Part shown: piece by piece, positions 1 to 64,000 of the stretch
Layout of the letters: the number at the start of each line of letters is the position of its first letter
Position numbering within the stretch: the first letter of the stretch is position 1
DNA from: Candidatus Nomurabacteria bacterium
GTDB lineage: Bacteria; Patescibacteriota; Minisyncoccia; Phycocordibacterales; UBA918
Assembly (NCBI GenBank): GCA_020632095.1
Contig: JACKGF010000002.1
Location: forward strand, 144,502 to 208,501
Length of the DNA: 64,000 bases
Reading direction: 5' to 3'
Notes under the pieces: model-generated
Databases searched by the model: none
Seen by the model: only the letters and a program-made list of their open reading frames with translations
Told to the model about the DNA's origin: nothing
Program-made: the position numbers and the translations under genes

Positions 1-209
1 CGCTTGGTTATTTTAGTCTGAGCTTCAACGGCTGCTTCTGGTGTAAGAGTACCGGCTACAACGGCTGCTTCCAAACTAGCCAACTCACCTTGTAATTCAT
101 CTACCTCCTGGTCCACCACAACGACATATTCGCTTGAATTGTTTAAAAGTAACATTCCGCCAATTAGCACAAGAGCCAATAGGCCCAGCCACATGTAAGT
201 TCTTTTCAT
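1..209 (-). CDS. hypothetical secreted/membrane-anchored protein, C-terminus beyond window edge
   Basis: ATG at 207-209 on minus strand; N-terminal hydrophobic segment MKRTYMWLGLLALVLIGGMLLL; ORF runs off window start. Confidence 0.4.
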   Translation of the reverse strand, partial: MKRTYMWLGLLALVLIGGMLLLNNSSEYVVVVDQEVDELQGELASLEAAVVAGTLTPEAAVEAQTKITK

Positions 210-473
210 AAGTAAATTTGTATTATTAAACACCTCTACGTGCAGTGTACGCGCCGTACTGCACTCTGTCATCAAGCTTTATTCAATCTGATCGAGTATC
301 TAGTGCTGTTTATATAGACGTTCAATTATCTCCAGTCTTACACCCCGTTTTTCTTGAACTTAGGCCGCAGTTGCTTGACAAAATCCAAATACACTGTACA
401 TTTTTGTTAACCAGCAAAGTGCCGGCAGAATTTAGACCCTGGACAGTAAATTAACAAATGAAGGAGTGATGTA

Positions 474-878
474 ATGTTTGAAGTCTTAAGTAAACAAGGG
501 AATTGCTTGACCTTTGTTGACAACAAGGTCCCCGCAAATGTCAGAAATCAGAACGGTTTTTGCGAAATGGCGGATATTGTGAAAAGAATGTACCAAGCTG
601 TCAACCACCCCGGTTACTGGCCAATAAGTAGATCAGTTCCTGGTGACACGCTGAGTTGCTTCCTCTTCGGAAGCTTCTCCAATTTCAAGACCATCCAAGA
701 TGCTTTCAAGCTTTCAAACGTGATAAAAATGTACATAATGGGAGACAGCCCGATTGGAGTAATAATCATCTTCTCCAATAAACAGACAGGATTCAGTACC
801 TACCTGGGTTTTGACTACAATCTGACAACACAAGGAACTACTGCCGGCTTTTTAAACGAAAATCCAGTCGAGTTCTAG
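474..878 (+). CDS. hypothetical protein
   Basis: 134-aa ORF followed by hairpin terminator at 907-936; no recognisable motifs. Confidence 0.4.
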   Translation: MFEVLSKQGNCLTFVDNKVPANVRNQNGFCEMADIVKRMYQAVNHPGYWPISRSVPGDTLSCFLFGSFSNFKTIQDAFKLSNVIKMYIMGDSPIGVIIIFSNKQTGFSTYLGFDYNLTTQGTTAGFLNENPVEF

Positions 879-906
879 ACACCAATTTCATTAACCTAAC
901 CAATTT

Positions 907-936
907 GCCCCGCTTCAAAGCGGGGTTTATCTTTTA
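907..936. terminator. rho-independent terminator-like hairpin between convergent genes
   Basis: GCCCCGCTTCAAAGCGGGG stem-loop followed by TTTATCTTTT. Confidence 0.5.
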
Positions 937-2022
937 CTCAATCCCCGCTTCCCACCAACGCTCTACGGGGAGACTATTGTCCAACAGAAACGTCTGACCG
1001 ATCTTTGGTGTCGCTACATTTACACCCCTTTTCTCTGCTTCCAAAATTGATCTAACGATTGGCTCATACCAAGAATGCAAAGACAAAACATACTTACCCC
1101 AGTGTATCGGCAACATTATCTTTGCCTGCAAAGCTTGAGCCGCCTGAACTGATTCTTCTGGTACCATATGTACATTACTCCAAAGTTTATTATATTGACC
1201 ACTATCAAGCAGAGCGATATCAAAAGGTCCATATTTTTCTCCGATAGTTTTAAAGCCAGAAAAGTATCCAGAGTCACCTCCAAAATAAATCTTCTTGTTC
1301 ATAAATTCTATTACCCATGAACCCCAAAGTGTCTTATTTCGATTAAATAAACCTCTACCGCTAAAGTGCCTAGCTGGGGCAAAGGCTAATTTTAGGTTGG
1401 GCAATATTTTTGCCTCATCGTACCAATCATATTCAAAAATATTATCTCCATTAAATCCCCATTCAAGTAAATGTGACTTCACACCCAACGGAACGTGAAA
1501 CTTTGATTCTTTAAAATGTTTAATGGTATCCATGTCGAGATGATCAAAATGGTCGTGTGACAATAAAACAATATCAATCTTCGGTAAGTCACTTAAATTA
1601 TACTCGTTTTTATACGGAAAAGGTTTGGGACCTAAATACAATGGCGGTATTTTATTTTTATTAAATACTGGGTCGGTCAAAATTGTTAGCCCTTTAGCAG
1701 CGAACAAGGCAGTTGAGTGACCAAACCAGGTCACACTGACGTCTGTTTCAAACAGACTGTCTAAAAAATTCTTGCTAAATTCAGCAGTCGATAGAGGTTT
1801 TTTAGGGTATGAGTTCTTGTCTTTAGAAAACATAAATGCATACAACGATTTTCCCAAAGAATTCTTCTCAGATGTCATTGGCGTTGACACTATATTTTGA
1901 AACCTACCATCTCTAAAATTTGGAGAGTCATACTCAACAGTTGCTCCCCCAGTCTGTGGAGAAAATTTATTGTAAGCCAAAGCAAAGACTATCAACAATA
2001 CAATCGAGAAAAATATAATCAT
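934..2022 (-). CDS. MBL-fold metallo-hydrolase (NAPE-PLD-like Zn-dependent hydrolase), N-terminal TM anchor
   Basis: HxHxDH motif (LLSHDHFDHLD) and further His/Asp ligands; N-terminal hydrophobic helix. Confidence 0.7.
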   Translation of the reverse strand: MIIFFSIVLLIVFALAYNKFSPQTGGATVEYDSPNFRDGRFQNIVSTPMTSEKNSLGKSLYAFMFSKDKNSYPKKPLSTAEFSKNFLDSLFETDVSVTWFGHSTALFAAKGLTILTDPVFNKNKIPPLYLGPKPFPYKNEYNLSDLPKIDIVLLSHDHFDHLDMDTIKHFKESKFHVPLGVKSHLLEWGFNGDNIFEYDWYDEAKILPNLKLAFAPARHFSGRGLFNRNKTLWGSWVIEFMNKKIYFGGDSGYFSGFKTIGEKYGPFDIALLDSGQYNKLWSNVHMVPEESVQAAQALQAKIMLPIHWGKYVLSLHSWYEPIVRSILEAEKRGVNVATPKIGQTFLLDNSLPVERWWEAGIE

Positions 2023-2141
2023 AATAATTTGTATATAAATTTATAATTGCCCAGTCACCACCCCAACCGCCCATAGAGCTTACTACTCCGCAAAAATAGT
2101 TTTAGGTCATTCACAACCCAATACATTTTAGATTAGGCCAC

Positions 2142-2846
2142 CTAATTCTTTGTTCCAGTCAAAATCTTTCTTCTGGTTTCCCGCAGAGCTATTTTAGGTA
2201 AACTTTCTTCATTCTTATTCAAGTATTCTTCAACTTCACTTTTTCTGGTATGTGTCATAGAGCGCAACAACCAGGAAATGGCCTTGGTGATTAATATCTC
2301 CTTCTCCCTTTTCAGTCTCTCGATATTTTCATAAGCCAATTGATGCAATCTATCGTCAGTACTTCTCCAAGTCGGACTAACCAACAAAACTAATGAGGCT
2401 CGTCGTTTATTGATATTAAGATCTTTAGACAATTTAACCAAAAAAGACCTCCATTCATTCCACTTAGCTAGCACCTCATCCGCACCAAAGATATTTTGAC
2501 AAAGCGCATCTACCTCGGCCCAACCAACTAGTTCACCGAGCCACTTATCCAAATCACTAGTCTTCACTAAGGTCCTAACATCTTTTCTATACCCGAGTAA
2601 ATACGAAGCCATGGTTTTTTCTTCATGAGACTGGCCATAATACAAACTATCAACCACCGCCAAAACCTCAACCGTTGAAACTTCGTTATCTTTCAACCAT
2701 TCCTTAATAATCCTCCGTTGAACAGGGACGGAAGTTGAGTAAAATTTATGTTTGCTACCAGTATAACTAAAGCTGTGCTGAGCATGAGACTGGTTCGGCG
2801 ATTGTTTTTTTAATTCTGCTAACAGAGCCTTGTGACCTTTGTTCAT
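2142..2846 (-). CDS. DNA alkylation repair enzyme-like (HEAT-repeat AlkC/AlkD family)
   Basis: about 230 aa helical repeat protein; resemblance to PF08713-type DNA glycosylases by eye only. Confidence 0.45.
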   Translation of the reverse strand: MNKGHKALLAELKKQSPNQSHAQHSFSYTGSKHKFYSTSVPVQRRIIKEWLKDNEVSTVEVLAVVDSLYYGQSHEEKTMASYLLGYRKDVRTLVKTSDLDKWLGELVGWAEVDALCQNIFGADEVLAKWNEWRSFLVKLSKDLNINKRRASLVLLVSPTWRSTDDRLHQLAYENIERLKREKEILITKAISWLLRSMTHTRKSEVEEYLNKNEESLPKIALRETRRKILTGTKN

Positions 2847-2951
2847 AACTAAATTGTATCACTCAAAATTTTATACTAATTTAAATCTTTTTGACGATAA
2901 TTACTAATGCTACTAAATCCGCCATATGTGTGTACACATTACCCAAAATCA

Positions 2952-2980
2952 TTGACAATTCAACATAAATATGATATATT
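2952..2980 (+). promoter_or_regulatory. sigma70-like promoter (TTGACA-17-TATATT) for small ORF
   Basis: TTGACA at 2952-2957, 17-nt spacer, TATATT at 2975-2980; GAGGAGG RBS at 2998-3004. Confidence 0.45.
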
Positions 2981-3011
2981 ATAAATACCCTAAACCTGAG
3001 GAGGAATTGGG

Positions 3012-3137
3012 ATGAAAACATTATTGCATGAGGTCAAAGAGTGGGCAATCTCCATCTTGACGGAGTACGCGGTGTACATGAAAGAACACCCGGCGGAACA
3101 CGAGGAGTTCCACAGGAGCTGGGGGGATTTTGTCTGA
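3012..3137 (+). CDS. small His/Glu-rich protein (41 aa), not in ORF track
   Basis: ATG 7 nt after GAGGAGG; MKTLLHEVKEWAISILTEYAVYMKEHPAEHEEFHRSWGDFV; hairpin plus T-run terminator at 3157-3194. Confidence 0.45.
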   Translation: MKTLLHEVKEWAISILTEYAVYMKEHPAEHEEFHRSWGDFV

Positions 3138-3156
3138 CAAGACCCCCTCTTGCCAA

Positions 3157-3194
3157 AGGGCGCACTATTTTCAAGTGCGCCCCTTTTTATTTGT
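3157..3194 (+). terminator. rho-independent terminator
   Basis: AGGGCGCACT...AGTGCGCCCT stem followed by TTTTTATTT. Confidence 0.55.
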
Positions 3195-3307
3195 TCTAAC
3201 TTAACACCTTTTTGCACCGCTATCAATTCATAAGTATTCTATGTACCAGATAAAACTCAACCAGTTTTTAAGAAATTTATTTATTGTCAAAAAAAGATCC
3301 TATGAAA

Positions 3308-4018
3308 CTAACTTCCTTCAAAATCCTTTATAATTTCTTTTTCATTGCTGGCATCAAGTGACTTTTTAAACCTTACTCCCTGTTTACCTTTTACCCTCGC
3401 TTCGCACTCTTTCCAAGTGGCATGAGTTTGAACCACTCCACCCACCATACTTACATAAGAATAAGCTTTTTGTCCTTGCCGCTTACGTGCATCACTTCTA
3501 TCTTTAGCTTTAGCTTCGTCATAGGAAGTATCGTCAATATTTAATTCATAGGCAGTACTGGTACCATTATACAAAATCACCTTTTTGCCCTCGGCCAAAT
3601 CTGAAGCAATAGTATCAGCCCGTTCATTCCCAATAATCCCAACGTGTCCTGGCACCTTATGCCACTCAATCTCAACCTTACTTAAGAGAGGTAATAGCTC
3701 TTGCCATAATTCTTTGTTTAAAACATCGGTCTCAGCCTTTGTCTTCCAACCATTCTTGGCCCACCCAAAAATCCACCCTTTAGCTCCCTCAACTACGTAC
3801 TTAGAGTCAGTATAAATTGCTACTGGTATCTTTTTAACAAAAACGGCTTTCAGTGCTTCAATCACTGCCTTCAATTCCATTTCATTGTTAGTTGTATGAT
3901 CTTTATACCCTCCCAACTCCAATACCTTATCTTCATAAGAAATAACTACACCAAATCCACCCTTGCCCGGGTTCCCTTTGGCGGCACCATCAGTAAAAAT
4001 TGTTATTTTCTTCTCCAT
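3308..4018 (-). CDS. rnhA: ribonuclease HI with C-terminal hybrid-binding (Cauli_VI-like) domain
   Basis: ITIFTDGAAKGNPGKGGFGVV...NNEMELKAVIEAL, catalytic DEDD pattern; C-terminal about 60 aa AYSYVSMVGG..ATWKECEARVKGKQGVRFKK resembles RNase H HBD. Confidence 0.85.
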   Translation of the reverse strand: MEKKITIFTDGAAKGNPGKGGFGVVISYEDKVLELGGYKDHTTNNEMELKAVIEALKAVFVKKIPVAIYTDSKYVVEGAKGWIFGWAKNGWKTKAETDVLNKELWQELLPLLSKVEIEWHKVPGHVGIIGNERADTIASDLAEGKKVILYNGTSTAYELNIDDTSYDEAKAKDRSDARKRQGQKAYSYVSMVGGVVQTHATWKECEARVKGKQGVRFKKSLDASNEKEIIKDFEGS

Positions 4019-4138
4019 AATTTCACCAGTTTATCATAAATACAATCAATCTATTCAACAACAAAAATTTTTGATTGACTTCGGTAAAATTTGGTATATA
4101 ACAAAAACAGAACCGTGTCTTAACATAGGAGGTGTCCT

Positions 4139-4534
4139 GTGAAAATGTTTGTCAGTTTAGTTATGACTGCACTTCTTTTTGTCTTTCCTGCGAGTGCATA
4201 TTCCTACCAACAATGCATCAAAACAGAAACTACATCCTCATACAATTCTAGCAAAATACTTATGGAAGAGTCACTGAATAATTATGAAATATGTCCTTGG
4301 CAACTGAAAGAAATGCAACGTTTAATTGCAAACCTGAGATATTTTCAGGAAGCAGAAAATGATCAGTTTGTCTCTGTCCTATCATTTCTGATCGGTAAAA
4401 GCTTGATCAGAAACGGTTCAGATGAGGACGTAGCTCGTGGTCAAGAGTATATAAAATACTCTATCGACATCATGCTCAAACACAATCCTTTTCCAAATGA
4501 CATAGTAGGTTACTTAGGAAGTCTAGATAAGTAA
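4139..4534 (+). CDS. hypothetical secreted protein
   Basis: signal-peptide-like N-terminus; promoter TTGATTGACT..TATATA and AGGAGG upstream; terminator 4551-4576. Confidence 0.5.
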   Translation: MKMFVSLVMTALLFVFPASAYSYQQCIKTETTSSYNSSKILMEESLNNYEICPWQLKEMQRLIANLRYFQEAENDQFVSVLSFLIGKSLIRNGSDEDVARGQEYIKYSIDIMLKHNPFPNDIVGYLGSLDK

Positions 4535-4801
4535 CCTTAACCAACCCTTAAACCGCCTCAAAACAAAGGCGGTTTAAACATATCGAATAATTTATCCCCC
4601 AACTAAATTAGTTAAATATATGTTAAGTAAATCAAGAAAGGTAAACTGATTCTATTCCTCAGGCCTCTAATCAAACAAAATTTCAGCCTTACGCCAAAAT
4701 TAATTTTGATTAGACTAAATATTTTAATCACTAAACTGAAAAATAGGTTATTTTAGTATACAATTAATCCCATACTTAATAACCGAGTAACTATAAATAT
4801 T

Positions 4802-5245
4802 ATGAATAAAAATGTACTAATAGGAATAGCTGCCTTTGGAGGACTAGTTTTAATTACTGCCCTTTTACCAGACACACCAACGACAGAAGTCGAAAATACT
4901 CCTACCGAAGAGGTCAATCCGCCAACCCTTCAAAATGAAGTTACCGTCAACTTTCCTACTTATCCAAACGCTACAGTTTCACACTCAAGAGAATCAACTG
5001 GGGATGACGGACGAGTTTTTTATTCCATTAGTCTAACAACGGGAGCATCCATTACTGACATTAATGATTGGTATAGAGAGGCTTTGAGCCAAAACGGCTG
5101 GTCAATCAAAAGTGATAAAAACGTTGCTGGCTACCAAATAATTCAAGCCGAGAAAAACAACTTGTTTACTTCCATGCAAGCCGCTAATGGAGCGGGTGGA
5201 ACAGCAGTTATCAGCCAACAGGCTCAAATAAGACCTAAACTGTAA
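4802..5245 (+). CDS. hypothetical membrane-anchored protein
   Basis: N-terminal TM helix, Thr/Pro-rich linker, globular C-terminus. Confidence 0.5.
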   Translation: MNKNVLIGIAAFGGLVLITALLPDTPTTEVENTPTEEVNPPTLQNEVTVNFPTYPNATVSHSRESTGDDGRVFYSISLTTGASITDINDWYREALSQNGWSIKSDKNVAGYQIIQAEKNNLFTSMQAANGAGGTAVISQQAQIRPKL

Positions 5246-5605
5246 CTGAGCTTTTGACATTTTTTTAAATAAAACATTCAACTCATTCATATAACAGAAA
5301 AGCCGGCACAAACTAAGCCCTAAACCGGCTTTTTATTTAGCCTCTTGGGCTAAATAAATACCCTCGGCCTGAAGTCGGGGGTAATATTCTTTGAAATATA
5401 AATAGAAAAAACCCATCTGAATGATTTTGTTTTTCGTAAGGATGGGGGGAGAGAGAAAAAGAAAAAAGGATGGGTTTGGTGACAGTAAATACTGTCGGAT
5501 TAATGAAAGAGCGTAAGAACTAATTAAGATAATACTACAGTTCTTAAAATCTACAAATTAGTTATCCCCACCCCCATCTTTAGTAGCCTGTGGTTGACGT
5601 TTGCT

Positions 5606-6808
5606 CTACTGATACTGAATATAAATCGGGCTTGGCTGCAAGTCTAGAACCTCGGCTGGAGATAACAAACCCGAACTCGGGGGCTTTAAGTCATTTTTAT
5701 AAAAAAGTTTTATACCAGTAAATTGCACCGGCTCTGGTTCTATCACATGCGAGTAGGTGCCATACTTCAAACTTTTTGATCCCCAGCCATCCATCACCAT
5801 CACTACCTGCACCTCAGGACTAGGCTTGATTCGTGATACGTGAGTAACCATATCTTGAGTAAAACGATGCACTAGTAGCACTTTGGGCGGAAGATGCTTT
5901 TCACGAACAATGGTTGACAAGTATTCAATCACATAATTAATATCTGTCGCATCAAAAGTACCAATCACAGTCCCTGGTTTATTTCCGTACTTCATAGAAA
6001 ACTCTGGATCAATTGCAAAAAATACATCTGGTCGTTCAAGATATTTCTTAAACTTCGGCAATTCAACTTCGACCGTACTGAGCCCTACTTGAATATCAAG
6101 TATCATGACACCATCAATCTCCTTTGCTAAGGCATATGCCTTCTCAATCTCTTTATCAGGCATTACCGCTCGGTACATACCATCTACTCCAGCATCAGCT
6201 TGCGCCACCATCGCTATATATTCAATCGCAGGTAACACCGGTGTGGTCGGATCAGCCTTTTCCCATTTTGCTTTAGTATTGGCCAAGTGAGCCAGCATTT
6301 CCTCAGGCTCTAGTTCACCCAGAATACCCATTTGTCTTGAATAAAAATTACCGTAATAAGCTAAAATCCGTTGAAACGGCAACACTGCTCCCCTGTTTGG
6401 ATACACTGCCGCTGGTGGCCACTTCTCCCCATCAATAGTGACATTTGTACTTGAACTATATCGCAATGCTGAGGTAGTGGCATAAGTGGTAGAAGCTCGT
6501 GTGATAACTGCTCCACTTGGGGTGGTACTAGTACTCATGACAACCTCGGAAACCGGCGGAGTGTAGCCCACCAATGCCAATAGTCGTTTATCATAATCAT
6601 TAGTATCAAGTAGCTCTGGCCAGATAATTTTTGCAACTTCTGGTATTGTGTCTTCTTTGCTATCAGTAGTAGTGGACATATCTGATACCAGTATAGTTTC
6701 ACTCATGTACGTAACCGTACCAAAACTCAAATCTGCCCACACATAACCCACCACCAATATAAGGAGAGCGACCAAAAAACCAATTACATACTTTATTTGA
6801 GCCTGCAC
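5606..6808 (-). CDS. hypothetical membrane-anchored protein (possible TIM-barrel glycoside-hydrolase-like fold)
   Basis: 400-aa ORF with N-terminal TM; alternating beta/alpha pattern (ILDIQVG..FFAIDPEF..LLVHRF..VMVMDGWG); family not assigned. Confidence 0.45.
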   Translation of the reverse strand: MQAQIKYVIGFLVALLILVVGYVWADLSFGTVTYMSETILVSDMSTTTDSKEDTIPEVAKIIWPELLDTNDYDKRLLALVGYTPPVSEVVMSTSTTPSGAVITRASTTYATTSALRYSSSTNVTIDGEKWPPAAVYPNRGAVLPFQRILAYYGNFYSRQMGILGELEPEEMLAHLANTKAKWEKADPTTPVLPAIEYIAMVAQADAGVDGMYRAVMPDKEIEKAYALAKEIDGVMILDIQVGLSTVEVELPKFKKYLERPDVFFAIDPEFSMKYGNKPGTVIGTFDATDINYVIEYLSTIVREKHLPPKVLLVHRFTQDMVTHVSRIKPSPEVQVVMVMDGWGSKSLKYGTYSHVIEPEPVQFTGIKLFYKNDLKPPSSGLLSPAEVLDLQPSPIYIQYQ

Positions 6809-7010
6809 AGTAAAACGATCATATCATATTAAATAGTATTATCTGGCTATCAAGGATGGAGATTGGAGCTTTATGTTTAAATCAACTGAACTTGAAAAAA
6901 CAAACCTAACGTACACTAGGAACTAAATAGCAATATAAAAAGAAAACTGCCCGCAGGACAGTCTCCAACAGGCAGTTTAGGTATCCTTTTAATACCTATC
7001 TATTGTTTAT

Positions 7011-7070
7011 CAAAATATAAAATATTAAAAACACAAACTTACATTTGTGTTTTTAATATTTTATATTTCA
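7011..7070. repeat. 26-bp perfect AT-rich inverted repeat (hairpin)
   Basis: AAAATATAAAATATTAAAAACACAAA / TTTGTGTTTTTAATATTTTATATTTC around a 6-nt loop. Confidence 0.8.
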
Positions 7071-7333
7071 TAATTTCATATACGAATTCCAACTTTGACT
7101 GACTGCCAGTCTAAGGCTATAACGACCAGGACCATCAAAATTGATCTAACATAACATTCCAAATTTTTCGATAACGGCTGACTGCCAGAGAGACTACTTC
7201 TAGGACCACCGTTTTGTATTTGTTATGTACTAGTTAATACTCATCATCTGTAAATTTATTTCACATACAGAAGAGAGAGATTCGTAACAAATACACCATC
7301 ATCAATATATAAAAAGGAACAAAACGTAACTTA

Positions 7334-7921
7334 TTAATTAGAACGTCTTAGATTTAGATACATCACAATTAAAAAGGCAAAAACTATGGCCGATAAAAGT
7401 GGGAATGTCACAAAACCAAATTCATCTATTACTTTGGTCGCACAGTCAGAACTACCATCGACCAAACAGGGCAAAGCGCCATTATGTAGAGCCTCTGTTG
7501 GTATGAGTTGATAAATATACTGATAAGTCGCGACTCCAAAACCAAAAAGAGATAGTGCAATAGTGTATAGAGGAAAGAATACATTTTCCTTAATCCTAAA
7601 AGCGATAGCAACCAGTATAATTTGTGGATATAAGGCAATTCTTTGAAGCCAGCACAATGAGCATGGAACGAAACCAAAGTATTCTGAGTAAGTGAGCGAA
7701 ACCGCCACCCCACCAAAGGTCGTCACAATAATGATTGGCCAAGCAAATTTTCTAAGCCACTGATTAAAATACCTACTTCGATAATAGAAATAATCCACAT
7801 ATAAACCTACCATCAGAACCAACAGTACTAGACCGCCAGCAGCCAGGGAAAAATTTAGATTGCTTAATAAATACATATTTAATTTTATTGTTTTAGACTT
7901 AATGTAAACAGAGATACTCAA
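7334..7921 (-). CDS. disulfide bond formation protein B (DsbB/BdbC family) membrane oxidoreductase
   Basis: polytopic membrane protein with CSLC pair at a TM boundary and a second Cys pair (PCLVDGSSDC) in a later loop, DsbB-like order. Confidence 0.45.
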   Translation of the reverse strand: MSISVYIKSKTIKLNMYLLSNLNFSLAAGGLVLLVLMVGLYVDYFYYRSRYFNQWLRKFAWPIIIVTTFGGVAVSLTYSEYFGFVPCSLCWLQRIALYPQIILVAIAFRIKENVFFPLYTIALSLFGFGVATYQYIYQLIPTEALHNGALPCLVDGSSDCATKVIDEFGFVTFPLLSAIVFAFLIVMYLNLRRSN

Positions 7922-8009
7922 TTAAGACAACTCTTAGGTGTTAATCAACATATTACCCCATATGCAGTGAGTTATCTAATCACCTATTGATATATCTCAT
8001 TACTTACTG

Positions 8010-8501
8010 TTGTATAATACAAAAATGATTGATCTATCAAACTATGATTCTCTACGAAAGGACTCCCACGCTTGGTTTCATGCTCTTAAACCAGTCGAAT
8101 CACCTGTTCTAAATAATTTGATTCATTTTACCTCTGAGGGATTTGAACATATCATATACAAAAGTGCTCGATCAGAAAGAGATAAATCATCCCAGATAAT
8201 GCGCCTAAAATTACTACCTTTAGCAATTAAACTAATAGAAACATCTACCACATTCCAAGAATACGAAGAAACTATAAAACAATTTATAGTGAAACAATGT
8301 AAGAAAAAAGTGCAAATCTCAAAAAGAGTGCAATACTGGGGCATTATCGCTATCATTGAAGGAAGAAAGATAAAAGTAATTATCCGAAAGATCGGGAATG
8401 GCAAACACCATTTCTGGAGTGTTGTCCCTAGCTGGACCACAAATAAATTTAGAGATACTAAATTTGTCTCCACCATGAAGGGCAGCCCAGAAGAAGACTA
8501 A
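8010..8501 (+). CDS. hypothetical protein
   Basis: 163-aa ORF; followed by hairpin CCACCAGGAGGTGGTATTTTTAG. Confidence 0.4.
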   Translation: MYNTKMIDLSNYDSLRKDSHAWFHALKPVESPVLNNLIHFTSEGFEHIIYKSARSERDKSSQIMRLKLLPLAIKLIETSTTFQEYEETIKQFIVKQCKKKVQISKRVQYWGIIAIIEGRKIKVIIRKIGNGKHHFWSVVPSWTTNKFRDTKFVSTMKGSPEED

Positions 8502-8652
8502 AAATACCACCAGGAGGTGGTATTTTTAGGAGTGCTCGCCTTCAGCTTATGTATTAGCCGAATAGGGCTGACGCCCCACAAGCACACTTTCACTATATTC
8601 TCCAATATATACTATGTCAAGACGCTATTATCCCCTATGAGTTAAAGGGGCA

Positions 8653-8760
8653 ACTCCGGAGGTTGGTCCTCCGTGAACCACGCCCCTATCTCGGGAGCTT
8701 ACGACGACAAAAATACCCAGCCTGAAGCTGGGTATTTTTGTCGTAGCTGGCCGTCTCGGG
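8653..8760. repeat. repeat module copy 1: 27-bp hairpin unit A (8653-8679) plus 77-bp hairpin unit B (8684-8760)
   Basis: near-identical copies at 10571-10597 (A') and 11067-11142 (B'); B contains a 16-bp-stem hairpin GACAAAAATACCCAGC/GCTGGGTATTTTTGTC. Confidence 0.8.
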
Positions 8761-8917
8761 CTAGAACCGTCTGATAACCTTACCCTGCTTGACTGAATAG
8801 CTATCTCAAAATTATCTAAATCGACGCGTCTCGTGCGCTATAAAAAGTGACAAAAGTTACACATATTTGCATATGTCACAATGTTACATACCATTGTCAC
8901 TTTTAGTTATTTACTGA

Positions 8918-10423
8918 CTACTGTGGCTCGTTTATATTTACAACACCCTCTGCTTCTTCTTGTACAGCATCTAAAACACCCCAAAGCGCATTGATTACTT
9001 CTTCACCTAAAAAATCAGCAAGTTGTCCAGAGGGCCTTTCTTTACCAATAACTTGAGCAGTACGAAGAGTCCAATGAATTCTTCTTGTATCTAAAATCTG
9101 CTCTAGCTCCTTTATCACAGGCTTAACATCATGAGTCTTTCTGTCCCAAGTCGCAGCTGTTCGTAATAATTCTGCTTTAGCCCCGAAAGTATCTGCTTGG
9201 CTAACAATCAATTGGACAGCATCTGTCCAATTAGTTCCCAAAGCTGTAAGTACATCATCAGTTATATATAGATTTTCTGACTCATGGCAAGATAGTTGAA
9301 TATACTTAATCTGATCTTGAGGATTCTCTGAGCTTGGGGTCGGCTTACCCTTATCAGCATCAATAAGAGCATACCCTGCTAACCCAAGTATAGGATCACG
9401 TAATGCAGAAAAAATTTGTTGAAGTGATTTTTGATATTGTTTAATTTCCTCACCTTGTGAAGGTATAACAGAAAAAGAAACTACATGGTGTCGAGGAATT
9501 TGACTCCAAATTCTATAATCATCATCACCTTCTACCAAAAGTATTGGAACTCCAAATAGTGGACCCATAAGTGCATGGCCACCTAAACAGGCGGAAAGTT
9601 CCTTTGTGACATTATCAAAAGGCTTTGCTTCAAATGTATCATTTGCTCTATTAAGGTAAACAACGCTGGATGACTCCCCAGCAAATTGACCTACCGAAGC
9701 CATTAACGTAGTACTGTGTGTAGCTATTATAATTTGAAGAGAATACTTTTCTGCGACTTGTATCAAAAAATCGGCGAACCTAACTTGTAAATCAGGATGG
9801 ATATGCGCATCTGGCTCATCGATAAGCATTATTCTCTCTGACTTCTGTTCTATTTCCCAAATAGCAGAAACTGTTAGTACATCGAGACCAATCGTCAATA
9901 GTTGAGCTTCACCACTACTTAGCTGTTCAATACCAGATACTCTAGTTTGATCTAAGGCTCTGGTTAGTAAATACGGAGGATTTTCTTTACTATTTAGTTC
10001 AATTTGGAAGTCTGGTATCAACTGACTGATTAAACCCTCTAAATCTGAGGGGTCACCCAAATCACCATATTCAACACCTTTTCTGATACCACCTCTTGTT
10101 GTGAAATATGCTGGTATTCTAGTAATAACATGTTGCCGATAATCAGCTGAATAATTTCCCTTACTGTACTCACTACGCTTAGTACTACTCAACTCTTCTT
10201 GAAGCCATGCTGGTTGCATATCCAAGGTTCCCGTTCTCTCTGGAATTACATAATGGATACTATCAACAGCCTGATCCCTAAGTGATCTCAGTAGTAGACT
10301 TTTACCAGAACCATTTTTACCAAATAGAATAGTTACAGAATTTAAATTAGTAACTGACCAATTACCACCACCAAGAGGACTTGGTCGAGGAATAGTAATT
10401 GAATTCCTATAGGGTAATCTCAT
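8918..10423 (-). CDS. OLD-family ATP-dependent endonuclease (ABC-type ATPase plus TOPRIM)
   Basis: Walker A GKNGSGKS, Walker B/D-loop LIDEPDAHIHP, C-terminal TOPRIM-like PILLVEGDDDYRIW. Confidence 0.75.
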   Translation of the reverse strand: MRLPYRNSITIPRPSPLGGGNWSVTNLNSVTILFGKNGSGKSLLLRSLRDQAVDSIHYVIPERTGTLDMQPAWLQEELSSTKRSEYSKGNYSADYRQHVITRIPAYFTTRGGIRKGVEYGDLGDPSDLEGLISQLIPDFQIELNSKENPPYLLTRALDQTRVSGIEQLSSGEAQLLTIGLDVLTVSAIWEIEQKSERIMLIDEPDAHIHPDLQVRFADFLIQVAEKYSLQIIIATHSTTLMASVGQFAGESSSVVYLNRANDTFEAKPFDNVTKELSACLGGHALMGPLFGVPILLVEGDDDYRIWSQIPRHHVVSFSVIPSQGEEIKQYQKSLQQIFSALRDPILGLAGYALIDADKGKPTPSSENPQDQIKYIQLSCHESENLYITDDVLTALGTNWTDAVQLIVSQADTFGAKAELLRTAATWDRKTHDVKPVIKELEQILDTRRIHWTLRTAQVIGKERPSGQLADFLGEEVINALWGVLDAVQEEAEGVVNINEPQ

Positions 10424-10570
10424 AAAGCTACTGTATCAGTTTATTTTTGTTTGACTAGTTTCTAGTAATTCACAATAGAATTAATTACTAAGAATAGCTC
10501 TAGTAATTTCAACCAGATGTTCAGGATTTGTTCGCAGGTCAACCTCTATTACCATTTGATTTTCATTTCA

Positions 10571-10597
10571 ACTACGGAGGTCGGTCCTCCGTAAACC
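10571..10597. repeat. repeat unit A' (copy of 8653-8679, 3 mismatches)
   Basis: ACTACGGAGGTCGGTCCTCCGTAAACC vs ACTCCGGAGGTTGGTCCTCCGTGAACC. Confidence 0.8.
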
Positions 10598-10933
10598 AGA
10601 TAATAATTTTAACATAACAAAGCCCGGTGTTTAACCGGACTTCATATAAATTTATTTTTCACACTTGTTTACGTTAATTAATACCAAGTAAATCAAGAGT
10701 TGTTGACTGGTTATCGCAATCTGTGAGCTGACAGCCGAAGTAAATCTTCAGGACCACCCATCTATTGTTACACCAAACCAATAAGCCAATTTCTATTTTC
10801 TGTTTATTGAATCACCTTAATGGTTAAATTCTTTTTAAATACTATATTGACTAATAGATTCGTGAAGCGCAGAACAAGTTACCTGCCTTCACTCTTAATA
10901 CACCTACACAAGAAAAATATTTCACTTCTGTAC

Positions 10934-10958
10934 GAGTTAACTGCCGGACAGGGACTCG
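10934..10958. repeat. attL-like direct repeat: displaced copy of tRNA-Gln 3' end
   Basis: CTGCCGGACAGGGACTCG (10941-10958) identical to 17019-17036; flanking GAGTT also shared. Confidence 0.7.
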
Positions 10959-11066
10959 GTCAGGAGTCACTAACTATAATTGTTCACTTCGTTCCAATTC
11001 TAGTAAGTGCTCACGACCCTGGCGGGTCAAACAGTCTCCCAGACTGTTTGCTTCCGCCTTTCTCAT

Positions 11067-11142
11067 CCCTATCTCGGGAGCTTAAAACGACAAAAATACC
11101 CAGCCTGAAGCTGGGTATTTTTGTCGTAGCTGGCTGTCTGGG
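11067..11142. repeat. repeat unit B' (copy of 8684-8760, about 95 % identity)
   Basis: CCCTATCTCGGGAGCTTAAAACGACAAAAATACCCAGCCTGAAGCTGGGTATTTTTGTCGTAGCTGG... Confidence 0.8.
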
Positions 11143-11194
11143 ACGATGTTCGAACTTTTTTAATAACTTAAAGTAAGTGACTAGGTACCAAAAC

Positions 11195-12496
11195 CTATTT
11201 TGCTTTCTTCTCTACCACAGCGTCAACTGCCTGCTTGACTATGACTTCATCAGGAATCATTTCATACAGCTTATCAACCATAACCATGAGATTATCGACT
11301 CCAATACTCACCACGTTTTCTTTTTTTTCTTTCTTGGAATTCTCCTCAACCTTTGCACCTACCTCCTGTTTAAAAGGCTCTGTGTAAATAGACTTAAAGG
11401 TATCTATTGAAAAATCAAGCACACGTTTATTGTCTTTAAATTTATCAAGCAAGAATTCAATATGGTTTCTAACCGCTGCAGCACTAGCTGCTTTAAAAGC
11501 ATACTTTTCCAAAAATTGTCTTTCTTTTGAGTATTGGACTGCTGAAAATAGTACTAGAAAAATAAGCGGCGATGTATAAGCAAAGCGTGTAAAAAAGCCT
11601 TCAATACCTGTAAGGTCTTTCAAACTCAATTCTATTAGTATCAACAAAATAATTCCGCCCAACATCAGATACTTCCATGAAAATAAGTCTGAATCTAAGC
11701 TTTTCGAAATTTCATTCTTTCTCTTTTCAAACGTATGAGCAAAACTACCGTCAATCACCAATCCTGACACTTCCTCAACTTGATTTTTCTTCTCATTAAC
11801 CTCATCCAAAGAAGTCTTGATGTCACTCAAAAAATCTGTAGAGCGTTGCTTAATGTCGACAATCTCTTTTTCATTCGTTTTGGAGACTTTCAGTGATTCA
11901 TTTATCTCTGCGACTAGTTTAACTGAATCTAACTGAGCCTGCTGGACAAGCTTAAGAACAGCATCTAAGCCCGAGTTCTTATCATCAATCTTCTTCTTAA
12001 TTTCAGTAAATTCAACAAAAGCTGTTTTCATTGCTTCAGCCTTTTGTTGGAAATCAACCAACAACTTGTCAGATTTACTCAAATTCTCCTCTGCACTCTT
12101 TTTATACTTCGCAATATCCTCATCTAAACTCCTTGAGCTTTTTAAAAGTGCCGTAATTTCGCCATCATTACCCCGTACCTGACCTTCTAGAGCGGCTGCA
12201 CTTTTACTCAATTCTTGAAGCTTGTCTATTGTTGTTTTGGCAGCATCTAAGTATCCACTTATACCAGTACGTGTCTCTTGTATCTGGTCAAGTGAAACCT
12301 TTGCTTGATTTTGCAGTGCCTGCACTCCAGTCTTGATTTCATCCGTTTCAGTTACAATACTTTCAGCAGCATCACTTGCCTTTTGATAACGAATCTCCAA
12401 CCCTTCGATGTTATCCAAGGTTTTCTTTGCTTTTGTATACCGCCCTTTGACTGTTTCAAGGAATTGTTTTATTTCGGCAATTTGCTGTTCATCCAT
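11195..12496 (-). CDS. coiled-coil protein with two central TM helices (cargo of element; possible effector)
   Basis: about 270 aa E/K/Q/L-rich heptad N-terminus, TM helices LMLGGIILLILIELSL and SPLIFLVLFSAV, about 110-aa C-terminal domain. Confidence 0.5.
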   Translation of the reverse strand: MDEQQIAEIKQFLETVKGRYTKAKKTLDNIEGLEIRYQKASDAAESIVTETDEIKTGVQALQNQAKVSLDQIQETRTGISGYLDAAKTTIDKLQELSKSAAALEGQVRGNDGEITALLKSSRSLDEDIAKYKKSAEENLSKSDKLLVDFQQKAEAMKTAFVEFTEIKKKIDDKNSGLDAVLKLVQQAQLDSVKLVAEINESLKVSKTNEKEIVDIKQRSTDFLSDIKTSLDEVNEKKNQVEEVSGLVIDGSFAHTFEKRKNEISKSLDSDLFSWKYLMLGGIILLILIELSLKDLTGIEGFFTRFAYTSPLIFLVLFSAVQYSKERQFLEKYAFKAASAAAVRNHIEFLLDKFKDNKRVLDFSIDTFKSIYTEPFKQEVGAKVEENSKKEKKENVVSIGVDNLMVMVDKLYEMIPDEVIVKQAVDAVVEKKAK

Positions 12497-12555
12497 TACT
12501 TAATAATAAACACCCGATGTAGTCATTGTGTCAAACACAAAGCTATGGTCTAAAC

Positions 12556-13092
12556 TTATTTAACAATGTATTCAGACATCTCAGCAACTATATTCCTAAA
12601 ATTATCTCCAACGTTGATTCTTCTGAGTGTTAGTTCAGCATCCTCAAAAACGCCATCAACTAACTGGTCACGCTCCATTCGACTAGGTTTATTATGAGAA
12701 CCACCGTCTAGTTCAATTGCCAGTAACGGCGTCATTCTGTCGTTACAAATCAAGAAATCGACGTGTTTTGGCAATATTTGATTACGTCTTTGGTAGTAGC
12801 CATTACCATTAACAACATCCACCATATCGGCAATACGCATTTTAGGAAAAACGAAGTAATTTTCTGGCAAACCTGACAGCAAAGCTTGAAACAGCGCCAT
12901 TTCACTATCGTTCATAATCACAGCTTTCTTTTTGTACTCCCGTTGTTTTTCAACCACTACTTCCCTGACGACTTTCTGTTTAAAGGGTGAGATTAACTTA
13001 TAGAAAAGCCATTTAATAAATAACGCACACAGTAGAAGAAAGATTACAAGAAAGACTAGATTGAAAAGTAACTGCAACAAATTAGTTTCCAT
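12556..13092 (-). CDS. DUF2726-like (restriction-endonuclease-fold / NERD-like) protein with N-terminal TM anchor
   Basis: N-terminal hydrophobic helix; YFVFPKMRIADMV..VDFLICNDRMTPLLAIELDGGSH..RDQLVDGVFEDAELTLRRI pattern typical of DUF2726. Confidence 0.55.
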   Translation of the reverse strand: METNLLQLLFNLVFLVIFLLLCALFIKWLFYKLISPFKQKVVREVVVEKQREYKKKAVIMNDSEMALFQALLSGLPENYFVFPKMRIADMVDVVNGNGYYQRRNQILPKHVDFLICNDRMTPLLAIELDGGSHNKPSRMERDQLVDGVFEDAELTLRRINVGDNFRNIVAEMSEYIVK

Positions 13093-13149
13093 ATGTGCTA
13101 ACTATAGTCTGTAGAACTTTAGTTATCAAATTCATACTCTGGATAGCAA

Positions 13150-13359
13150 ATGACTAAGCCTATCCTAGTAAAGTTTGGAAAGCGTGTTCGGACAATCCGA
13201 GCCGAGCAAGGCATCTCCCAAGAGAGACTTGGTGAACTGGCTGGCGTTCACAGAACGTACGTTGGAATGATTGAACGAGGTGAGAAAAACATCACTCTGA
13301 CCAACATTGAAAAAATCGCTAAAGCACTGAGGGTGCCCCTGAAATCTCTAGTGGATTAG
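13150..13359 (+). CDS. XRE-family helix-turn-helix transcriptional regulator
   Basis: TIRAEQGISQERLGELAGVHRTYVGMIERGEKNITLTNIEKIAKAL is a classic Cro/C1 HTH. Confidence 0.8.
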   Translation: MTKPILVKFGKRVRTIRAEQGISQERLGELAGVHRTYVGMIERGEKNITLTNIEKIAKALRVPLKSLVD

Positions 13360-13393
13360 GGATAATTACCCACCAACGTGATTTTATGGTTCA

Positions 13394-14263
13394 ATGGCGA
13401 CAATGTCGCTACAAGACCAGAAAATTGCAAAAACTCTTGAATTACTCGTCATGCTGTCACGTTCAAAACAGCAGTTTTCGCATGGTCAATCGGATGAGGA
13501 GAAGGCCACTCTACGCATAAGCCGACAACTAATCACTGATTCACAACTTTCAGTGCCGGAATTTACAAACGCTCTGCACGCTATAGCTGAAAAAGGATAC
13601 CTGTGGCATGTAGTTATTTTTGATGAAAATCTTCGTTCGCAGATGAATGAATTCATCAATAGTCCTCAATACTCAGAAGTAGTAGATAGACTTAAAGAAC
13701 TCGACACTAAAGATACTTCGGATAAATTAAAGCAATCAGCTGTCACAGACCTCAAAAAAATTATCCCTCATGGTACACAGGTAAACCAAGAGTTAGTAGA
13801 CCAAGATTTTATAAAAATATCAGAAGCCTTTTCTGTAGGAATAGGGTCATTCAAACAGATGCGTCCTGATGAAATTGGACTGGTTATCTTAATGCCTTTT
13901 CGAGATATCTCTGTTCTCTTAGACAAAATCAACAATGATGAAAAATTTGATGAAATCAGAAATGACGGCTTTTGGTATGACCAACAGAATTTTATCTTTT
14001 ACATTGATGAATCACCCATCCCGACAAGTTACCGAGGCAATCCAAATTTAGAGCACTATATCATTGCAAGCTTCTACAACAACCCTAAGCTTAAAAGCAT
14101 TGACTACGAAGAAATGGTTGGATTTGACCCCTCCAAGACTAATGAGTCATACCAACATGCAATGCGCAGGTTTATCGAAAAACATCCATCACTTGAAAGG
14201 ATTTTTACACCCCATAAGTACAGCACTGAGTTCCATTCTGACAGATACAACCACACTCCATAA
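13394..14263 (+). CDS. hypothetical protein (element cargo)
   Basis: 289-aa ORF co-directional with and 35 nt after the XRE gene; no recognisable motif. Confidence 0.45.
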   Translation: MATMSLQDQKIAKTLELLVMLSRSKQQFSHGQSDEEKATLRISRQLITDSQLSVPEFTNALHAIAEKGYLWHVVIFDENLRSQMNEFINSPQYSEVVDRLKELDTKDTSDKLKQSAVTDLKKIIPHGTQVNQELVDQDFIKISEAFSVGIGSFKQMRPDEIGLVILMPFRDISVLLDKINNDEKFDEIRNDGFWYDQQNFIFYIDESPIPTSYRGNPNLEHYIIASFYNNPKLKSIDYEEMVGFDPSKTNESYQHAMRRFIEKHPSLERIFTPHKYSTEFHSDRYNHTP

Positions 14264-14509
14264 ACCTATCAATTGTACTCAACCAGTGACCAATACCCTA
14301 GAGGTAATGGTCATTTTTAGTAAATCAATCATTGAAGAATACAGAGCCGAGATGGCTAACACCTACGGTGTTTTCGTGAGTGATGCTGATGCCCAGATAC
14401 AGTTACTAAGACTTGTTCGCAGTATGTTTCCTAATGTCATTACGACTACTGGCATGCGAGAGCCTGTCGCAGGGGATGGCGTGTGCCGACCCTGCGCAGG
14501 CTCGCCTGA

Positions 14510-14540
14510 CGAAGTCGGGGCTAGTATTACCCCGACTTCG
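14510..14540 (+). promoter_or_regulatory. rolling-circle origin stem-loop with nonanucleotide TAGTATTAC
   Basis: CGAAGTCGGGG-CTAGTATTA-CCCCGACTTCG: 11-bp perfect stem with circovirus/nanovirus-type nonamer at 14522-14530, 28 nt upstream of Rep ATG; second imperfect hairpin at 14458-14504. Confidence 0.75.
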
Positions 14541-14567
14541 GGACAAGATAATTAATAAATAAATTAA

Positions 14568-15515
14568 ATGGATAATAATGATATAAAAAGCGCTCGATAT
14601 TGCTTTACGATTCACAATTACACAAAAGACGAACTGAAACAGTTCCACCAATTAGCTCAGTCCCTAGAAAAGCACCGATTTATTGCCTACGGATTAGAAG
14701 TCGCTCCAGACACTGGAACACCTCACATTCAAGGCTATGTTGAACTTAACAAATCACAGAGATTTACCTTTCTTCACAATTACTTCAACATCAAACGTGG
14801 GAAGAAACTATTAAAATTTCATGTGGAAATTGCAAACGGTACTGCTGAGCAAAATCGAAAATATTCAAGCAAAGAAGGTAACTATTTTGAGTTTGGTGAA
14901 CCAGCAACCCAAGGTAGTCGAACCGACTTGAAAGAAATTAAAAGATTACTAAAAGAAAATCCCAACAACCTCGTTGCTGTCATCGAAGAACATGGGAATA
15001 ACTATCAGCAGATACGATTCGCTGAGACACTGCAACCATATTTCATGGCAGACCGTGACCCTGATAATCCTCCAACGGTAATTTGGATTTTTGGTTCAAC
15101 TGGAATTGGAAAAACGTCAATGGTGTATAGAACTTTCGGAAAAGAAAACGTCTGTTCAGTCTCTGCATACAACTGGCTCGGCACTGGATATAGACAACAA
15201 GAATGTTTCCTTATGGACGACTTCCGAGCTGATGATTTAGCCTTCAACACTCTTCTAAAAATTACTGACCGCTTCCCTTTCACCCTAGAGCGTAAGGGTG
15301 GACAAGTTCCCTTAAATTCGCCTTACATCATCTTCACCTCACCAAGAGCAATTAGGTACACCTATCTGAGCATCGGTGAAAAGGTCGAACAGCTACTTCG
15401 TAGAGTAAAAGAAATTAACCTAGACTTAATAATTGATGACTCTGGAATAGACCTGAGAAATCTAGATGAGAAATACGTTTACAAATACGTCAATTATCCT
15501 AAGGATGACTTCTAG
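14568..15515 (+). CDS. rep: CRESS-DNA-virus-type replication initiator Rep (HUH endonuclease plus SF3 helicase)
   Basis: motif I CFTIHNY, motif II PHIQGY, motif III YSSKEG; Walker A GSTGIGKTS, Walker B LMDDF, motif C IIFTSP. Confidence 0.85.
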   Translation: MDNNDIKSARYCFTIHNYTKDELKQFHQLAQSLEKHRFIAYGLEVAPDTGTPHIQGYVELNKSQRFTFLHNYFNIKRGKKLLKFHVEIANGTAEQNRKYSSKEGNYFEFGEPATQGSRTDLKEIKRLLKENPNNLVAVIEEHGNNYQQIRFAETLQPYFMADRDPDNPPTVIWIFGSTGIGKTSMVYRTFGKENVCSVSAYNWLGTGYRQQECFLMDDFRADDLAFNTLLKITDRFPFTLERKGGQVPLNSPYIIFTSPRAIRYTYLSIGEKVEQLLRRVKEINLDLIIDDSGIDLRNLDEKYVYKYVNYPKDDF

Positions 15516-15551
15516 TGCATAATGCTACTTATAGTCATCATCTGAATCATT

Positions 15552-17066
15552 ATGAGTAAATATGTCCTCTATGCACGAAAGTCCTCTGAAAGCGAAGATA
15601 GGCAAGTAAAATCACTAGACGCACAAGAGTCTGAAATGCTCACCATTGCTAAGCGTGAAGGACTAGAGATTGTAGAAATCATTCGTGAATCACATTCAGC
15701 AAAAACAACGAAGCAACGACCCGAATTCAACCGAATGATTAAGGGTGTACAGTCTGGCAAATACACTGCCATTCTGACATGGGCACCTGACCGAATCTCT
15801 CGTAACGCTGGTGACCTTGGTGTAGTCATTGACCTAATGGACGCAGGAAAACTTCAATGTGTAAAAACCTACTCACAAACGTTCTTCAATGACCCATACA
15901 GCAAGTTCATGTTTATGATGCTCGGCTCCCAAGCCAAGCTAGAAAACGACCAAAAGAGCTTGAATGTAAAACGAGGTAACCGAGAAAAGCTAAAACGTGG
16001 CGACTGGATTAATTCAGCGCCTTTTGGCTATTTGAATGACAAAGCAACTAAGACTATTGTCCTAGACCCTGAACGAGCTCCATATGTATCTCAAATGTTT
16101 GAACTGTATTCATCTGGACTCTATAGCCTTAAACAAATAGCTTCCCTTTTGTTTGATAAAGGACTACGCACTAAAGGCGGTAAAAAACTAAGTGCTGGTC
16201 AAATTCATAAAATCATCAACCGCACCTTCTACTATGGGGTTATGGAATCTGACGGAAAATACTATCAAGGCAATCACGAACCTATAATCTCTCAGAAACT
16301 ATTCGAACAGTGCCAAGAAATATCTGGAAGCAAATCACGACCTCGCAAGAAAACGAAGGGCTTTACCCTATCTGGATTCATTACTTGCGATAAGTGTGAC
16401 TGTGCCGTTACTGCCGAATTAAAGAAAGGTAAATATATTTACTATCATTGCACTAATGGTAAGGGTATTTGTGACCAAAAATCTTTCAATACAAACGAAG
16501 ATACTCTCCATGACTTTATTACTCTAGACATGAAAAAGCTAAAGATTAGTCAAAGAATGGTAGATATCGTATACACAGCGAAACTAGAAGAATTAAAACA
16601 ATCTGGTGACTTTCATAACCATGCACTAGACACTGCTCGTAAAGCTCTAGAATCGCTCTCTATGCGTAAATCAAGGCTGATTGATACCTTCACTGCTGGC
16701 GACATAGAAGAGACACTATATCGTGAAAAACTACTAACACTCGATAATGAGAAGGTGAACCTAGAAAAACAAATCGTTGAAATTGAGAAAAATAACCCTG
16801 ACCCGTACACAACTATCGAACTCGTCTATAATCAGTTTAAACGAGGCTATACAATGTCGAAACGGTACAGAGATGCTTCACCAGAAGAAAAACGAGAAAT
16901 TCTCTCAGACGCACTATCGAACTCCAAGCTACTAGATAGAAATATCGTTGATTTACAATACAAAAGCCCGTACGATGTGTTCGCACGGACTCCTGTAAAT
17001 GCCTCTTTTTCAGAGTTGCTGCCGGACAGGGACTCGAACCCCGATAGACGGCACCAAAAACCGTAG
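15552..17066 (+). CDS. large serine recombinase/integrase
   Basis: N-terminal resolvase domain with catalytic Ser (YARKSSESEDRQ..SLDAQ), recombinase domain, Cys-rich zinc ribbon (CDKCDC..HCTNGKGIC), C-terminal coiled coil; last about 16 codons overlap the tRNA-Gln 3' end. Confidence 0.85.
   Translation: MSKYVLYARKSSESEDRQVKSLDAQESEMLTIAKREGLEIVEIIRESHSAKTTKQRPEFNRMIKGVQSGKYTAILTWAPDRISRNAGDLGVVIDLMDAGKLQCVKTYSQTFFNDPYSKFMFMMLGSQAKLENDQKSLNVKRGNREKLKRGDWINSAPFGYLNDKATKTIVLDPERAPYVSQMFELYSSGLYSLKQIASLLFDKGLRTKGGKKLSAGQIHKIINRTFYYGVMESDGKYYQGNHEPIISQKLFEQCQEISGSKSRPRKKTKGFTLSGFITCDKCDCAVTAELKKGKYIYYHCTNGKGICDQKSFNTNEDTLHDFITLDMKKLKISQRMVDIVYTAKLEELKQSGDFHNHALDTARKALESLSMRKSRLIDTFTAGDIEETLYREKLLTLDNEKVNLEKQIVEIEKNNPDPYTTIELVYNQFKRGYTMSKRYRDASPEEKREILSDALSNSKLLDRNIVDLQYKSPYDVFARTPVNASFSELLPDRDSNPDRRHQKP
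17013..17036. repeat. attR-like direct repeat (within intact tRNA-Gln 3' end)
   Basis: GAGTTG-CTGCCGGACAGGGACTCG; 18-mer identical to 10941-10958. Confidence 0.7.
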
Positions 17067-17088
17067 TCCTACCATTAGACGATCCGGC
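17020..17088 (-). tRNA. tRNA-Gln(TTG)-like (Glu/Gln-type D arm); integration target
   Basis: minus-strand RNA GCCGGAUCGUCUAAUGGUAGGACUACGGUUUUUGGUGCCGUCUAUCGGGGUUCGAGUCCCUGUCCGGCA; anticodon stem ACGGU/GCCGU, loop UUUUGGU; T-loop UUCGAGU; acceptor/D-arm geometry slightly non-canonical by hand folding. Confidence 0.55.
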
Positions 17089-17175
17089 AAGGGATCTGTT
17101 TCTGTCAGTTACTAAAAGATGTAATCAAATAGATATCTGCTTTGGTGGGCCTAGGATAGCATAAACTTCGTATAT

Positions 17176-17475
17176 TTAGAAGCGGTCTTTATCCCTATTC
17201 TTGCTCTTCTCAAGACTATCTGCCAAAGCTTTATCCAAATCAATATTGTGAGTATTGGCGAAGCAAGCTAGGGCAAAAATAATATCTCCAATTTCGTCAG
17301 AAAATTCCTGTTCGCGTTCTGTACTCTTTTTTACTTTCGGACCATATTCATGATTGACCAAGCGGGCCAACTCCCCTACTTCCTCGGTCACCCTCGCCAA
17401 CATCTCATGTGGAGACCAATAACTAAAGCTCACTTCCTTGAACCAGCTATCTATATCTTTTTGGCCTTTGTTCAT
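17176..17475 (-). CDS. MazG-like nucleoside triphosphate pyrophosphohydrolase (small)
   Basis: EEVGELARLV...EFSDEIGDIIFAL: EExxE/ExxD metal-binding helices typical of the MazG/NTP-PPase fold. Confidence 0.6.
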   Translation of the reverse strand: MNKGQKDIDSWFKEVSFSYWSPHEMLARVTEEVGELARLVNHEYGPKVKKSTEREQEFSDEIGDIIFALACFANTHNIDLDKALADSLEKSKNRDKDRF

Positions 17476-17482
17476 GAAAAAT

Positions 17483-19153
17483 TTATTTTATCGTCTCGTA
17501 CGCCGCTTTCACAAAAGCAGTAAATAGTGGATGGGGGTCAAGTGGTCTTGCTTGAAGCTCTGGATGGAATTGTACCCCGACAAAGAAAGGATGATCTTCA
17601 AGTGGTAGTTCGGCAATTTCCATAAGGGTACTATCTGGAGACTTACCGGAAAACCGCAGACCTTTTTCTTCAAGTAAAGGAATGTATTCGGGATTAACTT
17701 CATAACGGTGACGGTGACGTTCTAGAATAGACTGTGATTTGTATGCTTTGGCGGCCACTGAGCCCTTGGTCAGGTTGGCAGGATATTGACCGAGTCGCAT
17801 CGAACCACCCATCTCTTTGTTGGCAATTTTGTCTTTTTGTTCAGCCATAACACCAATCACCAGGTGTTCTGCATTAGGATTTATCTCTTCAGTACTTGCG
17901 TCTTTCAGTTTGGCGACATTTTGTGCATACTCCAGCACCGCTAACTGCATTCCGTAACAAAGACCAAAGTACGGCACCTTGTTCTTGCGGGCGTATTCAA
18001 TCACATTTAATTTGCCTTCAATACCAGTTTTGCCAAATCCCCCTGGCACCAAGATACCATCGTAATTCTTCAGTTTCTTTAATTGCGCTTTATCTTCAAA
18101 ATCATGAGCTGACAGGTACGAAATCACTGGCTTAAGTTTTAGTTTGTAGGCAGAAAACTTGATTGCTTCCAAGACAGACAAATACACATCAGACAAAACA
18201 AAGTCTCCAGAATTGAAATATTTACCCACCACCGCGATCTTTACTACATCATTCTCTACCTTAGAGCTGTTTACAAATTGTCGCCAAGCCTTAAGATCAA
18301 CTGCTTGTTTCATTGGTAAATTCAAAATCTCGGTCAATTGCAATGAAAGCTTGTCTTCTTCAAAATTAAGTGGAATCTCGTAAATATTTTTCACGTCAGG
18401 AGCCGAAATAACATTTTCAACCTTCACGTTACAAAACTTAGAAATCTTTTCCTTACGCTTATCGTCCACTCCAATCGGACTGCGACACACAATCATATCG
18501 GCAAATACTCCAGCGTTATTAAGGGTACGAACAGCGGTCTGGGTAGGTTTGGTTTTCATTTCACCAATCGAACCAGGGACCGGTAGATAGCTCACCATCA
18601 CGACAGCAACGTTTTCTGGTTCTTCAGATTTCATCATACGAATCGCTTCCAAAAAGAGCACATTTTGGTATTCCCCAACCGTACCTCCCACCTCAACTTG
18701 TACTACATCAGCTTTAGCCTCAGCCCCCGCCTGCTTAATACGCCGAATGACTTCGAGAGGAATATCAGGTACCACCTCAACACATAGTCCGTTATATTCT
18801 AAATTTCGTTCTTTTTGAATCACTGACTGGTAGACACTACCAGTCGTCATGTAGTTGATGTTGGGTAAATCGGTATTTAAAAAGCGTTCATAGTTACCCA
18901 TGTCTTGGTCAGTTTCGAGACCATCCTTTAAGACAAAAGTTTCTCCATGGACAGTTGGGTTCATAGTACCCGCGTCCACATTAATGTATGGGTCAATTTT
19001 CATCGCAGTCACCTTGTGACCTCTGGCCTGCAGTAGGGTCGCAATTGAAGAAGAAGCAATACCTTTCCCTACTCCACTCATTACCCCACCAACAATGAAA
19101 ATGTATTTTTGAGCCGGCTGTTTAGCAGTCGTTTTAGTTTTAGTTTTTTTCAT
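17483..19153 (-). CDS. pyrG: CTP synthase
   Basis: N-terminal synthetase GGVMSGVGKGIASSSIATLL; C-terminal glutamine amidotransferase (GLCYGMQ, HPE). Confidence 0.95.
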   Translation of the reverse strand: MKKTKTKTTAKQPAQKYIFIVGGVMSGVGKGIASSSIATLLQARGHKVTAMKIDPYINVDAGTMNPTVHGETFVLKDGLETDQDMGNYERFLNTDLPNINYMTTGSVYQSVIQKERNLEYNGLCVEVVPDIPLEVIRRIKQAGAEAKADVVQVEVGGTVGEYQNVLFLEAIRMMKSEEPENVAVVMVSYLPVPGSIGEMKTKPTQTAVRTLNNAGVFADMIVCRSPIGVDDKRKEKISKFCNVKVENVISAPDVKNIYEIPLNFEEDKLSLQLTEILNLPMKQAVDLKAWRQFVNSSKVENDVVKIAVVGKYFNSGDFVLSDVYLSVLEAIKFSAYKLKLKPVISYLSAHDFEDKAQLKKLKNYDGILVPGGFGKTGIEGKLNVIEYARKNKVPYFGLCYGMQLAVLEYAQNVAKLKDASTEEINPNAEHLVIGVMAEQKDKIANKEMGGSMRLGQYPANLTKGSVAAKAYKSQSILERHRHRYEVNPEYIPLLEEKGLRFSGKSPDSTLMEIAELPLEDHPFFVGVQFHPELQARPLDPHPLFTAFVKAAYETIK

Positions 19154-19173
19154 AAAAGATGAGTTAAATGGAA

Positions 19174-20094
19174 TTAAGTTCGTAAATACCTCGCTACAGC
19201 TAGGGTACTAGATACCAAGCCAAGCACCACCCCAATTCCTACCAACAACCCAAAGATTTCTCCAAAGTGGGCAATGTAGTAGTTGAATAGATTAAGCTCA
19301 AAGAAGGCTTCGGTGCGTGGGCCAACCCAAACTAGAAGTGGATAAAATAATAGCAAAGCTAACACACCAGAAATAAAGCCATACATGATTCCTTGTAGCA
19401 TGAACGGGCCACGGATGAACATGTTACTTGCTCCCACCAGACGCATAATGGAAATTTCTTCGCGGGAGGTAAAGATAGCGAGTCGAACGGTATTGAAGGT
19501 AATAAGAATTGAAGAGATAAGGAGAATCATCATCACAATAAAGCTCGCTTTCTCGGTAGCCCGAATAATACTAGTGAGCTTATCGATAGAATCTTTATTC
19601 TTTTGGTAGTTAATTTGATCGATAACTTGAGTCTGGGGTTGTTCAGCGGCTTGTTGCTCTTCCAAAAAACGAGCAATACTTTCATATTGGGAAGTTTCTT
19701 TAGCTAAAATAGCAATCGTGGCACCAAGAGGATTCTCGTTCAACTCTTCTAAGGCCTGGAGAGCGATTTCATCATCTTTGCTACTTTCGCGATATTTGCG
19801 CAGAGCATCTTCGCGGGAAGTGTATTCAACTGATTTAACATCAGGCAATGCTTCGACAGCAGTCTTAATACGCTCAATCTCCTCTTCCGGAGCGCTCGGT
19901 ACAAAATAAACATTGATATCTACTTTTGACTGCAAAGTATCGAGTGAAGTAGTCAACAACTGACTAACAAACAACGTTGAGCCAATCACAAACAAAGCCA
20001 CCGTTAAAACAAAAATCGACGCCAATGAAACGTAAGCATTACGCCAAAAACCAACAAACCCAGCTTTTACTACTCTTCTAAACGCAGTTATCAT
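19174..20094 (-). CDS. ftsX: cell division ABC transporter permease FtsX
   Basis: 4-TM FtsX topology, large first extracytoplasmic loop, directly downstream of ftsE. Confidence 0.8.
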   Translation of the reverse strand: MITAFRRVVKAGFVGFWRNAYVSLASIFVLTVALFVIGSTLFVSQLLTTSLDTLQSKVDINVYFVPSAPEEEIERIKTAVEALPDVKSVEYTSREDALRKYRESSKDDEIALQALEELNENPLGATIAILAKETSQYESIARFLEEQQAAEQPQTQVIDQINYQKNKDSIDKLTSIIRATEKASFIVMMILLISSILITFNTVRLAIFTSREEISIMRLVGASNMFIRGPFMLQGIMYGFISGVLALLLFYPLLVWVGPRTEAFFELNLFNYYIAHFGEIFGLLVGIGVVLGLVSSTLAVARYLRT

Positions 20095-20099
20095 AAATA

Positions 20100-20783
20100 T
20101 TATAAAACGTATTTACCTGTTGAGTCATCACGAACAATTCTACCATCATCCATCGTGATAACTCGTCTTTCAATCTCATCTATCACACCTTTATTGTGGG
20201 TAGTCATAATCACAGTCGTACCAAGATCATTAATCTTACGTAGAATCTGTACTACTTCATAAGTAGCGATAGGGTCTAGATTACCGGTTGGTTCATCAGC
20301 AATGATGATGTCGGGCTGATTGACAATCGCTCTAGCTATCGCTACTCGTTGCTTCTCGCCACCCGAAAGCTCGTTGGGGAAATTCCACGCTTTATCATCT
20401 AGGTCTACCAACGCCAAAGCTTGCGGGACATTCTCAGCGATTTCTTCATCTGTCCGACCGTTAGCTTCCATAGCAAAAGCGACGTTTTCGTAGGCGGTCT
20501 TGTGCATTAATAATTTGAAATCTTGGAAGACAGTACCAATCTTGCGACGATAGTTTGGAAGCTTAGTTTTAGGAATCCGGTGAATATCTAAAGACTCAAA
20601 AAAAACTTGCCCGTGAGTGGGTTTATCTTCAGCAATAATCATCTTTAGTAGTGTGGTCTTTCCAGCTCCAGAGTGACCAACAATCGACACAAATTCCTTG
20701 GGAGCTACCTGAAACGTAACCTCTTGTATAGCGGCTGAACGACCATCGTTGTACAGCTTTGAAACATTATCAAAGTAAATCAT
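20100..20783 (-). CDS. ftsE: cell division ATP-binding protein FtsE
   Basis: Walker A GHSGAGKTT, signature LSGGEKQRVAIARA, Walker B IIIADEPTGNLD. Confidence 0.9.
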   Translation of the reverse strand: MIYFDNVSKLYNDGRSAAIQEVTFQVAPKEFVSIVGHSGAGKTTLLKMIIAEDKPTHGQVFFESLDIHRIPKTKLPNYRRKIGTVFQDFKLLMHKTAYENVAFAMEANGRTDEEIAENVPQALALVDLDDKAWNFPNELSGGEKQRVAIARAIVNQPDIIIADEPTGNLDPIATYEVVQILRKINDLGTTVIMTTHNKGVIDEIERRVITMDDGRIVRDDSTGKYVL

Positions 20784-21023
20784 ATTACCAGTATATCACG
20801 CTATTCAGGATTTATAGAAGCGTTTATTGAACGAGGAAATGAGTATAACGATTATTTGCGACCTAATTTTAGAAAGCGTCAAGCGACCATAAAAATTAAG
20901 GTGTCTTTGCGGTAAATCTCTGATGAAAGTAATCATTATTTAAACCATTTTTAAACTTTTTGGTTTGTATCTAAATATAATAAAAATGACCATCCGGTGT
21001 GTAATACCGGATGGTTAAATTAA

Positions 21024-21467
21024 TCATCTACCCAAGAATCTTAGTTTTATTGTTTTTATCAAACCATGATGACTCATATCGCTCGCAAGAGTTGTCTTTA
21101 GATAAGAGTCATAAATAATACTACTGATGACAATGCAAAAAAACAAGGGTCCTAGTAGGAATGAGACACTTGCATTTACTAGCACGAAAGACCCAAATGG
21201 ACCTAGCTCCAGTAAATACCATCTCGTAACAAAATCAATCCTAGGTTTAAAAGGTATCCTTGTTTCTATAAATGGCAAAAAGGATGCTAATCCAACACAT
21301 ACAAGCTGCAAAGCTTTTATCATTGTTAAAGAGCCATCGTTATTACGCAAAGCAGTAACAATAACCATAAAAAACGACAGGATGGATACGCCAATCCACC
21401 ACCAAGTGGAAAGTAAATGCAAATAACCGAGGAAAATATTACGTATAAATTCCATTTTATCCTCCAA
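21024..21467 (-). CDS. hypothetical membrane protein
   Basis: 147 aa, 3-4 predicted TM helices; terminator hairpin 20988-21016 downstream. Confidence 0.4.
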   Translation of the reverse strand: MEDKMEFIRNIFLGYLHLLSTWWWIGVSILSFFMVIVTALRNNDGSLTMIKALQLVCVGLASFLPFIETRIPFKPRIDFVTRWYLLELGPFGSFVLVNASVSFLLGPLFFCIVISSIIYDSYLKTTLASDMSHHGLIKTIKLRFLGR

Positions 21468-21607
21468 ACTGTTGCAGTTGAAAAGAAAACTTTTTTTAGA
21501 TTAGCATAATAACTATTCATTGAAAATGAAAACAAATATAACTTTATGCCATAGCCATAAACATGACCTGTTGCTTTGAAAAAATTACTGGGAAATTTAC
21601 AGCTAAA

Positions 21608-22492
21608 TTAATCTTTAGTATCTAATTTTGCATCTAAAAATTCTTGAATTTCCCCATTGAGCACCTTGTCAATATTGCGCACTTCAGTGTTGGTGCGGTG
21701 GTCTTTTACCAATTGATAAGGATGTAAAACGTAGGAACGAATCTGGCTTCCCCACTCAATTTTAAGAGATTTTTCTACCGCTAGCCCTTGGAGTTCACGG
21801 GCCCGTTGTGCTTCCTCAAAAGCAAAGATTTTTCCAGCCAACAAAGCCATGCCTTGCTCACGGTTTTGTTGTTGTGAACGTTCAGTCGAAATATTCACCG
21901 AAATGTTGGTAGGCTTGTGAACAATCCGTACAGCGGTCTCGCGCTTATTAACATTTTGACCACCAGCACCACCAGAGCGAGCGAAGGTAATCTCTAGATC
22001 GTCTTCATTTAATTCTACAGCGGAAGTATCTTCCAACTTCGGCGAAACTTCCACCAATACAAATGAAGTTTGACGCTTACCATTTGAATTAAAAGGTGAA
22101 ATACGCACCAGACGATGGACGCCTGATTCGTTCTTAAGCGTGCCGTAGGCATTCTTACCCTGAATTTCAAAAGTTAGGTTACGATAACCGTTTTGATCAT
22201 TGGTATTACTATCAATAATCATCACCCCCCAACCTTTACTCTCAGCAAACTTTTGATACATCTCCACCAGCATCCGCGCAAAATCTTCAGCATCATCACC
22301 GCCGGCGCCAGCCACAATGGTAAAAACAGCGTAATTTCTGTCATATTTACCTTTTCCATCGGCAGTATCTTTTAATTCTTGCAGCTCCTTTATCATCGCC
22401 TGCGCTAGCTGAGAATCATTCCAAAAAGTCGGCTCCAGCATCGCTGCTTCGATTTCTGCAATTCTTTGCTGGTTTTCTTGAGTGTCTGACAT
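21608..22492 (-). CDS. prfB: peptide chain release factor 2 (short N-terminus)
   Basis: GGQ motif [20 protein letters not shown]; SPF tripeptide (RISPFNSNG) marks RF2. Confidence 0.85.
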
Positions 22493-22547
22493 ACCACTGA
22501 GTATAACAAAATTAGGGGTGCGTTGCCTACGGCAACGCGCACCCCTT

Positions 22548-23036
22548 TCAAAAAATATGTTTCACCCAAACTATTGTCGGTTTTTCACTCATCTCACCTC
22601 GGGCTTTGTAGCCAAGGGATTTGTAAAAACCAGCATTATTTTTAAGGGGACTGTTAGTAAAAAAGATAACAATACCTGTCATCCAACAACTCCACCTAAA
22701 CTTAATCATACTTTCAAGCGCGGTCATCGCTTGTCTACCAAAGCCCTTACCGTCGAACCCCTCCCGAACAGCTACGTTATTTACAACGGCCTGAAACGCG
22801 GATAAAACTTTGACTCGAGAAGCTTGAGCCATTGCTACCAACTGATTCTCACTGATTACAAAAGAAATCACATCGTCATTGGAGTTAAGTAACTCTCTAA
22901 AGAAGAATGGACTTACCCACAAAGATTCTCCGTGCAGTCGCCGTAGGAGTGTTTGATACTGCAAACTAACAACTTCAAAGTCCATCCACTGCAAAACCTG
23001 ATTTGAAACACAGATCGTACTGTTTGGCCACATCAT
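22548..23036 (-). CDS. GNAT family N-acetyltransferase
   Basis: acetyl-CoA binding motif [17 protein letters not shown]; start placed at MMWPN.. because the upstream ORF extension is translation of a GC hairpin (23093-23115). Confidence 0.6.
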
Positions 23037-23128
23037 GATTGACACCTCCTTTTCTGTGGACACTTTATATAATAACCTTCTGGAATACAAGTGGGCGCGG
23101 CCTACGGCCGCGCCCACCCTCCACTCTG

Positions 23129-23393
23129 AGCCAACACACAGAATCGAACTGTGGACCTCATCCTTCGCTTACACCCTTTTTTAAACACTTGTAGATATAA
23201 AGGGGCTAGACTGTATCTTGTACCAAACTAGGCACTCCCTTGTCAGTCGTTCGGGCCTATTATAGGCCACGGTCTTGGCTACTACATTAGCTATTAACCG
23301 TTATTCGGGATTCATCTTATGTGTTACCACATAAGCGGGCGGGGATCATTGCGACCCACCATGGATGCGCTCTACCGACTGAGCTATGTTGGC
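23129..23393 (-). tRNA. tRNA-Thr(GGT) interrupted by 192-nt intron in anticodon loop
   Basis: 5' exon GCCAACAUAGCUCAGUCGGUAGAGCGCAUCCAUGGU (23393-23358); 3' exon AAGGAUGAGGUCCACAGUUCGAUUCUGUGUGUUGGCU (23165-23129); exons join to a canonical cloverleaf closely matching E. coli tRNA-Thr(GGU). Confidence 0.75.
23166..23357 (-). ncRNA. group I-like self-splicing intron within tRNA-Thr, between anticodon positions 36/37
   Basis: 5' exon ends in U that can pair as U.G in a P1 with intron CCCGCC; intron ends in G; P7-like GACUG...CAGUC; S-like element AAGAUACAGUCU; GNRA (GUAA) tetraloop hairpin CUUAUGUG-GUAA-CACAUAAG. Confidence 0.6.
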
Positions 23394-23480
23394 AAAAGTA
23401 TCGGCTCGCAACCTTTCGATTGCGTCGTAGATATTATCACGAATCTTGGTGTTTGAGAAATTAATTACCTAGACAACAGA

Positions 23481-23509
23481 TTGCAAAAAAACGTAAAATT
23501 GGCTATACT
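23481..23509 (+). promoter_or_regulatory. sigma70-like promoter (TTGCAA-17-TATACT) for tRNA-Asp
   Basis: consensus-like -35/-10 with 17-nt spacer about 30 nt upstream of tRNA start. Confidence 0.45.
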
Positions 23510-23539
23510 CTCCGCACTTACTGAATAAGTTAAGTATTT

Positions 23540-23613
23540 GCGGTGGTAGCTCAATTGGTTAGAGCACCCGCCTGTCACGCGGGAGGTTGCGGGTTCGAGT
23601 CCCGTCCGCCGCG
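23540..23613 (+). tRNA. tRNA-Asp(GTC)
   Basis: GCGGUGGUAGCUCAAUUGGUUAGAGCACCCGCCUGUCACGCGGGAGGUUGCGGGUUCGAGUCCCGUCCGCCGCG; anticodon loop CUGUCAC. Confidence 0.85.
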
Positions 23614-23625
23614 CCGCAAAGCCCT

Positions 23626-23668
23626 AAAACAAAGGTCGCCTCACACAGTGAGGCGACCTTTGTTTTAG
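23626..23668 (+). terminator. rho-independent terminator after tRNA-Asp
   Basis: AAAACAAAGGTCGCCTCAC..GTGAGGCGACCTTTGTTTT. Confidence 0.6.
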
Positions 23669-23676
23669 ACCAGTCC

Positions 23677-23919
23677 TTAATTTTTATTACGGTAGTATTT
23701 CACAATATCAAGAAAGGCCGACAAAAACCAAACTGTATTCAAAACCATAAACGGATAACTGCTAATTAAATACGCATAAATAACTAACATCAACGCCCCG
23801 ACCGCATTTGTAACATCGTAAACAAGAGAATCATTGAGCCATTTGTCTTTCTGATTCATCAGGAAAGCCAGTAGAATAATTCCGGCTCCAATTACTCCGA
23901 GTATAGTGACAGGGTCCAT
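23677..23919 (-). CDS. hypothetical small membrane protein
   Basis: 80 aa, two hydrophobic helices. Confidence 0.35.
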   Translation of the reverse strand: MDPVTILGVIGAGIILLAFLMNQKDKWLNDSLVYDVTNAVGALMLVIYAYLISSYPFMVLNTVWFLSAFLDIVKYYRNKN

Positions 23920-23946
23920 AATAATATTTATTGGGTATTCATTATT

Positions 23947-24174
23947 TTAATCATCCTTATACTCCGCTTCTATATAGTTAATCATTTCGCGCACTTGAGC
24001 ATTATTACTAATAAGCAAAAACGCATGTAATTTTCTAAGATAAAAATTCTTCTCTTCCTCTGATTGAAACCTACCATCTGCAAGTAAACCATCAATCTCA
24101 TTAAGAAGGTTATCGATCTCCTCTGTAATAACTAATGGTTCTTGATTTTCATTAGGTTTAAAATGTTCTGCCAT
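23947..24174 (-). CDS. hypothetical protein
   Basis: 75-aa ORF; no motif. Confidence 0.35.
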   Translation of the reverse strand: MAEHFKPNENQEPLVITEEIDNLLNEIDGLLADGRFQSEEEKNFYLRKLHAFLLISNNAQVREMINYIEAEYKDD

Positions 24175-24359
24175 ATTGATTGTAATGATTGAATATTGGA
24201 GAGGAGGATTTGGTCACCCATCGCTCCTTGCAGTCGCGTGGTCGACCCCGCCTCATTCGTTCGCAGGCTCACATCACTCCGGCTTTCAAATCCCCGCGAA
24301 AGCAAAACTATTTGCTTTCTCCGTCGACTCAATTTTAATTTGCCAGTTGGCAAAAATTT

Positions 24360-24433
24360 GTGTCGACGGGAGGATTTGAACCTCCGACCCCAGCTTTATG
24401 AGTGCTGTGCTCTAACCAACTGAGCTACGCCGA
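24360..24433 (-). tRNA. tRNA-Met(CAT), elongator or Ile2-type
   Basis: GUCGGCGUAGCUCAGUUGGUUAGAGCACAGCACUCAUAAAGCUGGGGUCGGAGGUUCAAAUCCUCCCGUCGAC; anticodon loop CUCAUAA. Confidence 0.8.
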
Positions 24434-24487
24434 CGTGGGGCTAGATTACACTATTTTCCCACTCGTTTCAACAAAATTACTCACGCT

Positions 24488-25198
24488 TTATGCCTTTGCG
24501 AACACCCCAGCTCGAATACCCAAATCAGGAGTCAAAATTTCTTCGGCTTTATCAACATCTTCTGGATAGCCAATTGGAATCCAACGATTTTGTTCCACTA
24601 CAGCAATCGGAAATTCCTTAGCGTAACGTTCAATAACTTCAGTCAAATAGTACTCCCCTTTCACTGGTGTAGTTGGAGTAAACTTAAAGATGTTATCGTC
24701 CAACACCATAGCGCCGGTACTGGCACAGTTTGAAGGAGCATGTTCTGGCTTCTCAATCATCATTCCTAGTGTGCCGTCTGGATTTCGCACTACGATACCA
24801 AACTTCTCTGGATTCTCGACCGAAGAAACAAGCAATGAACGAGTATAGGACATTGCTCGCGCGATATCCTCCTTACCGTGAATATCATCACCAAACATAA
24901 ACATAAAGCGACCCCTAACCAAATCCTTACACAACCAAAGAGCCTTGGCTGTTCCTTCTGGCTTTTCTTGTCTCACATAAGTTACTCTACGACCATGAAA
25001 TTCGGTTCCACAATACTCCTTAATTTGGTCTCCAAGGTAACCAATCACGATAATAAGTTCATCAACCGCGCTCGGCAGTGCTTCAACAATGTAGTCAATT
25101 AAAGGTTTATCTAAGACTGTTACTAATTGCTTAGGTCGGTTGTTTGTTAATGGCCGTAATCGGGTACCTTCCCCCGCGGCAAGAATTACGCATTGCAT
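24488..25198 (-). CDS. sugar-phosphate nucleotidyltransferase (NTP_transferase family)
   Basis: N-terminal MQCVILAAGEGTRLRPLT (GxGTRL) motif. Confidence 0.8.
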   Translation of the reverse strand: MQCVILAAGEGTRLRPLTNNRPKQLVTVLDKPLIDYIVEALPSAVDELIIVIGYLGDQIKEYCGTEFHGRRVTYVRQEKPEGTAKALWLCKDLVRGRFMFMFGDDIHGKEDIARAMSYTRSLLVSSVENPEKFGIVVRNPDGTLGMMIEKPEHAPSNCASTGAMVLDDNIFKFTPTTPVKGEYYLTEVIERYAKEFPIAVVEQNRWIPIGYPEDVDKAEEILTPDLGIRAGVFAKA

Positions 25199-25392
25199 AT
25201 GACATTCATTATACTATATCCACATATAGACACTCACCTATTTATACCCTTGAAAGATTTATATTATGTTGTAAAGAAATCTCATTATACATATCAACAA
25301 AAACCTAAATGTGAATAATCAGAAGAATATTGACTTCGCTCGTTCGATTCCAACGAGAGCAAAGCAGTTTATTCTCTTACCCCGCAGAATAA

Positions 25393-25433
25393 GTAAAGAA
25401 AAATACCGATATGAAATCGGTATTTTTCTTTAC
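25393..25433. repeat. 18-bp perfect inverted repeat hairpin
   Basis: GTAAAGAAAAATACCGAT-ATGAA-ATCGGTATTTTTCTTTAC. Confidence 0.8.
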
Positions 25434-25646
25434 TTGTTGCAGAGATACGAGAGAATTGGAATCAGATACTAAATGCCCTTGAAAATATGAGCGGACAAGC
25501 ATAGCTTCCCCTATCTCAATCTTTATGTTAAGGGATGGAGGCATGAGGGAAATGCAAATAAATACTATGTATAAATACCTCTCTAAAAAATTATGATTTA
25601 ACAAAAAACCACTCCCATATTCAAGAGTGGTTGATCTATTTAAGAA

Positions 25647-26120
25647 TCAAGAATACTTATTTGAAAATGTCACTTCAATAGTTCGCCTCGCCACCCTGGC
25701 TACATCAGAACGATTTAGTGCAATTTTATAATCTTGCCAAACTACTTCAGCTATTTCACTGTTCAATACCAAATCAGCAGTAATTGCTTTTCCGGCAAAC
25801 AAAGTTACTGTATCATGTTTACCCTCCCCACTGGTTTGATATTCTCCGACTTGTTTTGCCCCAGAAACATCAACACCAATTTCTTCTTTTGTTTCACGTA
25901 ATGCCGCCACCAGAGCAGTTTCTTTTTTAGGGTTGTATCCTCCACCGGGAATATTCCAAAGTGTTTGATTACCATAAGTAGGCCTAACGAGTAATATTTC
26001 ATTTTGATTTTGTGAATGCATAATGAGTATTTTTACCCCAAATGTTTTTGGTTTAAAAATATTCCAATACCAGCGCCTAAATGGCATGATGGCAGCGTAT
26101 AAATACTTTTTTAGTTTCAT
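25647..26120 (-). CDS. NUDIX hydrolase
   Basis: Nudix box GGGYNPKKETALVAALRETKEEIGV. Confidence 0.8.
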   Translation of the reverse strand: MKLKKYLYAAIMPFRRWYWNIFKPKTFGVKILIMHSQNQNEILLVRPTYGNQTLWNIPGGGYNPKKETALVAALRETKEEIGVDVSGAKQVGEYQTSGEGKHDTVTLFAGKAITADLVLNSEIAEVVWQDYKIALNRSDVARVARRTIEVTFSNKYS

Positions 26121-26122
26121 GT

Positions 26123-26824
26123 TTAGTACCTTTGTTTAACATTTAGATTATCATTGTAGCGAACTCGAATTAGTACTCGTTTGCCAATAAAAGGAAGTCT
26201 GTCATGTAAAGTAATCATATTATTTACAAACAAAATATCTCCTCTTTGCCAGTTATGACTAACAATTATACTCTCCTCCAAAATTTGGTCTACCAATTTG
26301 TACATTTCCTCTTCTGATATTTCACCTGAACAAATTACTTTATTTGTAATAACTTTAGAACGATACCGTAGTACGCCATCAAAGTCATTCACAACCAAAG
26401 GATATATTACTTTCAATTCTGGATATGCCAAGGCTGAATATTCTATCTTTACTCCCTCTAATTTTGAATTATTGATTACTTTTTGTGCCGCTATTCTCCC
26501 ATCAAATAATCTGGTTTCTCCACCTGACTCTGCTGGTTTGATACAACAAAGTGCAAAATATGGAATAATTCCATCTTGATTTGATATGCCTTCAGAATGT
26601 GCGACTAGGTGTTCGTTACTGCCACTACTTTTTAAATAATGATAACCAACACTGTCACCAAGTGACTGTCCGATAAGAATTGATAGGGATAACATTTTAT
26701 AATTCAATTCCTCATCTTCTTCATCAATTTGCAAAAGTGCCCAACCAGACTTACTCAAATTTTCAAGTAAAAATGGTAATATTTCCTTAGATAAGGATGT
26801 GTTTGATGTAACTACAAGTTTCAT
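26123..26824 (-). CDS. TauD/TfdA-family Fe(II)/2-oxoglutarate-dependent dioxygenase-like
   Basis: LVAHSEGISNQDG...PAESGGETRLFDG...TLHDRLPF resembles TauD HxD...ESGGDTxFxD...H motifs. Confidence 0.5.
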   Translation of the reverse strand: MKLVVTSNTSLSKEILPFLLENLSKSGWALLQIDEEDEELNYKMLSLSILIGQSLGDSVGYHYLKSSGSNEHLVAHSEGISNQDGIIPYFALCCIKPAESGGETRLFDGRIAAQKVINNSKLEGVKIEYSALAYPELKVIYPLVVNDFDGVLRYRSKVITNKVICSGEISEEEMYKLVDQILEESIIVSHNWQRGDILFVNNMITLHDRLPFIGKRVLIRVRYNDNLNVKQRY

Positions 26825-27187
26825 TTCAGTACTCCTGAATTATTAAATTATGAAGGTTCAAAACTATTAGTAGTAATATTATAACTTTTATTTGATGTCA
26901 ACAACAAACGGCTAAGGATTTTTGAGTACCTTCCATAGAGCGTAACTGCCCCACCAAGATTAGCAGTAAGGGAGTCAGAGACGAATTGAGTTTTCATCAA
27001 TACTTCCTCTTCAATATAGATGTTATGGTTCTTGGTACTATACCTATATTAAAAAATACCATAGAAATATAAAAATCAATAGACACAAGAAAGGTGGTTA
27101 TTGGGTTCTTTGATGATTTTACGATTCATATTAAACCTAACACAAAACAGTCCTAGTGTAGTACCTAGAACAGTTTTGGAATCTTGT

Positions 27188-27257
27188 TGCGGGGCCCGGA
27201 ATCGAACCGGGGTCTGGAGGTTATGAGCCTCCCGAGGTGCCTCTCCTCTACCCCGCT
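27188..27257 (-). tRNA. initiator-like tRNA-Met(CAT)
   Basis: AGCGGGGUAGAGGAGAGGCACCUCGGGAGGCUCAUAACCUCCAGACCCCGGUUCGAUUCCGGGCCCCGCA; A1.A72 mismatch and G-C-rich anticodon stem base suggest initiator identity. Confidence 0.7.
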
Positions 27258-27547
27258 ATTAGCTGTATATTCTATTTTACTTCACGTCAGACGAAAGCGT
27301 AAGCTCTCCTCATCTCTACGAGATCTGTACACCTGGTCGCTATTTTTTTCGTTTCCTCAAAAAATTGCTGGCAAGGTCTTGCGAAAGTACCCAGTACTTT
27401 CTCTTCTTACAGAAGCTGTATTATTCTCTACTGGCTACAAACTTAATACTACCTTTACTAATTAAACTTTCAAATTCACTAATGAATGAGATTGAGTAAA
27501 GCTCAGTAATAGTACAAAAAATACACTATTTATTGACTTTTAGCAAC

Positions 27548-28162
27548 CTACAACTCCCCGAACTCGGAGAAAACTCTTTGGTATCGAGAGATGGTTTCCT
27601 CGGCCATTCTTTTAGTTAGGACAAAATCGCTACCAGCGTGAGCTATGTTGTTTCGGACCTTATGGGCTTCCCAAGCATCGTTTAGAGTCGAAAGTTGGTG
27701 CGGTGAAATACTTTTGAGACGTTCGCCAAGTGAACCTCCAGCGTAACCTTTCTTTTTTAAGATTGTATCTAAAATAACATCTGCTTCAATGATAGCTAGT
27801 TTCCAATCATTTGGATTATCTGAAGCTGAGTGTTTCAACACATCGGCCAAACGGTCACTTTTGGCAGCACCACGGTAAGTTTGATCGTATAGTTCCTCTT
27901 GATCCCGAAGAGTCTGGGTAAAAAGGTCAGAATATAATTTATACTTTATACTAGCTACTACATACATCACCAAGAAAATAATACAAACGATAAAAGCCAT
28001 GACTGTATAGACAGTCCAAACCGAGCCTAAAAAATCAAAAAATCCACCAAAAGTATGTGATGACTGTGCACTTTCTACCATTCCAGCTAGGTCAAAATCA
28101 CCGATCCTTGGAGTAACGGTTGAGGTAGCGGTTGAACTGGAAACAATGTTTGCTGGTTGCAT
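27548..28162 (-). CDS. membrane-anchored protein with C-terminal HEPN-like domain (Rx4H)
   Basis: TM helix (VYTVMAFIVCIIFLVMYVVASI), C-terminal helical domain with RNNIAH motif. Confidence 0.35.
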   Translation of the reverse strand: MQPANIVSSSTATSTVTPRIGDFDLAGMVESAQSSHTFGGFFDFLGSVWTVYTVMAFIVCIIFLVMYVVASIKYKLYSDLFTQTLRDQEELYDQTYRGAAKSDRLADVLKHSASDNPNDWKLAIIEADVILDTILKKKGYAGGSLGERLKSISPHQLSTLNDAWEAHKVRNNIAHAGSDFVLTKRMAEETISRYQRVFSEFGEL

Positions 28163-28168
28163 AAGGCG

Positions 28169-29584
28169 CTAGGCGCGCTCGTCATAAACTTTCTTACCGA
28201 TAGCAAAGAGACGAGCATCTCCACCATGAGGTGCAATATATTGTACCCCAACTGGTAATTGTTTTTCATCTCTCTTAACTGTTCCCATAGGAAAAGTCAG
28301 AGCTGGTACTCCAGTGAGGTTGACCGGTACAGTGAAGATATCTTGTCGATACATAGCTAGCGGGTCAGATTTTTCACCTAGTTTAAAGGCTGGGGTGGGA
28401 GCAGTCGGGGTCAAAATAATATCCACTTCAGCAAAAACTTTGGCTAGTTCAGCCCGCATTTTTTTGCGCACTAATTCAGCCTTTCCGTAGTAGGCGTCAT
28501 AATAACCAGACGAAAGGACGTGAGTTCCAAGCAAAATTCGACGCTTTACTTCGGCCCCAAATCCTTCAGCCCGAGATTTTTCGTAAATGTCTAGCAGAAC
28601 GTCTCCTTTAGCTGAGTGTCCATAGCGAATACCATCATAACGAGCTAGGTTAGAAGAAACTTCAGCTGGCATTACAATATAATAAGCAGCCAAACCTTGC
28701 TCAAAGAGTGGTAGTTCAATACCTACCACTTTGTGTCCAGCCGCCTTAAGGGCTTCAATATGTTCATCAAAAGCTTTGAGAACATCTTCATCTACCCCAT
28801 CAGCTAAGAAATGTTTAGGCACGCCGAAGGTGTAGGTTTCTTTGATTTCAACTTTTGGATAAGTAGTATCAGAAATGGTGGTGGCATCCATATCGTCCTG
28901 ACCTGCCATCACATTATGGATTAGCTCTACATCAGCCACTGAGTTGGTCAGCGGACCAGCCTGATCCAAGGAAGACCCCATCGCCATTAGCCCATAACGA
29001 GACACAGCGCCGTAGGTGGGCTTAAAACCAACTAAACCACAGTAGCTAGCTGGTTGACGAATCGAACCACCAGTATCAGTACCGATAGCCGCTGGTACTG
29101 CCCCCATCGCTACTGCAGCGGCCGAACCACCAGACGAACCCCCTGGCACTCTTAAGGTATCAACCGGGTTCTTGGTTGGACCAAAGGCTGAGTTTTCAGT
29201 TGAACCACCCATCGCAAATTCATCCATGTTGGTAGCACCAATAAAAATCGCTCCAGCGGCTTTGAGTCGCTTCACAATGGTAGCGTCATAAACCGCTGTG
29301 TAGTTTTCGAGAATTTTTGAAGAACCGGTAGCTTTTCGTCCTTTAACTAAAATATTGTTCTTGAGAGCAAAAGGGATACCGAGGAGAGCTGGTGTCTCTT
29401 GACCATTTTTAGCATATTCAGCAGTAGCCAGTTTAGCTTCTTCTTTAGCATCTTCATAGACATCCAGAAAAGCGTGAATTTCGCCATCTTGCGCTTTAAT
29501 CACTTGCAGTGAATGTTCGACCGCTTCGGTCGGTGTATAGGTGCCAGCAATAAATTTGGCTCTTAGTTCAGTAACAGTTTCCAT
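28169..29584 (-). CDS. gatA: Glu-tRNA(Gln)/Asp-tRNA(Asn) amidotransferase subunit A
   Basis: amidase signature GGSSGGSAAAVA, catalytic Ser/Lys context. Confidence 0.95.
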   Translation of the reverse strand: METVTELRAKFIAGTYTPTEAVEHSLQVIKAQDGEIHAFLDVYEDAKEEAKLATAEYAKNGQETPALLGIPFALKNNILVKGRKATGSSKILENYTAVYDATIVKRLKAAGAIFIGATNMDEFAMGGSTENSAFGPTKNPVDTLRVPGGSSGGSAAAVAMGAVPAAIGTDTGGSIRQPASYCGLVGFKPTYGAVSRYGLMAMGSSLDQAGPLTNSVADVELIHNVMAGQDDMDATTISDTTYPKVEIKETYTFGVPKHFLADGVDEDVLKAFDEHIEALKAAGHKVVGIELPLFEQGLAAYYIVMPAEVSSNLARYDGIRYGHSAKGDVLLDIYEKSRAEGFGAEVKRRILLGTHVLSSGYYDAYYGKAELVRKKMRAELAKVFAEVDIILTPTAPTPAFKLGEKSDPLAMYRQDIFTVPVNLTGVPALTFPMGTVKRDEKQLPVGVQYIAPHGGDARLFAIGKKVYDERA

Positions 29585-29585
29585 A

Positions 29586-29891
29586 TTAGTTGTCGGTTTG
29601 TAAAATTTTCTTAACGGACAAAAATCTTCCCTCTGAGTTCGGCATTTCGGCGATTATATCCTTGGTAAATTCATCAGGTTGGTTGGTAATTTCATCTTGT
29701 CGGAATACGTTGTAAACCGCACCCACTTTGGGCTCAGCTTCAGCATCATCTCCAGCAATATCACTTACCACACTAACGTAAGACATAATTGAAGAAAGTT
29801 CAGTTTCAAAGTGAGACAGTTCTTCTTCAGTCAAACGAATCCGAGCCAATAAGGCCAAATGTTCAATATCTGCTCTTTTCATATCGGTCAT
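29586..29891 (-). CDS. gatC: amidotransferase subunit C
   Basis: about 100-aa acidic protein immediately upstream of gatA, LARIRLTEEEL pattern. Confidence 0.75.
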   Translation of the reverse strand: MTDMKRADIEHLALLARIRLTEEELSHFETELSSIMSYVSVVSDIAGDDAEAEPKVGAVYNVFRQDEITNQPDEFTKDIIAEMPNSEGRFLSVKKILQTDN

Positions 29892-29910
29892 AATACCATC
29901 ATCATTCTTT

Positions 29911-32516
<2,606 letters not shown>

Positions 32517-32519
32517 AAA

Positions 32520-33113
32520 CTAACTACCAAAAATATTAAACAAGTAGGTTTCAACGACAGCCTCCTGAACATCACGCCTTGAACCAGCCCGCCAATAAAC
32601 TCTTGATTTGACCAACACTGAACCAGTGCCGATTTTTTGAAAAGTTATTACTCTGGTATAAATAGTTTTAGTAGCATTTGCTGTTGTGTAAGTATAACGT
32701 GAACGACCATTAGAATCGTTGTAGTAAAGATTGCAAGCTGCCCCAGTTGAACCACAGGAAACCGGAGCCTTAACCCCACCGACGTTATTAGTATACAACT
32801 CCAAACCACAGCCGTTAGAATTGTAACAAGGAGAAAATGTACCAGATGTATTTGTAAAGTTATTCCAAGCGGTTTGTGGCAATAAAGGTGGTGTAAAATT
32901 CTTTAACAGTAGATCATCCCGTGCCTTTTGAGCAATCTCAACCCCTTCTTGAGCTAAGAAAAAAGCTGCTACTTGCTCACTGGAAAAACTAGTACTATTG
33001 GCTGCCTTAGAACTAATAGACATCGGACTAACAATCACAATCAATAAAATTGATACAGCCACCAATGTTTCAACCAGACTAAAGCCAGAATTTTTTAAGT
33101 TAAGTTTTTTCAT
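32520..33113 (-). CDS. type IV minor pilin/pseudopilin
   Basis: NSGFSLVETLVAVSILLIVIV prepilin-type N-methylation domain. Confidence 0.7.
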   Translation of the reverse strand: MKKLNLKNSGFSLVETLVAVSILLIVIVSPMSISSKAANSTSFSSEQVAAFFLAQEGVEIAQKARDDLLLKNFTPPLLPQTAWNNFTNTSGTFSPCYNSNGCGLELYTNNVGGVKAPVSCGSTGAACNLYYNDSNGRSRYTYTTANATKTIYTRVITFQKIGTGSVLVKSRVYWRAGSRRDVQEAVVETYLFNIFGS

Positions 33114-33814
33114 ATATCTAACGTACGCTGTGTTACCGTAGTCTGAATCTGATAGGTTTTAGAAGTCAAATTATTAGCTTCTTTAGCTTCAATAAAAATT
33201 GTTACGGAAGGCTGATCTTCATAAGTAGCCCCACTACCAGCACTTAGTTCATTGCTGCCTGATACAAAAAACTCTGCTTTAGTAATATAAATTCCTGAAG
33301 AGGTAACTGGTTCTGGAACATCGTCACCTACTCTACGCATTATTTTTCCTTGATTAGCACTCCCTGAAACATTATCAAAATAGTAAAGAATTCTAGACCT
33401 TGAGGCTCCAGTAATACTACTGCCTGACTCTTCAAAAGATATTCCCTGTAATTTATCACTTCCACCAGCACCTAAATAACAATCATTTACGCTATCATTC
33501 AATGATTCCTGACTATCAGAAATATCAAAAATAGCCTGTGATCCACCGGCGCTATAATTTGGTCTACCGGCACAGTAATAGTTAGTTCCTGTTCTAATCT
33601 CTCTAGTCATACTATCAAGAGCGAAAGATAAGTTGGTCATAACGCTTTGTTCATCTTGTAGTTGTTCATTTGATGACACTAACACCAGTAACGCCCCGAC
33701 AGAAACTGTCACCACCACTGAAAACAAGGCCAATGAAACAATAATCTCTATCAGACTGAAACCAGATTGTAAATACGAATCATTAACCATGTTTATATTA
33801 TACTTCACTAACAT
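33110..33814 (-). CDS. type IV minor pilin/pseudopilin
   Basis: SGFSLIEIIVSLALFSVVVTV prepilin N-terminus. Confidence 0.7.
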   Translation of the reverse strand: MLVKYNINMVNDSYLQSGFSLIEIIVSLALFSVVVTVSVGALLVLVSSNEQLQDEQSVMTNLSFALDSMTREIRTGTNYYCAGRPNYSAGGSQAIFDISDSQESLNDSVNDCYLGAGGSDKLQGISFEESGSSITGASRSRILYYFDNVSGSANQGKIMRRVGDDVPEPVTSSGIYITKAEFFVSGSNELSAGSGATYEDQPSVTIFIEAKEANNLTSKTYQIQTTVTQRTLDI

Positions 33815-34434
33815 CCCTTTACCGAGATTTGTCCAGTCTTGGTAATTTCAACCGTACGTATCTGTCCGCACCCTGTACCAACAGCGCCTTTAGGTGAAAT
33901 ATCAATTTCCACACCTGAAGTATTGACTTCATTTCCTGAATCATCAAAAAAACGAGCGTCGAAATTTGGTCGTACAAACACCACAGCTAAATCACTCCCT
34001 AAATCAGCTCCAGCAGCATCTCTAAACTCTACAAATTGAAATCTTTTATCCAAAAAGCCCTGCTTACCAAACTCTTCACCTGCATCAAAAAATCCATCAC
34101 TGTCTGCGTCTCTAAAAATTTTATACAATGAAGCGTTTCCGGTACTCTTGTCAAAATATATTCCCTGCACTGAACGGAAGTTACCTAGACTAGCATCGGC
34201 TGATGCACTTACAGCATTGAGCTGTATTTCCCGAGTTTGAAACGCTATCTCATAGGCCTGTCCTCTTAATAAGACCGCGCTATTAAAAGAATTTTGCCTA
34301 ACCAATACTACCCCCATAACCAGGGTTACAACAGTGATACTGATCAACAACTCAATTAAACCAAAACCGGCTGCACCGTTAACACGACTCAGCTTACGAA
34401 GATTTTTATATTGAGCTAAAAAGTTCCAAAACAT
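33808..34434 (-). CDS. type IV minor pilin/pseudopilin
   Basis: GFGLIELLISITVVTLVMGVV prepilin N-terminus. Confidence 0.65.
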   Translation of the reverse strand: MFWNFLAQYKNLRKLSRVNGAAGFGLIELLISITVVTLVMGVVLVRQNSFNSAVLLRGQAYEIAFQTREIQLNAVSASADASLGNFRSVQGIYFDKSTGNASLYKIFRDADSDGFFDAGEEFGKQGFLDKRFQFVEFRDAAGADLGSDLAVVFVRPNFDARFFDDSGNEVNTSGVEIDISPKGAVGTGCGQIRTVEITKTGQISVKGC

Positions 34435-35242
34435 TAAAATGTGTAAATAAGACTACTAGACTACTAGCTACCAAAAATGGAGCAAATGGTACAGCACTTT
34501 TCATTGTAAGGTTTGTTGACACTAAATGTAAGTGGGCTTTTCCCCTGTTCATTTTTTCATAACCAATAATCGTGAGACTAACAGCCGCACCAATCCAAAA
34601 CGATAAAACCACGAAAGAAAAAACTAATTTGGCACCCACCACGAGACCTAACGGAAAAGCCAATTTAACATCCCCAAAGCCTAGCCACTTTCCTTTTGAT
34701 AACACCCACAAAAACAAAAAAAAGCCTGAACCACCAAGTGCCGCCAAAACATTAGTTATCATGACTGACTGGTCAGTCTGGAAGATAAAATAATCATAGG
34801 CAGACAAAAGACAAACTGCGCAGGTAAGAACTAGAGTCAACGAATCCGGAATAATATAATGATAGTAATCGTAAACAGTAATCACCACCAATACCGCTAA
34901 CATAAACCAAAACAAACCAATAGTAAGTAAGTCGTAAGTAAGGGTTAATGTTAGAGCAAATAATAACCCAGTAGCCAACTCTACCCAAAAGTATCTACTA
35001 GTAATGTGACAACCACAGACCCGACAACGTCCCCGCAGAAATAGGTACGATAACAAAGGGAACAAATCATACCACTTGAGCGGATAAGCACACGAGAGAC
35101 AATGAGAATGCCCAGACAGAGACTTACCAGTATGAAAACGGTAAATATAGACATTAAGAAAACTGCCAATAATTACTCCAAAGCCAAAAGCCACTAAATA
35201 TAACCACCAGGCTGGGACAAATAAAGTTTCGAGAGAAAACAT
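34406..35242 (-). CDS. pilD: prepilin peptidase (A24 family)
   Basis: N-terminal tetracysteine CLSC...CRVCGC zinc motif plus polytopic membrane domain. Confidence 0.85.
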   Translation of the reverse strand: MFSLETLFVPAWWLYLVAFGFGVIIGSFLNVYIYRFHTGKSLSGHSHCLSCAYPLKWYDLFPLLSYLFLRGRCRVCGCHITSRYFWVELATGLLFALTLTLTYDLLTIGLFWFMLAVLVVITVYDYYHYIIPDSLTLVLTCAVCLLSAYDYFIFQTDQSVMITNVLAALGGSGFFLFLWVLSKGKWLGFGDVKLAFPLGLVVGAKLVFSFVVLSFWIGAAVSLTIIGYEKMNRGKAHLHLVSTNLTMKSAVPFAPFLVASSLVVLFTHFNVLELFSSI

Positions 35243-35245
35243 AAT

Positions 35246-35686
35246 TTATGGACAAGCGTACTCAGCTGGACTAATAGCCAAGGCGTTCGGAATTTTTTTT
35301 CTAACACCATTACTATCGACACACCAATGCTCAGTAGTATTAATTGGAACTGATACCGCATATTCCTGGGTCTGACTATTGCAAGTGACTGTATCACCGG
35401 TAAATAATTCGATAGCAGCTATTTGCTCGGCGATTGAGGTTGCTTGAGTAAAACCATTACTACCACAAACAACATCATAAGTAAGTGATTTTGACTCTTC
35501 TATCGCTGCTCTTTTACCCACCACCGTAAGTTCTGAGATTGTCTTTGTCTCTAGTCCTTCTTCTGTGGCGTTCTGTAAACGAGACAAAATAACTGATGCT
35601 AAAATACCAATAATAGCGATTACTATTAATAATTCTACTAAAGTAAAAGCTTTCTCTGAGAATGTCATCTTAGTATTATAATACAT
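35246..35686 (-). CDS. type IV pilin
   Basis: FTLVELLIVIAIIGILASVIL N-terminal helix, C-terminal Cys pair. Confidence 0.7.
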   Translation of the reverse strand: MYYNTKMTFSEKAFTLVELLIVIAIIGILASVILSRLQNATEEGLETKTISELTVVGKRAAIEESKSLTYDVVCGSNGFTQATSIAEQIAAIELFTGDTVTCNSQTQEYAVSVPINTTEHWCVDSNGVRKKIPNALAISPAEYACP

Positions 35687-35756
35687 TTACTTACTGAATT
35701 TTTAACTACTAACAAAAAAGCGCCTGAAGGCGCTTTTTTGTTAACCGATATTGTGA

Positions 35757-36242
35757 TTATTGGCAAGTGTAATCATTAGCAACAGGAGCAGCCGATATCT
35801 GAGCTGATACACCTGTACTATCTACACACCAGAACTCTGCCACACTAGCAAGCGGAGAAACGGCAACGTACCTAGTTTCGTCACTTCGACAAGCAGCAGT
35901 TCGTCCAGAAGCTGGACCAAGAATAGTATTAGCTCCAACAGCAGAGTTAATTCCATGAGTACTAGCCACATAAGCCGTACCATTTACCACTTTTACAGCT
36001 GCGTCAAGCAATTTTTTAGTAGAGGTTGCGCTACATACATTTAAATATGAGTAACCGTCGGCGTTATAAACCAACTCGGCCTGAGCTCGAATATTTGCCA
36101 CTGACTGTTTGATAGAAGCATCTTGTCCACCACTTCTAGCGTCGTTTAGTGAACCGAGCACTACCGCTGCTAGAATACCGATAATCGCGATTACTACAAG
36201 GAGTTCAATAAGAGTGAAGCCCTGTTGAAATGTTTTTTTCAT
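35757..36242 (-). CDS. pilA: type IV major pilin
   Basis: MKKTFQQGFTLIELLVVIAIIGILAAVVL; C-terminal disulfide loop; own terminator/promoter region upstream. Confidence 0.75.
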   Translation of the reverse strand: MKKTFQQGFTLIELLVVIAIIGILAAVVLGSLNDARSGGQDASIKQSVANIRAQAELVYNADGYSYLNVCSATSTKKLLDAAVKVVNGTAYVASTHGINSAVGANTILGPASGRTAACRSDETRYVAVSPLASVAEFWCVDSTGVSAQISAAPVANDYTCQ

Positions 36243-36449
36243 AAAATAAATTAAACTGATTTGTTAATTACACTTTTCAGATATCAGCTGCGTATCTGAA
36301 AAATGTTCCTCTCGTTGTACGAGACTTTCTTTATTATACGACTTTATGATTTTTTTTTATCAGCCCTTGGGGAAAACTTGACAAAATTTATAAATCAAAA
36401 CAAAACTACCCTGCGGTAGTTTTGTAAAACTCTATCCAAATAACAAATC

Positions 36450-37667
36450 CTAAAAGGCACTCGACATATTGTAGATTGGCATCAAAACCGAAGCCAACAG
36501 AACCCCTACTCCCAGACCAAGCAGCACAATCATTGCTGGCTCAATCAGCCCAATCAGAGTATCAACAGCGTTATTTACTTCGCGACGATAAAATACGGAG
36601 AGAGTATTCAAAATCTGACCCAGACTACCAGTCTCCTCTCCAACCCGAGCCATCTGAGACAACACCCCAGGGATCATAGGCGATTCAGCTATCGAATCTG
36701 CAAACGAACGCCCACCCTTAACTTCGAGTAGTGCTGTTTCGATAATCTCTTTAAAGACTGTATTATCAACCACGTCAGCGGTCACCTCGAGTGATTGTAT
36801 GATCGAAACTCCACTATCAAGCATCGTCGCCATGTTATCACAAATTCGAGTTAACAATATTTTTTTCTGCAAATCACCAAAGTATGGGATTGATAACAAA
36901 AACTCATCAATCATCCGTATCCCAACATCAGTTCTAGAAAAACGCCAAAACATGATTCCTCCTATTAGCAAAACAAACGCTATAACCACTATGTAATTGA
37001 CTAAGAAATCAGACGCCCCGATTACAATTCTAGTGTAGATAGGTAATTCTTGACCAGCGTTAATCAAAATTTCAGCAATACTAGGAATAACCAGAGTAAG
37101 CATTAATCCCATTACTACGAAGAAAATAGAGATAACGAAAGCGGGATAAATTAGAGCATTCCTAGCTTTAGAAGTCACCTCATATTGTCTATCCAGATAA
37201 TCAGCTAAGTAGGCAAAAGATTTTTCTAGCGATCCAGATTCCTCACCAGCCCTGACCAAGTTTACATAAAACGAAGAAAAAATATCTGGGTGAGCAGCCA
37301 AAGCCCGTGAGATAGAACTACCGGCTTGAAGATCTTCGACGATGATATTCATCGCCTTGCGCAATTGCTCGTTCTCAACTTCAGCAGACAACAGTCGAAA
37401 AATTCGAAGCGGTGATACTTGAGCTTGAAACAAAGTAGAAATCTGTCGTGACATAATCACAACGTCCTTTGTAGACACCTGATTAAACATTGATAATTCA
37501 ATGTTTAACATCCCCATCACCCCACTATCGCTACCAGTTTCATCAATCGAAACAATAGTGTAGCCTCGTTTCTGTATAGCAGAAATCGCCGCGTCTACTG
37601 AAGGAGCTTCTACAGTACCTTCGCGCTGTATATTTGAAGGATCAATAGCTTTATAGTTGAAGAGCAT
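36450..37667 (-). CDS. pilC: type IV pilus platform protein (GspF/PilC family)
   Basis: two T2SSF domains, 3 TM helices. Confidence 0.85.
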   Translation of the reverse strand: MLFNYKAIDPSNIQREGTVEAPSVDAAISAIQKRGYTIVSIDETGSDSGVMGMLNIELSMFNQVSTKDVVIMSRQISTLFQAQVSPLRIFRLLSAEVENEQLRKAMNIIVEDLQAGSSISRALAAHPDIFSSFYVNLVRAGEESGSLEKSFAYLADYLDRQYEVTSKARNALIYPAFVISIFFVVMGLMLTLVIPSIAEILINAGQELPIYTRIVIGASDFLVNYIVVIAFVLLIGGIMFWRFSRTDVGIRMIDEFLLSIPYFGDLQKKILLTRICDNMATMLDSGVSIIQSLEVTADVVDNTVFKEIIETALLEVKGGRSFADSIAESPMIPGVLSQMARVGEETGSLGQILNTLSVFYRREVNNAVDTLIGLIEPAMIVLLGLGVGVLLASVLMPIYNMSSAF

Positions 37668-37676
37668 ATATAAAAA

Positions 37677-38744
37677 TTAAATAAGACGTTCCAGTCCTTT
37701 TGGATTTACAGCGTAAGTAAAAGCACTTTCTACGGTAATATCACCATTCTGCACCAACCTGGCTAACGAACGATTCATATCAATCATACCTTGATCTAGA
37801 CCAGTCTCAATCACTGACGGAATTTCATGGATACGGTTGTCTCGAATTAGGTTACTAACCGCTGTATTATTAATAAGTAATTCATAAGCTGGAACCAACC
37901 CGCCAGCAATATGTGGAATCAATCTTTGTGAGAATATTGCAATCAAAGAACCAGCCAACTGGACCCTAATCTGACCTTGCTGATCACCTGGGAAAGAGTC
38001 AACAATACGACTGATAGTCTGAGCCGCATCATTGGTGTGAAGAGTAGAATAAACCAAGTGTCCAGTTTCAGCCGCTGTCACTGCCGCCGCAATAGTCTCA
38101 GGATTACGCATCTCCCCCACTAAAATCACGTCTACATCTTGACGAAAGGCCGCATTAAGAGCTGTTTCAAAGTTCTTGGAGTCAATACCAATCTCTCGCT
38201 GATCAATTAAAGACTTTTCCTCTTGGTATACGTATTCAATCGGATCCTCAATTGTAACAATGTGTTCAGCTCTGGTTTTGTTGATAGTGTTAACCATAGC
38301 CGCCAAAGTTGTAGACTTACCTTGTCCAACTGGTCCCACACACAAAAAGAAACCTTGTGATCTTTGGGTAAAACTTTCAAGAATTGGTGGTAACTTCAAT
38401 TCTTCGTAAGTCCTGATTACATTTGGAATCAATCTAAGAGCAATACCCATCTTGCCCCGCTGATGAAAAGCATTACCACGAAAACGAACGCCGCTAGTAT
38501 TCTCAAAAGAAAAGTCAATTTCGTTATAGCCTAGATAATGAGTAAACTGGTCCTCTCGCATCAAAATCTTTATAAAAGCAGCCACATCAGAATCAGTTAA
38601 GATTGGTTTCTTTACCAAAGGAATCAAAGTTCCTGATACTCTGATCAAAGGATGTGAACCTACTGAGAGATGGATGTCGGAGGCTTTTTCTTGAATAACC
38701 AACTCAATCAATGCTCCTAATTCTCGTTTGTAATCTACTGACAT
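37677..38744 (-). CDS. pilT: twitching-motility retraction ATPase
   Basis: about 355 aa, Walker A GPVGQGKSTT, Asp box, His box (TLHT). Confidence 0.85.
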   Translation of the reverse strand: MSVDYKRELGALIELVIQEKASDIHLSVGSHPLIRVSGTLIPLVKKPILTDSDVAAFIKILMREDQFTHYLGYNEIDFSFENTSGVRFRGNAFHQRGKMGIALRLIPNVIRTYEELKLPPILESFTQRSQGFFLCVGPVGQGKSTTLAAMVNTINKTRAEHIVTIEDPIEYVYQEEKSLIDQREIGIDSKNFETALNAAFRQDVDVILVGEMRNPETIAAAVTAAETGHLVYSTLHTNDAAQTISRIVDSFPGDQQGQIRVQLAGSLIAIFSQRLIPHIAGGLVPAYELLINNTAVSNLIRDNRIHEIPSVIETGLDQGMIDMNRSLARLVQNGDITVESAFTYAVNPKGLERLI

Positions 38745-38751
38745 ATAATTA

Positions 38752-39123
38752 TTATTTAGTTTTAGCTAACTCCTCAACTTTTTTAACTACATCACTAGGA
38801 ATTGATTCAGACTTAATAATGTAACCCATTGCTCCAGCTTCAGTTGTTTCTTTTATATCTTCAGACTGGCCTTGATTTGAGAGTACGATACACTTGGCTT
38901 TCAAACCAACAAATTGTTGCTTGATCTCCTTAATCAATTCTACCCCTGACATACCTGGCATAATCATATCAAGTAAGATTAAGTCAAAATCCTGATTTTT
39001 TTCAATTTTTAACAAGGCCGCTGAAGCACCGTCAGCTTCTTCCACCTCAAACCCACTTTCAGAAAATTTTTTTGCATACATCTCGCGCAAAAAGACATCA
39101 TCATCTACCAGAAGTAATTTCAT
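38752..39123 (-). CDS. single-domain response regulator (CheY-like receiver)
   Basis: LLVDDD..DLILLDMIMPGMSG..K receiver motifs; overlaps pilB stop by 23 nt. Confidence 0.75.
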   Translation of the reverse strand: MKLLLVDDDVFLREMYAKKFSESGFEVEEADGASAALLKIEKNQDFDLILLDMIMPGMSGVELIKEIKQQFVGLKAKCIVLSNQGQSEDIKETTEAGAMGYIIKSESIPSDVVKKVEELAKTK

Positions 39124-40936
39124 CAGGTTTAATTATATCCTCTAAGATATCTATTTCGGTTGGGTTATCGACAGGGTTAAAATCTTCATCCGAAACAGAT
39201 TCAATCCCAATCGTGGTACTAAACGCGTTCATTTCCTCAAACGGAATCTCATGATTTAGAGCTTTGATAATTGAGTCTTCTTGTAAAGTAATAAAGCCAT
39301 TCTTTCTAGCCGATTGAAAAAATTCTTCTTCTGATGCATTTCTTAAGATTAACTCTTGCATTTCTTCATCAATCGGAAGAACTTCGGTCACCGCCGTACG
39401 ACCACGATAACCTGTGGCACAAGCAGCTGTTGGAGATGGGTGAAGCATGGTCCTATTGGTCGGAATTTGCTTATGAAACTTAGTCGGAAGTGACTTGAAC
39501 GTTTCGTTAATACGCATCTTAGTACTAGCGTCAATTTCAACCTCTTCTCCTGTACCACTACAAAGGGTTCTAGCCAATCTTTGAGCAATCGCCATTTTTA
39601 AGGTAGGAGCAATCAAGTAAGGATCAACCCCCATATCAATCAAACGAGGAATTACACCGATAGAGTTATTAGTGTGAATAGTTGAAAGTACCAAGTGACC
39701 GGTTAACGCTGCTTGAATAGCTAGCTGTGCAGTTTCTTTATCACGAATCTCACCAACCATAATAATATCGGGGTCTTGACGCAAAGCTGCTCGTAAACCT
39801 TTAGCAAAAGTGTAACCAATCTCTGGCCTAACCTGAGACTGGGTAACTCCATCCATGTTGTACTCAACCGGATCTTCAAGCGACATAACATTTTTTGTAG
39901 CAGTATCTAACTCACCGATCATTCCTCTTAGAGTGGTAGACTTCCCAGAACCAGTTGGACCTGAAATAAGAATAATTCCATATGGTTCTTTAACAATTTT
40001 TTTAATTATTTCTAGATTAGCTTCTGAAATACCACTCTCTCTAAGAGTTCTTACACCTTTACTTGTATCTAAAATACGCATTACCACCTTCTCACCATGA
40101 TTGGTCGGTAATACAGACACACGAAAATCAATTTTCCTATCATCAAAAGTTGCAGAAAACCGTCCATCCTGAGGCTTCCGTCTTTCATCCAATCTCATTG
40201 AAGACAGAATTTTTACCCGAGCAATCACAGCCATATGAACATTTCTCGGCAATTCAAGACTGGTAGCCAACTCCCCGTCCACCCGAAACCTCACTCCTAC
40301 TTTTTTTGGACTTGGTTCAATATGAATATCAGATGCTCCACCATCAACCGCATACCTCAAAATAGTTGCTACAATTTTTGTTACTGGAGCATCTTCTTCA
40401 ATATGTTCTAGAGACTCTTTTGTTTGAGCAGCAGATTCATCTAAGCCAGCCGCAATCTCAGCATCGAGTTCTGATTCAATTGTTTCTAGAGCATCCCCTA
40501 CATCACCCTCTAGGTTTGAATAAAAATTAAGAACCTTTGCTACTTCATCGTCTAACATGTAAACCAAACGGTATGACAAACTGTTTTTAGTGCTAATAAA
40601 GTTTAAAGCTTCACGCATTTGCAAATCGTCAGGATTGCTTACCCCAACCGCCAAGACTTCATCTTCAACAAAAAGTGGGGTCATTCGATAGTGAACGGCT
40701 GAATCTTCGGAAATATAATTAAGAACTTCCTGCTTAACTGAAAAGCCTTCAGGTATATCAAAAGCCGGCACCTGATAAAAATCAGCCATTAAATTTCTCA
40801 CATCATCTCTAGCCATTCCGAGCTCAATAAAAACAGACTCGTAGGAGCGTCCAGTTTCAGAAATTATATTTTCAACTTGAGTGGAGAAAGATTCATCAAC
40901 TCCACCACGTTCTTCAAGAAATTGTAGTGGATTCAT
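39101..40936 (-). CDS. pilB: type IV pilus assembly ATPase (GspE/PilB)
   Basis: N-terminal GSPII_E_N domain, Walker A ISGPTGSGKSTT, tetracysteine-like region. Confidence 0.9.
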   Translation of the reverse strand: MNPLQFLEERGGVDESFSTQVENIISETGRSYESVFIELGMARDDVRNLMADFYQVPAFDIPEGFSVKQEVLNYISEDSAVHYRMTPLFVEDEVLAVGVSNPDDLQMREALNFISTKNSLSYRLVYMLDDEVAKVLNFYSNLEGDVGDALETIESELDAEIAAGLDESAAQTKESLEHIEEDAPVTKIVATILRYAVDGGASDIHIEPSPKKVGVRFRVDGELATSLELPRNVHMAVIARVKILSSMRLDERRKPQDGRFSATFDDRKIDFRVSVLPTNHGEKVVMRILDTSKGVRTLRESGISEANLEIIKKIVKEPYGIILISGPTGSGKSTTLRGMIGELDTATKNVMSLEDPVEYNMDGVTQSQVRPEIGYTFAKGLRAALRQDPDIIMVGEIRDKETAQLAIQAALTGHLVLSTIHTNNSIGVIPRLIDMGVDPYLIAPTLKMAIAQRLARTLCSGTGEEVEIDASTKMRINETFKSLPTKFHKQIPTNRTMLHPSPTAACATGYRGRTAVTEVLPIDEEMQELILRNASEEEFFQSARKNGFITLQEDSIIKALNHEIPFEEMNAFSTTIGIESVSDEDFNPVDNPTEIDILEDIIKPDEITSGR

Positions 40937-40941
40937 AAAAC

Positions 40942-41274
40942 CTAATAGCTACCACTTGAACTAACATCCGGCTCATAAAAAGGATTTTGTCTACCTTGCG
41001 GACGCTCTTGAATTGGTGTGGTGAACTTATTAAGTTTCATAAATCTTTCATCATCAAACAAAGCCGTATTCATCTTAATCTGACTAAGTTTTTCTCTTCG
41101 CTCAACAAAGACCTGCGTATTATTGAGCATATTTTGCATGGTTTCAGCATCGGTTTCAACTACCAGATCCCCTGACCCTTTTTGAATAAATATATAATAA
41201 CCTGCAAAAGCAACTGTAATTAAACCAAGAACGATTGAAATGTTTGTAGCAGTTTTTCCCATATTAAAATTCAA
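40942..41274 (-). CDS. hypothetical membrane-anchored protein (pilus assembly accessory, PilP-like?)
   Basis: N-terminal TM; position between pilO and pilB. Confidence 0.35.
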   Translation of the reverse strand: MNFNMGKTATNISIVLGLITVAFAGYYIFIQKGSGDLVVETDAETMQNMLNNTQVFVERREKLSQIKMNTALFDDERFMKLNKFTTPIQERPQGRQNPFYEPDVSSSGSY

Positions 41275-41833
41275 CTTTATTTGTTAATTCAGGTTCTACG
41301 TAGGAATATGTAACAAACTCTGTCTTAATATCCAATAAATCACTCTCTTCTAAAGTAGAAATGTCCAGATTAGTTACTTCCAATGGGTAATGATTGGTCT
41401 CCAATAGATCAAATAGTTTTTTTATTTGCTCATAGGTTCCTTTTACCTCGACAGAATAAATACTATTATTGTCTGCACTAGTTTTAACCATATTGTTTTC
41501 AGACTCAAAACCATCATAAGCTACGACCACTTGATCAAAACCTGCCAAGTCATAGATAATCGCTATATCGCGCATAACATTCAGACCGTCAACACTATCT
41601 GGCATATATACCAGCAATTTCCTTTGCTCTACCTGATCAACACTATCTTTGAGTGAAACGAGTCTTTTAAGTTCATTGTTTACCCCTTCCACCTTTTCTA
41701 ACTCAGTTTGATATACAGTAATAGAGTCTTGTATTTCACCAATTTTAGCAAACTCAGGCTTAACGTACATAAAAACTATCACGAAGGAAAGTACAATCAT
41801 AGCTATTTGAGAAAACAAACCTTTGTGAATCAT
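41264..41833 (-). CDS. pilus assembly protein PilO-like
   Basis: N-terminal TM plus coiled coil plus ferredoxin-like C-terminus; synteny after pilN. Confidence 0.5.
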   Translation of the reverse strand: MIHKGLFSQIAMIVLSFVIVFMYVKPEFAKIGEIQDSITVYQTELEKVEGVNNELKRLVSLKDSVDQVEQRKLLVYMPDSVDGLNVMRDIAIIYDLAGFDQVVVAYDGFESENNMVKTSADNNSIYSVEVKGTYEQIKKLFDLLETNHYPLEVTNLDISTLEESDLLDIKTEFVTYSYVEPELTNKVEF

Positions 41834-42555
41834 ATATTATTTTGGTTACCGGAAGCTGAATCTGTATTATCAGTAACAACACCTTCGTTATTATTATCTA
41901 ATCCAGTAGGTGTATCAACCTCTATTGGAACACCAGCAGTAAACTCGAATTTACCACCCTCGTATGGAACATCTGATATAGGCACCTCAAACCCAATATC
42001 AACTCTTTGGAATGAATTTTGCCCTGAATCCTCATCACTTGGTTTATTTACACTGATTGATTTAACTGCAACTGAGTTGGTTAAATCATTACCTCTATAA
42101 GCTAATCTTTGTAAGATAATAGAACTAACTGAATCTGTTTTCATTTTTGTATCCAAAACTAACTTGTCATCTTTATCTCTTTTTATGTTCAATGATTCAA
42201 TCTGAAAAGTATCAATTGTGGCTGCTTCAAAAGCTTTAAATAGAGAGCCTAAAGCAACACTACTTTCGAACTTATCACTTGCTTGTTGTAGCCTATTATC
42301 AAAATTTATAACTTTCTGTAAATCTGATTCGCTGAATACCTTAATAGCTGTATCCAATTTTACCACTATGTCATCTCGTTGTTTTTGAACAAAATACTTA
42401 CTATACAAAAACACACCACCTGCTGATAACAAAGAGGCGAACATTATGACGTAACTAATGATTGTAAATACATATATCTGCTTTGATGCATTAGTACGCT
42501 TAAGCTTGGCGGGGCCACGCTTAGGAATGAACGAATTATTAGAAGGATCTATCAT
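41830..42555 (-). CDS. pilus assembly protein PilN-like
   Basis: short cytoplasmic N-terminus, TM helix, periplasmic domain; follows pilM. Confidence 0.5.
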   Translation of the reverse strand: MIDPSNNSFIPKRGPAKLKRTNASKQIYVFTIISYVIMFASLLSAGGVFLYSKYFVQKQRDDIVVKLDTAIKVFSESDLQKVINFDNRLQQASDKFESSVALGSLFKAFEAATIDTFQIESLNIKRDKDDKLVLDTKMKTDSVSSIILQRLAYRGNDLTNSVAVKSISVNKPSDEDSGQNSFQRVDIGFEVPISDVPYEGGKFEFTAGVPIEVDTPTGLDNNNEGVVTDNTDSASGNQNNI

Positions 42556-42610
42556 ATGTTTATTATACGCCTAAGAACTTAAATAAAATAAACCATCTGT
42601 GGAAACCTTT

Positions 42611-43699
42611 CTAAAAGGCTCTCATAGCAGCCCCAAGTGCAACAGTAAAAGAAGGTCCGATTTCACACATCGTATCTTCCATGAAAGCCGGATAAGCTAC
42701 TTTTGTGAAAGGATTTGATAGAATTACATCACGACCTAGTGAATCTCTAAGGTGTGCATCAGTCCCTGGGAACATCGCCCCCCCGCCTGAAAGATATACT
42801 GCCTCGAATTTGATACCGGTTTTTTCTTCATACTCTCTTAAGACCTGATTAAACTCTCGAAAAGCTCTGTCGTAGGTACTGTTATGCGCTCTCTTCATAT
42901 CTGAATAAGTGCTGGCATTCTTATCAGCGGATCGCTTAAGTTCTTCAGCTGCTTCAAAATCTATTTCTAACACATCAGCAATTCTTTTAGTCGCTACAGC
43001 ACCGCCTGCTCTAATCCTGTGCATGCGCATCAATAGTCCTTTTCTAGCAATATACAATTTAGCTGAAACTGCACCTAAATCAATAATTACCACATCAGTC
43101 TCAGCGCTATCATACAAACTCCGAATCGCACTAAAACATTCAATTTCAGTTGGCGGTTGGACTAATCCTGCAAACTGCATAAGTATCTTAAATCTTTCCA
43201 AGGCAGAATTCTGAATGGCTGCAATTAATACGTTTCGTTTGTTTTCTGGAGATACTTTAGCTTCAACTTTAGTCATCTCTACTTCTGCCCAATCCAATGT
43301 AATTTCACTTAAAGAAGCCGGGATAACTTTTCTTGCCTCAACTCTTACCATAGAACTAAGATCTGCATCAGCATCAGCTTCGATACTTACATTGGTCACA
43401 AAACTCGAAGAAAGCGGCATAGCAAACACTGCCTCGCGAGACTTAACCGCCGACTCTCTTATAACATCGACTAAAGCGGCCTGCTCTTGTTTAGGCTCTA
43501 AAAAGACAGACTCACCAATATTTTTAGAAGCATATGGACCAAGCTGGATTTCACCATAAGTGGCCAGAGTAATTATTCCGTTCTTCTCTTCAACTTCTAC
43601 CACCTTGATAGAAGATGAACCAATATCAATTCCAATCACACCACCAGTGGTAGGTAATCTAGACTTTACAGAGGTAAAAATGTTATCCAAGAAACTCAT
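42611..43699 (-). CDS. pilM: type IV pilus assembly ATPase-like actin-fold protein
   Basis: GIDIGSSSIKVVEV phosphate-1 motif, actin/FtsA-like fold. Confidence 0.8.
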   Translation of the reverse strand: MSFLDNIFTSVKSRLPTTGGVIGIDIGSSSIKVVEVEEKNGIITLATYGEIQLGPYASKNIGESVFLEPKQEQAALVDVIRESAVKSREAVFAMPLSSSFVTNVSIEADADADLSSMVRVEARKVIPASLSEITLDWAEVEMTKVEAKVSPENKRNVLIAAIQNSALERFKILMQFAGLVQPPTEIECFSAIRSLYDSAETDVVIIDLGAVSAKLYIARKGLLMRMHRIRAGGAVATKRIADVLEIDFEAAEELKRSADKNASTYSDMKRAHNSTYDRAFREFNQVLREYEEKTGIKFEAVYLSGGGAMFPGTDAHLRDSLGRDVILSNPFTKVAYPAFMEDTMCEIGPSFTVALGAAMRAF

Positions 43700-43745
43700 A
43701 CTATTCTAATTATTCTATCATGGTCTATCGCGTATACTTGTAGAT

Positions 43746-44351
43746 ATGAGCAAGTTACTAACAGTGATAATAGACCTACTGTTTCCTCCTTCCAATCACC
43801 AATTATTGATCAGACAATATAAAAATAACGACAAAAATTTGTATTTTAATCAAATCTTCAACAATACTCAGTGCTTAAGTAAATATTCTGAACCGGTTAT
43901 CAAAGCGGCTATTACCGAAAATAAATTTAACAACCACAAAAATGCAACAAGAATATTGAGTGGATTACTTGAGATTTGGATTGAAAAACAGTCAAGTAAA
44001 ATAATATTAATTCCAATTCCGCTGGGACCAAAAAGATATAGGGAACGCGGATATAATCAGGTGGAGAATATTCTTAAGGAAATTAAGTCTCCAGCTATAA
44101 TCAGGACTGATATTTTGTCTCGACCAATAGACACCGAACCCCAATCTCAACTAGATAAATTTGCTCGACAGAAAAATATTAAGAATGCTTTTAAGTGTAG
44201 TGGTGCAAAATTAGCAGAGTTAGAAAATGTAAAAATAGTGCTGATTGATGATGTGGTGACGACAGGAGCAACAATGGGTGTGGCGCGAGCTTCGCTCGCG
44301 CCACACCTCCACCCCACCAGCACCCTCACTTGTCTGGCGATTGCTCACTAG
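43746..44351 (+). CDS. comF: ComF-family competence protein (phosphoribosyltransferase fold)
   Basis: PRTase motif VKIVLIDDVVTTGATM; C-terminal codons overlap a GC hairpin GGCGCGAGCTTCGCTCGCGCC. Confidence 0.7.
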   Translation: MSKLLTVIIDLLFPPSNHQLLIRQYKNNDKNLYFNQIFNNTQCLSKYSEPVIKAAITENKFNNHKNATRILSGLLEIWIEKQSSKIILIPIPLGPKRYRERGYNQVENILKEIKSPAIIRTDILSRPIDTEPQSQLDKFARQKNIKNAFKCSGAKLAELENVKIVLIDDVVTTGATMGVARASLAPHLHPTSTLTCLAIAH

Positions 44352-44385
44352 AAAAAGGGTGGCAGTTCCGAAGGAAACCCCTCCC

Positions 44386-45204
44386 TTATCCGCTACCCAA
44401 ACTCCAATCAACCACCACCATGTCAGCTGGCAAAGTAGCATCGTGACCATAGTGCCTATGTGACCAAGACAAAACTGACGTCATTAAAACAAAGCCAATC
44501 ACTATCGCAATCGTAGAATTCCAGATACTGCCATAGTGACTTAAATTACCGTGAATTCGTGGTAATAAATCACTAGCTGCCAAGAAAAGTAAATTACCAG
44601 CCGCAAAACTAGTCAAAATCCAGACATAATCAATAACATACTGGGCCAGAAACATCACTAAAAATGTTCCAATGAAAATTCCACAGGCTGACAACAGATT
44701 TAGCACGACCGCTCGCTTACGCGTGTAACCAGCCCTTAATAGAATTCCGAACTCCACAATCTCTTGAGGAATTTCGTGCAAGGCTAGACCAACTGCTGTA
44801 GCAATTCCAATGGCTGGATCGGCCAAAAAAGCCGCCCCCAAAATCACACCATCAGCAATATTATGAATTCCATCCCCCACCAATATTAAAGTAGCAGCTC
44901 CTTTTTGATCACAACCCTCTGCTTCCAAGTGATGATACTTGGTATGTAACTTATGCGCCAAAATGTAAAAAGCGATAAATCCGATGGCTACCACTATGCC
45001 ACCCCATTCAGCCGAAGCACTGACAGTTTCAGGAATAAGCTCAAACAAGATAAGACTTAAAAAAACACCCACTGCTACTGGTATCGCATATCTTTCAATA
45101 CCAATGAGACGTTTGTCTTGTCCAAAGAAAAACACCCCCACTACTGAAACCAAGGCCACTAATCCAGCCACCCCTAACGCTTGAAGTATCAACATAATAA
45201 TCAA
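44386..45204 (-). CDS. ZIP-family divalent metal transporter
   Basis: HNIADGVILGAAF and HEIPQEI signature helices. Confidence 0.8.
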   Translation of the reverse strand: MIIMLILQALGVAGLVALVSVVGVFFFGQDKRLIGIERYAIPVAVGVFLSLILFELIPETVSASAEWGGIVVAIGFIAFYILAHKLHTKYHHLEAEGCDQKGAATLILVGDGIHNIADGVILGAAFLADPAIGIATAVGLALHEIPQEIVEFGILLRAGYTRKRAVVLNLLSACGIFIGTFLVMFLAQYVIDYVWILTSFAAGNLLFLAASDLLPRIHGNLSHYGSIWNSTIAIVIGFVLMTSVLSWSHRHYGHDATLPADMVVVDWSLGSG

Positions 45205-45328
45205 TTATTTATACCAGCGAGTGTAGCAAATATTAAGCCTTATTACTAATGTATAAATCGATATTGTTAATATAAACCCAGGACAACTTACTAGTAATTT
45301 TTATTGTTATTACTTTTTACTTAGAAAC

Positions 45329-45898
45329 CTAAATTATTTTCGACGATATATACTCAAACATTTTTTGATAACCAACCGTATTAGGATGAACCGCGTCCGC
45401 AAGGTCTAATTCTGGGTTAAGCAGGTCGTAGACACTAATGAATTTTAGATTGTTTGCTGAGGCGATGTTGGCTGAAAGTTGATTGTATTTTTGGATTTCT
45501 TTGTTGATAAAAAGTATTCCGCTACCATGTCTTATATTTTCATTTGCTATAGTAGCTCCCATCAATATTACCTCTTTGGAATATTGTTTAGCGGAAGTGA
45601 TAAGTTTTTTGAGATTAGATTCAAAATCTTCTGTTGTTACCAAATTGGTGTCCTGCTCAATTGAATACTTGGCGTCGTTGGTGCCAATTGCAAAAATCAC
45701 CTTATCAAAAACTTGTCCATAGGCTTCTGGCTCGAAGCGTCTTAATAGGTCAAAAGTATTGTTACCGCAAATGCTGAAATTATATATGTCGTGATATTCT
45801 TCAGCGGGTAGTGACTTACGTATCCTCCCCACCCAACCGAGCGCTTCACCATCACCCCTTCCATACGCAATACTGTCTCCCCAAATTCCGATTGTCAT
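45329..45898 (-). CDS. SGNH/GDSL hydrolase
   Basis: IWGDSIAYG block I (GDS), block V DAVHPN. Confidence 0.7.
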   Translation of the reverse strand: MTIGIWGDSIAYGRGDGEALGWVGRIRKSLPAEEYHDIYNFSICGNNTFDLLRRFEPEAYGQVFDKVIFAIGTNDAKYSIEQDTNLVTTEDFESNLKKLITSAKQYSKEVILMGATIANENIRHGSGILFINKEIQKYNQLSANIASANNLKFISVYDLLNPELDLADAVHPNTVGYQKMFEYISSKII

Positions 45899-46006
45899 AT
45901 AAATAATTATAACAAAAACTATCCTTATTTATCCAAAAAGAACGACCATCAATTAAGAAAGTCGTTCTTTTTACTGTCTATAAAATTTTACCTATTCGTA
46001 AACCTC

Positions 46007-47251
46007 TTACTTCTTACCAAACCAACCCTTAAGTTTACTCCATGCCTTACTAACAAAACCATTACCACCTATTTTACCACCTTGAGGAGCCACTTCTGAC
46101 ACCACTGGCTCTGACGCTTGTTCAGAATTTTGTTTAGATATAGACTTAATTCTATCATTTTCTGCTTGATAAAACTCATCGTCATTAGGTCTACTATCAC
46201 GAGATACTTTAAGAGCCTTTGTTATTTCATTTGACTTACTTTCTAGCTGTTGTTCCAATGATTCTACCTCTTCTATTCGTTCGACTTCTTTCTCTAAGGC
46301 TTGAATTTCTTCTGTAGAAACAGGATTTACAACATCCGATCCTTCAAGACTTTCTTGCAAAAGTGTCCTATAAGCCTTCAGCTCACCATTCATACGCGCT
46401 TGTTCAAGAGTTATTTTTTCGATAGCAGAATCTATATTTTCTCCTGGATTTTTTTTCATAAACAAATGAACATACCCTGGGGTTTTGTACTCCCCTAGCT
46501 TTGCCTCTAATTTTAAAATTTCTTTTTCAAAAATTCTTTGCCCTGGATTCTTAATATTATCGATAATATCTCGCTGGACTTTGGTTTTTAATTCCAACTC
46601 AGAAATCAATTCCCTATTATTATTAAACCTAGCTAGTTCCAAGCTTTTTAAATCAGAACTTAATTCAATCTCCATTGCCTGTCTAATATTGTCATTTTTT
46701 AACTTTATATCACTGGCAACTTTAATTCTCTGGTCTGAATCAGTAGATGTTAAAAAGATATTTTCTAGCTCTCTCACTTCATTGGATAACTGAGCGATTA
46801 TTTTATCTCTACTGGGATCCTCTTGAAACTTTTGTTGTGCTTCCCGCCATGTTTCAAGGTCACCTTCAGTAACCACGTATTCTTCTTCGACAGGCTTAAC
46901 TGCTTCTTCTTCTAAACTGCGCACCAGACGATTACCAGAAGGTTGATTAGACTGATCCTTATCTCTATCATCTTCATCTGTAGGAACCAATTCCAAGCCA
47001 TTGCTATCCGCACGCCTCCGTAAAGTTTCCACAACCATTTTCCCAGTCGGGTCAACGAATGCTTGATTTTTACCAGGGATAACAACCCCTTCCTTTTGGG
47101 AAGCTGGTTCAAATGCAGGCGGATAATTCCTAGGTTCATTAGCAGCACTTCTAGAACGGTCTCCCAAATTTACTACATTCTCGTCTGGCCAAAGCCTAGT
47201 ATCATGAATACCACCCATTTCATTTATTTTTCTTTGCGGTGATTTTTCCAT
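46007..47251 (-). CDS. hypothetical coiled-coil protein
   Basis: 414 aa, charged, long heptad regions. Confidence 0.45.
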   Translation of the reverse strand: MEKSPQRKINEMGGIHDTRLWPDENVVNLGDRSRSAANEPRNYPPAFEPASQKEGVVIPGKNQAFVDPTGKMVVETLRRRADSNGLELVPTDEDDRDKDQSNQPSGNRLVRSLEEEAVKPVEEEYVVTEGDLETWREAQQKFQEDPSRDKIIAQLSNEVRELENIFLTSTDSDQRIKVASDIKLKNDNIRQAMEIELSSDLKSLELARFNNNRELISELELKTKVQRDIIDNIKNPGQRIFEKEILKLEAKLGEYKTPGYVHLFMKKNPGENIDSAIEKITLEQARMNGELKAYRTLLQESLEGSDVVNPVSTEEIQALEKEVERIEEVESLEQQLESKSNEITKALKVSRDSRPNDDEFYQAENDRIKSISKQNSEQASEPVVSEVAPQGGKIGGNGFVSKAWSKLKGWFGKK

Positions 47252-47308
47252 AGTATTAAAACTTAGTTTTAGTAATCTATTACTTTAAAAATTAAAAATG
47301 TACTATCC

Positions 47309-47893
47309 TTAACCTGGATAAGTTTTACCAAATTTACTCAGTGCTACAGCTAATCCAGTAGTAACAATTCTCTGCTTCATTAAATCTGGGTCAGCAATAT
47401 CACTAGTCACATCATCTAACAACTGTTCGTACACAACAGTAGATTTATTGTTTGTTTTTAAAGACTCTATCTTTGCAACTAGAGCCTGCCTCAAATCTTT
47501 ACTCAACTCAAGTATTCTAGAAAGTATTACTTCTTCCTCCTCAGGAGTTGCAGCATTTAGGTAGGATTCTTCCAATACAGTAATCTCACTAACTAACTTC
47601 TCTGGTTGAATCTCCTGCGCAACTTCAACCAACTCTTCAACGACAATCTGAGTCTTAGGTTCTGGTTCTGGTTCGGGTTCTGGTTCTGGTTCTGGTTCAT
47701 TATCAAAACCAGCAATCATTTCATCTACATGAGAAATTTCTTCTATATCAAAATAATTTTCCCTGCCGAGACTTCTTTCTACCTGTTCTGTAATACCAGT
47801 CCCTCCTTTTGACTTTCTACTACCCTCATATAGACCACCATCGTCAGGAGTCAAGGGAGGAGAAGTATTGATTAAATTTCGAATTTCTTTCAT
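47309..47893 (-). CDS. hypothetical protein with (Glu-Pro)n linker
   Basis: contains EPEPEPEPEPEPEPEP encoded by GGTTCT hexamer repeat. Confidence 0.45.
   Translation of the reverse strand: MKEIRNLINTSPPLTPDDGGLYEGSRKSKGGTGITEQVERSLGRENYFDIEEISHVDEMIAGFDNEPEPEPEPEPEPEPKTQIVVEELVEVAQEIQPEKLVSEITVLEESYLNAATPEEEEVILSRILELSKDLRQALVAKIESLKTNNKSTVVYEQLLDDVTSDIADPDLMKQRIVTTGLAVALSKFGKTYPG
47655..47702. repeat. hexanucleotide tandem repeat (GGTTCT)x7-8 inside a CDS
   Basis: ggttctggttctggttcgggttctggttctggttctggttca. Confidence 0.85.
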
Positions 47894-48074
47894 ATATTAT
47901 ATTATATCACAATTTTATTAAAAAGTAAAGGTCTTTGCTTATAGCATATTATAACCTTTATCCGTAAGCTCAACAATAACAATTATCTGCTGTTTCATTG
48001 CAGTAACGGAATCACCTATAATAAACCACCCCATGTTTATAGCACGGAGTTATTAGGGTGGAATAAATTTTAAT

Positions 48075-48599
48075 CTAGCTTGCCCTAGATTGGCGAGTTT
48101 TGGTTTTTGCGCTGTTAGCGGCGGCTAAATCGGCGGCTTTTTGAGCAGCCTGCTTAGCAGCTTGTTTAGAGGCTAGTAAATCAGCTTCGAGTTTAGCTTT
48201 ATCGGCGGCGGCTTTTTGGGCGGCAGCAGCATTGGCTTTTTGGGCGGCGGCAGAGCGGGCGGCGGCGGCTTCTTTAATAGCATTTTGTTCTGCTACTGTT
48301 TGCGCTTTTGCCAAAGCAGCGGCTTCTTCTTCGGCCGCTAGTCTAGCTGTCTCTTCCGCAGCCTGAAGTACTTTTTCTTCTTCTTTCTGTTTCACTATCT
48401 CTGCCTCAAGGCGAATTTTTTCAGCTCTTTTTTCAAGAATTGTATTAAGTTCGGTTTCTTGTTTAGCCAAAGCTAACTGCCTCACAGTTTCAACGTGTTG
48501 CAAGTTTTTTACTTGATTGTGATTTAACTGCGCACTACCAGTAGCAATCAAAGCCACTAATCCAAAAGTATAAATAACGTTTCTTAGTTCTTTCTTCAT
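48075..48599 (-). CDS. hypothetical secreted Ala/Lys/Gln-rich coiled-coil protein
   Basis: N-terminal TM/signal, low-complexity A/K/Q/E C-terminus (GC-rich GCGGCGGC DNA); start placed at second Met to avoid overlap with rubredoxin. Confidence 0.4.
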   Translation of the reverse strand: MKKELRNVIYTFGLVALIATGSAQLNHNQVKNLQHVETVRQLALAKQETELNTILEKRAEKIRLEAEIVKQKEEEKVLQAAEETARLAAEEEAAALAKAQTVAEQNAIKEAAAARSAAAQKANAAAAQKAAADKAKLEADLLASKQAAKQAAQKAADLAAANSAKTKTRQSRAS

Positions 48600-48604
48600 A
48601 CTAA

Positions 48605-48775
48605 TTAATCTATTCGTTGCCACATATGAGCATCACTTTTCTTAACCTCACAATCAGCACACTTAAAATCATCTGGTAATGATTCCCATTTGGTTCCAGC
48701 TGGAATATTTCTCTCTGCATCACCAACCGCTTCGTCATAAATCCAACCACACTCTAAACATACATATTGAGCCAT
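48605..48775 (-). CDS. rubredoxin (56 aa, absent from ORF track)
   Basis: MAQYVCLECGWIYDEAVGDAERNIPAGTKWESLPDDFKCADCEVKKSDAHMWQRID with two CxxCG knuckles. Confidence 0.8.
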   Translation of the reverse strand: MAQYVCLECGWIYDEAVGDAERNIPAGTKWESLPDDFKCADCEVKKSDAHMWQRID

Positions 48776-48827
48776 ATATTTTTATTAATTATTTATCCGC
48801 AGATAGTAGCAGACAAAAATGAATAGT

Positions 48828-49856
48828 TTATGAACGGTAAAGAGGAAGGTTCACAGCCACGGTTGTCCCAACACCCTCACGACTAATAAGCTTAATTGTT
48901 CCCTTATGTTGAGCCACTATTTCTTTAACAATTGAGAGTCCTAGACCGACTCCAACTTGAGACTGATTAGTATGTGAAGTGTCTAATGTTTGAAAACGTT
49001 CAAATATCTTGGTTTGCATTGCTTGAGGAATACCAACTCCTGTATCAGTTACCATCAGGTTCGCTAAGCTTTCTTTTACAGTAAGGCTTACTATCACGTT
49101 CCCTCCTTGGTTTGTATAGTCAATAGCATTTTTAATTAAATTTTGTAATAGCCTCACAATACTATCAGAGTGAGCTTTAATTTGAATTGACTCTGATATC
49201 TGATCAACAAGCTGTACATTCTTTTCTTCAGCGTAAGCTTGAAACTTTCTTATTTCGTTTCGACAAAGAGATGAGAAATCACACGGACTAGACTCAAGTG
49301 TACTGTTTGAATTAACTCTTAGTAGCTGCAACAGCTGATTTGAAAGGTGAGTCAAACGTTTAGATTCTTCCTGAACATCAGTGATATAATCTTTGTATTC
49401 TTCCAAACTGCGATTTTGTTTTAGCATTATCTCTCCCCCAGCTAACATGACCGCCAGTGGGGTTCTTAGCTCATGAGCTACATCACCCATAAATTTTAAT
49501 TGTCTATCTTGATTATCTTTAATCGGACGCAAAGTGTTGCGAGCAAAGAAATAGGATATGAAACTTACTAAAAATAGCACTGCAACATCTACTACCAACA
49601 CCACAAGAACTAGGTGTTGACGCAACTCATACAGACTCCACTCACTGTGTCCGTTTTCTATTTCCAGACTAGATGAAAACAAATCGTGCCCCATGTCTGG
49701 TGGGACGAAAAGTGCAATAATAGCAAAGCTAGAAATCGCCAAAATAACAAAAGTACTGACTACGTAGTAAGCAGTTAACTTGAGAGTTGCTCGCTTAAAT
49801 TCATTCAGAGATGAAGCTGTACCCCACCCCACGAATTGTTTTAATGTATTTATCAT
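48828..49856 (-). CDS. sensor histidine kinase
   Basis: two N-terminal TMs, H-box HELRTPL, N/G1/G2 boxes (GVGLGLSIV). Confidence 0.85.
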   Translation of the reverse strand: MINTLKQFVGWGTASSLNEFKRATLKLTAYYVVSTFVILAISSFAIIALFVPPDMGHDLFSSSLEIENGHSEWSLYELRQHLVLVVLVVDVAVLFLVSFISYFFARNTLRPIKDNQDRQLKFMGDVAHELRTPLAVMLAGGEIMLKQNRSLEEYKDYITDVQEESKRLTHLSNQLLQLLRVNSNSTLESSPCDFSSLCRNEIRKFQAYAEEKNVQLVDQISESIQIKAHSDSIVRLLQNLIKNAIDYTNQGGNVIVSLTVKESLANLMVTDTGVGIPQAMQTKIFERFQTLDTSHTNQSQVGVGLGLSIVKEIVAQHKGTIKLISREGVGTTVAVNLPLYRS

Positions 49857-50475
49857 GATTATTTTCTAACCCCAACTTTTGCCTTAGTTGCTTAACATAG
49901 ACATCAGTTATATTACTAAAAGCACTATATGCAAAGTCCCAGCAATGTTCGATTAATTGTTCTCTTGTTACAACGCTACCGGCGTGTCTCATCAAATACT
50001 CGAGGATGGAAAATTCTTTAAGCGTTAAAGAAATTTGTTTTCCAGACACGGTCACTATTCTAGATTGACTATTTAAAATCACATCTTGCACTACTAACTC
50101 ATCTGGTACCTGAACCGTTGGTCGACGAAGGAGCGCACGGACTCGAGCTAGTAATTCTTCCATGACAAATGGTTTTAGTAGATAATCATCAGCGCCACTA
50201 TCTAGTCCCGTGATTTTATCCTCTATTTCTCCTTTGGCGGTTAGCATTAAAATCGGTGTTGTATTGTGAGCCATACGTACATCACGACAGACACTTACAC
50301 CATCTTTCAAAGGAAGCATGATATCAAGAATTATAAGGTCATAAGTATCACTCAAAATCCGACGTTCGCCAGTTTCTCCATCACCAACAACATCAACCGC
50401 AAACGACTCTTCTTCAAGCATTTGTTTAATATATTTGGCAATTCTTTCATTATCTTCTACTACCAGAATTTTCAT
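49801..50475 (-). CDS. OmpR-family response regulator
   Basis: receiver (ILVVEDNERIAKYI, D in LIILDIMLP) plus winged-helix output (VYVKQLRQKL). Confidence 0.85.
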   Translation of the reverse strand: MKILVVEDNERIAKYIKQMLEEESFAVDVVGDGETGERRILSDTYDLIILDIMLPLKDGVSVCRDVRMAHNTTPILMLTAKGEIEDKITGLDSGADDYLLKPFVMEELLARVRALLRRPTVQVPDELVVQDVILNSQSRIVTVSGKQISLTLKEFSILEYLMRHAGSVVTREQLIEHCWDFAYSAFSNITDVYVKQLRQKLGLENNHDKYIKTIRGVGYSFISE

Positions 50476-50533
50476 ACACTATAATCATACGCCTATTCAT
50501 AAAATTTTCATATTTAAAAGGTAGAATTCAATT

Positions 50534-51430
50534 ATGAAAGAATATGATTTTACAGAAAGACACATGGGTACTGACGTGAGTATTTCATTGGTCTTTGATG
50601 AAAGTGCCCAAGTTAAACTAATAGCAAACGAGCTCTTTGAAATAATCTCAACTTATGAAAAAAGATTTTCTCGATTTTTACCTGACAGTGAACTCTCAAT
50701 TCTCAATCGTACTGGCCACGAAAAAGTGAGCGATGTATTTCTTGAAGTAACAACCAGAAGCTTAGAACTAGCCCGAAAGACCACCTCAGCGTTTAACCCT
50801 TTAGTACAAATTTCTCAACTCGGCTATCAAGATAATTTTACAGACTTACCAACAATCTGCAGAGTCCAACCAAACGAATACAACACCAACTTAAGCGAGC
50901 TTAAAATTGATACAGAAAGTAAAACTATTACCCTAGCTGAAGGTCAGCAACTTGATTTTGGTGGTTTTTTGAAAGGCTATCTAGCTACTAAGTTAGTTGA
51001 TTACATCAAGCAAAAATACCCAGAATGTCATGGCGTAATAATTAATATTGGTGGTGACATCAGCACTAGCGGTCATGACGAGCTTCACGAACCATTCATT
51101 TTTCTCCTCTATAATCCTGTGAGTGGTGATGAGGTGCCAGTAATCCTGACCGATACGGCTCTCGCCACCAGTGGTACCTACGCTAGACAGTGGCAAACTT
51201 CACAGGGTATTCGTCATCATATTGTTGACAGTAATACTCGTGATAATCCTGCTTGTGATTTGGTAGCTGTTAGTATCGTCCATAATGAAGGAGCTTTCGC
51301 CGAGGCTATGACAAAATTATTTTTAACCCGCGGAGTAGATGAAGCGATTAAAATAGTTCCGCCAGAAAATAACCACTATAAATATTTTTGTGTCACTACT
51401 GATGGAAAAATATTATCAACTATTGTATGA
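50534..51430 (+). CDS. apbE: FAD:protein FMN transferase (ApbE family)
   Basis: LDFGGFLKGYLATK resembles ApbE DxGGxAKGYA motif. Confidence 0.6.
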   Translation: MKEYDFTERHMGTDVSISLVFDESAQVKLIANELFEIISTYEKRFSRFLPDSELSILNRTGHEKVSDVFLEVTTRSLELARKTTSAFNPLVQISQLGYQDNFTDLPTICRVQPNEYNTNLSELKIDTESKTITLAEGQQLDFGGFLKGYLATKLVDYIKQKYPECHGVIINIGGDISTSGHDELHEPFIFLLYNPVSGDEVPVILTDTALATSGTYARQWQTSQGIRHHIVDSNTRDNPACDLVAVSIVHNEGAFAEAMTKLFLTRGVDEAIKIVPPENNHYKYFCVTTDGKILSTIV

Positions 51431-52053
51431 AATTATATTTTACTTTTATAAAAAATTTTCAGGAGTTTCTACTGGCTATTTCTATAGTAATTTTAGCCTG
51501 TCTACCGGCCAGTTTAGTATTTGTACCTAACTGGTTTGACGGAGAAAAATTAACACTTCTTTACGCCCTAGCTCACTTTAGTTTGTTTTTAGTGATGCTA
51601 ATTAGACCGCTGGCCGATATCTTTCGTGGCGTAACTTGGCTTAGACCACTGGTGATTTTACGTAAAGGAATGGGTGTTTTTTCCGCTTCAATTATTGTCT
51701 CGTTTATCCTAAGCAAGTTAATTGTCGGTTCATCAGGATATTTCAATAGTATGGTCAGTGCTGATTATTGGTCATTCAGTAATTTAGCCATATTGGCTCA
51801 CTTAGCTGATATTTCGGCTATGCTTCTACTAATAACCTCTAACAATCTATCCAAGCAACTACTAGGAAAAATGTGGAAGAATATCCAACGACTGTCTTAT
51901 GTGTATTTTTACGGTAGCGGTCTCTATGTCTTTTTTATCTTGCACGACAATTTCTTACTAATATATTTGGTCTTGGTTACTCTTTTCACTGTTCTGGCCT
52001 GGCTCAGAAATCACAACTTTATTTTGCAAACCAATAACCCCCAAACTATATGA
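51427..52053 (+). CDS. ferric-reductase-like transmembrane (heme-binding) component
   Basis: 6-TM protein with conserved His in alternate helices (LAHFSL, LAHLAD, ILHDNF); start overlaps apbE stop. Confidence 0.4.
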   Translation: MKLYFTFIKNFQEFLLAISIVILACLPASLVFVPNWFDGEKLTLLYALAHFSLFLVMLIRPLADIFRGVTWLRPLVILRKGMGVFSASIIVSFILSKLIVGSSGYFNSMVSADYWSFSNLAILAHLADISAMLLLITSNNLSKQLLGKMWKNIQRLSYVYFYGSGLYVFFILHDNFLLIYLVLVTLFTVLAWLRNHNFILQTNNPQTI

Positions 52054-52751
52054 ACCCGATAAAAAAAATGTCTGGCTTAATCACTAAAGTTACTGACCTA
52101 TCACCAACCGCCCGTGAGTATGTAATTAAACCATCTGAACTAATGCCCTTTACTGCAGGTAGTTTTGTAAATTTATTTGTTGAACATAGTGGAGAAAAAA
52201 TCCGCCGAGCTTTCTCAATGTCATCAGCAGATACAAACCCTGATGAATTCGCAATCACCATAAGACTTAGCCCAAACGGAAAACTAACCCCTTTACTGTG
52301 GGCAGAGGATTATGTTGGTAGAGAAATAGAACTGATGGGACCACTAGGACTTAACACAGCTGATAAAATGACTGCTTCAAAAACTTTTTTGTTTGGATTT
52401 GGAGTAGGAGCGGGAGTGGTCAAATCCCTGGCAGAAAACTTGGGAGCCAGAGATAATCTTAATTCTCTAACAATTGTAACCGGCAATCGAAGTACTGAAG
52501 AAATTCTACACAAAGATTTTTTTGACAGCTTATCTGAGACAAATGAAAAAGTATCAGTGAAGTACGTTGTATCAGATAATTCTCAAACTATATATCCAAT
52601 TGGACACATACAAGACCATTTAACTGAATATGATTTTAGCAACAGCGATGTCTATATGTGCGGGCAAGGAGTTGCCTGTGATGCTCTTGAAAAAACTATC
52701 AGTTCAACCAATCCCACAAATTGTAATTTTTTTGTTGAAGACTTTCATTAA
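52050..52751 (+). CDS. FNR-like FAD/NAD(P)-binding oxidoreductase
   Basis: FAD-binding RxxS motif (RRAFSMSS), Gly-rich NAD-binding stretch (LFGFGVGAGV); start overlaps previous stop. Confidence 0.6.
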   Translation: MNPIKKMSGLITKVTDLSPTAREYVIKPSELMPFTAGSFVNLFVEHSGEKIRRAFSMSSADTNPDEFAITIRLSPNGKLTPLLWAEDYVGREIELMGPLGLNTADKMTASKTFLFGFGVGAGVVKSLAENLGARDNLNSLTIVTGNRSTEEILHKDFFDSLSETNEKVSVKYVVSDNSQTIYPIGHIQDHLTEYDFSNSDVYMCGQGVACDALEKTISSTNPTNCNFFVEDFH

Positions 52752-52798
52752 AAACAAAACAGCCCATGATGGGCTGTTTTGTTTTTTTTGTTTACAGA

Positions 52799-53611
52799 TT
52801 ATGAATCTGATTCATCATCTTCACTATCATCACTTGAATCATCGACTGACTCTTCGTCACTTGAATCATCTTCTACAGCTTCGCTATCTTCACCATCATC
52901 ATCACTCTCATCCAATTCCTCATCATCTGAATCATCACTCTCTACCGATGAATTTTTACCAATTTGACTTTTAATCGCTTCTATCCGCTTCATGATGGCA
53001 GCAATCTTTTGCTCCTTAGTCATTCCTTCCAAACTAGATTTAAATTCATCTCGGTCAGACTTAAACTCATCCTTTATTACCTCAAACTTAGCTTTCTTTT
53101 CTTCCATCTCACTTTTTACTTCTTCTTTTCTTGTTTCCATCTGACTTTTCATTTCTGCTTTTCTGGCCTCGATTACAGTTTTAATATTCTGGATGAACTC
53201 CAACATCTTAACTCGCTTTTCATCCTCACTTAAACCATCCAGACTAGACAAAAATTCTTCTTTGTTTATTTTGAATTCAGCTTTTGTTTCTTCACGCTTA
53301 TCTTCAAATTCATCTTTAGCTTCTTCACGCTTCTCTTTAAACTCTTCTTTATTTGCCTCTTGTCTAGCTTTAAACTCGGCTTTTTTAGTTTCAATTATTG
53401 CCCGCAATTCTTCAATCTTTTTCTTCATCTCAACGCGCTTAGCAGCTTCTTCAGCAGACACAACTTCTGTATCGGAGCTGGTGTCTGAATTAGTATCTGA
53501 AGTTTCTTCTGCATGAGCCGCTGTTACCCCAGCGATAAAAAATGAAAAACACAGTGCAACACCCATCATGATTACTGCAATGTAATTTTCAAATGATTTT
53601 GTAATCTTCAT
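52799..53611 (-). CDS. hypothetical secreted, highly charged E/K-repeat protein with poly-acidic Asp/Ser tail
   Basis: N-terminal TM/signal; repeated EEAKxEFKxKREE units; C-terminal DDSDDEELDESDDDGEDSE... Confidence 0.4.
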   Translation of the reverse strand: MKITKSFENYIAVIMMGVALCFSFFIAGVTAAHAEETSDTNSDTSSDTEVVSAEEAAKRVEMKKKIEELRAIIETKKAEFKARQEANKEEFKEKREEAKDEFEDKREETKAEFKINKEEFLSSLDGLSEDEKRVKMLEFIQNIKTVIEARKAEMKSQMETRKEEVKSEMEEKKAKFEVIKDEFKSDRDEFKSSLEGMTKEQKIAAIMKRIEAIKSQIGKNSSVESDDSDDEELDESDDDGEDSEAVEDDSSDEESVDDSSDDSEDDESDS

Positions 53612-53736
53612 AATTATAATTTATTTATTAGTCTATGCCTTTTAAACAGGTAAAGAGGCTGGCTCTTTCGAACCAACCTCCAGTACTTATTTTTACCATA
53701 TTTCTAACAATTAATTTTTAGGGGTGTGGAAAAGTA

Positions 53737-54351
53737 TTAATCTACTACACCTTTTAACACTGGGTAAATTTTGTCAGCGATAATTTTGTATCCCTTGTCA
53801 TTAGGGTGCACACTGTCCGACATTAAGTCTGCATGCCCAAACAAACCGTCAAGCACGTCTGGTACATAAGCCGTTCCGTATTTATCCGCCAGTGATTCAA
53901 AGTTATTCTCAAAGTTGTCTTTTAGTAAACCACCTCGTACTCCAAGTAAAATGACAATTGATCCGGTCTCATGAATCGACTCTATTATTTTGCCTAAATT
54001 TGAAAATGTTTCTTCTGGTGGTATTTTTTGTAAGTAATCATTCCCTCCCAAAAGCAGCAAAACTACTTTTGGCTTTTTCTTCAACACCACATCCAATCTA
54101 GTAAGGGCGTCTCTAGTAGAGTCTCCCCTATTTCCAAGATTAACTATCGGTGTATTTATTTGTCTAGACAACTCACTTACAAAATCATTACCTGCCGTCG
54201 ACCCTACACCTTCCACGAGACTATCTCCAAAAGCAACAACAGTGGTGTTGAGTGAAGGGTAATTTGTAATTATTTTAGAACTACCCGAAAAAGTAAAAAC
54301 TAGTATCAAGATAAAGATTGACCCAAATAAAATTACGATTGCTTTGTTCAT
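53737..54351 (-). CDS. SGNH/GDSL hydrolase (secreted)
   Basis: VVAFGDSLVEG, LLGGNDY, SDSVHPN blocks. Confidence 0.7.
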   Translation of the reverse strand: MNKAIVILFGSIFILILVFTFSGSSKIITNYPSLNTTVVAFGDSLVEGVGSTAGNDFVSELSRQINTPIVNLGNRGDSTRDALTRLDVVLKKKPKVVLLLLGGNDYLQKIPPEETFSNLGKIIESIHETGSIVILLGVRGGLLKDNFENNFESLADKYGTAYVPDVLDGLFGHADLMSDSVHPNDKGYKIIADKIYPVLKGVVD

Positions 54352-54379
54352 TTTGTAACTATAACAATAGTTTATTGAC

Positions 54380-55687
54380 TTAACTATCTAGTAAATCTAT
54401 CCCCGACCACTGACTAAATTTTATTTTTATTTTGTTTAATAAATCATGAGCATAGTTATCGATTAATTTAAATATCAACACTAACAAAGTTAACCAAAAT
54501 ACTCCCAGAGAAAATCCAGCGATCACATCACTAAACCAATGCACATTTAAATACACTCGACTTAAACCAACTGAAATAAACAAAATTACAGCACTAACAA
54601 TAAACAACCCTCTCAAAAATTTATTCTTTAAATCATCCTTGAATGCAAACAGTAGGGTTATAAAAAATATCGTAGCCATGGTGGCATGTCCACTCGGAAA
54701 ACTGTACCCATCAACATTGATATACATATTTAATGGACGCTCGCGATGCATGAGAAATTTAATCAAAGATTCAAGCACAACTCCCCCCATCATCCCTGTG
54801 GCCAAAAGTATACTGAAATACCATTTCTTCACGTAAACTAACACTCCAAATAAAACTAAGGCGAAAAAAGACAAATTGAGTGGGCTGGCAATATTAGTGA
54901 TAAAAATAACTATCTCATTTATATGTAAGGACCAATAACGTGTCACCTCATTGTTTAACCAAAAATCTAACTTCGTAATCGATTCCATATCAATCACATC
55001 TTCAGCCATCTTTGAAAATAGATAGAGAGAACATACGTTCACAATCAATATGTATAAGTGATACTTTGAAAAAACATGTTTTCTTTTATCGACAAATCGA
55101 TATGCATAGACAATCATTATCCCGACCGTAACAGCCACCAAAACAAACCGTCCGATGTATTTTGACATCGCCTCATAGCTATGACCAAAGATGAATCCGA
55201 CCAATACGAAAACCGTTACCCAAGCTACTCCCCCAATAATGTTAAATAGCATGAACTTCCGGAAAGGGATATTTGTCGTTCCGGCTACAAAGGGTGCCAA
55301 TGCACGTGTTAATGAATTGAAACGACCTATGATGAGTGATTTACCAGCGTGCTTATGCATAATTTTTTTAGTACTTTCGAATTGTTCTTTTTTAAAGAAA
55401 AAATATTTACCATATTTTTCTAGCAAGCCTACTCCATATTTTTTTCCTAGTAAGTAACCAACAAAATCACCCGTCACAGCTCCCAATGAAGCAACAAAAA
55501 TAACATCTCCTAGATCCAAAAAACCCAATTTAACCATAAAACCACCAGCCACTATCACCACCATTCCAGGAGAGAATAAACCGAGCAGTGGCACAGCTTC
55601 AAGCAATGAAGCAACAAAAATAAGTACGTAGCCCCAGTGGTTAAAACCTAAAAATGAAAAAGTTGAGATATGCTCTAAAAACGACAT
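54380..55687 (-). CDS. DedA/VTT-domain membrane protein fused to PAP2 phosphatase
   Basis: N-terminal DedA-like (AVTGDFVGYLLGKKYG), C-terminal PAP2 motifs KFLMHRERP, SFPSGHAT, SRVYLNVHWFSDVIAG. Confidence 0.7.
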   Translation of the reverse strand: MSFLEHISTFSFLGFNHWGYVLIFVASLLEAVPLLGLFSPGMVVIVAGGFMVKLGFLDLGDVIFVASLGAVTGDFVGYLLGKKYGVGLLEKYGKYFFFKKEQFESTKKIMHKHAGKSLIIGRFNSLTRALAPFVAGTTNIPFRKFMLFNIIGGVAWVTVFVLVGFIFGHSYEAMSKYIGRFVLVAVTVGIMIVYAYRFVDKRKHVFSKYHLYILIVNVCSLYLFSKMAEDVIDMESITKLDFWLNNEVTRYWSLHINEIVIFITNIASPLNLSFFALVLFGVLVYVKKWYFSILLATGMMGGVVLESLIKFLMHRERPLNMYINVDGYSFPSGHATMATIFFITLLFAFKDDLKNKFLRGLFIVSAVILFISVGLSRVYLNVHWFSDVIAGFSLGVFWLTLLVLIFKLIDNYAHDLLNKIKIKFSQWSGIDLLDS

Positions 55688-55774
55688 TTGGCTTAGTTTA
55701 CTTCATTTAAAATACAATACCAACTAAACCAAAGACTTAAGTTAACAAAATACGTTGCATAACATGTACATGTT

Positions 55775-56236
55775 ATGTATAGTTCGTGCATGCGAACAAA
55801 TGTGTCTAGTACCAGACCTGTTACCTCTACCCAAGAAGACTATATCAGAGCTATGTATATTCTTGAGCTAGAAGAAAAAGGAGCTAGTGTCACTCAGGTC
55901 GCCAAACGACTTAAATTAAGTAAGTCGACCGTCTCAGAACGAATAAAGGAATTAGTGCGAGATGGTTTAGTAGTCGCCAAGCCATACTCAGACATCGCCT
56001 TGTCTAAAAAAGGTTTAGCACTTGGTGAAAAACTTACTTTCAAGCACCGTCTGATTGAAGTCTTTTTGTACCAAACTCTTAAAACACCTAAAGACAATAT
56101 CCACAAAGAGGCTGAGCTACTTGAACATGCGATTAGTGACGACATGGCTAAAAGACTTGCAAAATTTCTGAACTACCCCACCAAAGACCCTCACGGTTCA
56201 CCCATTCCAAATATAAAAAAACCAATAAATTATTAA
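55775..56236 (+). CDS. mntR: DtxR/MntR-family metal-dependent transcriptional repressor
   Basis: EDYIRAMYILELEEKGASVTQVAKRLKLSKSTVSERIKEL winged HTH plus metal-binding helices. Confidence 0.8.
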   Translation: MYSSCMRTNVSSTRPVTSTQEDYIRAMYILELEEKGASVTQVAKRLKLSKSTVSERIKELVRDGLVVAKPYSDIALSKKGLALGEKLTFKHRLIEVFLYQTLKTPKDNIHKEAELLEHAISDDMAKRLAKFLNYPTKDPHGSPIPNIKKPINY

Positions 56237-56241
56237 TCTAT

Positions 56242-57594
56242 ATGACACACACAAATTTATTTAAAGCGCTCGGTTGGAAAAATGGTCCAGACGATAATGA
56301 TTCTGAACTACATAACAGCATGCCTGAAGTTCATAAATCAATCCCGATACCACCCAACACTTCATTTTTCAAAAAACTATTAATTTATGCCGGACCAGGA
56401 TTTTTGGTAGCGGTAGGATATATGGACCCTGGTAACTGGGCCACTAGTTTAGCTGGTGGTTCAAAATTTGGTTACGCCCTATTGTCAGTGATATTGATCT
56501 CCAACTTTTTCGCTATGGTTTTGCAGCACCTAGCGCTTAAACTTGGAATTGCCACCGGTCGAGACTTGGCTCAAATGTGTAAAGAGAATTTTTCCAAGCC
56601 GGTAGCGATTTTTCTTTGGTTGATGGCGGAAGTAATGATTATAGCCACTGACTTAGCTGAGGTTATTGGTTCGGCGATCGCTCTAAACTTGTTATTTAAT
56701 ATACCAATTATAATTGGAGTTATTATCACGGCCGCTGATGTATTGGTTATTCTGCTACTGCAAAACAAAGGCTTCCGTCGCCTAGAAGCTTTTATAATCA
56801 CTTTAATTGGAACCATCACTCTTATCTTCGCCACGGAAATATTTTTGTCTTCCCCTGCTATCGGACCACTCTTAATTGGATTTATACCGACTACACAGCT
56901 TGTCTTTAATCCAGAGATGCTTTATTTAGCAATTGGTATCTTGGGAGCAACTGTTATGCCCCACAACTTGTATCTTCATTCTGCAATTGTCCAAACCAGA
57001 AGTTATGCAGAAACTGAAGCTGGCAAAAAAGAAGCGATTAAATTCGCCACCATCGACTCTACTACAGCATTAACCTTAGCCTTATTCGTTAACGCAGCCA
57101 TTTTGATTGTGTCGGCCGCTATTTTCTATGTGAATGGATACAATGATATAGCTGAAATTGAAGACGCCTACAAACTAATGGCACCCTTATTAGGAGCAGG
57201 TTTTGCTAGTACAATATTTGCCGTCGCTCTACTAGCGGCTGGTCAAAACTCTACTATCACAGGAACCATGACCGGACAAATTATCATGGAAGGTTTCCTA
57301 AACCTGCGAATCAAACCCTGGCTCCGCAGAATGATAACTAGACTCTTGGCCATCATACCCGCGGTAGTATTTATTAGCTGGTACGGATCTAGTGGTGCAA
57401 CCGAACTTCTGATTCTTAGCCAAGTAGTCCTCAGTGTGCAACTTTCTTTTGCTGTTTTCCCACTTCTAATATTTACTGGAAACAAGAAAATTATGGGTAA
57501 CTTTGTAAACTCTAGGAAGTTGAATGTTATAGCTTGGATTATTGGAAGTATAATTGCCGGCCTAAATATTTGGTTACTCTGGACTATAATGTAG
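56242..57594 (+). CDS. mntH: NRAMP-family Mn2+/Fe2+ transporter
   Basis: GPGFLVAVGYMDPGNWAT consensus transport motif, 11-12 TMs. Confidence 0.9.
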   Translation: MTHTNLFKALGWKNGPDDNDSELHNSMPEVHKSIPIPPNTSFFKKLLIYAGPGFLVAVGYMDPGNWATSLAGGSKFGYALLSVILISNFFAMVLQHLALKLGIATGRDLAQMCKENFSKPVAIFLWLMAEVMIIATDLAEVIGSAIALNLLFNIPIIIGVIITAADVLVILLLQNKGFRRLEAFIITLIGTITLIFATEIFLSSPAIGPLLIGFIPTTQLVFNPEMLYLAIGILGATVMPHNLYLHSAIVQTRSYAETEAGKKEAIKFATIDSTTALTLALFVNAAILIVSAAIFYVNGYNDIAEIEDAYKLMAPLLGAGFASTIFAVALLAAGQNSTITGTMTGQIIMEGFLNLRIKPWLRRMITRLLAIIPAVVFISWYGSSGATELLILSQVVLSVQLSFAVFPLLIFTGNKKIMGNFVNSRKLNVIAWIIGSIIAGLNIWLLWTIM

Positions 57595-57663
57595 TAATTG
57601 TTAATTGCAAAAACACCCTCAGGAGTTAAGCCCTGAGGGTGTTTTTTGTTTATACTAAAGTTT

Positions 57664-58092
57664 TTAATGATAACTACTATTATCTTTATTCAGTCGATAG
57701 ACTTTATAGACTTTGAATATTTGTAAAAACCGAAGTAGGGCGAGATTACCAATGAAGTGTGGCGCCAGCAGTGACACAATAACTAGCGCATTAATGATTG
57801 AATAGAGTGAGAAAAATTTTTTATCTGGAATATAGACGAATACTGACCGCAAGGTAAACTCCATCAAGAAAAGCATGCCGAAAATAATTTCAGCGTCACG
57901 AATTAAACTATGGAAATTTTCGCTCGCGTGTATGTAATCAAAATGTTCCGCGACATCGAGAGCAAACACACCGACCAATAAAATATTTATTAGTAATAAC
58001 CAGTTATTTAAAATAAAATTTTCACGAGTTCCAATATCAAAGGAACGGTCAACCGTTTGTAAGACGTTTAGTTTTTCTTGCGGAAATGGCAT
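57664..58092 (-). CDS. hypothetical membrane protein
   Basis: 142 aa, 3 hydrophobic helices; bidirectional terminator 57610-57650 downstream. Confidence 0.35.
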   Translation of the reverse strand: MPFPQEKLNVLQTVDRSFDIGTRENFILNNWLLLINILLVGVFALDVAEHFDYIHASENFHSLIRDAEIIFGMLFLMEFTLRSVFVYIPDKKFFSLYSIINALVIVSLLAPHFIGNLALLRFLQIFKVYKVYRLNKDNSSYH

Positions 58093-58137
58093 GTAGATAT
58101 ATTACCATCATTTCATGCGTGCTTTAAATTGATGTTT

Positions 58138-59319
58138 TTATTCTGACCGCAGAGCATCGACCGGTTGTAGTCTAGAGGCGTTGCGAGCGGGATACAAACC
58201 AAAGACAACCCCCACCGCCACAGCCACAAATGCCGCTAGAGCAATCACTTGCGTATTTACCAAAATAGTAATAATACTACTATCAGCAAATATACTGTTG
58301 GCGATTTTTGCCACCCCTAAACTAAGCAAAATACCAAGCAATCCCCCTAAGCTAGTCAGAGCTACCGACTCAATCAAAATCTGCAACATAATGTCACGAT
58401 CGCGAGCACCAATCGCTTTTCTTAAACCAATCTCTTTTGTGCGCTCGGTCACAGTAGTTAACATCATATTCATCGTACCGATACCACCAACAAACAATGC
58501 AATACCGCCTACCACCCCGAGAAATACACTGATCATATTGGTTGTTTCTTGCGCAGTCTCAATAAAAGCTTGAGCTGTTTCAATATTGAAAATATCTTCA
58601 CTATCAAACGCCAACTGACGAGAAGCGTTCAATGATTTTAAAATATCTTGTCCGGCGATTTCAAAATATGAAGAATCTTGCAACAAAACTGCGACTGAGG
58701 AAAAATTCTTGGTGTTGGTCAGCACTCCTACTACGCTATTATAAGGGAGCAAAATAATGCCATCACCACGAGTAAAAGCATTGGAGCTTGATTTAATCAC
58801 ACCAACCACGGTATAAGCCTGATTATTTACCGTCAATGTCTGATCTATAACCGAACGACCTGTATCTTCCAAAACCTTGGCAGCAAAACCATCTGACACT
58901 ACGACTACCGACTCTGCAAAATCAGGATTGTTAAAATCAAAAGTGTCACCGGACACGATTTCATAACTTTGAAGATCTGAATAATCACCAACCACTGTTT
59001 GTACAGAAGGAGAAAAATCAGAGCCAAACATGATCACATCAGTACCCCCGACTGACATTGAAGCCAAAGCGTGGGACACATAAGGTTGTGAGGCAACCCA
59101 ATCATAGTCTGTGTAGTTAATGTCGCCAGTAACGGTCAAGTCTCCATTAGCAAACGAACTAAAACGTTCTAAAACATTTTGTGATAACCCAGCGCCAAGC
59201 GCCAACATGGCAGTAACAGAAAATATACCAACTACTATTCCAATGATAGTAAGCAAAGAGCGCAACAAATTGCTATAAAGAGCCTGTAGCGATTCAAAAA
59301 TTAAGAAGCGTAATTTCAT
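58138..59319 (-). CDS. ABC transporter permease (MacB/FtsX-like)
   Basis: N-terminal TM, large periplasmic domain, C-terminal 3-TM FtsX-type domain. Confidence 0.8.
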   Translation of the reverse strand: MKLRFLIFESLQALYSNLLRSLLTIIGIVVGIFSVTAMLALGAGLSQNVLERFSSFANGDLTVTGDINYTDYDWVASQPYVSHALASMSVGGTDVIMFGSDFSPSVQTVVGDYSDLQSYEIVSGDTFDFNNPDFAESVVVVSDGFAAKVLEDTGRSVIDQTLTVNNQAYTVVGVIKSSSNAFTRGDGIILLPYNSVVGVLTNTKNFSSVAVLLQDSSYFEIAGQDILKSLNASRQLAFDSEDIFNIETAQAFIETAQETTNMISVFLGVVGGIALFVGGIGTMNMMLTTVTERTKEIGLRKAIGARDRDIMLQILIESVALTSLGGLLGILLSLGVAKIANSIFADSSIITILVNTQVIALAAFVAVAVGVVFGLYPARNASRLQPVDALRSE

Positions 59320-60032
59320 ACTTTATTTCCCTTAGTCTCTGATATTCTGCCATCAATAATATTGATTACTCGATGCACCACATCGGTCATGGAATCGTCG
59401 TGCGTCACAATAACTATAGTTGTTCCATACTTTTCGTTTAGAAAAGTCAAAGAATCTATAATACTGTCTCCAGTTCTTGAGTCGAGATTACCGGTTGGTT
59501 CATCAGCCAAAAGGAGCTTGGGCCGTGCTACTAAGGCTCGAGCAATCGCCACCCGTTGCCTTTGACCTCCAGATAGTTGATTGGGCCTCTTGTGCCAATG
59601 CTCTTCTTCAAGGGCAGCCTGATTTAAAGCGTGGACCGTATATTCATCATAGTTATCAGAAAATGAACGCTGATACATTAATGGCAACATGACATTTTGA
59701 TACACTGTTTTACCTGGCAAAAGATGGAAAGACTGAAAAATAAAACTTATATCTGTCGAGCGCAATTCAGCCAATTCATCTGAGGTCATACTGTCAACGT
59801 GTTTACCATCAAAGTAATATTTTCCAGTGGTAGCCACATCAAGACCACCCACAATATTCATCAAAGTCGATTTTCCAGAACCAGAGGGCCCAAGAATAGC
59901 TACCATCTCACCTGCAAAAACGGTGAGATTAATATCATGAAGCACTGGCACCTCAAGACCTCCTTGTAAATAGAAACTCTTTGTGATGTTTTGTAAATCA
60001 ACGACCTTTTTTCTTTCTAAAGTTTTCGTCAT
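59316..60032 (-). CDS. ABC transporter ATP-binding protein (MacB/LolD-like)
   Basis: Walker A GPSGSGKST, signature LSGGQRQRVAIARA, Walker B LLLADEPTGNLD; start set at internal Met to abut upstream gene. Confidence 0.85.
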   Translation of the reverse strand: MTKTLERKKVVDLQNITKSFYLQGGLEVPVLHDINLTVFAGEMVAILGPSGSGKSTLMNIVGGLDVATTGKYYFDGKHVDSMTSDELAELRSTDISFIFQSFHLLPGKTVYQNVMLPLMYQRSFSDNYDEYTVHALNQAALEEEHWHKRPNQLSGGQRQRVAIARALVARPKLLLADEPTGNLDSRTGDSIIDSLTFLNEKYGTTIVIVTHDDSMTDVVHRVINIIDGRISETKGNKV

Positions 60033-60036
60033 AATT

Positions 60037-61797
60037 TTATTTATTCTGACTAGCACCACTTGGCCCCGCCTCATTCGTTCTAGTTCCAGTTGGTCTAACC
60101 CCTGGCTCCCCGCCACCCCGACTAAATCCAGCCTGTTGAACCACAGACTGTTCAGTTGTTTCAGTTAGTGAAGAAGTAACCACCATATCCCCCACTTCAA
60201 GACCATTCAGAATCTCTACATAATATTGACCAACAATACCAACTTCTACAGGTACAGTGTATGTAGAAAGCGTATTACCTTCAGTCCGCACGATACCCAT
60301 TTTAGCGACTTGTTGTTTTTGGATATCAGTCAATTGATCAACCACAGTAACCTTTGGTGTCCCCTGTTCGTAAGTTATAGCTGAAGTTGGGATCCTGAGG
60401 GTGTCACTATTTTCTTTTTCTACAACTTCAATATTAGCTAACATACCCTCTCGTAACACAATTTCGGCTATGGTTCGATCGTAGTCGAGCAACGCTTGTA
60501 CTTTATACTGTGCTACCCCGCTCGATTCTGGTATTGAACTAATTTGGGTGACGCTAGCTTCAAAGACTGGTTGATTTGCAAACGAAGTCACCGTTACCTT
60601 TACCTTCTGTCCGACGTGAATTTTTGAAACATCAGTTGCACCCAAGGTAAAGGTAGTTAAGAATTCGTCGGATATAAGAACACCAAGATTTATACTATCG
60701 CTCGTACCGCCAGTTGGCGTTGCTCCAGCCACTACATTTTCCATTCCTTCAACAGTTCCAGAAAAAGGAGCGATAATATCTCTTTCCTGCACGACATCAT
60801 AATTTTGTGACAACCTTTGTCTTGCTTCCGCTAAGGTTGTTTCAGCCTTATTTATATCTAGATTTCGGTAATTATTTGAATCAGTTAATTGTAGATCTTT
60901 GAGCTCTTGTTCAGCGTTCACTAAACTAACCTTGGTATCGGTAATGGTCTTTTGTAGATCAGCCACTGCTTTATCATAATTCTCCTTTGTTTCAGAGTAG
61001 GTTGCAATTGATGAATTTGGCACTTGGACAACCCACTTATCGTTAGTCTTAGTGTTATTAGGAAAAGTAATTTTTAAACCACGCGTTCCTAGATCAACTG
61101 CTTTGCCAAATATCACTGACTCCGTGACACTTTCGAGACCATTCACTCGAAACGAATACCCTGAATCAGCATTTGAAGAATAAACATCAATGACATACTG
61201 TCCAGACTCATCACTCACGTATCGGCCAGTCAAAACTGGTTCAGTCCGATCGTTAAGAGCGTCTTGTCGATCAGGATGTGCTACAACTTCTAAATCTTCA
61301 TTGAGGAAATCTCGGTAGCTATCATCAATCTCTTGCTCTGTATCAATGATAGTTTTCTTATAACCAGCGATTTGATTTTCTTTAGTTCTGATTTGAGCAT
61401 TTGGGTCATCCGCATTTGCTCGCTCTTGTTCTAAACTCAGCTCAGCCTCGGCCACTGACACTAACGCTGACTTAGTATCAACATAAGCATCATTTTTATC
61501 AAAAGAAATGAGCACATCCCCAGCAGAAACATGACTACCATTCTGAATGTTTACCACATCAATCCGGCTGAGTTTTTTATAAATATCGATATCAAGTTTT
61601 TGGGCCGCTATAATATTGCCAGTAGTTTGAATACCAGAAGTTACAGCACCTCGTTCCACTGTACTCACAGCACTGAATGAAATAGCACTAGCCGGATCAA
61701 CCGCCTTATGGCCGAAAAAATAATAAACTCCACCGGCAAAAACCAGTACAATTATTAGGTACCATTTAATGGTTTTTATAAAAGTTAAAATTTTCAT
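60037..61797 (-). CDS. efflux periplasmic adaptor (HlyD/MacA-type membrane fusion protein)
   Basis: N-terminal TM, biotinyl/lipoyl-like beta hairpins flanking long coiled coils, C-terminal beta-barrel. Confidence 0.7.
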   Translation of the reverse strand: MKILTFIKTIKWYLIIVLVFAGGVYYFFGHKAVDPASAISFSAVSTVERGAVTSGIQTTGNIIAAQKLDIDIYKKLSRIDVVNIQNGSHVSAGDVLISFDKNDAYVDTKSALVSVAEAELSLEQERANADDPNAQIRTKENQIAGYKKTIIDTEQEIDDSYRDFLNEDLEVVAHPDRQDALNDRTEPVLTGRYVSDESGQYVIDVYSSNADSGYSFRVNGLESVTESVIFGKAVDLGTRGLKITFPNNTKTNDKWVVQVPNSSIATYSETKENYDKAVADLQKTITDTKVSLVNAEQELKDLQLTDSNNYRNLDINKAETTLAEARQRLSQNYDVVQERDIIAPFSGTVEGMENVVAGATPTGGTSDSINLGVLISDEFLTTFTLGATDVSKIHVGQKVKVTVTSFANQPVFEASVTQISSIPESSGVAQYKVQALLDYDRTIAEIVLREGMLANIEVVEKENSDTLRIPTSAITYEQGTPKVTVVDQLTDIQKQQVAKMGIVRTEGNTLSTYTVPVEVGIVGQYYVEILNGLEVGDMVVTSSLTETTEQSVVQQAGFSRGGGEPGVRPTGTRTNEAGPSGASQNK

Positions 61798-61799
61798 AT

Positions 61800-62603
61800 T
61801 TATTCAATTACCGGGTTAACTAATACTGGTTCTGTTTGATCATTTTTAAAGGATTGTGGTCTGTTCATTTCACTATCAAAATCACCCCTTCTCATATTTG
61901 GTCTAAATTGACGGTGATTATCAACAGTAGCTGGCCTAACACCAAAAGCGTAAACAGTGTCTTCCTTTCGTTCACCAAATACTAGCACCTCGGCTCCAAT
62001 TGAGATAACTACATCTGGCGGCATTTTAGTTTCTCTACTAACATCAACCAGCAACTCTTCTTCACTGTCTGTATCCAGGACAAATCCACCAGCCCTGACA
62101 CCAATAATTTTACCCTGTACCATACCAGGGGGACGCTGCTGGTCTGAATCTTGATAAAAAGATCTTAGCCCGGGCACATGATGTTGTTCAGAAAAAGACT
62201 GCATTCGCTCATGAAAACCATAGAACTGAATCAAGGATGAAACCATAATCACAAACAAGACTACCCCCACCATCGAGTACACCAAAGGTTTTCGATAACT
62301 AAACGAAAAGTGACTAACCAGTATGTAAAGCAATAATATAAATAATCCTAGGATTGACAGTAACAACCAAGGAGTACCGACCACGAACATCATCATTCCT
62401 CGATAACCAAACTGTGGAGCTAACCATAGACCACTTTTATGTAGCGTAAATATTACAAAACTAAAAAGATAAACCGCCACTAACGAAACAATCACGATTC
62501 CAACCATCATCAATGCTGTTTTAAATACAAAGTGCCAACGTGGTTGCATGTTTACCTCGCCGTCTTTAATTTTTTGGATAATTTTACTTGCTAAATTATT
62601 CAT
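61800..62603 (-). CDS. membrane protein, putative anti-sigma factor
   Basis: 4 TM helices; start overlaps ECF sigma stop by 8 nt. Confidence 0.4.
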   Translation of the reverse strand: MNNLASKIIQKIKDGEVNMQPRWHFVFKTALMMVGIVIVSLVAVYLFSFVIFTLHKSGLWLAPQFGYRGMMMFVVGTPWLLLSILGLFILLLYILVSHFSFSYRKPLVYSMVGVVLFVIMVSSLIQFYGFHERMQSFSEQHHVPGLRSFYQDSDQQRPPGMVQGKIIGVRAGGFVLDTDSEEELLVDVSRETKMPPDVVISIGAEVLVFGERKEDTVYAFGVRPATVDNHRQFRPNMRRGDFDSEMNRPQSFKNDQTEPVLVNPVIE

Positions 62604-63150
62604 AGAGTTTTTTTAAGGTTTGTTTTAGTTTATTTTTTGCTCTCAAAATACGGACTCCGACTGTGGTAATCGGTATCTGCATGATGTCACTGATTTCTTG
62701 ATAACTGAACTCATCAAAATAATGGAGAATAATTACTTCACGGTATTTGGGAGCCAGTTTTGCTAAGTGTAATTCCATCTCACCTTTTAACTCCGTTTCT
62801 AGCACCTGATCATCAGAGCTCTCCTTGGCTGGTAATTGTGGCAATAATACATCCGCCTCGAACACTCCTAAACTAAAGCGACTTTTCCGCTTTAATTCAT
62901 TCACGAAAGTATTGTGCGCTATTCTGTATAGCCAAGGTGAAAATCGTAAACTAGTATCAAAAGATTGTAGATTTGAATAAGCTTTAATAAACACATCTTG
63001 CACCAAATCTTCTATATCTTCCTGACAGGAAAGAAACTTACGAGCATATCGCATCATTTTTGGTTCATAGCGGAGTACTAATTCGCCGAAATCATAAATG
63101 TTTCCAGCCTGTACCACAGCCGCGATTTCTTCGTCTGTTCTTTCAGTCAT
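62596..63150 (-). CDS. ECF-subfamily RNA polymerase sigma factor
   Basis: region 2 (DLVQDVFIKAY) and region 4 HTH (YQEISDIMQIPITTVGVRILRAKNKL). Confidence 0.8.
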   Translation of the reverse strand: MTERTDEEIAAVVQAGNIYDFGELVLRYEPKMMRYARKFLSCQEDIEDLVQDVFIKAYSNLQSFDTSLRFSPWLYRIAHNTFVNELKRKSRFSLGVFEADVLLPQLPAKESSDDQVLETELKGEMELHLAKLAPKYREVIILHYFDEFSYQEISDIMQIPITTVGVRILRAKNKLKQTLKKLYE

Positions 63151-63253
63151 ACCGTCTTTAGATAATACAACGTTTCTTGAGTTTTATTACAAAAAGTCCG
63201 GATTTTATCCGGACTTTTTGACTAACGTTTGGGAATTGCGGAGCTTAGTCTGA

Positions 63254-63829
63254 CTACCGATTCATCATATGTGAACCTGGGCCACCAAAACCATCTCGCA
63301 TACCTCCTTCCTTTCCTTCACTATCACCTCTTCCATAACCATCTCCCCGACCTTCACCTCTTCCCCCTAATCCTTCTCCTCTCTCAACTCCTAATTCAGT
63401 GAATATTTCTTCTGCTCCATCACGATCTCCAGACTGCATTAGTCCATGAGCTTCAATAAACTTTTCAAAGTCTGCTTCTGAAGTAATTTTATCTGCCATC
63501 GGAGAGTCTGTTACAGCCGTTAAGAAGGCTTGATAGTCGTTATTTTCAATAGCTGTTTGCACAGCTTCACGATGAACCTCACGTTCCTCATTCATAGCTG
63601 TTTGAATTTCTCTCATTTTAGTTTCATCTACTCCGGCCTTTTCCAACACTTGTCTGGCTTCATCGTTTGCGGTCTGTCTAATTTCACGAGCTTGCTCAAA
63701 GGCACTAACTTGCGTGTCAGTTAAATCGACATTAGAATTTTGAAGCCAACCGCTACCTGTAAAGGCGCTGGCTCCAGTTACAGTAACAGCAAAAGCTGCT
63801 AAGGGAATCATTATTTTTTTCAACATCAT
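63254..63829 (-). CDS. hypothetical secreted protein (LTxxQ motif, Gly/Arg-rich tail)
   Basis: signal peptide; LTDTQVSAFEQAR resembles CpxP/Spy LTxxQ; C-terminal GEGRGDGYGRGD repeats; terminator 63193-63222. Confidence 0.4.
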   Translation of the reverse strand: MMLKKIMIPLAAFAVTVTGASAFTGSGWLQNSNVDLTDTQVSAFEQAREIRQTANDEARQVLEKAGVDETKMREIQTAMNEEREVHREAVQTAIENNDYQAFLTAVTDSPMADKITSEADFEKFIEAHGLMQSGDRDGAEEIFTELGVERGEGLGGRGEGRGDGYGRGDSEGKEGGMRDGFGGPGSHMMNR

Positions 63830-64000
63830 ATTTTATGTAATTGTTTCTAATTTTCTAAAGAGTTTTCTTTTAAGCGCTTTGCGAAGTCCAAGGGCAAGAG
63901 AGCTGGTTTGCATCTTTGTATTTTTATCAACAATTAATTTTTCCGAAACCAAACCCCTGCCTCACTTATTACTACAACTAGATGAGCTTATTATTACAAT

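Follow-up and report, generated by a model that had tools for sequence, protein, structure and literature searches.

A stand-alone ABC ATPase-TOPRIM gene, a candidate anti-phage nuclease of the OLD-like superfamily, compared with P2 Old, Gabija GajA, and merged AriAB

ABC-ATPase/TOPRIM nucleases (Old, Gabija, retron Eco8, and PARIS) form a major anti-phage group. In the window, i.e., the whole stretch of 64,000 nt that was analysed, the first-pass annotation had placed a minus-strand gene in this group, as a stand-alone gene with the architecture of P2 Old and Gabija GajA. The locus raises the question of which known family the product resembles most, and whether it is likely to act in defence.

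Gene and domain organization

The gene and the parts of its product are as follows.

8918-10423, minus strand: complete ABC ATPase-TOPRIM gene with a single-chain product of 501 aa (ORF list, homologues, AF2); stop codon at 8918-8920
9656-10423, minus strand: ABC ATPase domain of the AAA_21/AAA_15 type, residues 1-256 (Pfam, AF2 secondary structure, hhalign)
10298-10321, minus strand: Walker A, GKNGSGKS, residues 35-42; K41 invariant
9902-9922, minus strand: ABC signature motif, LSSGEAQ, residues 168-174; S169, G171, E172, and Q174 invariant
9791-9832, minus strand: Walker B and D-loop, IMLIDEPDAHIHPD, residues 198-211; D202, E203, D205, H207, and H209 invariant
9710-9724, minus strand: H-loop, ATHST, residues 234-238; H236 invariant
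9554-9655, minus strand: linker, residues 257-290; the highly conserved KELxACLGGHALMGPLFG leads into TOPRIM strand 1
9254-9553, minus strand: TOPRIM core, residues 291-390 (AF2 models, profile matches, hhalign)
9506-9541, minus strand: TOPRIM glutamate motif, LLVEGDDDYRIW, residues 295-306; E298, G299, D300, and D301 invariant
9350-9367, minus strand: TOPRIM DxD motif, LIDADK, at the end of strand 3; D355 and D357 invariant
9266-9289, minus strand: CHESENLY, a motif that follows strand 4 and probably forms a second metal-binding site; E381, E383, and N384 invariant
8921-9253, minus strand: family-specific C-terminal helical region, residues 391-501

The 501-aa protein had 692 homologues at E<=1e-5, and the best 120 of these 692 were full-length (458-518 aa) and 53-87% identical to it. 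In an alignment of 47 sequences, the motif residues were all invariant. Since so many homologues exist and the motif residues do not vary in this alignment, a chance origin of the ORF is excluded. The full-length AF2 model was confident (pLDDT 89.8, pTM 0.82). The ORF and the motifs quoted in the first-pass annotation are real; all of them were present, and their coordinates were verified on the minus-strand ORF. 8918-10423 is one gene, in which a putative ATP-driven sensor domain is joined to a TOPRIM nuclease.

In the N-terminal half, Pfam AAA_21 matched residues 30-241 with an E-value of 2.2e-16 and 61 bits (cutoff 27), and AAA_15 matched with 1.1e-14 and 55 bits (cutoff 32.1). Walker A, the signature motif, Walker B/D-loop, and the H-loop were all present, as in the N-terminal ABC ATPase of the OLD-like superfamily. 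In the AF2 model, the insert between Walker A and the signature motif (about residues 65-135) was short and helical, and its helices (71-78, 80-86, 95-110, and 125-135 only) were all short. Weak matches of the ATPase half to SMC_N, RecF, and Rad50 were observed as well.

The C-terminal half adopts the helix-flanked four-strand topology of TOPRIM, in which a glutamate follows strand 1 and a DxD follows strand 3. The four parallel strands of the AF2 model (294-298, 318-322, 350-354, and 372-376) had helices between the first three, with E298 at the end of strand 1 and D355/D357 at a strand end (pLDDT 91). Across 26 family members, the matches of this half were confined to the TOPRIM-type families DUF4435, DUF3226, and OLD-like_TOPRIM. 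The proposal of a C-terminal TOPRIM domain was hence borne out, because the region aligns to TOPRIM, the fold is right, and the E298, DxD, and ExEN residues are invariant.

The helical region beyond residue 390 has invariants of its own (W399, G414, D445, W451, R454, G460, P464, G466, and W481). It was mostly unaligned to AriAB or OLD, and the AriAB profile alignment stopped near residue 410. The C-terminal domain had no match in PHROGs, and Foldseek with its isolated model found nothing in the viral BFVD library. Sequence searches of the PDB with the protein, the full-length profile, and the C-terminal profile matched ATPase halves only, and left the C-terminal domain unmatched.

Likeness to OLD nucleases and to PARIS

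Class 1 OLD is defined by context, as a single gene, and its members are ATP-hydrolysing enzymes with 5'-3' exonuclease and nicking activity on DNA (PMC10568477). In a broad sense, the OLD-like superfamily covers classes 1-4, with PARIS as 'class 4' (Dot et al. 2023, as cited in PMC11464382 and PMC10568477). The 501-aa protein is OLD-like in this broad sense, and could be labelled class 1 if the definition by context only is applied. If it were a class 1 OLD nuclease in the stricter sense, a relative of P2 Old and Thermus OLD, it would attack DNA by itself, as an ATP-modulated 5'-3' exo/endonuclease. A single gene coding for an ATPase followed by a TOPRIM domain agrees with this, as does its size, which is near that of the Thermus scotoductus enzyme (Ts OLD, 528 aa). 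P2 Old aligned with the protein from Walker B through the TOPRIM glutamate (LLVEG) and the DxD, albeit locally only (residues 193-357, E=1e-7), and hhalign of the full-length profiles gave 97.3% and E=1.6e-11 against OLD. In addition, OLD-like_TOPRIM was weakly matched in 10 of the 26 family members, and the top full-length Foldseek matches included GajA (first, 8u7i_A, E=3e-7), Eco8 OLD, and Ts OLD (6p74).

However, these full-length matches had TM<=0.36, were driven by the ATPase, and could not tell OLD from PARIS; with the isolated C-terminal domain, no OLD or GajA TOPRIM was among the best 50 PDB matches. The 501-aa protein had no match to OLD-like_TOPRIM (PF20469) at E<=1, whereas P2 Old itself scored 64.6 bits. 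In the profile search that the first-pass annotation had suggested, AAA_21 and AAA_15 came out above their cutoffs while OLD-like_TOPRIM stayed unmatched. PADLOC Old models were absent from the best 25 matches of the protein, and none of the PADLOC Old or GajA models matched the C-terminal half of the 26 family members. An OLD HMM aligned the query at residues 192-243 only (Walker B to H-loop), and the family scored 14-28 bits (about 21) on it, compared with 695-906 for true members. As for the TOPRIM half, the profile alignment with OLD ended at strand 1, and the close family alone gave 0.5% and E=0.11 against OLD TOPRIM in hhalign. The protein is thus stand-alone like class 1 OLD, but lacks the OLD-like_TOPRIM match and the full-length homology to Old. 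[quoted passage not shown] Nevertheless, these matches covered the signature/Walker B region only, and a GajB helicase was missing next to the gene, both in the window and at the 42 related loci. The layout of P2 Old and GajA was correctly recognized in the first-pass annotation; membership in their family did not withstand the calibrated HMM tests.

PARIS is the other candidate relative. It is activated by phage anti-restriction proteins and cleaves tRNA-Lys/Thr/Asn (PMC11464382, PMC12409363). Its two-gene form (AriA and AriB; PDB 8ux9, 8v45-8v49) also combines an ABC ATPase of the AAA_15/21 group with a DUF4435-type TOPRIM effector, but as separate proteins, while in the 501-aa protein the two are fused. 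A closer counterpart is merged AriAB, e.g., WP_216681622 of Campylobacter novaezeelandiae pCNZW441b1, which was verified as such (PDLC02982, 3e-126; DUF4435, 55.7 bits). It is one chain with the same domain order (524 vs 501 aa), it shares the VEG, DxD, and ExENL catalytic motifs, and, like the 8918-10423 gene, it stands alone on mobile DNA. In BLASTP, it was collinear with the 501-aa protein over residues 25-495 (E=1e-13, about 20% identity). All three catalytic motifs aligned with AriAB, and CHESENLY lay opposite AEVENLF of merged AriAB/DUF4435. The acidic residues are at +57/+59 and +83/+85 from E298, which puts them inside the AriB active-site segments as numbered from E26 (80-87 and 109-115; PMC12409363).

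Comparisons of the family profile with single reference sequences by hhalign were underpowered (E=0.059 and 0.076), and were replaced by profile-versus-profile tests with reference alignments of 56-58 sequences each. In the TOPRIM half, AriAB gave 93.8% and E=1.7e-7, compared with 32% and E=4.7e-4 for OLD. The corresponding values in the ATPase half were 99.2% and E=8.4e-20 over 202 columns for AriAB, and 97.1% and E=6e-11 for OLD. AriAB was better than OLD in each paired test run, and merged AriAB was the best profile-profile partner of the family in both halves. By full-length homology, the family was nearer to merged AriAB than to P2 Old (E=1.5e-23 vs 1.6e-11); hence the 'Class 1-like' label proposed earlier is apt for the stand-alone single gene but not for its homology. 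Searches with single models pointed in the same direction. PADLOC AriB matched the TOPRIM half of 22 of the 26 family members (best 5.4e-7) and AriAB that of 9, and Pfam DUF4435 matched 17 (best 5.4e-6), compared with a best of 2.3e-3 for OLD-like_TOPRIM. The 501-aa protein itself matched AriB weakly (3e-4), and the first Foldseek PDB match of its isolated C-terminal model was AriB 8ux9_A, which was weak too (E=0.028, TM about 0.2).

These results leave the class 1 OLD reading improbable. Another reading is that the protein is a true merged PARIS (AriAB), with an Ocr-like anti-restriction trigger, cleavage of tRNA in the anticodon stem, and a PARIS_merge label already given by existing tools. 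Among the PADLOC models, AriAB PDLC02981 indeed matched the full protein best (2.2e-21, 74 bits); it aligned with residues 127-387 across the ATPase-TOPRIM junction and was also the best model for 45 of 52 second-tier relatives. Fused PARIS has been detected with thresholds of 80 bits for AAA_15+DUF4435 and 20 bits for AAA_21+DUF4435, DUF4435 being PF14491 (PMC9122126); the protein scored 34.5 bits on an AriAB HMM, and a permissive rule of this kind could call it PARIS. On the other hand, the PDLC02981 match spanned only 37% of the profile (positions 268-522 of 694), and DUF4435 reached 14 bits (E about 0.04) in the 501-aa protein, below its cutoff of 27 bits. On the AriAB HMM, which was built from 56 verified merged AriAB of one merged clade and leaves out two-gene PARIS and the other merged clade, the family scored 15-44 bits (about 28), compared with 584-900 for held-out true members. 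Since these scores barely top those on the OLD HMM, the PARIS affinity of the family is relative and does not amount to membership.

The structure differs from that of PARIS as well. Residues 391-501 are mostly family-specific and unalignable to merged AriAB. The coiled-coil insertions with which AriA builds its hexameric scaffold were not seen in the AF2 model; AriA has roughly 300 residues from Walker A to the signature (its signature region aligns near 361), compared with about 126 here, and the model is therefore without a long coiled coil. AriB is activated by release from the complex and dimerisation (PMC12409363, PMC11464382), which cannot apply literally to a covalently fused TOPRIM domain. 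Moreover, a C-terminal-profile search was made against 1.84 billion proteins; of the 150 matches listed, nearly all full-length ones were ~450-520 aa, and no obvious stand-alone AriB proteins of ~300 aa were among them. We consider true PARIS unlikely. Judged by these sequence comparisons, the family is a true member of neither merged AriAB nor class 1 OLD; it is a further branch of the known anti-phage nuclease group, nearer to fused PARIS than to phage P2 Old.

Distribution of the family and its putative role

The family forms a tight group of its own with about 283 representative clusters. Its loci were found in 46 of 185,579 species, with a patchy distribution that takes in numerous bacterial phyla as well as two archaeal MAGs (42-62% identity). 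Identity across phyla was about 55%, and the E. coli relative (WP_085458947) occurred in 28 of 5,426 E. coli genomes. Of 42 related loci, at most 6 shared any one neighbour family; since no partner gene recurs in these neighbourhoods, the gene is stand-alone. The neighbours seen at related loci included serine recombinase, N6_N4 methyltransferase, toxin-antitoxin (TA) genes, NACHT, and Cap15. Large serine recombinases were often near family members, and the recombinase of the window shares 39-60% identity with the ones near the closest homologues. The earlier statement that no partner helicase follows the gene also held in the window, where 8502-8917 has no same-strand ORF of at least 50 aa. 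The next gene (8010-8501, plus strand) is convergent and showed no significant domain, with only a sub-threshold LPD3 match. An 82-aa ORF lies 3' of the gene in four related loci (L004-L007); it was rejected as a conserved small partner because it is absent from the window and the other loci.

A protein of this kind could instead be a housekeeping or element-maintenance ATPase-nuclease, e.g., in Rad50/RecF-like repair or in element stabilisation (addiction). The weak SMC_N, RecF, and Rad50 matches of the ATPase, the serine recombinases that frequently adjoin the gene, and an identity across phyla that is unusual for fast-evolving defence genes would be compatible with such a role, as would the alphaproteobacterial copies beside uvrA. 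However, the family is rare and patchy, unlike housekeeping genes, it has no consistent partner or operon, and its nearest named relatives are all anti-phage systems. The uvrA sites also carry TA genes (HigB/HTH, DUF4258), as insertion hotspots typically do. A non-defence function thus seems very unlikely.

We regard it as probable that the gene encodes a stand-alone, single-chain anti-phage nuclease of the abortive-infection type, which belongs to the OLD-like superfamily as a distinct family with merged AriAB as its nearest known relatives. The following defence role, trigger, substrate, and activation steps are those that we infer. The N-terminal ABC ATPase, in which all motifs are intact, would di- or oligomerise head to tail around ATP and serve as both sensor and switch. 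In the resting state, it would keep the covalently attached TOPRIM domain inactive. A phage-derived trigger would shift the conformation of the ATPase and free the TOPRIM domain, whose putative two-metal site (E298; D355/D357; E381/E383) would then cut nucleic acid. If the analogy with AriB holds, host tRNA may be the target; the alternative would be DNA, as for Old and GajA. Cleavage would stop the growth of the infected cell. The gene itself would travel horizontally as cargo of integrative elements, often together with a large serine recombinase.

The family is closer to class 1 OLD and to PARIS than these two are to each other. Because it links them, it could show how two-gene PARIS and OLD nucleases relate. 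We tentatively suggest that it may be an independent, ancient single-chain ABC-ATPase/TOPRIM immunity lineage between class 1 OLD and PARIS, in which a helical C-terminal region particular to the family would recognize the substrate or the trigger, and activation would proceed in cis without release of an effector. If this were true, the family could tell whether tRNA or DNA targeting arose first. Serine-recombinase elements appear to have carried it between bacterial phyla, CPR bacteria, and archaea. A review of OLD nucleases lists as open questions whether one such protein alone can defend a cell, and whether single-gene AriAB fusions act in a class 1 OLD-like or a PARIS-like manner (PMC10568477). 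Since the family is compact (about 490 aa), strongly conserved, and partner-free, these questions could conveniently be addressed with it as a minimal model. Sources that name its members, including the E. coli one, call them AAA family or predicted ATPase only. Given such generic names and the DUF4435 and OLD-like_TOPRIM scores below cutoff, defence-system censuses probably undercount the family. In practical terms, the present assignment offers better annotation and a candidate to test rather than a new principle.

The flanking repeats and the tRNA-Gln element

The gene was found in a mobile context, with the following features on its flanks.

8684-8759, no strand assigned: 76-nt repeat copy a, 3' of the gene (159-234 nt from the stop codon); positions 8704-8744 form a perfect 18-bp hairpin
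10941-10958 (= 17019-17036), no strand assigned: 18 nt that copy the tRNA-Gln 3' end exactly, located 518 nt 5' of the start codon
11067-11142, no strand assigned: 76-nt repeat copy b, which shares 95% identity with copy a; it lies within the tRNA-Gln element, 3' of the adjacent coiled-coil gene

The copy at 10941-10958 is the distal att-type boundary of an adjacent serine-recombinase element of ~6.1 kb. The gene had been described as lying in the island; it does adjoin the tRNA-Gln integrative element, but is placed just outside its bounded ~6.1 kb. No second tRNA-Gln fragment that would mark an older island around the gene was found with up to 3 mismatches. Some caveats apply to the window locus, i.e., the position of the gene outside the bounded element, its GC content (0.385), which equals that of the genome (0.39), and the lack of an empty-site variant. 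No such variant of the same organism was recovered, and the contigs returned by look-ups of the exact flanking proteins all broke off at the 76-nt repeat. An alignment weakly suggested a degenerate att site near 8560-8680.

Rfam gave no credible family on the flanks, and a promoter/terminator scan of them returned counts not above those of shuffled sequence; under the tail rule of the terminator scan, the 8704-8744 hairpin was not called. The gene does lie between repeat modules, as had been noted, since the 76-nt repeat with its perfect 18-bp hairpin is present on both sides; the two copies bound a unit of 2.4 kb (8684-11142). Repeat copy a is probably a terminator or a REP-like element, and the sequence in common with a homologous locus has its edge there.

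The ATPase-TOPRIM gene and its predicted fold

The three motifs quoted in the first-pass annotation all occur in an intact ORF, and their nucleotide coordinates were verified.

8918-10423, minus strand: intact ABC ATPase-TOPRIM ORF, 501 aa (ORF list)
Residues 35-42: Walker A, GKNGSGKS
Residues 198-211: Walker B/D-loop motif, IMLIDEPDAHIHPD
Residues 295-306: TOPRIM glutamate motif, LLVEGDDDYRIW
Residues 30-241: ABC ATPase, AAA_21/AAA_15 (Pfam)
Between ATPase and TOPRIM: linker with the conserved segment KELxACLGGHALMGPLFG
To about residue 490: helical C-terminal region (AlphaFold2 model)

Among 5.8 billion proteins searched, 692 matched at E<=1e-5; the best 120 had lengths of 458-518 aa and shared 53-87% identity across almost the whole protein. 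The gene is a real one. In a 47-sequence family alignment, every predicted catalytic residue was invariant: G35, N37, G40, K41 and S42 in Walker A; S169, G171, E172 and Q174 in the signature motif; D202, E203, P204, D205, H207 and H209 in Walker B and the D-loop; H236 in the H-loop; and E298, G299, D300, D301, D355, D357, E381, E383 and N384 in the C-terminal half.

The full-length protein, modelled with the family alignment by AlphaFold2, gave a confident structure (pLDDT 89.8, pTM 0.82). Between Walker A and the signature motif, the ABC fold has just a short helical insert (approximately residues 65-135). In the TOPRIM unit, four strands run parallel and helices separate the first three; strand 1 ends with E298 and strand 3 with D355-x-D357, and E381-x-E383-N384 immediately follows strand 4. 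The same fold was obtained when the last 240 residues were modelled separately (pLDDT 91). The ABC ATPase-TOPRIM architecture claimed earlier was borne out by the Pfam matches, the modelled TOPRIM fold and the invariant motifs.

Relation to merged PARIS and to class 1 OLD

With the window protein alone, the C-terminal half gave weak matches to PADLOC AriB (E=3e-4), Pfam DUF4435 (E=0.04) and DUF3226 (E=0.04), and OLD-like_TOPRIM gave no match in the Pfam search. Among 26 family members, the C-terminal half was matched by AriB in 22 (best 5.4e-7), by merged AriAB, the single-gene PARIS, in 9, by DUF4435 in 17 (best 5.4e-6), by DUF3226 in 11 and by OLD-like_TOPRIM in 10 (best 2.3e-3); no PADLOC Old or GajA model matched it in any of the 26. 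The TOPRIM signal, weak in the window protein, is consistent across the 26 members. For the full protein, the top PADLOC model was the fused AriAB PDLC02981 (2.2e-21), which spans the domain junction (residues 127-387) and was also the top model for 45 of 52 more distant relatives.

Structure comparison adds little to the TOPRIM assignment. The full-length Foldseek list was dominated by the ATPase (GajA, PtuA, Eco8 OLD and Ts OLD, all TM<=0.36) and cannot discriminate between relatives. When the isolated C-terminal domain was searched against the PDB, AriB 8ux9_A ranked first at a non-significant E=0.028 and another AriB chain third; no OLD/GajA TOPRIM occurred among the top 50 matches, none of them significant, and the viral structure library gave no match to this domain.

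We then compared the family directly with class 1 OLD, represented by P2 Old (712 bits on the PADLOC Old model, 64.6 bits on OLD-like_TOPRIM), and with merged AriAB, represented by a 524-aa Campylobacter plasmid protein, which its matches to PDLC02982 (E=3e-126 over profile positions 31-559/570) and DUF4435 (55.7 bits) mark as bona fide. By BLASTP, the window protein was collinear with the Campylobacter protein over residues 25-495 (E=1e-13) and matched P2 Old locally over residues 193-357 (E=1e-7). For each reference, 120 homologues were gathered, and hhalign was run on the family alignments.

Table. hhalign comparison of the window family with merged AriAB and class 1 OLD
Region; merged AriAB; class 1 OLD
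TOPRIM half; 93.8%, E=1.7e-7, 116 columns; 32.4%, E=4.7e-4 (close family alone: 0.5%, E=0.11)
ATPase half; 99.2%, E=8.4e-20, 202 columns; 97.1%, E=5.9e-11, 120 columns
Full length; 99.6%, E=1.5e-23, 345 columns; 97.3%, E=1.6e-11, 254 columns
Control, AriAB versus OLD: only 90.6%, E=1.3e-6, 63 columns

The VEG, DxD and ExENL catalytic motifs of merged AriAB were all in register with those of the window family, CHESENLY of the window protein being aligned to AEVENLF, whereas in class 1 OLD strand 1 alone was in register. In the window protein, the acidic residues lie at +57/+59 and +83/+85 from E298, in agreement with the active-site segments of AriB, which are residues 80-87 and 109-115 where E26 serves as the reference (PMC12409363).

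HMM scores were calibrated with held-out members. On the AriAB HMM, true members scored 584-900 bits, the window family 15-44 (median 27.6) and OLD a median of 12; on the OLD HMM, true members scored 695-906 bits, the window family 14-28 (median 21.3) and AriAB a median of 12.7. With an HMM built from the window family itself, held-out members scored 758-871 bits and the second tier 169-282, with medians of 30 for AriAB and 22.5 for OLD. Homology does not support the proposed assignment to the P2 Old/GajA family, and AriAB was ahead in all hhalign tests. Judged by these scores, the window family belongs to neither merged AriAB nor class 1 OLD. A C-terminal profile matched only 283 clusters at E<=1e-3 among 1.84 billion representative proteins, and nearly all full-length proteins among the 150 listed matches had the approximately 450-520-aa layout. 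By this search and the held-out calibration, the family forms a closed lineage of its own within the OLD-like superfamily, and the window protein is a divergent addition to the known group of OLD-like ABC ATPase-TOPRIM proteins. Of the two reference families, merged PARIS is the nearer relative, with an AriAB reference set that takes in only one of the two merged clades described (PMC11464382); the family is closer to either than those two are to each other.

The representative protein P0270, much larger at 1153 aa and of another architecture, carries the family's C-terminal TOPRIM/helical domain at residues 784-1011. One member of the alignment also matched Peptidase_C48 and RickCE models.

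Proposed mode of action

Mutagenesis has shown that the ATPase and TOPRIM activities of P2 Old are both required (PMC10568477), as is E26 of AriB (PMC12409363). Since the catalytic residues of the window protein are intact and invariant, both of its activities are probably required as well. Most likely, the protein would act as a two-metal TOPRIM nuclease, gated by ATP and activated by a trigger, and would bring about abortive infection. Its putative target, going by the affinity of the TOPRIM, would be tRNA, with DNA as the alternative. In two-gene PARIS the effector is released, whereas here it is covalently attached, so activation would have to occur in cis or within an oligomer.

Mobile setting and distribution

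The tRNA-Gln 3' end recurs as an exact 18-nt direct repeat (10941-10958, identical to 17019-17036), and the two copies enclose an integrative element of approximately 6.1 kb (window 10941-17089), which also encodes an HTH regulator and a DUF2726 protein.

15552-17066: large serine recombinase, 3' end overlapping the tRNA-Gln gene
14568-15515: CRESS-like HUH Rep with S3 helicase (Pfam Viral_Rep and RNA_helicase)
11195-12496: coiled-coil protein; one hydrophobic stretch probably spans the membrane

A eukaryotic-virus-type Rep is unusual in a bacterial serine-recombinase element. The ATPase-TOPRIM gene lies 518 nt outside the element's boundary, and its GC content (0.385) equals that of the window (0.39). 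The mobile setting proposed earlier was right. A 5.9-kb contig from a different sample (L070) covers just this element. The recombinase is 39-60% identical to recombinases located 4-7 kb from the gene's closest homologues, and each such locus has the same layout: recombinase at one end, ATPase-TOPRIM gene at the other, each pointing outward. We propose, with low to moderate confidence, that such elements carry the gene as cargo and that the window copy is what remains, over 2.4 kb, of a tandem insertion made earlier at tRNA-Gln.

The gene is flanked by two 95%-identical copies of a 76-nt repeat (8684-8759 and 11067-11142) that contains a perfect 18-bp hairpin. Each copy lies downstream of a minus-strand gene, and fragments occur at three further places in L001, the GCA_022843685.1 locus with an 80%-identical homologue; the repeat looks like a dispersed REP-like or terminator element of the lineage. 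In the gene's 3' flank, 118 nt (8745-8862) are 89% identical to the 3' flank of that homologue (L001 9542-9659), and the similarity stops exactly at the hairpin's 3' edge (8744), which suggests a module boundary at the hairpin. Contigs from at least five independent assemblies end at the 76-nt repeat. Assemblies made independently from the same organism are interrupted there too, hence their short contigs; these breaks decide neither for nor against a presence/absence polymorphism.

A second repeat of 30 nt (8651-8680 and 10569-10598, 90% identical) carries a small hairpin as well (CGGAGG...CCTCCG). Copy a is contiguous with the 76-nt repeat; copy b is 468 nt away from it, and the tRNA-Gln fragment falls within that gap. 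The intergenic region between a 400-aa gene and dsbB holds an AT-rich inverted repeat, perfect over 25 nt, whose arms are 6 nt apart (7013-7068). The convergent ORF at 8010-8501 (plus strand) is 163 aa as listed and 158 aa as called in public assemblies; its one match, LPD3-like, was weak (E=0.007). It keeps with the dsbB-side flank in other assemblies and showed no association with the ATPase-TOPRIM family at other loci.

No partner gene was conserved in 42 neighbourhoods of family members, in agreement with the stand-alone reading of the first-pass annotation. The commonest neighbours were large serine recombinase (6/42), N6_N4 methyltransferase (4/42) and uvrA (4/42); HigB/HTH and DUF4258 TA genes, a NACHT protein, Cap15, Hypoth_Ymh and an MmeI-like R-M gene were also among the neighbours. 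At least 46 of 185,579 species representatives have a family member, a minimum count since the scan relied on exact peptide patterns. The hosts (42-62% identity) are Proteobacteria, Acidobacteriota, Planctomycetota, Gemmatimonadota, Chloroflexota, Verrucomicrobiota, Patescibacteria and two archaeal MAGs. The archaeal members (45-51% identity), in a Halobacteriales MAG (L045) and a Nitrosopumilales MAG (L054), imply between-domain transfer, provided that the MAG binning is uncontaminated.

A second-tier relative from E. coli, WP_085458947, annotated simply as 'AAA family ATPase', matched at full length with 25% identity (E=7e-35); 28 of 5,426 complete E. coli genomes carry it. Its gene (L073 7884-9398; L076 9130-10599) lies with an IS fragment and a response regulator between yfgI and guaA, which are adjacent in K-12. 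This relative would be a handy experimental candidate.

Follow-up and report, generated by a model that had tools for sequence, protein, structure and literature searches.

Several described systems resemble parts of the locus reported here. PrrC (EcoprrI) and RloC are soluble proteins, each combining an ABC-ATPase with an anticodon nuclease, that are encoded in type I restriction-modification (R-M) operons; PrrC stays latent on the R-M complex and fires when a phage anti-restriction protein disables R-M. Defence effectors with two transmembrane (TM) helices include the SLATT-domain proteins and the 2TM effectors of CBASS and retrons. In controller (C-protein) systems, a regulator governs a restriction endonuclease. 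For the nuclease-fold family DUF2726, we know of no substrate or activity. Tycheposons and integrative mobilizable elements are described classes of tRNA-targeting integrative elements, with which the DNA surrounding our genes can be compared.

The window (i.e. the whole 64-kb stretch of DNA that was analysed) carries two neighbouring minus-strand genes from the ORF list, A (12556–13092; 178 aa) and B (11195–12496; 433 aa), whose proteins are 100% identical to NCBI proteins of Candidatus Nomurabacteria. A first-pass annotation had described them as co-directional genes with a 59-nt gap, carried inside a mobile element in the orientation opposite to its replication genes, and had proposed that together they form a defence or abortive-infection pair. 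The description of their arrangement was borne out throughout, while the proposed partnership was not, as set out below. Purifying selection acts on both genes: pN was far below pS in comparisons with homologues, and dN/dS was ∼0.06–0.12, with dS close to saturation.

An integrative element at tRNA-Gln

The two genes lie in a 6.1-kb element bounded by exact 18-nt direct repeats of the tRNA-Gln 3′ end. The integration target, tRNA-Gln (UUG), occupies 17018–17089 on the minus strand (ARAGORN; Rfam 53.9 bits) and contains the att repeat at 17019–17036 (minus strand; CGAGTCCCTGTCCGGCAG), and the second exact copy, at 10941–10958 on the minus strand, marks the distal end. Enclosed between the repeats are B, A, an HTH gene, a 289-aa ORF, a Rep gene and a serine recombinase gene. 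The large serine recombinase (15552–17066, plus strand; Resolvase, Recombinase and Zn_ribbon_recom domains) overlaps tRNA-Gln with its 3′ end on the opposite strand, and with the flanking tRNA 3′-end repeats it identifies the region as a tRNA-integrated mobile element. The Rep gene (14568–15515) encodes a HUH rolling-circle Rep with a superfamily-3 helicase domain (Pfam CRESS-type Viral_Rep and RNA_helicase); like the recombinase gene it is on the plus strand, opposite to A and B. The same repeat layout was found at a related locus, L001 (5384–5401 and 10136–10153).

The 289-aa backbone ORF (13394–14263, plus strand; ORF list, Pfam) is unassigned to a family, and ORFs of 215–281 aa stand at its place in related elements, matched by position alone. 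Next to it, a 69-aa XRE-family HTH_3 regulator (13150–13359, plus strand; Pfam HTH_3 E = 5e-17) is divergent from A across a 57-nt control region (13093–13149). Within it lies a site resembling a promoter for A (−35 TTGATA at 13124–13129 and −10 TATAGT at 13101–13106; 10 of 12 consensus matches), which is a consensus match only, the number of such sites in the region being no higher than in shuffled sequences. A promoter at the predicted position would make the A mRNA nearly leaderless. Downstream of B, a feature on the minus strand (11087–11162) combines a conserved ∼30-nt motif (AAAAGTTCGAACATCGTCCCAGACAGCCAGC, 11129–11162) with an 18-bp hairpin (11087–11127), and related elements have the same motif, followed by a variable hairpin, after their cargo region. 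A tRNA fragment and an att relic were both considered as identities for this motif.

Comparison with other loci carrying A homologues separated the conserved parts of the element from the variable ones. The HTH gene was divergent from the DUF2726 gene in all five A-homologue contexts, and a serine recombinase with a HUH Rep was also present in three of the five. The block formed by the HTH gene and A was the best-conserved backbone DNA (84% identity in L056, 76% in L057, 73% in L059 and 70% in L061), with the recombinase 65–70% identical. The Rep family differed between elements, L056 and L057 having a Rep of the Phage_CRI or REP_ORF2-G2P type instead. Cargo downstream of the A homologues differed in each context (DUF6119 with T5orf172; a thymidylate-kinase-like gene with a methyltransferase and CYTH; uncharacterised genes), and three of four such cargo sets matched PADLOC candidate-defence models (PDC-S57, PDC-M51B/VakA and PDC-M14B). 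Judged from these comparisons, gene A reads as a conserved backbone gene that forms a unit with the HTH regulator, and B as separately exchanged cargo.

The element resembles tycheposons and integrative mobilizable elements in its integration at a tRNA 3′ end, its recombinase and replication backbone, its variable cargo and the occurrence of decayed derivatives at the same hotspot. The likeness is one of general layout, and differences are seen in the CPR host, the large serine recombinase, the HUH Rep that is swapped among three families and the backbone block of HTH and DUF2726 genes. No description of such an element type in Patescibacteria, or of the B family, was found in the literature.

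Gene A, a membrane-anchored DUF2726 protein

The product of gene A begins with one strongly hydrophobic segment (about residues 5–33, by hydropathy), in agreement with the single N-terminal TM helix proposed in the first-pass annotation, and alignment showed that this anchor is kept across the subfamily. A basic linker follows, with a charge of +6 after the TM segment, and leads to a predicted soluble domain at about residues 55–178. The DUF2726 assignment, for which failure under profile search had been set beforehand as the refuting outcome, was upheld by a match to Pfam DUF2726 (PF10881) over residues 58–161 (E = 4.3e-21; 75.4 bits against a gathering cutoff of 24.7). Sub-threshold Pfam matches pointed to MTES_1575 and DUF559, and NERD (PF08378) gave no match at E ≤0.1 in the Pfam profile search; of the earlier claim of a DUF2726/NERD-like nuclease fold, the first half thus stands and the second does not. 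The AlphaFold2 model of A reached a pLDDT of 88.5, and its best PDB folds were the restriction-endonuclease (REase)-fold proteins TnsA, VRR_NUC and FAN1, all weak matches (E ≥0.02). A PDB sequence-profile search with A returned nothing meaningful. Among A homologues, residues E64, K84, R86, D89, H110, D112, E127, G130, S132 and D142 were invariant, and H133 was also conserved.

Steczkiewicz et al. (2012, PMC3424549) noted the occurrence of DUF2726 genes amid mobile elements. A, well over the DUF2726 threshold, resembles the Vsr/DUF559/DUF2726 group of PD-(D/E)XK proteins. The likeness extends to a core of ..HVDFL.. and ..AIELDG.SH.., present in A and also in the DUF559 protein of L001, and the difference lies in the N-terminal TM anchor that A carries. 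The product of A is best described as a putative membrane-tethered DUF2726 nuclease, with a predicted catalytic domain that should face the cytoplasm because of the charge bias and the positive-inside rule, the charge bias alone being the ground for this topology.

The setting of A recalls C-protein-regulated restriction endonucleases, as a small XRE-type HTH gene adjoins an REase-fold gene with a short control region common to both. It differs from them in that the element is without a methyltransferase, A is membrane-anchored, and the HTH gene and A do not share an operon but point away from each other. In the model that we propose, the HTH regulator would control A, which would cut DNA at the membrane's inner face and may thereby exclude competing incoming DNA or serve as an addiction-type module.

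Linkage between A and B

The pairing of A and B, as a membrane nuclease acting with a coiled-coil sensor or pore in one dedicated defence or abortive-infection system, is suggested by several features of the window: the genes are adjacent and co-directional across 59 nt with no terminator between them, and both encode membrane proteins. The distribution of their homologues argues against it. Of 49 fetched B-homologue loci searched with an HMM of A homologues, the window alone contained A, and B was present near none of the five A homologues whose contexts were examined. Co-localisation, whose absence had been named in advance as the refuting outcome, was largely missing; the single other juxtaposition of a DUF2726 gene with B, at L054, involves a DUF2726 protein 35% identical to A beside a B protein 68% identical to ours, with a terminator-like hairpin between the two genes. 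The closest B homologue (L050, 79% identity) has no nuclease gene upstream.

The boundaries of DNA homology lead to the same point. Homology stops at A's stop codon, and L050, L054 and L001 share with the window only 11195–12561, homology to L050 and L054 beginning at 12561 and 12554, respectively. The A–B spacer (12497–12555, minus strand) goes with B and not with A. It carries a TTGACA hexamer (12529–12534, ∼30 nt upstream of the B ATG) that L050 and L054 have in common with the window, and although no canonical −10 was called, the spacer likely holds a putative promoter of B's own.

By these comparisons A and B appear to have no dedicated linkage, and a joint system, largely refuted by the co-occurrence data, strikes us as highly improbable. 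In three of the four closest contexts of B, an REase-fold gene does stand upstream (DUF2726 in the window and L054, DUF559 in L001), perhaps a sign of a looser functional link that our reading does not assume. Adjacency on one element is not equivalent to a two-gene system, and the present case corrects a tempting inference of this kind.

Other placements of B were also considered. B lies beside tRNA-Gln at L050 without A and without a recombinase, and is found with a different element at L003 and L052. The L050 arrangement hinted that B might have belonged to the chromosome beside tRNA-Gln before the element inserted between the two. This was rejected, since in the window as in L001 the distal att repeat is on the far side of B, and a decayed derivative is the better reading of L050.

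We instead favour, with confidence that is evenly balanced, a reading in which the nuclease A belongs to the backbone and B is a candidate anti-phage membrane effector in its own right. The element in tRNA-Gln would then comprise a backbone of recombinase, HUH Rep, unassigned ORF and XRE HTH regulator, with a variable cargo slot after A, into which B, a self-contained cassette probably equipped with its own promoter, would have been dropped.

The B family and its genomic neighbourhoods

The anatomy given for B in the first-pass annotation (a long coiled coil, two closely spaced TM helices and a C-terminal domain) was recovered in the AlphaFold2 model. The N-terminal ∼270 aa form three long helices (residues 3–107, 114–170 and 177–268) in a stretch with no proline and a periodicity of 21 residues. 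Two hydrophobic helices follow at 274–290 and 298–323 in the model, the second only moderately hydrophobic; the hairpin that they form is placed at about 272–292 and 303–323, and the C-terminal ∼110 aa are helical. The model itself was poor (pLDDT 62, pTM 0.24) and yielded no informative fold match; axonemal coiled coils, the best PDB Foldseek match (E = 0.85), were discarded given the low confidence of the model.

A family search (E ≤1e-3) recovered B relatives in 1,746 clusters at 50% identity, distributed across CPR, Bacteroidota and other lineages; members from cultivable hosts include those of Daejeonella lutea (WP_079701685.1) and Maribellus comscasis (WP_158867278.1). The N-terminal coiled coil is variable within the family, which is defined by the TM hairpin and a conserved juxtamembrane module (...QYSKER..LEKYAFKAASAAA.RNH...IY.EP); by its C-terminal module, B belongs to a large unannotated family. 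B itself had no family match in Pfam, PADLOC, NCBIfam, PHROG or PDB, and a PDB sequence-profile search gave nothing meaningful. PADLOC-DB v2 returned only coiled-coil noise (JetC and LmuB, E ≥0.008), with a similar outcome for a distant member (P0087), and the remaining sub-threshold matches (DUF948, SMC and a phage protease coiled-coil region) were also of coiled-coil type. The C-terminal modules of 15 family members, searched up to E = 5 at HMMER-level sensitivity, showed no SLATT match and nothing recurrent. No match to B was found in PLSDB plasmids by tblastn, nor any relative in IMG/VR.

The genes around B homologues were rich in defence functions. R-M genes were present in at least 14 distinct loci of ∼40 B-homologue loci (raw counts), and in a Pfam tally of 119 B neighbours (also raw counts) the leading families were Methylase_S, N6_Mtase, SWI2_SNF2, N6_N4_Mtase, HSDR_N and ResIII, with TIR, DarT1-NADAR and RhuM also included. 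At L049, B lies between a 180-aa ORF preceded by an Eco57I-like methyltransferase gene and a GmrSD gene. In a serine-recombinase element, a distant family member immediately precedes HEPN_AbiU2, and in Daejeonella a member is adjacent to the gene of an OLD-like TOPRIM ATPase, in the vicinity of Shedu and PLD genes. Whether B recurrently partners an OLD- or PARIS-like ATPase was examined and the idea set aside, with two cases only (Daejeonella and downstream in the window) and the one in the window outside the att repeat. The earlier suggestion of a defence role, for which homologues in defence islands had been proposed as a check, is sustained for B as a candidate and lost for A and B as a joint system; the B family seems often to reside among anti-phage genes, and it is this neighbourhood that points to defence.

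These contexts bear on whether B has a defence role at all. One alternative is a structural protein of a general membrane or stress type, comparable to DUF948/YtxH, that mobile DNA carries by chance, and the sub-threshold DUF948 match (28 bits against a Pfam cutoff of 37), the lack of homology to any PADLOC model and two non-defence settings (L005, among NUDIX genes, and L050, beside SIMPL and DsbB genes) are compatible with this. Against it stand the placement of B within type I R-M operons, at spacings of ≤10 nt in three lineages, and in two further type I clusters, and its proximity to AbiU2, GmrSD, OLD-like ATPase, Shedu and TIR genes; moreover, the sporadic, mobile-element-borne distribution of B has no core-genome pattern. 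We consider this explanation unlikely.

B was found within a type I R-M operon or cluster in five loci: flanked by HsdS and HsdR at distances of ≤10 nt in L009, L021 and L025, which represent three lineages; in L013, with Fic on one side and an HsdM/S fusion on the other; and, frameshifted, downstream of HsdS fragments in L015, where a 373-aa ORF precedes HsdR. Type I R-M genes also occur within a few kb of B in L003 and L053. The tight spacing between hsdS and hsdR, together with the two further type I clusters, is reminiscent of PrrC and RloC, from which B differs in having no sequence or domain relation to them, in being an all-helical membrane protein without an enzymatic domain and, for the copy in the window, in lying outside any R-M operon. 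B could accordingly be imagined as an R-M accessory subunit or guard that would either anchor type I enzymes at the membrane or stay latent as PrrC does, with the window copy a stand-alone or orphaned form. Most family members, the window copy included, are without an adjacent type I system, however, and no R-M or hsd genes were found in the 64-kb window with the queries used; B also stands beside the unrelated GmrSD, AbiU2 and OLD-like ATPase genes, as a general defence-island resident would. On balance an accessory or guard role of this kind is distinctly unlikely.

A further explanation places B at the point of DNA entry, as a superinfection-exclusion protein that blocks the DNA of a competing phage or element at the membrane with no cell killing. 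B is a membrane protein and travels as cargo on integrative elements beside recombinases, and the neighbouring A nuclease could fit the same theme; but the predicted external loop is only ∼8–20 residues long, the two large domains are predicted on the cytoplasmic side, and embedding in chromosomal R-M operons is atypical of exclusion genes. We regard exclusion by B as very unlikely.

Under the reading that we prefer, B would be a single-gene membrane effector of the abortive-infection type, whose cytoplasmic coiled coil may sense or scaffold and whose hairpin and juxtamembrane module may oligomerise, such that the membrane would be compromised. This mechanism is speculative because the model of B is poor and its fold match uninformative. 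In its make-up B can be compared with SLATT-domain proteins and the CBASS and retron 2TM effectors, with which the family shares a short hydrophobic hairpin as the most conserved membrane element, cytoplasmic helical flanks and defence-island neighbourhoods. The family differs from these effectors in the absence of a SLATT, Pfam or PADLOC match among the 15 members searched, in the ∼270-aa coiled-coil N-terminus of B and in that a nucleotide-signal generator is usually not adjacent.

A bolder proposal can be made, which we offer as quite unlikely in its full extent: that the B family constitutes a new and widespread class of single-gene anti-phage membrane effectors, many of whose members would be type I R-M guards that fire when restriction is disabled, and that the HTH and TM-DUF2726 genes constitute a new module, carried by CPR mobile elements and phages, for entry exclusion by a membrane-tethered nuclease.

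Mobile elements and immunity are poorly charted in CPR/Patescibacteria, and the locus reveals a family of compact, modular integrative elements whose defined cargo slot holds candidate defence genes. B belongs to a large family for which there is no Pfam or PADLOC model, and it is a concrete candidate for a new anti-phage gene because its relatives neighbour type I R-M, GmrSD, AbiU2, OLD-like ATPase, Shedu and TIR genes. Family members also occur in cultivable Bacteroidota, and the idea that B may act against phages is therefore testable.

Location and architecture of the tRNA-Gln element

The integration site of the element is the tRNA-Gln gene (17018-17089, minus strand), whose 3'-terminal 18 nt (CGAGTCCCTGTCCGGCAG) are repeated exactly at 10941-10958, leaving a span of 6.1 kb between the repeats. 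One strand of this span carries a 69-aa XRE HTH gene (13150-13359), a 289-aa ORF of unknown family, an HUH Rep gene of CRESS type (14568-15515) whose product includes an S3 helicase domain, and a large serine recombinase gene (15552-17066), the 3' end of which overlaps the oppositely oriented tRNA-Gln. The other strand of the span carries the TM-anchored DUF2726 gene (A; 12556-13092, minus strand, 178 aa) and the coiled-coil, 2-TM membrane protein gene (B; 11195-12496, minus strand, 433 aa). The same design was found at the syntenic site of a related genome (L001), downstream of RF-1, FtsE, FtsX and CTP synthase, where recombinase and DUF559 genes lie together with a B homologue between a separate pair of tRNA-Gln repeats. 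The repeats, the gene content and L001 show that the first-pass annotation correctly placed two genes with a 59-nt gap inside a mobile element, opposite in orientation to the replication genes. Both products are 100% identical to annotated Candidatus Nomurabacteria proteins, and thus the host is a CPR/Patescibacteria bacterium. Since pN is far below pS in comparisons with homologues (dN/dS ∼0.06-0.12 across both genes, with dS near saturation), both are functional coding genes.

The element resembles other small tRNA-targeting integrative elements that combine a replication module with a cargo slot. Elements with the common serine recombinase and the block of HTH and divergent DUF2726 genes carry three HUH Rep families (Viral_Rep plus RNA_helicase, i.e. 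CRESS-type; Phage_CRI; REP_ORF2-G2P) at 14568-15515 in the window, 4515-5555 in L056 and 3978-4820 in L057, indicating that the replication gene has been swapped; the presence of a CRESS-type Rep on the chromosome of a CPR bacterium is itself noteworthy. The last ∼16 recombinase codons run antisense to the 3' half of the tRNA-Gln and cross the att repeat (window 17018-17066; L001 5342-5402), with the tail ...DRDSNPD..HQKP kept in both, so integration or excision should alter the recombinase C-terminus. Putative decayed derivatives occupy the same tRNA-Gln site in L050 (7652-9302), where only B is retained beside the tRNA and a 116-nt piece homologous to window 10949-11064 lies on B's other side, and in L059 (6236-8700), where the HTH and DUF2726 genes and cargo persist without recombinase or Rep.

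Downstream of the cargo region, related elements in different genomes share a conserved motif, AAAAGTTCGAACATCGTCCCAGACAGCCAGC, of ∼30 nt (window 11129-11162, minus strand; L001 9360-9394, 9950-9983 and 10842-10873; L061 9310-9343 and 9753-9794; L057 10310-10331), with a terminator-like but variable hairpin after it. It matched no Rfam family and may delimit the cargo slot on its right side, or act as a signal in recombination or in RNA. Just beyond the distal att repeat lies a 501-aa AAA_21/AAA_15 ATPase gene (8918-10423, minus strand), with AriAB (fused PARIS-like), NsnB, GajA and PtuA as top PADLOC matches. A 76-nt repeat with an 18-bp hairpin, 95% identical between copies, is found 3' of both the ATPase gene (8684-8759) and B (11067-11142), which suggests that defence cargo accreted in tandem at the tRNA-Gln hotspot. 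On the other side, between CTP synthase and tRNA-Gln, is a small MazG-like gene (17153-17487, minus strand), recognized by homology to a PF03819 gene of L050; in L050 two additional genes (695 aa; Exo_endo_phos) separate CTP synthase from this gene.

Independence of A and B

The two genes had been proposed to form a novel defence or abortive-infection pair. We assembled 49 B-homologue loci from protein-homologue look-ups, GTDB species representatives (6 loci) and JGI metagenomes (37 loci); an HMM of A homologues found a match in the window only. DNA comparisons resolved two independent homology blocks, one comprising the HTH gene and A and the other B (11195-12561). The latter is common only to L050, L054 and L001 (the loci of the closest B homologues) and starts at A's stop codon; ∼60 nt upstream of B, including a conserved TTGACA hexamer, move with it. 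The closest homologue (L050, 79% identity) sits beside tRNA-Gln without A or a recombinase. The sole other juxtaposition of DUF2726 and B genes, in L054 (35% and 68% identity to A and B, respectively), has a gap of 534 nt containing a terminator-like hairpin. A and B are not a dedicated two-gene system, and the claim of novelty for such a system falls with the pair.

Of the four closest B contexts, three do have a restriction-endonuclease-fold gene (DUF2726, DUF2726 or DUF559) ahead of B, which may hint at a looser functional tie between such genes and B. The simplest account is that these elements carry such a nuclease as the backbone gene next to their cargo slot, because the L001 DUF559 protein has the same KHVD...IE.DG..H...ERD core.

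A as a predicted membrane-tethered nuclease

Pfam assigned A to DUF2726 well above threshold (E = 4.3e-21; 75.4 bits vs 24.7), with sub-threshold matches to MTES_1575 and DUF559, two related families of the restriction-endonuclease fold; NERD, to which A had also been likened, gave no match. The single N-terminal TM predicted earlier was borne out by one strongly hydrophobic segment, followed by a basic linker (net charge +6). An AlphaFold2 model from a 24-sequence alignment (pLDDT 88.5) comprised a TM helix (2-34) and an alpha/beta core (62-177), and its closest PDB folds, TnsA, VRR_NUC and FAN1, are of the restriction-endonuclease type, at statistically weak scores (E≥0.02). Nearly all subfamily members keep the TM anchor, and E64, K84, R86, D89, H110, D112, E127, G130, S132 and D142 are invariant. 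In the literature, DUF2726 is placed alongside Vsr and DUF559 within the PD-(D/E)XK superfamily and noted to be associated with mobile elements (PMC3424549); it also features as a DNase of the restriction-endonuclease fold that is joined to N-terminal domains of Abi type (PMC3710099). By its profile match, A falls into the Vsr/DUF559/DUF2726 nuclease group as a TM-anchored variant.

On the strand opposite to that of the HTH regulator, A comes first, across a shared control region of 57 nt, and a good promoter-like site, by consensus match only, lies directly upstream of its ATG. The apparent starts of both A (13101-13129) and B (12497-12534) are a few nt from promoter-like elements with no obvious Shine-Dalgarno, which suggests leaderless or near-leaderless mRNAs. 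An XRE HTH gene was divergent from DUF2726 in all five A-homologue contexts (83% to ∼50% identity), three of which also had a serine recombinase and HUH Rep. The genes downstream differed in each: DUF6119 and T5orf172 (L056); a thymidylate-kinase/AAA_28-like gene, a methyltransferase and CYTH (L057); 200-aa and 83-aa ORFs (L059); and 316-aa and 292-aa ORFs (L061). PADLOC candidate-defence models (PDC-S57, PDC-M51B/VakA, PDC-M14B) were matched by three of these four cargo sets. By DNA identity, the block of HTH gene and A (window ∼12635-13349; 84% to L056, 76% to L057, 73% to L059, 70% to L061) is the best-conserved part of an otherwise mosaic backbone, the recombinases being only 65-70% identical among these elements.

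TM-anchored DUF2726 relatives (28-39% identity to A) were also detected in at least 10 syntenic tailed-phage contigs from IMG/VR with one gene order (L070-L083). In the sole annotated contig (L079), the homologue (1475-1987) is flanked by terminase large subunit and portal genes, as is usual for morons or homing endonucleases. A would be a regulated, membrane-tethered DNase with its catalytic domain toward the cytoplasm, and may serve inter-element competition, by cutting DNA on entry, or addiction.

B as a candidate anti-phage gene

The architecture described for B in the first-pass annotation held: the all-helical model has long helices (3-107, 114-170, 177-268), hydrophobic helices at 274-290 (strong) and 298-323 (only moderate) and a helical C-terminus, although at pLDDT 62 it is too weak to back a pore or oligomer. 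Residues 1-268 lack Pro, Cys and Trp and show a 21-residue periodicity. Sequence-profile and fold searches matched B to no known family, and no description of its family was found in the literature. An exhaustive profile search with the C-terminal module (residues 240-433) returned 1,746 clusters at 50% identity with E≤1e-3 (814 with E≤1e-10); all members checked, e.g. from Maribellus and Daejeonella (Bacteroidota), were "hypothetical protein" with no Pfam family. The coiled-coil part varies across the family, and the invariant core lies around the second hydrophobic helix and the juxtamembrane segment (R..YTSP....F....QYSKER..LEKYAFK...).

Restriction-modification (R-M) genes occurred inside the fetched flank at 14 distinct B-homologue loci. 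In L009, L021 and L025, B separates HsdS from HsdR, with gaps ≤10 nt; in L013 it has Fic on one side and an HsdM/S fusion on the other; and in L049 the gene order is Eco57I-like methyltransferase, 180-aa ORF, B, GmrSD. The commonest Pfam families among 119 neighbours from 34 distinct loci were Methylase_S, N6_Mtase, SWI2_SNF2, N6_N4_Mtase, HSDR_N and ResIII; TIR, DarT1-NADAR and RhuM were also present. L003 and L052 have B beside tRNA-Gln, adjoining a different serine-recombinase element that encodes a type I restriction subunit as well as methyltransferases. A distant member has HEPN_AbiU2 directly downstream, in another serine-recombinase element. The Daejeonella member adjoins an OLD-like TOPRIM ATPase, and Shedu and PLD genes are close by. 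Exceptions were L005 (B amid NUDIX genes) and L050 (beside SIMPL and DsbB genes). In L015 (= L016), the B homologue (5876-7219), split into 171- and 259-aa ORFs and probably frameshifted or a pseudogene, lies downstream of HsdS fragments in a type I R-M operon, with a 373-aa ORF ahead of HsdR.

These neighbourhoods lead us to regard B as a candidate anti-phage gene that moves independently. A defence role is plausible for the B family, not for A and B as a pair. B could be a membrane-acting abortive-infection-type effector, its cytoplasmic coiled coil serving as sensor or scaffold, and in a subset of lineages may guard type I R-M systems by a PrrC-like logic. Its context recalls Abi genes embedded in R-M systems, and its architecture recalls 2TM effectors, yet profile searches placed it in neither group.

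Overall, the original observation was confirmed and its interpretation partly supported. What is left of interest is a modular CPR element and the B family, which is large and unnamed and has neighbourhoods of defence type; it may plausibly be a new family of defence genes, as one of many such candidates.

Follow-up and report, generated by a model that had tools for sequence, protein, structure and literature searches.

Gene content of an integrated element in a Patescibacteria chromosome

We analysed a 64,000-nucleotide stretch (hereafter the window) of a metagenome-assembled chromosome of Candidatus Nomurabacteria (Patescibacteria). The window contains an element of about 6,078 bp (10941–17036) inserted in a tRNA-Gln gene. 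The integration target is tRNA-Gln(UUG) (17018–17089, minus strand; identified by ARAGORN and by Rfam at 53.9 bits), the 3′ end of which (17019–17036) is the attR core. An identical 18-bp direct repeat, CTGCCGGACAGGGACTCG (10941–10958), copies this tRNA 3′ end at a spacing of 6,078 bp and is the attL core. With the window, tRNA-end repeats bound units of 5.9–6.1 kb at four loci (the others being L001, L004 and L111). Comparison of the attL region with a single stretch, 8480–8930, revealed no third copy of the attachment site. Rfam matches in the window comprised four tRNAs only, and a promoter scan gave a site count not above that of shuffled sequences.

The right end of the element encodes a 504-residue large serine recombinase (15552–17066, plus strand; Pfam Resolvase, Recombinase and Zn_ribbon_recom; PHROG integrase, E = 2.8e-87). 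The last 16 codons of this gene run into the tRNA gene. In related elements the recombinase gene likewise ends within a tRNA gene, mostly tRNA-Gln and also tRNA-Ser and tRNA-Asn. CTP synthase is the chromosomal neighbour here and in five other assemblies. The order origin–Rep–large serine recombinase is kept at every locus that extends far enough to reveal it.

The left part of the element carries two cargo genes on the minus strand. One, taken from the open reading frame list, encodes a 433-residue coiled-coil protein with hydrophobic C-terminal segments (11195–12496), which has only a sub-threshold DUF948 match and a PHROG match limited to the coiled-coil stretch. The other encodes a 178-residue, nuclease-like DUF2726 protein (12556–13092; Pfam accession PF10881, E = 4.3e-21) that occurs in several related elements. 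Close relatives with 86–94% nucleotide identity carry different cargo genes, and the position of the 433-residue gene holds other, unrelated genes in them. Between attL and the cargo lies a left-end motif (11067–11168) made up of a hairpin and GCTGGCTGTCTGGGACGATGTTCGAACTTTTTT. A 76-nt copy of this motif, at 95% identity, lies outside the element at 8684–8759, and two related elements (L181 and L182) retain the motif at their left ends.

The remaining genes form a rightward string. It opens with a 69-residue Cro/cI-type helix-turn-helix protein (13150–13359, plus strand; Pfam HTH_3, E = 5e-17; PHROG transcriptional regulators and repressors) that is conserved in six related loci (L003, L004, L093, L098, L100 and L102) and is likely the element's repressor. 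A 289-residue conserved accessory protein follows (13394–14263, plus strand). In at least 10 loci a homologue sits directly upstream of the origin. Databases contain 18 relatives of this protein, and H6784_05760 of Ca. Nomurabacteria matches it with 100% identity across 99% of its length. An AlphaFold2 model (pLDDT 68) predicts a mostly helical protein with a winged-helix-like C-terminal domain, and its fold matches, to OmpR/PhoB DNA-binding domains, are weak (E about 0.5). We considered this protein as a capsid candidate and rejected it on the basis of the helical, winged-helix-like prediction and the lack of a significant fold match. Pfam and PHROG searches of the element, together with the model and fold search of the 289-residue protein, found no capsid-like gene.

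No excised circular copy of the element was found, with 0 terminal overlaps among the family contigs examined. One related contig (L094/L183) resembled an attP junction because no tRNA follows the recombinase gene. This candidate was discarded, as the right flank does not match the element's own left end as seen in L182. Several short contigs stop exactly at the attachment core, which hints at alternative junctions in the samples.

A stem-loop with a circovirus-type nonanucleotide precedes rep

Directly upstream of the rep gene, on the same strand, lies a stem-loop (14510–14540) with the sequence CGAAGTCGGGG/CTAGTATTA/CCCCGACTTCG. Its arms (14510–14520 and 14530–14540) form 11 perfect pairs around the 9-nt loop CTAGTATTA. 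The nonanucleotide TAGTATTAC (14522–14530) is an exact match that sits in the loop, its final C being the first base of the 3′ arm. A NANTATTAC-type nonanucleotide at the apex of a stem-loop is one of the features of a CRESS-type (circovirus/nanovirus-like) origin, and TAGTATTAC is of this type. DNA folding of 14450–14570 gives –36.1 kcal/mol (z = –8.15), a value equalled by 0 of 200 shuffles. The stem, nonanucleotide and strand are thus exactly where the original prediction had placed them; the stem also lies directly upstream of rep as claimed, with a spacer to the rep ATG (14568) of 27 nt rather than 28.

Neither the nonanucleotide nor a perfect hairpin is rare by itself. TAGTATTAC occurs twice in the window against 0.55 expected, a count reached by 10 of 100 shuffles. 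The second occurrence (33411–33419, minus strand) has no hairpin and was taken as chance. Perfect hairpins of at least 11 bp number 19 distinct cases in the window, mostly A/T-flanked terminators, as compared with 0–1 in shuffles. Shuffling the flanks of the nonanucleotide produced a surrounding stem of at least 8 bp in 0.6% of trials, and of at least 11 bp in 0.035%. What goes beyond chance is the position of the nonanucleotide in the loop, directly before a Rep gene, together with its conservation.

The stem-loop is conserved and covaries across related loci

A scan of the genome collection with the single Rep protein returned no match, and an alignment-based scan was needed to find relatives. 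Among the related loci, [T/C]AGTATTAC lies within a stem of at least 8 bp in 26 of 26 distinct upstream sequences. Wherever upstream DNA is available the hairpin is kept, in 12 of 12 genome loci and in all metagenome loci of the family, 20–59 nt upstream of the start of the rep match. The original prediction had named failure of the hairpin to be conserved next to homologous rep genes as an observation that would count against it. The origin reading passes this test because the hairpin stands beside every homologous rep with enough upstream DNA.

AGTATTAC is invariant across the 26 sequences while the stem sequence changes. A plain MAFFT alignment of the origins left the 5′ arm out of register because loop lengths differ between loci, and an arm-anchored alignment was used in its place. 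The family has 10 distinct stem cores, and in the arm-anchored alignment 8 of 8 pairs have compensatory changes on both sides, with 100% of cells paired. The covariation score is 1.11, as compared with 0.26 in shuffles and at most 0.18 with partners slid, in an alignment that is anchored on the predicted arms and is therefore fitted in favour of the structure.

Repeats, a second hairpin and a small gene flank the stem-loop

An iteron-like tandem repeat, GGGACA/AGATAA (GACAA GATAA; 14540–14551, plus strand), abuts the 3′ arm and is a candidate Rep-binding site. The second iteron is degenerate in the window copy, which retains only GACAA/GATAA. In most relatives this position is occupied by two clear tandem copies (GGACAnnnGGACA or AGACA, GGGAAAT twice, GGGACT twice, or GGACA twice), and an L006-type relative has the clean iterons GGGACATTTGGACA. 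The repeats change along with the stem type across relatives.

Immediately 5′ of the stem-loop, folding identifies a GC-rich imperfect hairpin (14460–14503, plus strand). This second hairpin had also been predicted, one base off from these coordinates. In a comparison of 27 loci, about 19 have a strong hairpin of variable sequence at this position (z ≤ –2), and a distant subclade of the family lacks it. We regard this hairpin as a candidate single-strand (lagging-strand) origin or Rep accessory site.

The 304-bp spacer between the 289-residue gene and rep had been described as wholly non-coding and GC-rich. Part of it is coding: it contains a small, conserved gene (14307–14555, plus strand; 82 codons), which other pipelines also call. 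The core of its product, FS..LI.EYQ.EM...YGV.VS...AQ.QL..LVRS.FP, is found in 18 loci. Differences per codon position are 0.38, 0.27 and 0.59, the third position varying most. The product has no Pfam or PHROG match. The tail of the small gene is read through both hairpins, and its stop position and tail frame differ between loci. The longer open reading frame 14064–14555 had been dismissed as a translation of the hairpins. That description applies to the 3′ tail and to the 5′ part, where the frame overlaps the upstream gene, and fails for 14307 to about 14430, which belongs to the conserved small gene. GC richness is likewise confined to about 14450–14545 (~95 bp), at 66% versus 40% in the flanks. 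The origin hairpin lies within the 3′ tail of the small gene and in a co-directional gene string, and is therefore probably transcribed as well. It may have an additional role at the RNA level.

The adjacent Rep resembles the Rep proteins of CRESS-DNA viruses

The rep gene (14568–15515, plus strand) encodes a 315-residue protein with an HUH nuclease domain (Viral_Rep, Pfam accession PF02407) and an SF3 helicase domain (RNA_helicase, Pfam accession PF00910). All catalytic motifs are intact. The nuclease domain has motif I (CFTIHNY), motif II (PHIQGY, with E44, H53 and Q55) and motif III (Y99-SSK), and the helicase domain has a Walker A motif (GSTGIGKT) and a Walker B motif (DD217–218). In an alignment of 49 sequences, E44, H53, Q55, Y99, G179, G181, K182, D217 and D218 are invariant.

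The closest solved structure is the Rep of porcine circovirus 2 (PCV2; 7LAR), which aligns by profile over its full length (E = 8.5e-58) and shares 34% identity over 279 residues. BLAST scores for the window Rep are 138 bits against CRESSV3 and 116 against PCV2, compared with at most 73 for pCRESS2, 60 for pCRESS3 and 45 for pCRESS1. In a rough neighbour-joining tree, Rep groups with CRESSV3-type viral Reps among viral and environmental contigs of 2–4 kb. The family stands apart from pCRESS1–3 in 81 of 100 bootstraps of a neighbour-joining tree that included 7 pCRESS sequences, all from pCRESS1–3. Rep has no match among 72,556 PLSDB plasmids and no PHROG family match. Matches in a phage collection were confined to rodent-faeces CRESS and microvirus-like records, all at less than 30% identity.

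The proposal of a circovirus-type origin served by the adjacent Rep is thus supported by the conserved hairpin, its covariation, the catalytic motifs and the PCV2 Rep alignment. A hairpin with the circovirus nick sequence stands before a circovirus-like rep gene and is kept by every relative, so it is almost certainly the rolling-circle origin of the element. We consider it highly probable that the stem-loop at 14510–14540 is more specifically the double-strand (plus-strand) origin of an integrative plasmid-like element of about 6.1 kb.

A model for replication of the element

In the mechanism that we propose, the large serine recombinase would excise the element by recombining attL with attR to give a double-stranded circle of 6,078 bp. 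Rep would then bind the short tandem repeats adjoining the 3′ arm, with extrusion or melting of the inverted repeat. By analogy with circovirus and geminivirus Reps and with the InterPro description, the HUH domain is predicted to cut the plus strand of TAGTATTAC between T7 (14528) and A8 (14529). Tyr99 would become joined to the 5′ phosphate, with the metal presumably bound by Glu44, His53 and Gln55. The 3′-OH would serve as the primer for leading-strand synthesis, which would proceed rightwards across rep as the SF3 helicase domain unwinds the DNA. Once a round is complete, the hairpin, now regenerated, would be cut, the ends joined and a single-stranded circle released. This circle would be converted to duplex DNA, with priming perhaps at the GC-rich hairpin 14460–14503, which lies just 5′ of the nick and would be displaced last.

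Comparison with known replicons

The origin module closely resembles that of Circoviridae and other CRESS-DNA viruses (Cressdnaviricota, e.g. porcine circovirus 2). Shared features are [T/C]AGTATTAC at the top of a GC-rich, roughly 9–11-bp stem, an origin located immediately before rep and on its strand, short tandem repeats immediately 3′ of the stem (clear in most relatives, degenerate in the window copy), and a Rep that combines HUH motifs I–III (HxQ type, YxxK) with an SF3 helicase. The nearest viral contigs have the same nonanucleotide, and some of their stems are nearly identical (e.g. GGGTCGGGG and GGAAGTCAGGG). The element itself is not a member of Circoviridae. Circoviruses infect animals and package, as single-stranded DNA, a genome of about 2 kb that includes a capsid gene, whereas the element is about 6.1 kb, has no capsid-like gene that we could find and is integrated by a serine integrase in the chromosome of a bacterial rather than a eukaryotic host. 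Its origin also differs from those of the viruses in lying in the tail of a small conserved gene, with a second GC-rich hairpin before it.

Bacterial plasmids with viral-like Reps (HUH and SF3), variable cargo and no capsid gene have been described as pCRESS1–9, in both integrated and extrachromosomal forms (Kazlauskas, Varsani, Koonin and Krupovic, 2019; PMC6668415). pCRESS elements are mostly integrated site-specifically, with direct repeats on either side and tRNA genes as frequent targets, and their integrases are tyrosine recombinases; the groups span four phyla, and the text of the paper does not mention Patescibacteria (Kazlauskas et al., 2019). The element described here is similarly bacterial and integrated, with a viral-like Rep, no capsid gene found and 18-bp attachment-site repeats 6,078 bp apart. 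Unlike pCRESS elements, all loci of its family use a large serine recombinase (Resolvase, Recombinase and zinc ribbon) instead of a tyrosine recombinase. In this it is like other large-serine-recombinase elements, with the same three domains, a gene that ends inside the target tRNA and predicted recombination there. The literature that we searched contained nothing relevant on the combination of Patescibacteria or Parcubacteria, a CRESS Rep and a serine recombinase. With its canonical CRESS-type origin, the element apparently represents an undescribed family of integrative plasmids.

In rolling-circle plasmids of the pMV158/pE194 type, a large imperfect palindrome just upstream of the nick is the single-strand origin. 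The hairpin at 14460–14503 occupies the corresponding position, where such a role is a candidate function only. These plasmids also resemble the element in that an HUH Rep nicks a hairpin loop at the double-strand origin, an activity that is predicted here. They differ in their Reps, which lack an SF3 helicase domain and rely on host PcrA/UvrD, and in their nick sequences; moreover, one subclade of the element family lacks the second hairpin.

Alternative explanations for the stem-loop

HUH relaxases and rolling-circle Reps share the same chemistry, and the hairpin could be a transfer origin (oriT/nic), instead of or besides a vegetative origin, at which Rep, working as a relaxase, would nick the loop and a single strand would pass into a new cell. 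Close relatives do carry FtsK/SpoIIIE-type or DUF87/TrwB-type ATPases as cargo, proteins of a kind known in DNA-transfer systems, and FtsK-like genes are listed for pCRESS1 elements (Kazlauskas et al., 2019; PMC6668415). However, Pfam and PHROG searches found no translocase, coupling protein or other transfer gene in the window copy, and its Rep is a full viral-type HUH–SF3 protein that groups with CRESS virus replication proteins rather than with relaxases. The FtsK-type systems of actinomycete elements, furthermore, move double-stranded DNA without need of a nick. We consider a transfer origin improbable. An integrated single-stranded DNA virus of Patescibacteria, in which the hairpin would be the genome origin and the capsid protein too divergent to be recognised, seems to us slightly less probable still. 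The grouping of the Rep family with small viral and environmental contigs fits such a prophage, and the 289- and 433-residue proteins, which have no assigned function, leave room for a structural gene. Yet PHROG and Pfam returned 0 structural matches, the sole ‘head’ hit being to the coiled-coil stretch. The predicted fold of the 289-residue protein has no jelly roll, and the 433-residue gene is exchanged for unrelated genes in close relatives. The bacterial elements with viral-like Reps described earlier are likewise devoid of capsid genes (PMC6668415).

The hairpin might finally have a mainly transcriptional role between rep and the genes before it, whether as a terminator, an attenuator or an RNA structure, its likeness to a nick site being incidental. 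Its place at the end of a small open reading frame in a co-directional gene string would suit this role, and in this genome perfect GC-rich hairpins often serve as terminators. The stem is not followed by a T-run, though, and was not reported by a terminator scan; other hairpins in the window have loops of 3–6 nt and mostly A/T-run flanks, as against the 9-nt loop here. An invariant loop (AGTATTAC) on a variable stem is the reverse of what a terminator needs, and the same nonanucleotide recurs in the hairpins of the nearest viral contigs. A mainly transcriptional function is the least credible of these alternatives, with next to no likelihood in our estimation. The hairpin belongs to an integrated plasmid-like element with a serine integrase, not to a virus, and we retain the rolling-circle origin as its preferred interpretation.

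Implications for Patescibacteria and for CRESS-DNA viruses

Patescibacteria are a very large, mostly uncultured group with few described plasmids. Our analysis places a complete circovirus-style module, consisting of a nick hairpin, iteron-like repeats and an HUH–SF3 Rep, inside this group, and pairs it with a serine integrase as opposed to the tyrosine integrases reported for bacterial pCRESS elements. A native origin–rep cassette together with a serine integrase that targets tRNA genes could be a starting point for genetic tools in Patescibacteria. The family also calls for caution in viromics, as Rep or nonanucleotide matches in metagenomes can stem from bacterial chromosomes.

Since its Rep is nearer to viral Reps than to those of the known bacterial groups, the family bears on the plasmid origin of CRESS-DNA viruses, and it offers a concrete, testable data point for the proposal that these viruses arose from bacterial plasmids. 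We also raise, tentatively and at well below even odds, the possibility that the family is the prokaryotic lineage most closely tied to the circovirus/CRESSV1–3-type module of Rep, TAGTATTAC hairpin and 3′ iterons. The alternative, of a kind already suggested for pCRESS9 of phytoplasmas, is that bacteria captured the module from a virus recently. On the first view, the family may represent the plasmids that gave rise to that part of the eukaryotic CRESS-DNA viruses; or some of the ~2-kb ‘CRESSV3-like viruses’ that are known only from metagenomes may replicate in ultra-small bacteria.

A probable origin stem-loop adjoins a circovirus-like rep gene

The sequence CGAAGTCGGGG-CTAGTATTA-CCCCGACTTCG (14510-14540, + strand) forms a stem of 11 perfect pairs with a 9-nt loop. 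As originally predicted, an exact copy of the nonamer TAGTATTAC (14522-14530, +) lies in the loop, on the rep strand. An AT-rich spacer of 27 nt separates the stem from the rep ATG (14568). Single-stranded DNA folding, one of the checks proposed with the original prediction, resolves 14450-14570 into two adjoining hairpins (-36.1 kcal/mol, z = -8.15), and none of 200 shuffled sequences folds as well.

The downstream gene (14568-15515, +) encodes a 315-aa Rep with Viral_Rep (Pfam accession PF02407) and RNA_helicase (Pfam accession PF00910) domains. Rep identity is at least 47% in about 110 of 140 database matches. In an alignment of 49 sequences taken from these matches, the invariant residues include E44, H53 and Q55 of motif II (PHIQGY), Y99 of motif III (Y-SSK), G179, G181 and K182 of Walker A, and D217 and D218 of Walker B; in motif I (CFTIHNY), T14 is almost invariant. 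A profile built from these 49 sequences matches the full-length Rep of porcine circovirus 2 (PCV2; 7LAR, E 8.5e-58) and further circovirus and nanovirus Rep domains. The protein is identical to H6784_05765 (MCB9814884.1), annotated as a ‘hypothetical protein’ in a Candidatus Nomurabacteria MAG. It has no match among 72,556 PLSDB plasmids and only weak matches in a phage collection.

Neither the nonamer nor a perfect hairpin of at least 11 bp is rare by itself in the window. The nonamer occurs twice in the 64 kb (0.55 expected), a count reached in 10 of 100 shuffles. The other exact TAGTATTAC (33411-33419, -) lies in ordinary sequence with neither a hairpin nor a neighboring Rep, and we regard it as fortuitous. 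The window has 19 distinct perfect hairpins with stems of 11 bp or more, versus 0-1 in shuffles; almost all resemble terminators, having loops of 3-6 nt and A/T runs on their flanks. What is improbable is the combination of a nonamer in a large loop, the lack of a T-run 3' of the stem, and a Rep gene directly downstream. When the flanks are shuffled, 0.6% of trials give the nonamer a stem of 8 bp or more, and 0.035% give it one of 11 bp or more. We judge the original reading to be essentially right: the stem-loop is a canonical CRESS-type origin, at which nicking is predicted.

Across the window, long perfect hairpins with stems of 11-25 bp and loops of 3-6 nt recur about once per 3-4 kb, mostly flanked by A-runs and T-runs (for example, 7013-7068, 23624-23668, 25391-25435 and 52750-52786). 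They resemble bidirectional intrinsic terminators, which are unusually long and regular in this genome.

The stem-loop is conserved beside related rep genes

We identified 12 family loci in the genome collection, in MAGs labeled Minisyncoccia, Kaiserbacteria, Paceibacterota or Paceibacteria, ‘Saccharibacteria’, Crocinitomicaceae (one) or unclassified (two). The metagenome collection contributed about 29 additional members (Rep identity 47-98%), and the viral collection only distant relatives of ~2 kb (Rep identity ≤39%). At every family locus with sufficient upstream DNA, [T/C]AGTATTAC occurs in a stem-loop 20-59 nt ahead of the start of the rep match. The hairpin on whose conservation the original prediction had staked its reading is thus retained beside homologous rep genes.

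Across 26 distinct sequences, AGTATTAC is invariant and the stems, of 8-14 bp, have 10 different 8-bp cores, including (5'/3' arms) GAAGTCGGGG/CCCCGACTTC, GTTGCCATAG/CTATGGCAAC, TGGTTGCCTA/TAGGCAACCA, ATGTCGTG/CACGACAT and AGGGTCGAGG/CCTCGACCCT. An arm-anchored alignment has 100% of cells paired, two-sided changes at 8 of 8 pairs, and a covariation score of 1.11 (0.26 in shuffles, ≤0.18 with partners slid); as the alignment was fitted to the predicted arms, these figures are biased in favor of the structure. A raw list of stems, taken without a covariation tool, displays the same compensatory pattern. Most loci carry, immediately 3' of the stem, two tandem short repeats (GGGACAnnnGGACA or AGACA, GGACAGGACA, GGGACTGGGAC or GGGAAATGGGAAAT) that vary jointly with stem type. 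Circovirus iterons sit at the same position. In the window, the second repeat copy is degenerate (GACAA GATAA, 14542-14551).

A GC-rich imperfect hairpin (14460-14503, +) adjoins the origin on its 5' side in the single-stranded DNA fold; the original prediction had recognized it with coordinates one base off. A strong hairpin (z ≤ -2) is found immediately 5' of the origin in about 19 of 27 loci and is absent from a distant subclade (related loci L010-L012 and L111-L117). Its sequence varies by lineage and its structure is kept (for example, GTTTCC...GGAAAC with differing interiors, or GGCGGGTGCCGGGAC...GTCCGGCACCGCGCC), and between the window and a 98% relative (L093) a C-G pair is replaced by T-A. 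Because it lies just upstream of the predicted nick, this hairpin would be the last sequence displaced. Plasmids of the pMV158 type have their single-strand origin just upstream of the nick, where the family has its hairpin. By this analogy we infer that the hairpin may serve as a single-strand origin.

The spacer contains a small conserved gene

The 304-bp spacer ahead of rep had been described as entirely non-coding and GC-rich. It holds an 82-aa frame (14307-14555, +), and only about 14450-14545 is GC-rich (66%, versus 40% in the flanks). The core of the encoded protein (FS..LI.EYQ.EM...YGV.VS...AQ.QL..LVRS.FP) is conserved in 18 loci. Pairwise differences by codon position (0.38, 0.27 and 0.59) are the signature of a translated gene, and other pipelines also call it. 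Beyond the core, frame and stop vary, with the stop falling anywhere between 120 nt upstream of the rep ATG and 2 nt downstream of it; the tail through the two hairpins is therefore mere read-through. The earlier dismissal of ORF 14064..14555 as a translation of hairpins thus holds for this tail but not for the conserved core. On its 5' side, the extension of the frame to 14064 runs into the gene for a 289-aa protein and is spurious. Neither Pfam nor PHROG has a match for the small protein, for which a regulatory or recombination-directionality role is conceivable.

An 11-bp inverted repeat at 14287-14313 (TGACCAATACC / GGTAATGGTCA, 91% complementary, 5-nt gap) spans the small-ORF start codon. 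It resembles an operator that might serve the element's helix-turn-helix (HTH) protein or its winged-helix-like 289-aa protein.

The origin lies in an element integrated at a tRNA gene

Directly after rep lies a gene for a 504-aa large serine recombinase (15552-17066, +) with Resolvase, Recombinase and Zn-ribbon domains (PHROG integrase, E 2.8e-87), as in all family loci long enough to show it. Its ORF ends inside tRNA-Gln(UUG) (17018-17089, -), and in many loci the recombinase gene ends in an opposite-strand tRNA, mostly Gln but also Ser and Asn. The 18-bp tRNA 3' end (17019-17036) is repeated at 10941-10958, delimiting a 6,078-bp unit. Comparable repeats delimit units of 5,902 bp, 5,865 bp and about 6,129 bp at three related loci (L001, L111 and L004, respectively). 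A CTP synthase gene (17483-19153) lies just past the tRNA in the window and likewise in L003, L004, L097, L099 and L106, indicating a genuine chromosomal insertion context that recurs in independent assemblies.

The last 16 recombinase codons (17019-17066) are the complement of the tRNA-Gln gene, an overlap found in many relatives. On excision, the frame would run into 10959 onwards and stop 5 codons earlier (...LPDRDSVRSH*), so the integrase would differ slightly between the integrated and excised forms.

The element encodes a tight rightward string of five genes (+): a 69-aa Cro/cI-type HTH protein, the conserved 289-aa protein, the 82-aa small ORF, rep and the integrase. Two leftward genes (-) encode a 433-aa coiled-coil protein and a DUF2726 protein. 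Close relatives (86-94% nucleotide identity) keep the core and exchange the leftward cargo, which includes a DUF87/TrwB-type ATPase in L181 and an FtsK/SpoIIIE-type protein in L179. The 289-aa protein corresponds to H6784_05760, a ‘hypothetical protein’ of the same Candidatus Nomurabacteria MAG as the Rep match (100% identity, 99% of length). It is predicted to be largely helical, with a confidently modeled alpha/beta domain at the C terminus that only weakly resembles OmpR/PhoB winged-helix DNA-binding domains (E about 0.5); it is not a jelly roll. Apart from a coiled-coil artefact, the element's proteins match no phage structural families. The element thus looks like an integrative plasmid rather than a provirus.

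No circular form of the element was found among the fetched contigs. Related contigs L094/L183 carry the Rep-integrase module at 97% identity, with an attachment core not followed by a tRNA (4114-4260), and an inverted core copy ~75 nt past the core (GACAGGGACTCGAA ... TTCGAGTCCCTGTC). A simple attP junction was rejected here, the flank being unlike the element's own left end. Several short-read contigs from different runs (L173, L177, L181 and L182) break off precisely at, or inside, the attachment core where the integrase gene ends, as expected of an assembler faced with alternative junctions (integrated, excised or different hosts) in one sample.

At the left end, a 76-nt sequence occurs twice with 95% identity: just inside the element (11067-11142, extending to 11168) and 2.4 kb further left, outside it (8684-8759). 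It comprises a hairpin (ACGACAAAAATACCCAGC...GCTGGGTATTTTTGTCGT) followed by AGCTGGC[C/T]GTCT. The adjacent motif GCTGGCTGTnTGGGAyGATGTTmGAACTTTTTT is kept at the left ends of related elements (L181, 88-127; L182, about 6950-7010). The repeat could be a remnant of an older tandem-inserted element, or a conserved terminator or binding site. The outer copy lies just beyond the 3' end of a gene for a 501-aa ATPase (8918-10423, -), immediately outside the left attachment site. This protein matches AAA_21/AAA_15 and the PADLOC AriAB, GajA and PtuA models, which represent OLD/Gabija/PARIS-type defence ATPases, and may be a defence gene from an earlier insertion at the same tRNA.

Relationship to known replicons and proposed mechanism

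Integrative plasmids that encode viral-like Reps have been described in bacteria before. The pCRESS1-9 groups were defined in four bacterial phyla; these elements lack capsid genes and are mostly integrated, often in tRNA genes, via tyrosine recombinases (Kazlauskas et al., 2019; PMC6668415). The present family shares this lifestyle but differs in its serine integrase, its host phylum (Patescibacteria) and the affinity of its Rep. With reference Reps from Supplementary Data 3, the window Rep scores 138 BLAST bits against a CRESSV3 Rep and 116 against PCV2, versus at most 73, 60 and 45 against sampled pCRESS2, pCRESS3 and pCRESS1, respectively. In a neighbor-joining tree of 45 sequences, the family is monophyletic (100/100) beside CRESSV3 and environmental 2-4 kb contigs, and 81 of 100 bootstraps set the family and viruses apart from pCRESS1-3 and GasCSV. 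The tree is a rough, distance-based one, with few references and with pCRESS1-3 as its only pCRESS groups, so its placement of the family is a lead rather than a result. The closest viral contigs have the same nonamer in hairpins, some with stems nearly as in the family.

Given the observed anatomy, conservation, motifs and attachment sites, we propose that the serine integrase would excise the element as a 6,078-bp circle. Rep would bind the 3' repeats, and Tyr99 would nick the loop between T7 and A8 (14528/14529). Leading-strand synthesis would proceed rightwards, with the SF3 helicase unwinding, and terminate at the regenerated hairpin; the complementary strand would be made last. Each of these enzymatic steps is predicted from homologous systems (InterPro text; PMC8780604). 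PCV and geminivirus Reps are the established models.

We found no description of this family in the literature covered, which was incomplete, and an earlier description elsewhere is possible. Unreported features of its setting are the Patescibacteria hosts, the serine integrase and the Rep, which is closest to those of viruses. The main bearing of these findings is on the relation between CRESS-DNA viruses and bacterial plasmids, and the family might also yield genetic tools for Patescibacteria.

Follow-up and report, generated by a model that had tools for sequence, protein, structure and literature searches.

A Probable Patescibacteria tRNA-Thr(GGU) Gene Split at Position 36/37 by a Compact Group I Intron of an Already Described Kind

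Introduction

Introns of subgroup IC3 were reportedly described by Reinhold-Hurek and Shub in 1992 between positions 36 and 37 of two bacterial tRNAs, the tRNA-Ile(CAU) of Azoarcus and the tRNA-Arg(CCU) of Agrobacterium. In the classification of Michel and Westhof, subgroup IA is said to be marked by extra helices, P7.1/P7.2, between the 3' strand of P3 and P8. The number of settings recognized for bacterial tRNA group I introns has been raised from 4 to 21 with a covariance model whose seed consisted of tRNA and tmRNA introns from bacteria, the 36/37 sites being listed as 'Arg.5Ug' and 'Ile2.5Ug' (Williams 2020, bioRxiv). The closest described systems come from Patescibacteria, where tRNA-Thr(GGU) introns at 36/37 have been reported in three complete genomes (Nakagawa et al. 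2026, mSystems, PMC13011429). Covariance-model classification and a tree placed these Thr introns on long branches in the IA clade, grouped with introns at 35/36; the term "divergent group I introns" is credited by the same authors to Castelle et al. 2018, and their in vitro splicing tests concern Asn and Asp 35/36 introns only (Nakagawa et al. 2026, PMC13011429). ARAGORN calls two of the three published Thr introns Arg(GCG), with the intron at 34/35; tFind names them correctly (Nakagawa et al. 2026, PMC13011429).

In this study, we explored a 64-kb stretch of DNA (hereafter the window), in which a sequence-only reading had proposed a tRNA-Thr(GGU) interrupted by a group I-like intron. Our findings very probably describe a Patescibacteria tRNA-Thr(GGU) gene whose U36 and A37 are separated by a 192-nt, ORF-less group I intron, one member of a compact family (176–230 nt) that has become fixed at the same position in many Patescibacteria. 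The kind is already known: intron family, gene and site have all been published.

Materials and Methods

Homologous loci were collected with an exon-anchored pattern that draws on tRNA features alone and specifies no intron sequence. Its 5' part consists of the D-arm GGTAGAGC, seven free bases, TGGT and then any base but A; its 3' part consists of a gap of 170–230 bases, GA, seven free bases, GGTC, four free bases and GTTCRA. The pattern was scanned against GTDB with one genome per species. The window copy and 114 distinct homologs (115 sequences) were aligned with MAFFT, leaving out four loci with an IC3-looking intron. The P3 pseudoknot was added by hand to the consensus structure before pairs were counted, and two controls were used, namely 3' partners slid by 1–3 columns and 500 shuffles.

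Results and Discussion

The proposed gene lies on the minus strand of the window, and the coordinates given for its two halves proved exact:

tRNA-Thr(GGU) exon 1: 23393–23358, minus strand, 36 nt, reading GCCAACATAGCTCAGTCGGTAGAGCGCATCCATGGT; acceptor 5' strand, D arm, anticodon-stem 5' strand and loop positions 32–36, ending with the anticodon GGU
Intron: 23357–23166, minus strand, 192 nt, without an ORF
tRNA-Thr(GGU) exon 2: 23165–23129, minus strand, 37 nt, reading AAGGATGAGGTCCACAGTTCGATTCTGTGTGTTGGCT; A37 A38, anticodon-stem 3' strand, variable loop, T arm, acceptor 3' strand and discriminator U

When joined, the exons are called by ARAGORN as a tRNA-Thr(ggt) of 73 nt, which bears out the cloverleaf that had been proposed; read from the sequence, the 3' end does not encode CCA. 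Default ARAGORN and the Rfam tRNA model report only four tRNAs in the window, all uninterrupted (Gln, Asp, and two CAU), and its 64 kb hold no other tRNA-Thr. On the strand of the tRNA, a promoter and terminator scan gave no sigma-70-like site and no terminator call.

The exact position of the cut required closer inspection, as in intron mode ARAGORN names the split gene tRNA-Arg(gcg), i(35,192), with the intron at 34/35. In sequence alone the junction is ambiguous by 2 nt (G|GU...AAG|CG), and the ARAGORN miscall is an artefact of this ambiguity. Besides the tool's own call, a tRNA-Arg(GCG) interrupted between 34 and 35 could appeal to an intron that would likewise end in G; yet its base at −1 would be G and not U, the invariant U.G pair of P1 sits at U36, the two bases immediately preceding G 23166 are paired in P9.0, and the same miscall is listed among the published cases (Nakagawa et al. 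2026, PMC13011429). Of the alternatives, the 36/37 cut alone yields U(−1), a terminal G after a covarying P9.0, and a sensible anticodon. The splice sites are set at 23358/23357 (5') by the U.G pair and at 23166/23165 (3') by P9.0; thus, the 34/35 call is wrong, and we give the Arg(GCG) reading practically no credence. In the tRNA-Thr(GGU) reading, the 5' splice site has U36 (23358) as its U(−1), a base that is T in 115/115 aligned sequences. The sequence-only reading had regarded 36/37 as a non-standard location, a view that does not hold: it is the classical intron site of tRNA-Arg(CCU) and tRNA-Ile(CAU) (Williams 2020; Nakagawa 2026), and the location is thus not unusual. Nor is a Thr host a novelty, given that introns at 36/37 of tRNA-Thr(GGU) have been reported for Patescibacteria (Nakagawa 2026, Table 1).

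A scan with the Rfam group I model had been set beforehand as a check, the lack of a covariance-model hit to count against the intron. RF00028 (Rfam 15) gave no match on the whole window at the gathering threshold, and cmscan of positions 23000–23500 (501 nt) returned neither a group I match nor any Rfam family of any kind at E≤10. Taken at face value this null counts against a group I intron, and the structure was therefore tested independently. As evidence against group I the null was rejected, since the failure of RF00028 on tRNA-Thr(GGU) introns is a published false negative for this very family (Nakagawa et al. 2026, PMC13011429). None of the RF00028 seeds is bacterial (Williams 2020, bioRxiv); the miss is a property of this model, seeded as it was without bacterial introns, and a match to it does not define the ribozyme. 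In agreement, RF00028 recovered none of four homologs run through it, and one of four IC3-like Thr introns, at 44.8 bits and under the gathering score.

The exon pattern matches once in the window and in none of 100 shuffles, and the GTDB scan places the same split gene in at least 120 species-level genomes. A homologous intron occurs in 116 of the 120 matches listed, nearly all of them Patescibacteria MAGs; the lineages represented among the matches listed are Saccharibacteria, Parcubacteria/Paceibacteria, Kaiser-, Wolfe-, Nomura-, Azam-, Moran-, Jorgensen-, Peregrini-, and Peribacteria. One of them is a complete Ca. Wolfebacteria genome (L032, CP011209.1), whose homologous intron aligns throughout; CP011209.1 belongs to the same 2015 accession series as one published case, and we take it to be the same genome as the published GCA_001029635.1. 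There is also a copy, if it is genuine, in the isolate Niastella populi CCTCC AB 208238. The other four listed loci (L006, from a Bacillaceae MAG; L065, from an Alphaproteobacteria MAG; L100; and L120) are interrupted at the same site by an IC3-looking intron of another kind. The window intron aligns over its full length with the 114 others, sharing about 65 invariant columns, in a family whose members measure 176–230 nt; it is at most 79% identical to any of the 114 retrieved homologs, and scores 128 bits (E=1e-37, nhmmer) against the family HMM. A second copy of the family was not found within the window with the same HMM (nhmmer). The claim of a 192-nt group I intron after position 36 thereby acquires comparative backing from 115 homologous loci.

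Run on the alignment alone, with no structure supplied, RNAalifold recovers the anticodon stem, P1, P2, and P4–P9 in the order of a group I intron, with compensatory changes in 35/53 pairs. Together with P3, the window copy holds the following elements:

P1: 23360–23338, minus strand, G34 G35 U36 and intron GGG (23360–23355) paired with the guide CCCGCC (23343–23338)
P2 hairpin: 23337–23313, minus strand, 10 bp with one bulged A and a GNRA loop, GUAA, at 23327–23324
P3 5' strand: 23309–23307, minus strand, CCC, pairing with GGG 23239–23237 and forming a pseudoknot with P7
P4: 23301–23296 with 23274–23269, minus strand, ACGGUU/GACCGU, invariant and 100% paired
P5, enclosed by P4: 23291–23288 with 23281–23278, minus strand, covarying in 4/4 pairs
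P6 hairpin: 23268–23254, minus strand, GGCCU/AGGCC
P7 5' strand: 23250–23244, minus strand, GACUG (23248–23244), preceded by bulged C 23249 and A 23250
P3 3' strand: 23239–23237, minus strand, GGG, reached via the invariant J7/3 ACAA (23243–23240)
P8 hairpin: 23235–23220, minus strand, GUGCC (23235–23231) with GGUAC (23224–23220)
J8/7 and P7 3' strand: minus strand, AAGAUA (23219–23214) and CAGUC (23213–23209), the stretch first noticed as an S element
3' domain: 23206–23166, minus strand, comprising P9.0, P9 and omega G
P9.0: GC 23206–23205 with GC 23168–23167, minus strand, 2 bp beside omega G
P9 hairpin: 23204–23199 with 23179–23174, minus strand, covarying in 6/6 pairs

Counted over this structure, P3 included, standard pairs fill 95.8% of 6069 cells, and sliding the partners lowers this to 35–45%; covariation scores 0.508, compared with at most 0.116 for the slid controls, and 0/500 shuffles reach any of the measures. 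Double changes are present in P2, P3, P5, P6, P8, and P9. P4 and P7 are invariant, and covariation therefore says nothing for or against either helix.

At the 5' end, the splice-site U had been predicted to form a U.G pair with the intron's CCCGCC, and indeed U 23358 pairs with G 23340, P1 being formed by GGU|GGG and CCCGCC. The G-C, G-C, and wobble U.G (23358.23340) pairs are invariant in 115/115 sequences, as is, or nearly so, the GCC of the guide sequence; the three intron-side pairs covary, GGG/CCC giving way to UA/UA in a Saccharibacteria-type subgroup. The GNRA-capped hairpin, likewise foreseen, is P2 (CUUAUGUG-GUAA-CACAUAAG): 9/9 aligned pairs covary across the family and L2 is a GNRA tetraloop in 110/115. 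P3 is short (3 bp), is 99.1% paired, and shows compensatory C-G to U-A changes at 3/3 pairs. Between P4 and P5 the junctions J4/5 (UAA) and J5/4 (CAAG) are A-rich, with invariant A's, while P6 exhibits compensatory changes in 4/5 pairs, including GG/CC to CC/GG. Family P8 covaries in 4/4 pairs; in the MAFFT alignment the window copy lies one column off register, yet it forms 5 bp, as is evident when the sequence is read directly and when it is folded (MFE). The junctions J3/4 (GAAU), J4/5 (UAA), J6/7 (CGA), J7/3 (ACAA), and J8/7 (AAGAUA) are invariant or nearly so.

The proposed P7-like strands do pair, GACUG 23248–23244 with CAGUC 23213–23209, and AAGAUA stands directly before CAGUC in the S-element-like stretch. 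P7 is invariant and 99.8% paired over the 115 sequences; A159, A161, U162, A163, and CAG.C of J8/7-P7 are invariant in 115/115, and A127, C128, U169, and A170 of the P7 region are each conserved in 113–114/115. Its layout of A-U, bulged C, G-C, and A-U (23250–23247 with 23210–23208) is conserved in 113–115/115, an invariance that lies outside the reach of a covariation test. We take this layout to resemble the guanosine-binding site in P7 of Tetrahymena, G 23248-C 23209 being presumably the corresponding pair. By this analogy, G 23248 and C 23209 are the putative guanosine-binding pair.

At the 3' end the last intron base, 23166, is the G that had been claimed. This omega G is present in 115/115 sequences, although the search pattern partly imposes it (G then A within a 60-nt length range); it nevertheless falls in one alignment column beside P9.0, which covaries. 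P9.0 is 96.5% paired against at most 50% when slid, has 65 double-change cells, and takes the forms GC/GC, AC/GU, AU/AU, and GU/AC. P10 has at most 1 bp in the family and is a C-A mismatch in the window copy. When the window sequence is folded by itself, the MFE structure contains P2 and P4–P9, and the centroid contains P3 (z = −2.5).

Judged by this architecture, the insert is a group I intron, of a distinct sequence family. An insert of another nature, whether a bulge-helix-bulge intron, a group II remnant or a small mobile insertion, could draw on the lack of an Rfam group I match, although no Rfam family of any other kind matches the region either. Endonuclease-spliced (bulge-helix-bulge) tRNA introns have their canonical position at 37/38, and not at 36/37 as here, and the covarying helices, pseudoknot, U.G pair, omega G, and P9.0 are jointly specific to group I; such an origin is hardly conceivable. 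The protein-spliced bulge-helix-bulge intron was also rejected as a candidate on the grounds that the splice sites lie in P1 and beside P9.0, and not in 3-nt bulges, and that the host is bacterial.

The group I intron is embedded in a tRNA gene that appears to be in use. The anticodon stem (23367–23363/23163–23159) spans the intron, covaries in 5/5 pairs and is 99.8% paired; this covariation across the intron argues that the exons are joined and used, and that the spliced tRNA is under selection. A dead tRNA-Thr pseudogene holding a decayed intron or insertion, with tRNA-Thr(GGU) supplied by another gene, would agree with the absence of an RF00028 match and with a view confined to 64 kb of the genome. 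We consider it very improbable: every helix is intact in the window copy, which keeps all family-invariant bases, and the split gene recurs in at least 116 species-level genomes, where compensatory changes are seen within the intron as well as in the anticodon stem on either side of it. Moreover, intron-bearing and intron-less copies with the same anticodon rarely share a genome (Nakagawa et al. 2026, PMC13011429).

How does this functional, intron-bearing tRNA-Thr(GGU) compare with the described systems? With the published Thr(GGU) introns the window intron shares host gene, 36/37 site and phylum, as well as the tool signature, in that both the RF00028 miss and the ARAGORN Arg(GCG) 34/35 call are reproduced. 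This comparison is one of gene, site, phylum, and tool behaviour; the window copy is a different sequence, at most 79% identical to the homologs retrieved here. As host gene, site, phylum and annotation pitfalls are already published, the finding in the window is correct but ordinary. The 35/36 introns of Patescibacteria described by Nakagawa et al. (2026) resemble the window family in phylum, in their place in the anticodon loop, and in being mostly ORF-less, and they also have a GNRA-capped P2 and a GAAU J3/4; they differ in lying one position earlier, in being detected by RF00028, and in their greater length (~230–260 nt in the examples seen). The family HMM gave no match to the validated Patescibacteria Asn (IA) introns.

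The classical IC3 introns at 36/37 offer a second point of reference. Like them, the window intron occupies the same anticodon-loop position, is small and ORF-less, and has a U.G at −1, an omega G, and a GNRA-capped P2. The cores are dissimilar, P4 ACGGUU/GACCGU, P7 GACUG/CAGUC, and J8/7 AAGAUA in the window standing against an IC3 core of the GUGYAGAGACUA type. No match was obtained with the family HMM to the Anabaena Leu or the Ile2 IC3 introns, nor to the four IC3-looking Thr introns of our own collection. Against an IC3 Arg(TCT) intron it scored 7.6 bits, on the J8/7-P7 stretch AAGAUAUAGUC only; nowhere else does the family profile show detectable sequence similarity to a classical tRNA group I intron. 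Beyond this J8/7-P7 motif, the profile has no significant similarity to the experimentally validated tRNA group I introns. The subgroup is a further matter. Whereas Nakagawa et al. (2026, PMC13011429) place the Thr introns in the IA clade and not in IC, P8 begins 0–1 nt after the 3' strand of P3 in this family, which leaves no room for P7.1/P7.2.

The surroundings of the gene are those of a bacterial chromosome (39% G+C), with genes including pyrG, ftsE, ftsX, prfB, a GNAT, ligA, and gatA. The proteins of pyrG, ftsE, ftsX, prfB, and gatA are 70–93% identical to those encoded beside the family intron at L049, L070, L080, and L024, loci from MAGs assigned to Patescibacteria, Paceibacterota, Kaiserbacteria, and Nomurabacteria. 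These MAGs have this gene neighbourhood in common with the window, which therefore belongs to a Patescibacteria genome. Outside the window, the exact prfB protein is recorded only on a 1.6-kb ENA metagenome contig. Among the matches listed, prfB lies inside the 8-kb locus in 44 loci. Such a conserved tRNA neighbourhood argues for vertical inheritance. Phage records contained no blastn match to the locus, and the exon-anchored pattern had 0 matches in viral contigs; from these searches, there is no sign of a phage origin.

The architecture, its conservation, and the selection acting on the joined tRNA are results of the analysis, whereas the chemistry of splicing, and its independence of protein, are inferred. 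In the folding precursor, the anticodon GGU and the first intron bases would pair with the guide CCCGCC to form P1, placing the U.G pair at the splice site. An exogenous guanosine, accommodated by the G-C pair of P7, would attack after U36; the terminal G 23166, positioned by the 2-bp P9.0, would then take the place of that guanosine, and the freed 3'-OH of U36 would attack after G 23166, joining the exons and releasing the intron. In the joined exons, the anticodon loop would be a normal one and read A U G G U A A.

It may be asked whether a genuine group I intron of this kind is autonomous, or has shed its peripheral domains and needs a host protein or the folded tRNA body for efficient splicing. 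The latter would fit an intron with no P5abc and no P7.1/7.2 extensions, of very small size (176–230 nt), with a 3-bp P3, an almost absent P10 and marked divergence from RF00028, in a literature where the in vitro tests of Nakagawa et al. concern Asn and Asp introns. On the other hand, the L2 GNRA, P9.0 and the complete invariant core, features that stabilize small autonomous introns, are conserved, and no intron-encoded or consistently linked protein was seen at these loci. Other small tRNA introns, such as that of Azoarcus (~205 nt), self-splice. We regard dependence on such helpers as an unlikely reading of this intron. The shortest members of the family, at 176 nt, are shorter than the Azoarcus intron; if a family intron self-splices unaided, it would rank among the smallest natural self-splicing introns and would offer a useful minimal structural model.

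Although the kind is known, its extent is far greater than the three complete genomes published would suggest, the family being present in at least 116 species-level genomes from many lineages of Patescibacteria. What is added here is a secondary structure supported by covariation, including P3 and P9.0, which could seed a proper covariance model. More speculatively, and with considerable doubt on our part, the family might represent an ancient lineage of minimal group I ribozymes in its own right, passed on vertically and fixed in what is possibly the sole tRNA-Thr(GGU) across much of Patescibacteria; it would have been retained despite extreme genome reduction because splicing provides a checkpoint, at the RNA level, on the supply of tRNA-Thr. 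The family also has a practical consequence. Searches of the tRNAscan type and RF00028 miss the gene, and ARAGORN names it Arg or His; genomes in which it is missed or misnamed will seem to be without tRNA-Thr(GGU), and both the estimates of completeness and the inferences on codon usage made for Patescibacteria are distorted as a result. In our own collection, the homologs are labelled variously Arg, His or Thr by ARAGORN.

Intron Types at the tRNA-Thr Site

Outside the family of introns homologous to that of the window (the Patescibacteria-type family), a different, IC3-looking group I intron was found at position 36/37 of tRNA-Thr(GGU) in four genomes among the matches listed from our exon-anchored GTDB scan, whose loci carry L-handles:

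L006:4062-4320, plus strand, IC3-looking Thr intron, Bacillaceae MAG
L065:1540-1809, plus strand, IC3-looking Thr intron, Alphaproteobacteria MAG
L100:6048-6292, minus strand, IC3-looking Thr intron
L120:2486-2744, plus strand, IC3-looking Thr intron

These introns span 204-229 nt and end 3' in ...GCGAAAGC...G; only that of L100 is scored by the Rfam group I model RF00028, at 44.8 bits, below the gathering score. Given this second intron type, the site has been colonised at least twice.

The Patescibacteria-type intron itself (181 nt) also occurs in the tRNA-Thr(GGU) of a cultured Bacteroidota isolate, Niastella populi CCTCC AB 208238, on a 300-kb contig (NZ_LWBP01000002.1):

L035:5196-5450, minus strand, split tRNA-Thr of N. 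populi

The surrounding stretch has 40% G+C and holds, beside the gene, two recombinases (one of the tyrosine and one of the serine type) and a fragment of a TraD-like coupling protein. Either contamination or horizontal transfer on an integrative element could account for this copy; should it be genuine, the isolate would be a culturable host in which splicing could be studied.

On one Patescibacteria MAG contig with the Thr intron (L012), a tRNA-Tyr(GTA) about 4 kb from the split Thr gene, adjoining an intact tRNA-Thr(UGU), is likewise split:

L012:7625-7895, minus strand, split tRNA-Tyr(GTA)

Its 185-nt group I intron is of a more conventional type than the Thr intron, with the core ...GUAGAGACUAGA...GAUGAUAUAGUCC.

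Neighbouring Features of the Window

Two G+C-rich hairpins built in the same style, sharing a ...CC-GUA-GG... loop, lie downstream of the tRNA-Thr and GNAT genes:

23093-23115, minus strand, hairpin 3' of tRNA-Thr, GGGCGCGGCC-GUA-GGCCGCGCCC
22517-22547, minus strand, hairpin 3' of GNAT, GGGGUGCGCGUUGCC-GUA-GGCAACGCACCCC

The consensus scan called no terminator at 23093-23115, since this hairpin lacks a U-run; the pair may represent a lineage-specific terminator or repeat motif.

The window also encodes a release factor 2 homolog of only 294 aa:

21608-22492, minus strand, prfB

Its PCRF domain match begins at profile position 94. Immediately upstream of its ATG, at 22492, lie a promoter-like TTGTTATACT and a hairpin resembling a terminator. 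From these observations the N-terminal domain appears to be absent, rather than concealed by the frameshift that prfB usually carries.

Two tRNAs with anticodon CAU lie less than 3 kb apart:

24360-24434, minus strand, first tRNA(CAU)
27186-27257, minus strand, second tRNA(CAU), the tRNA itself being read as 27257-27187

The second resembles the bacterial initiator, of which an unpaired 1-72 is typical: its A1 is unable to pair with position 72, a mismatch marked in the Rfam alignment.

Finally, a large serine recombinase ORF (504 aa; Resolvase, Recombinase and zinc-ribbon domains) overlaps, on the opposite strand, the 3' part of a tRNA-Gln(UUG), possibly a sign of an element integrated at this tRNA:

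15552-17066, plus strand, serine recombinase ORF
17018-17089, minus strand, tRNA-Gln(UUG)
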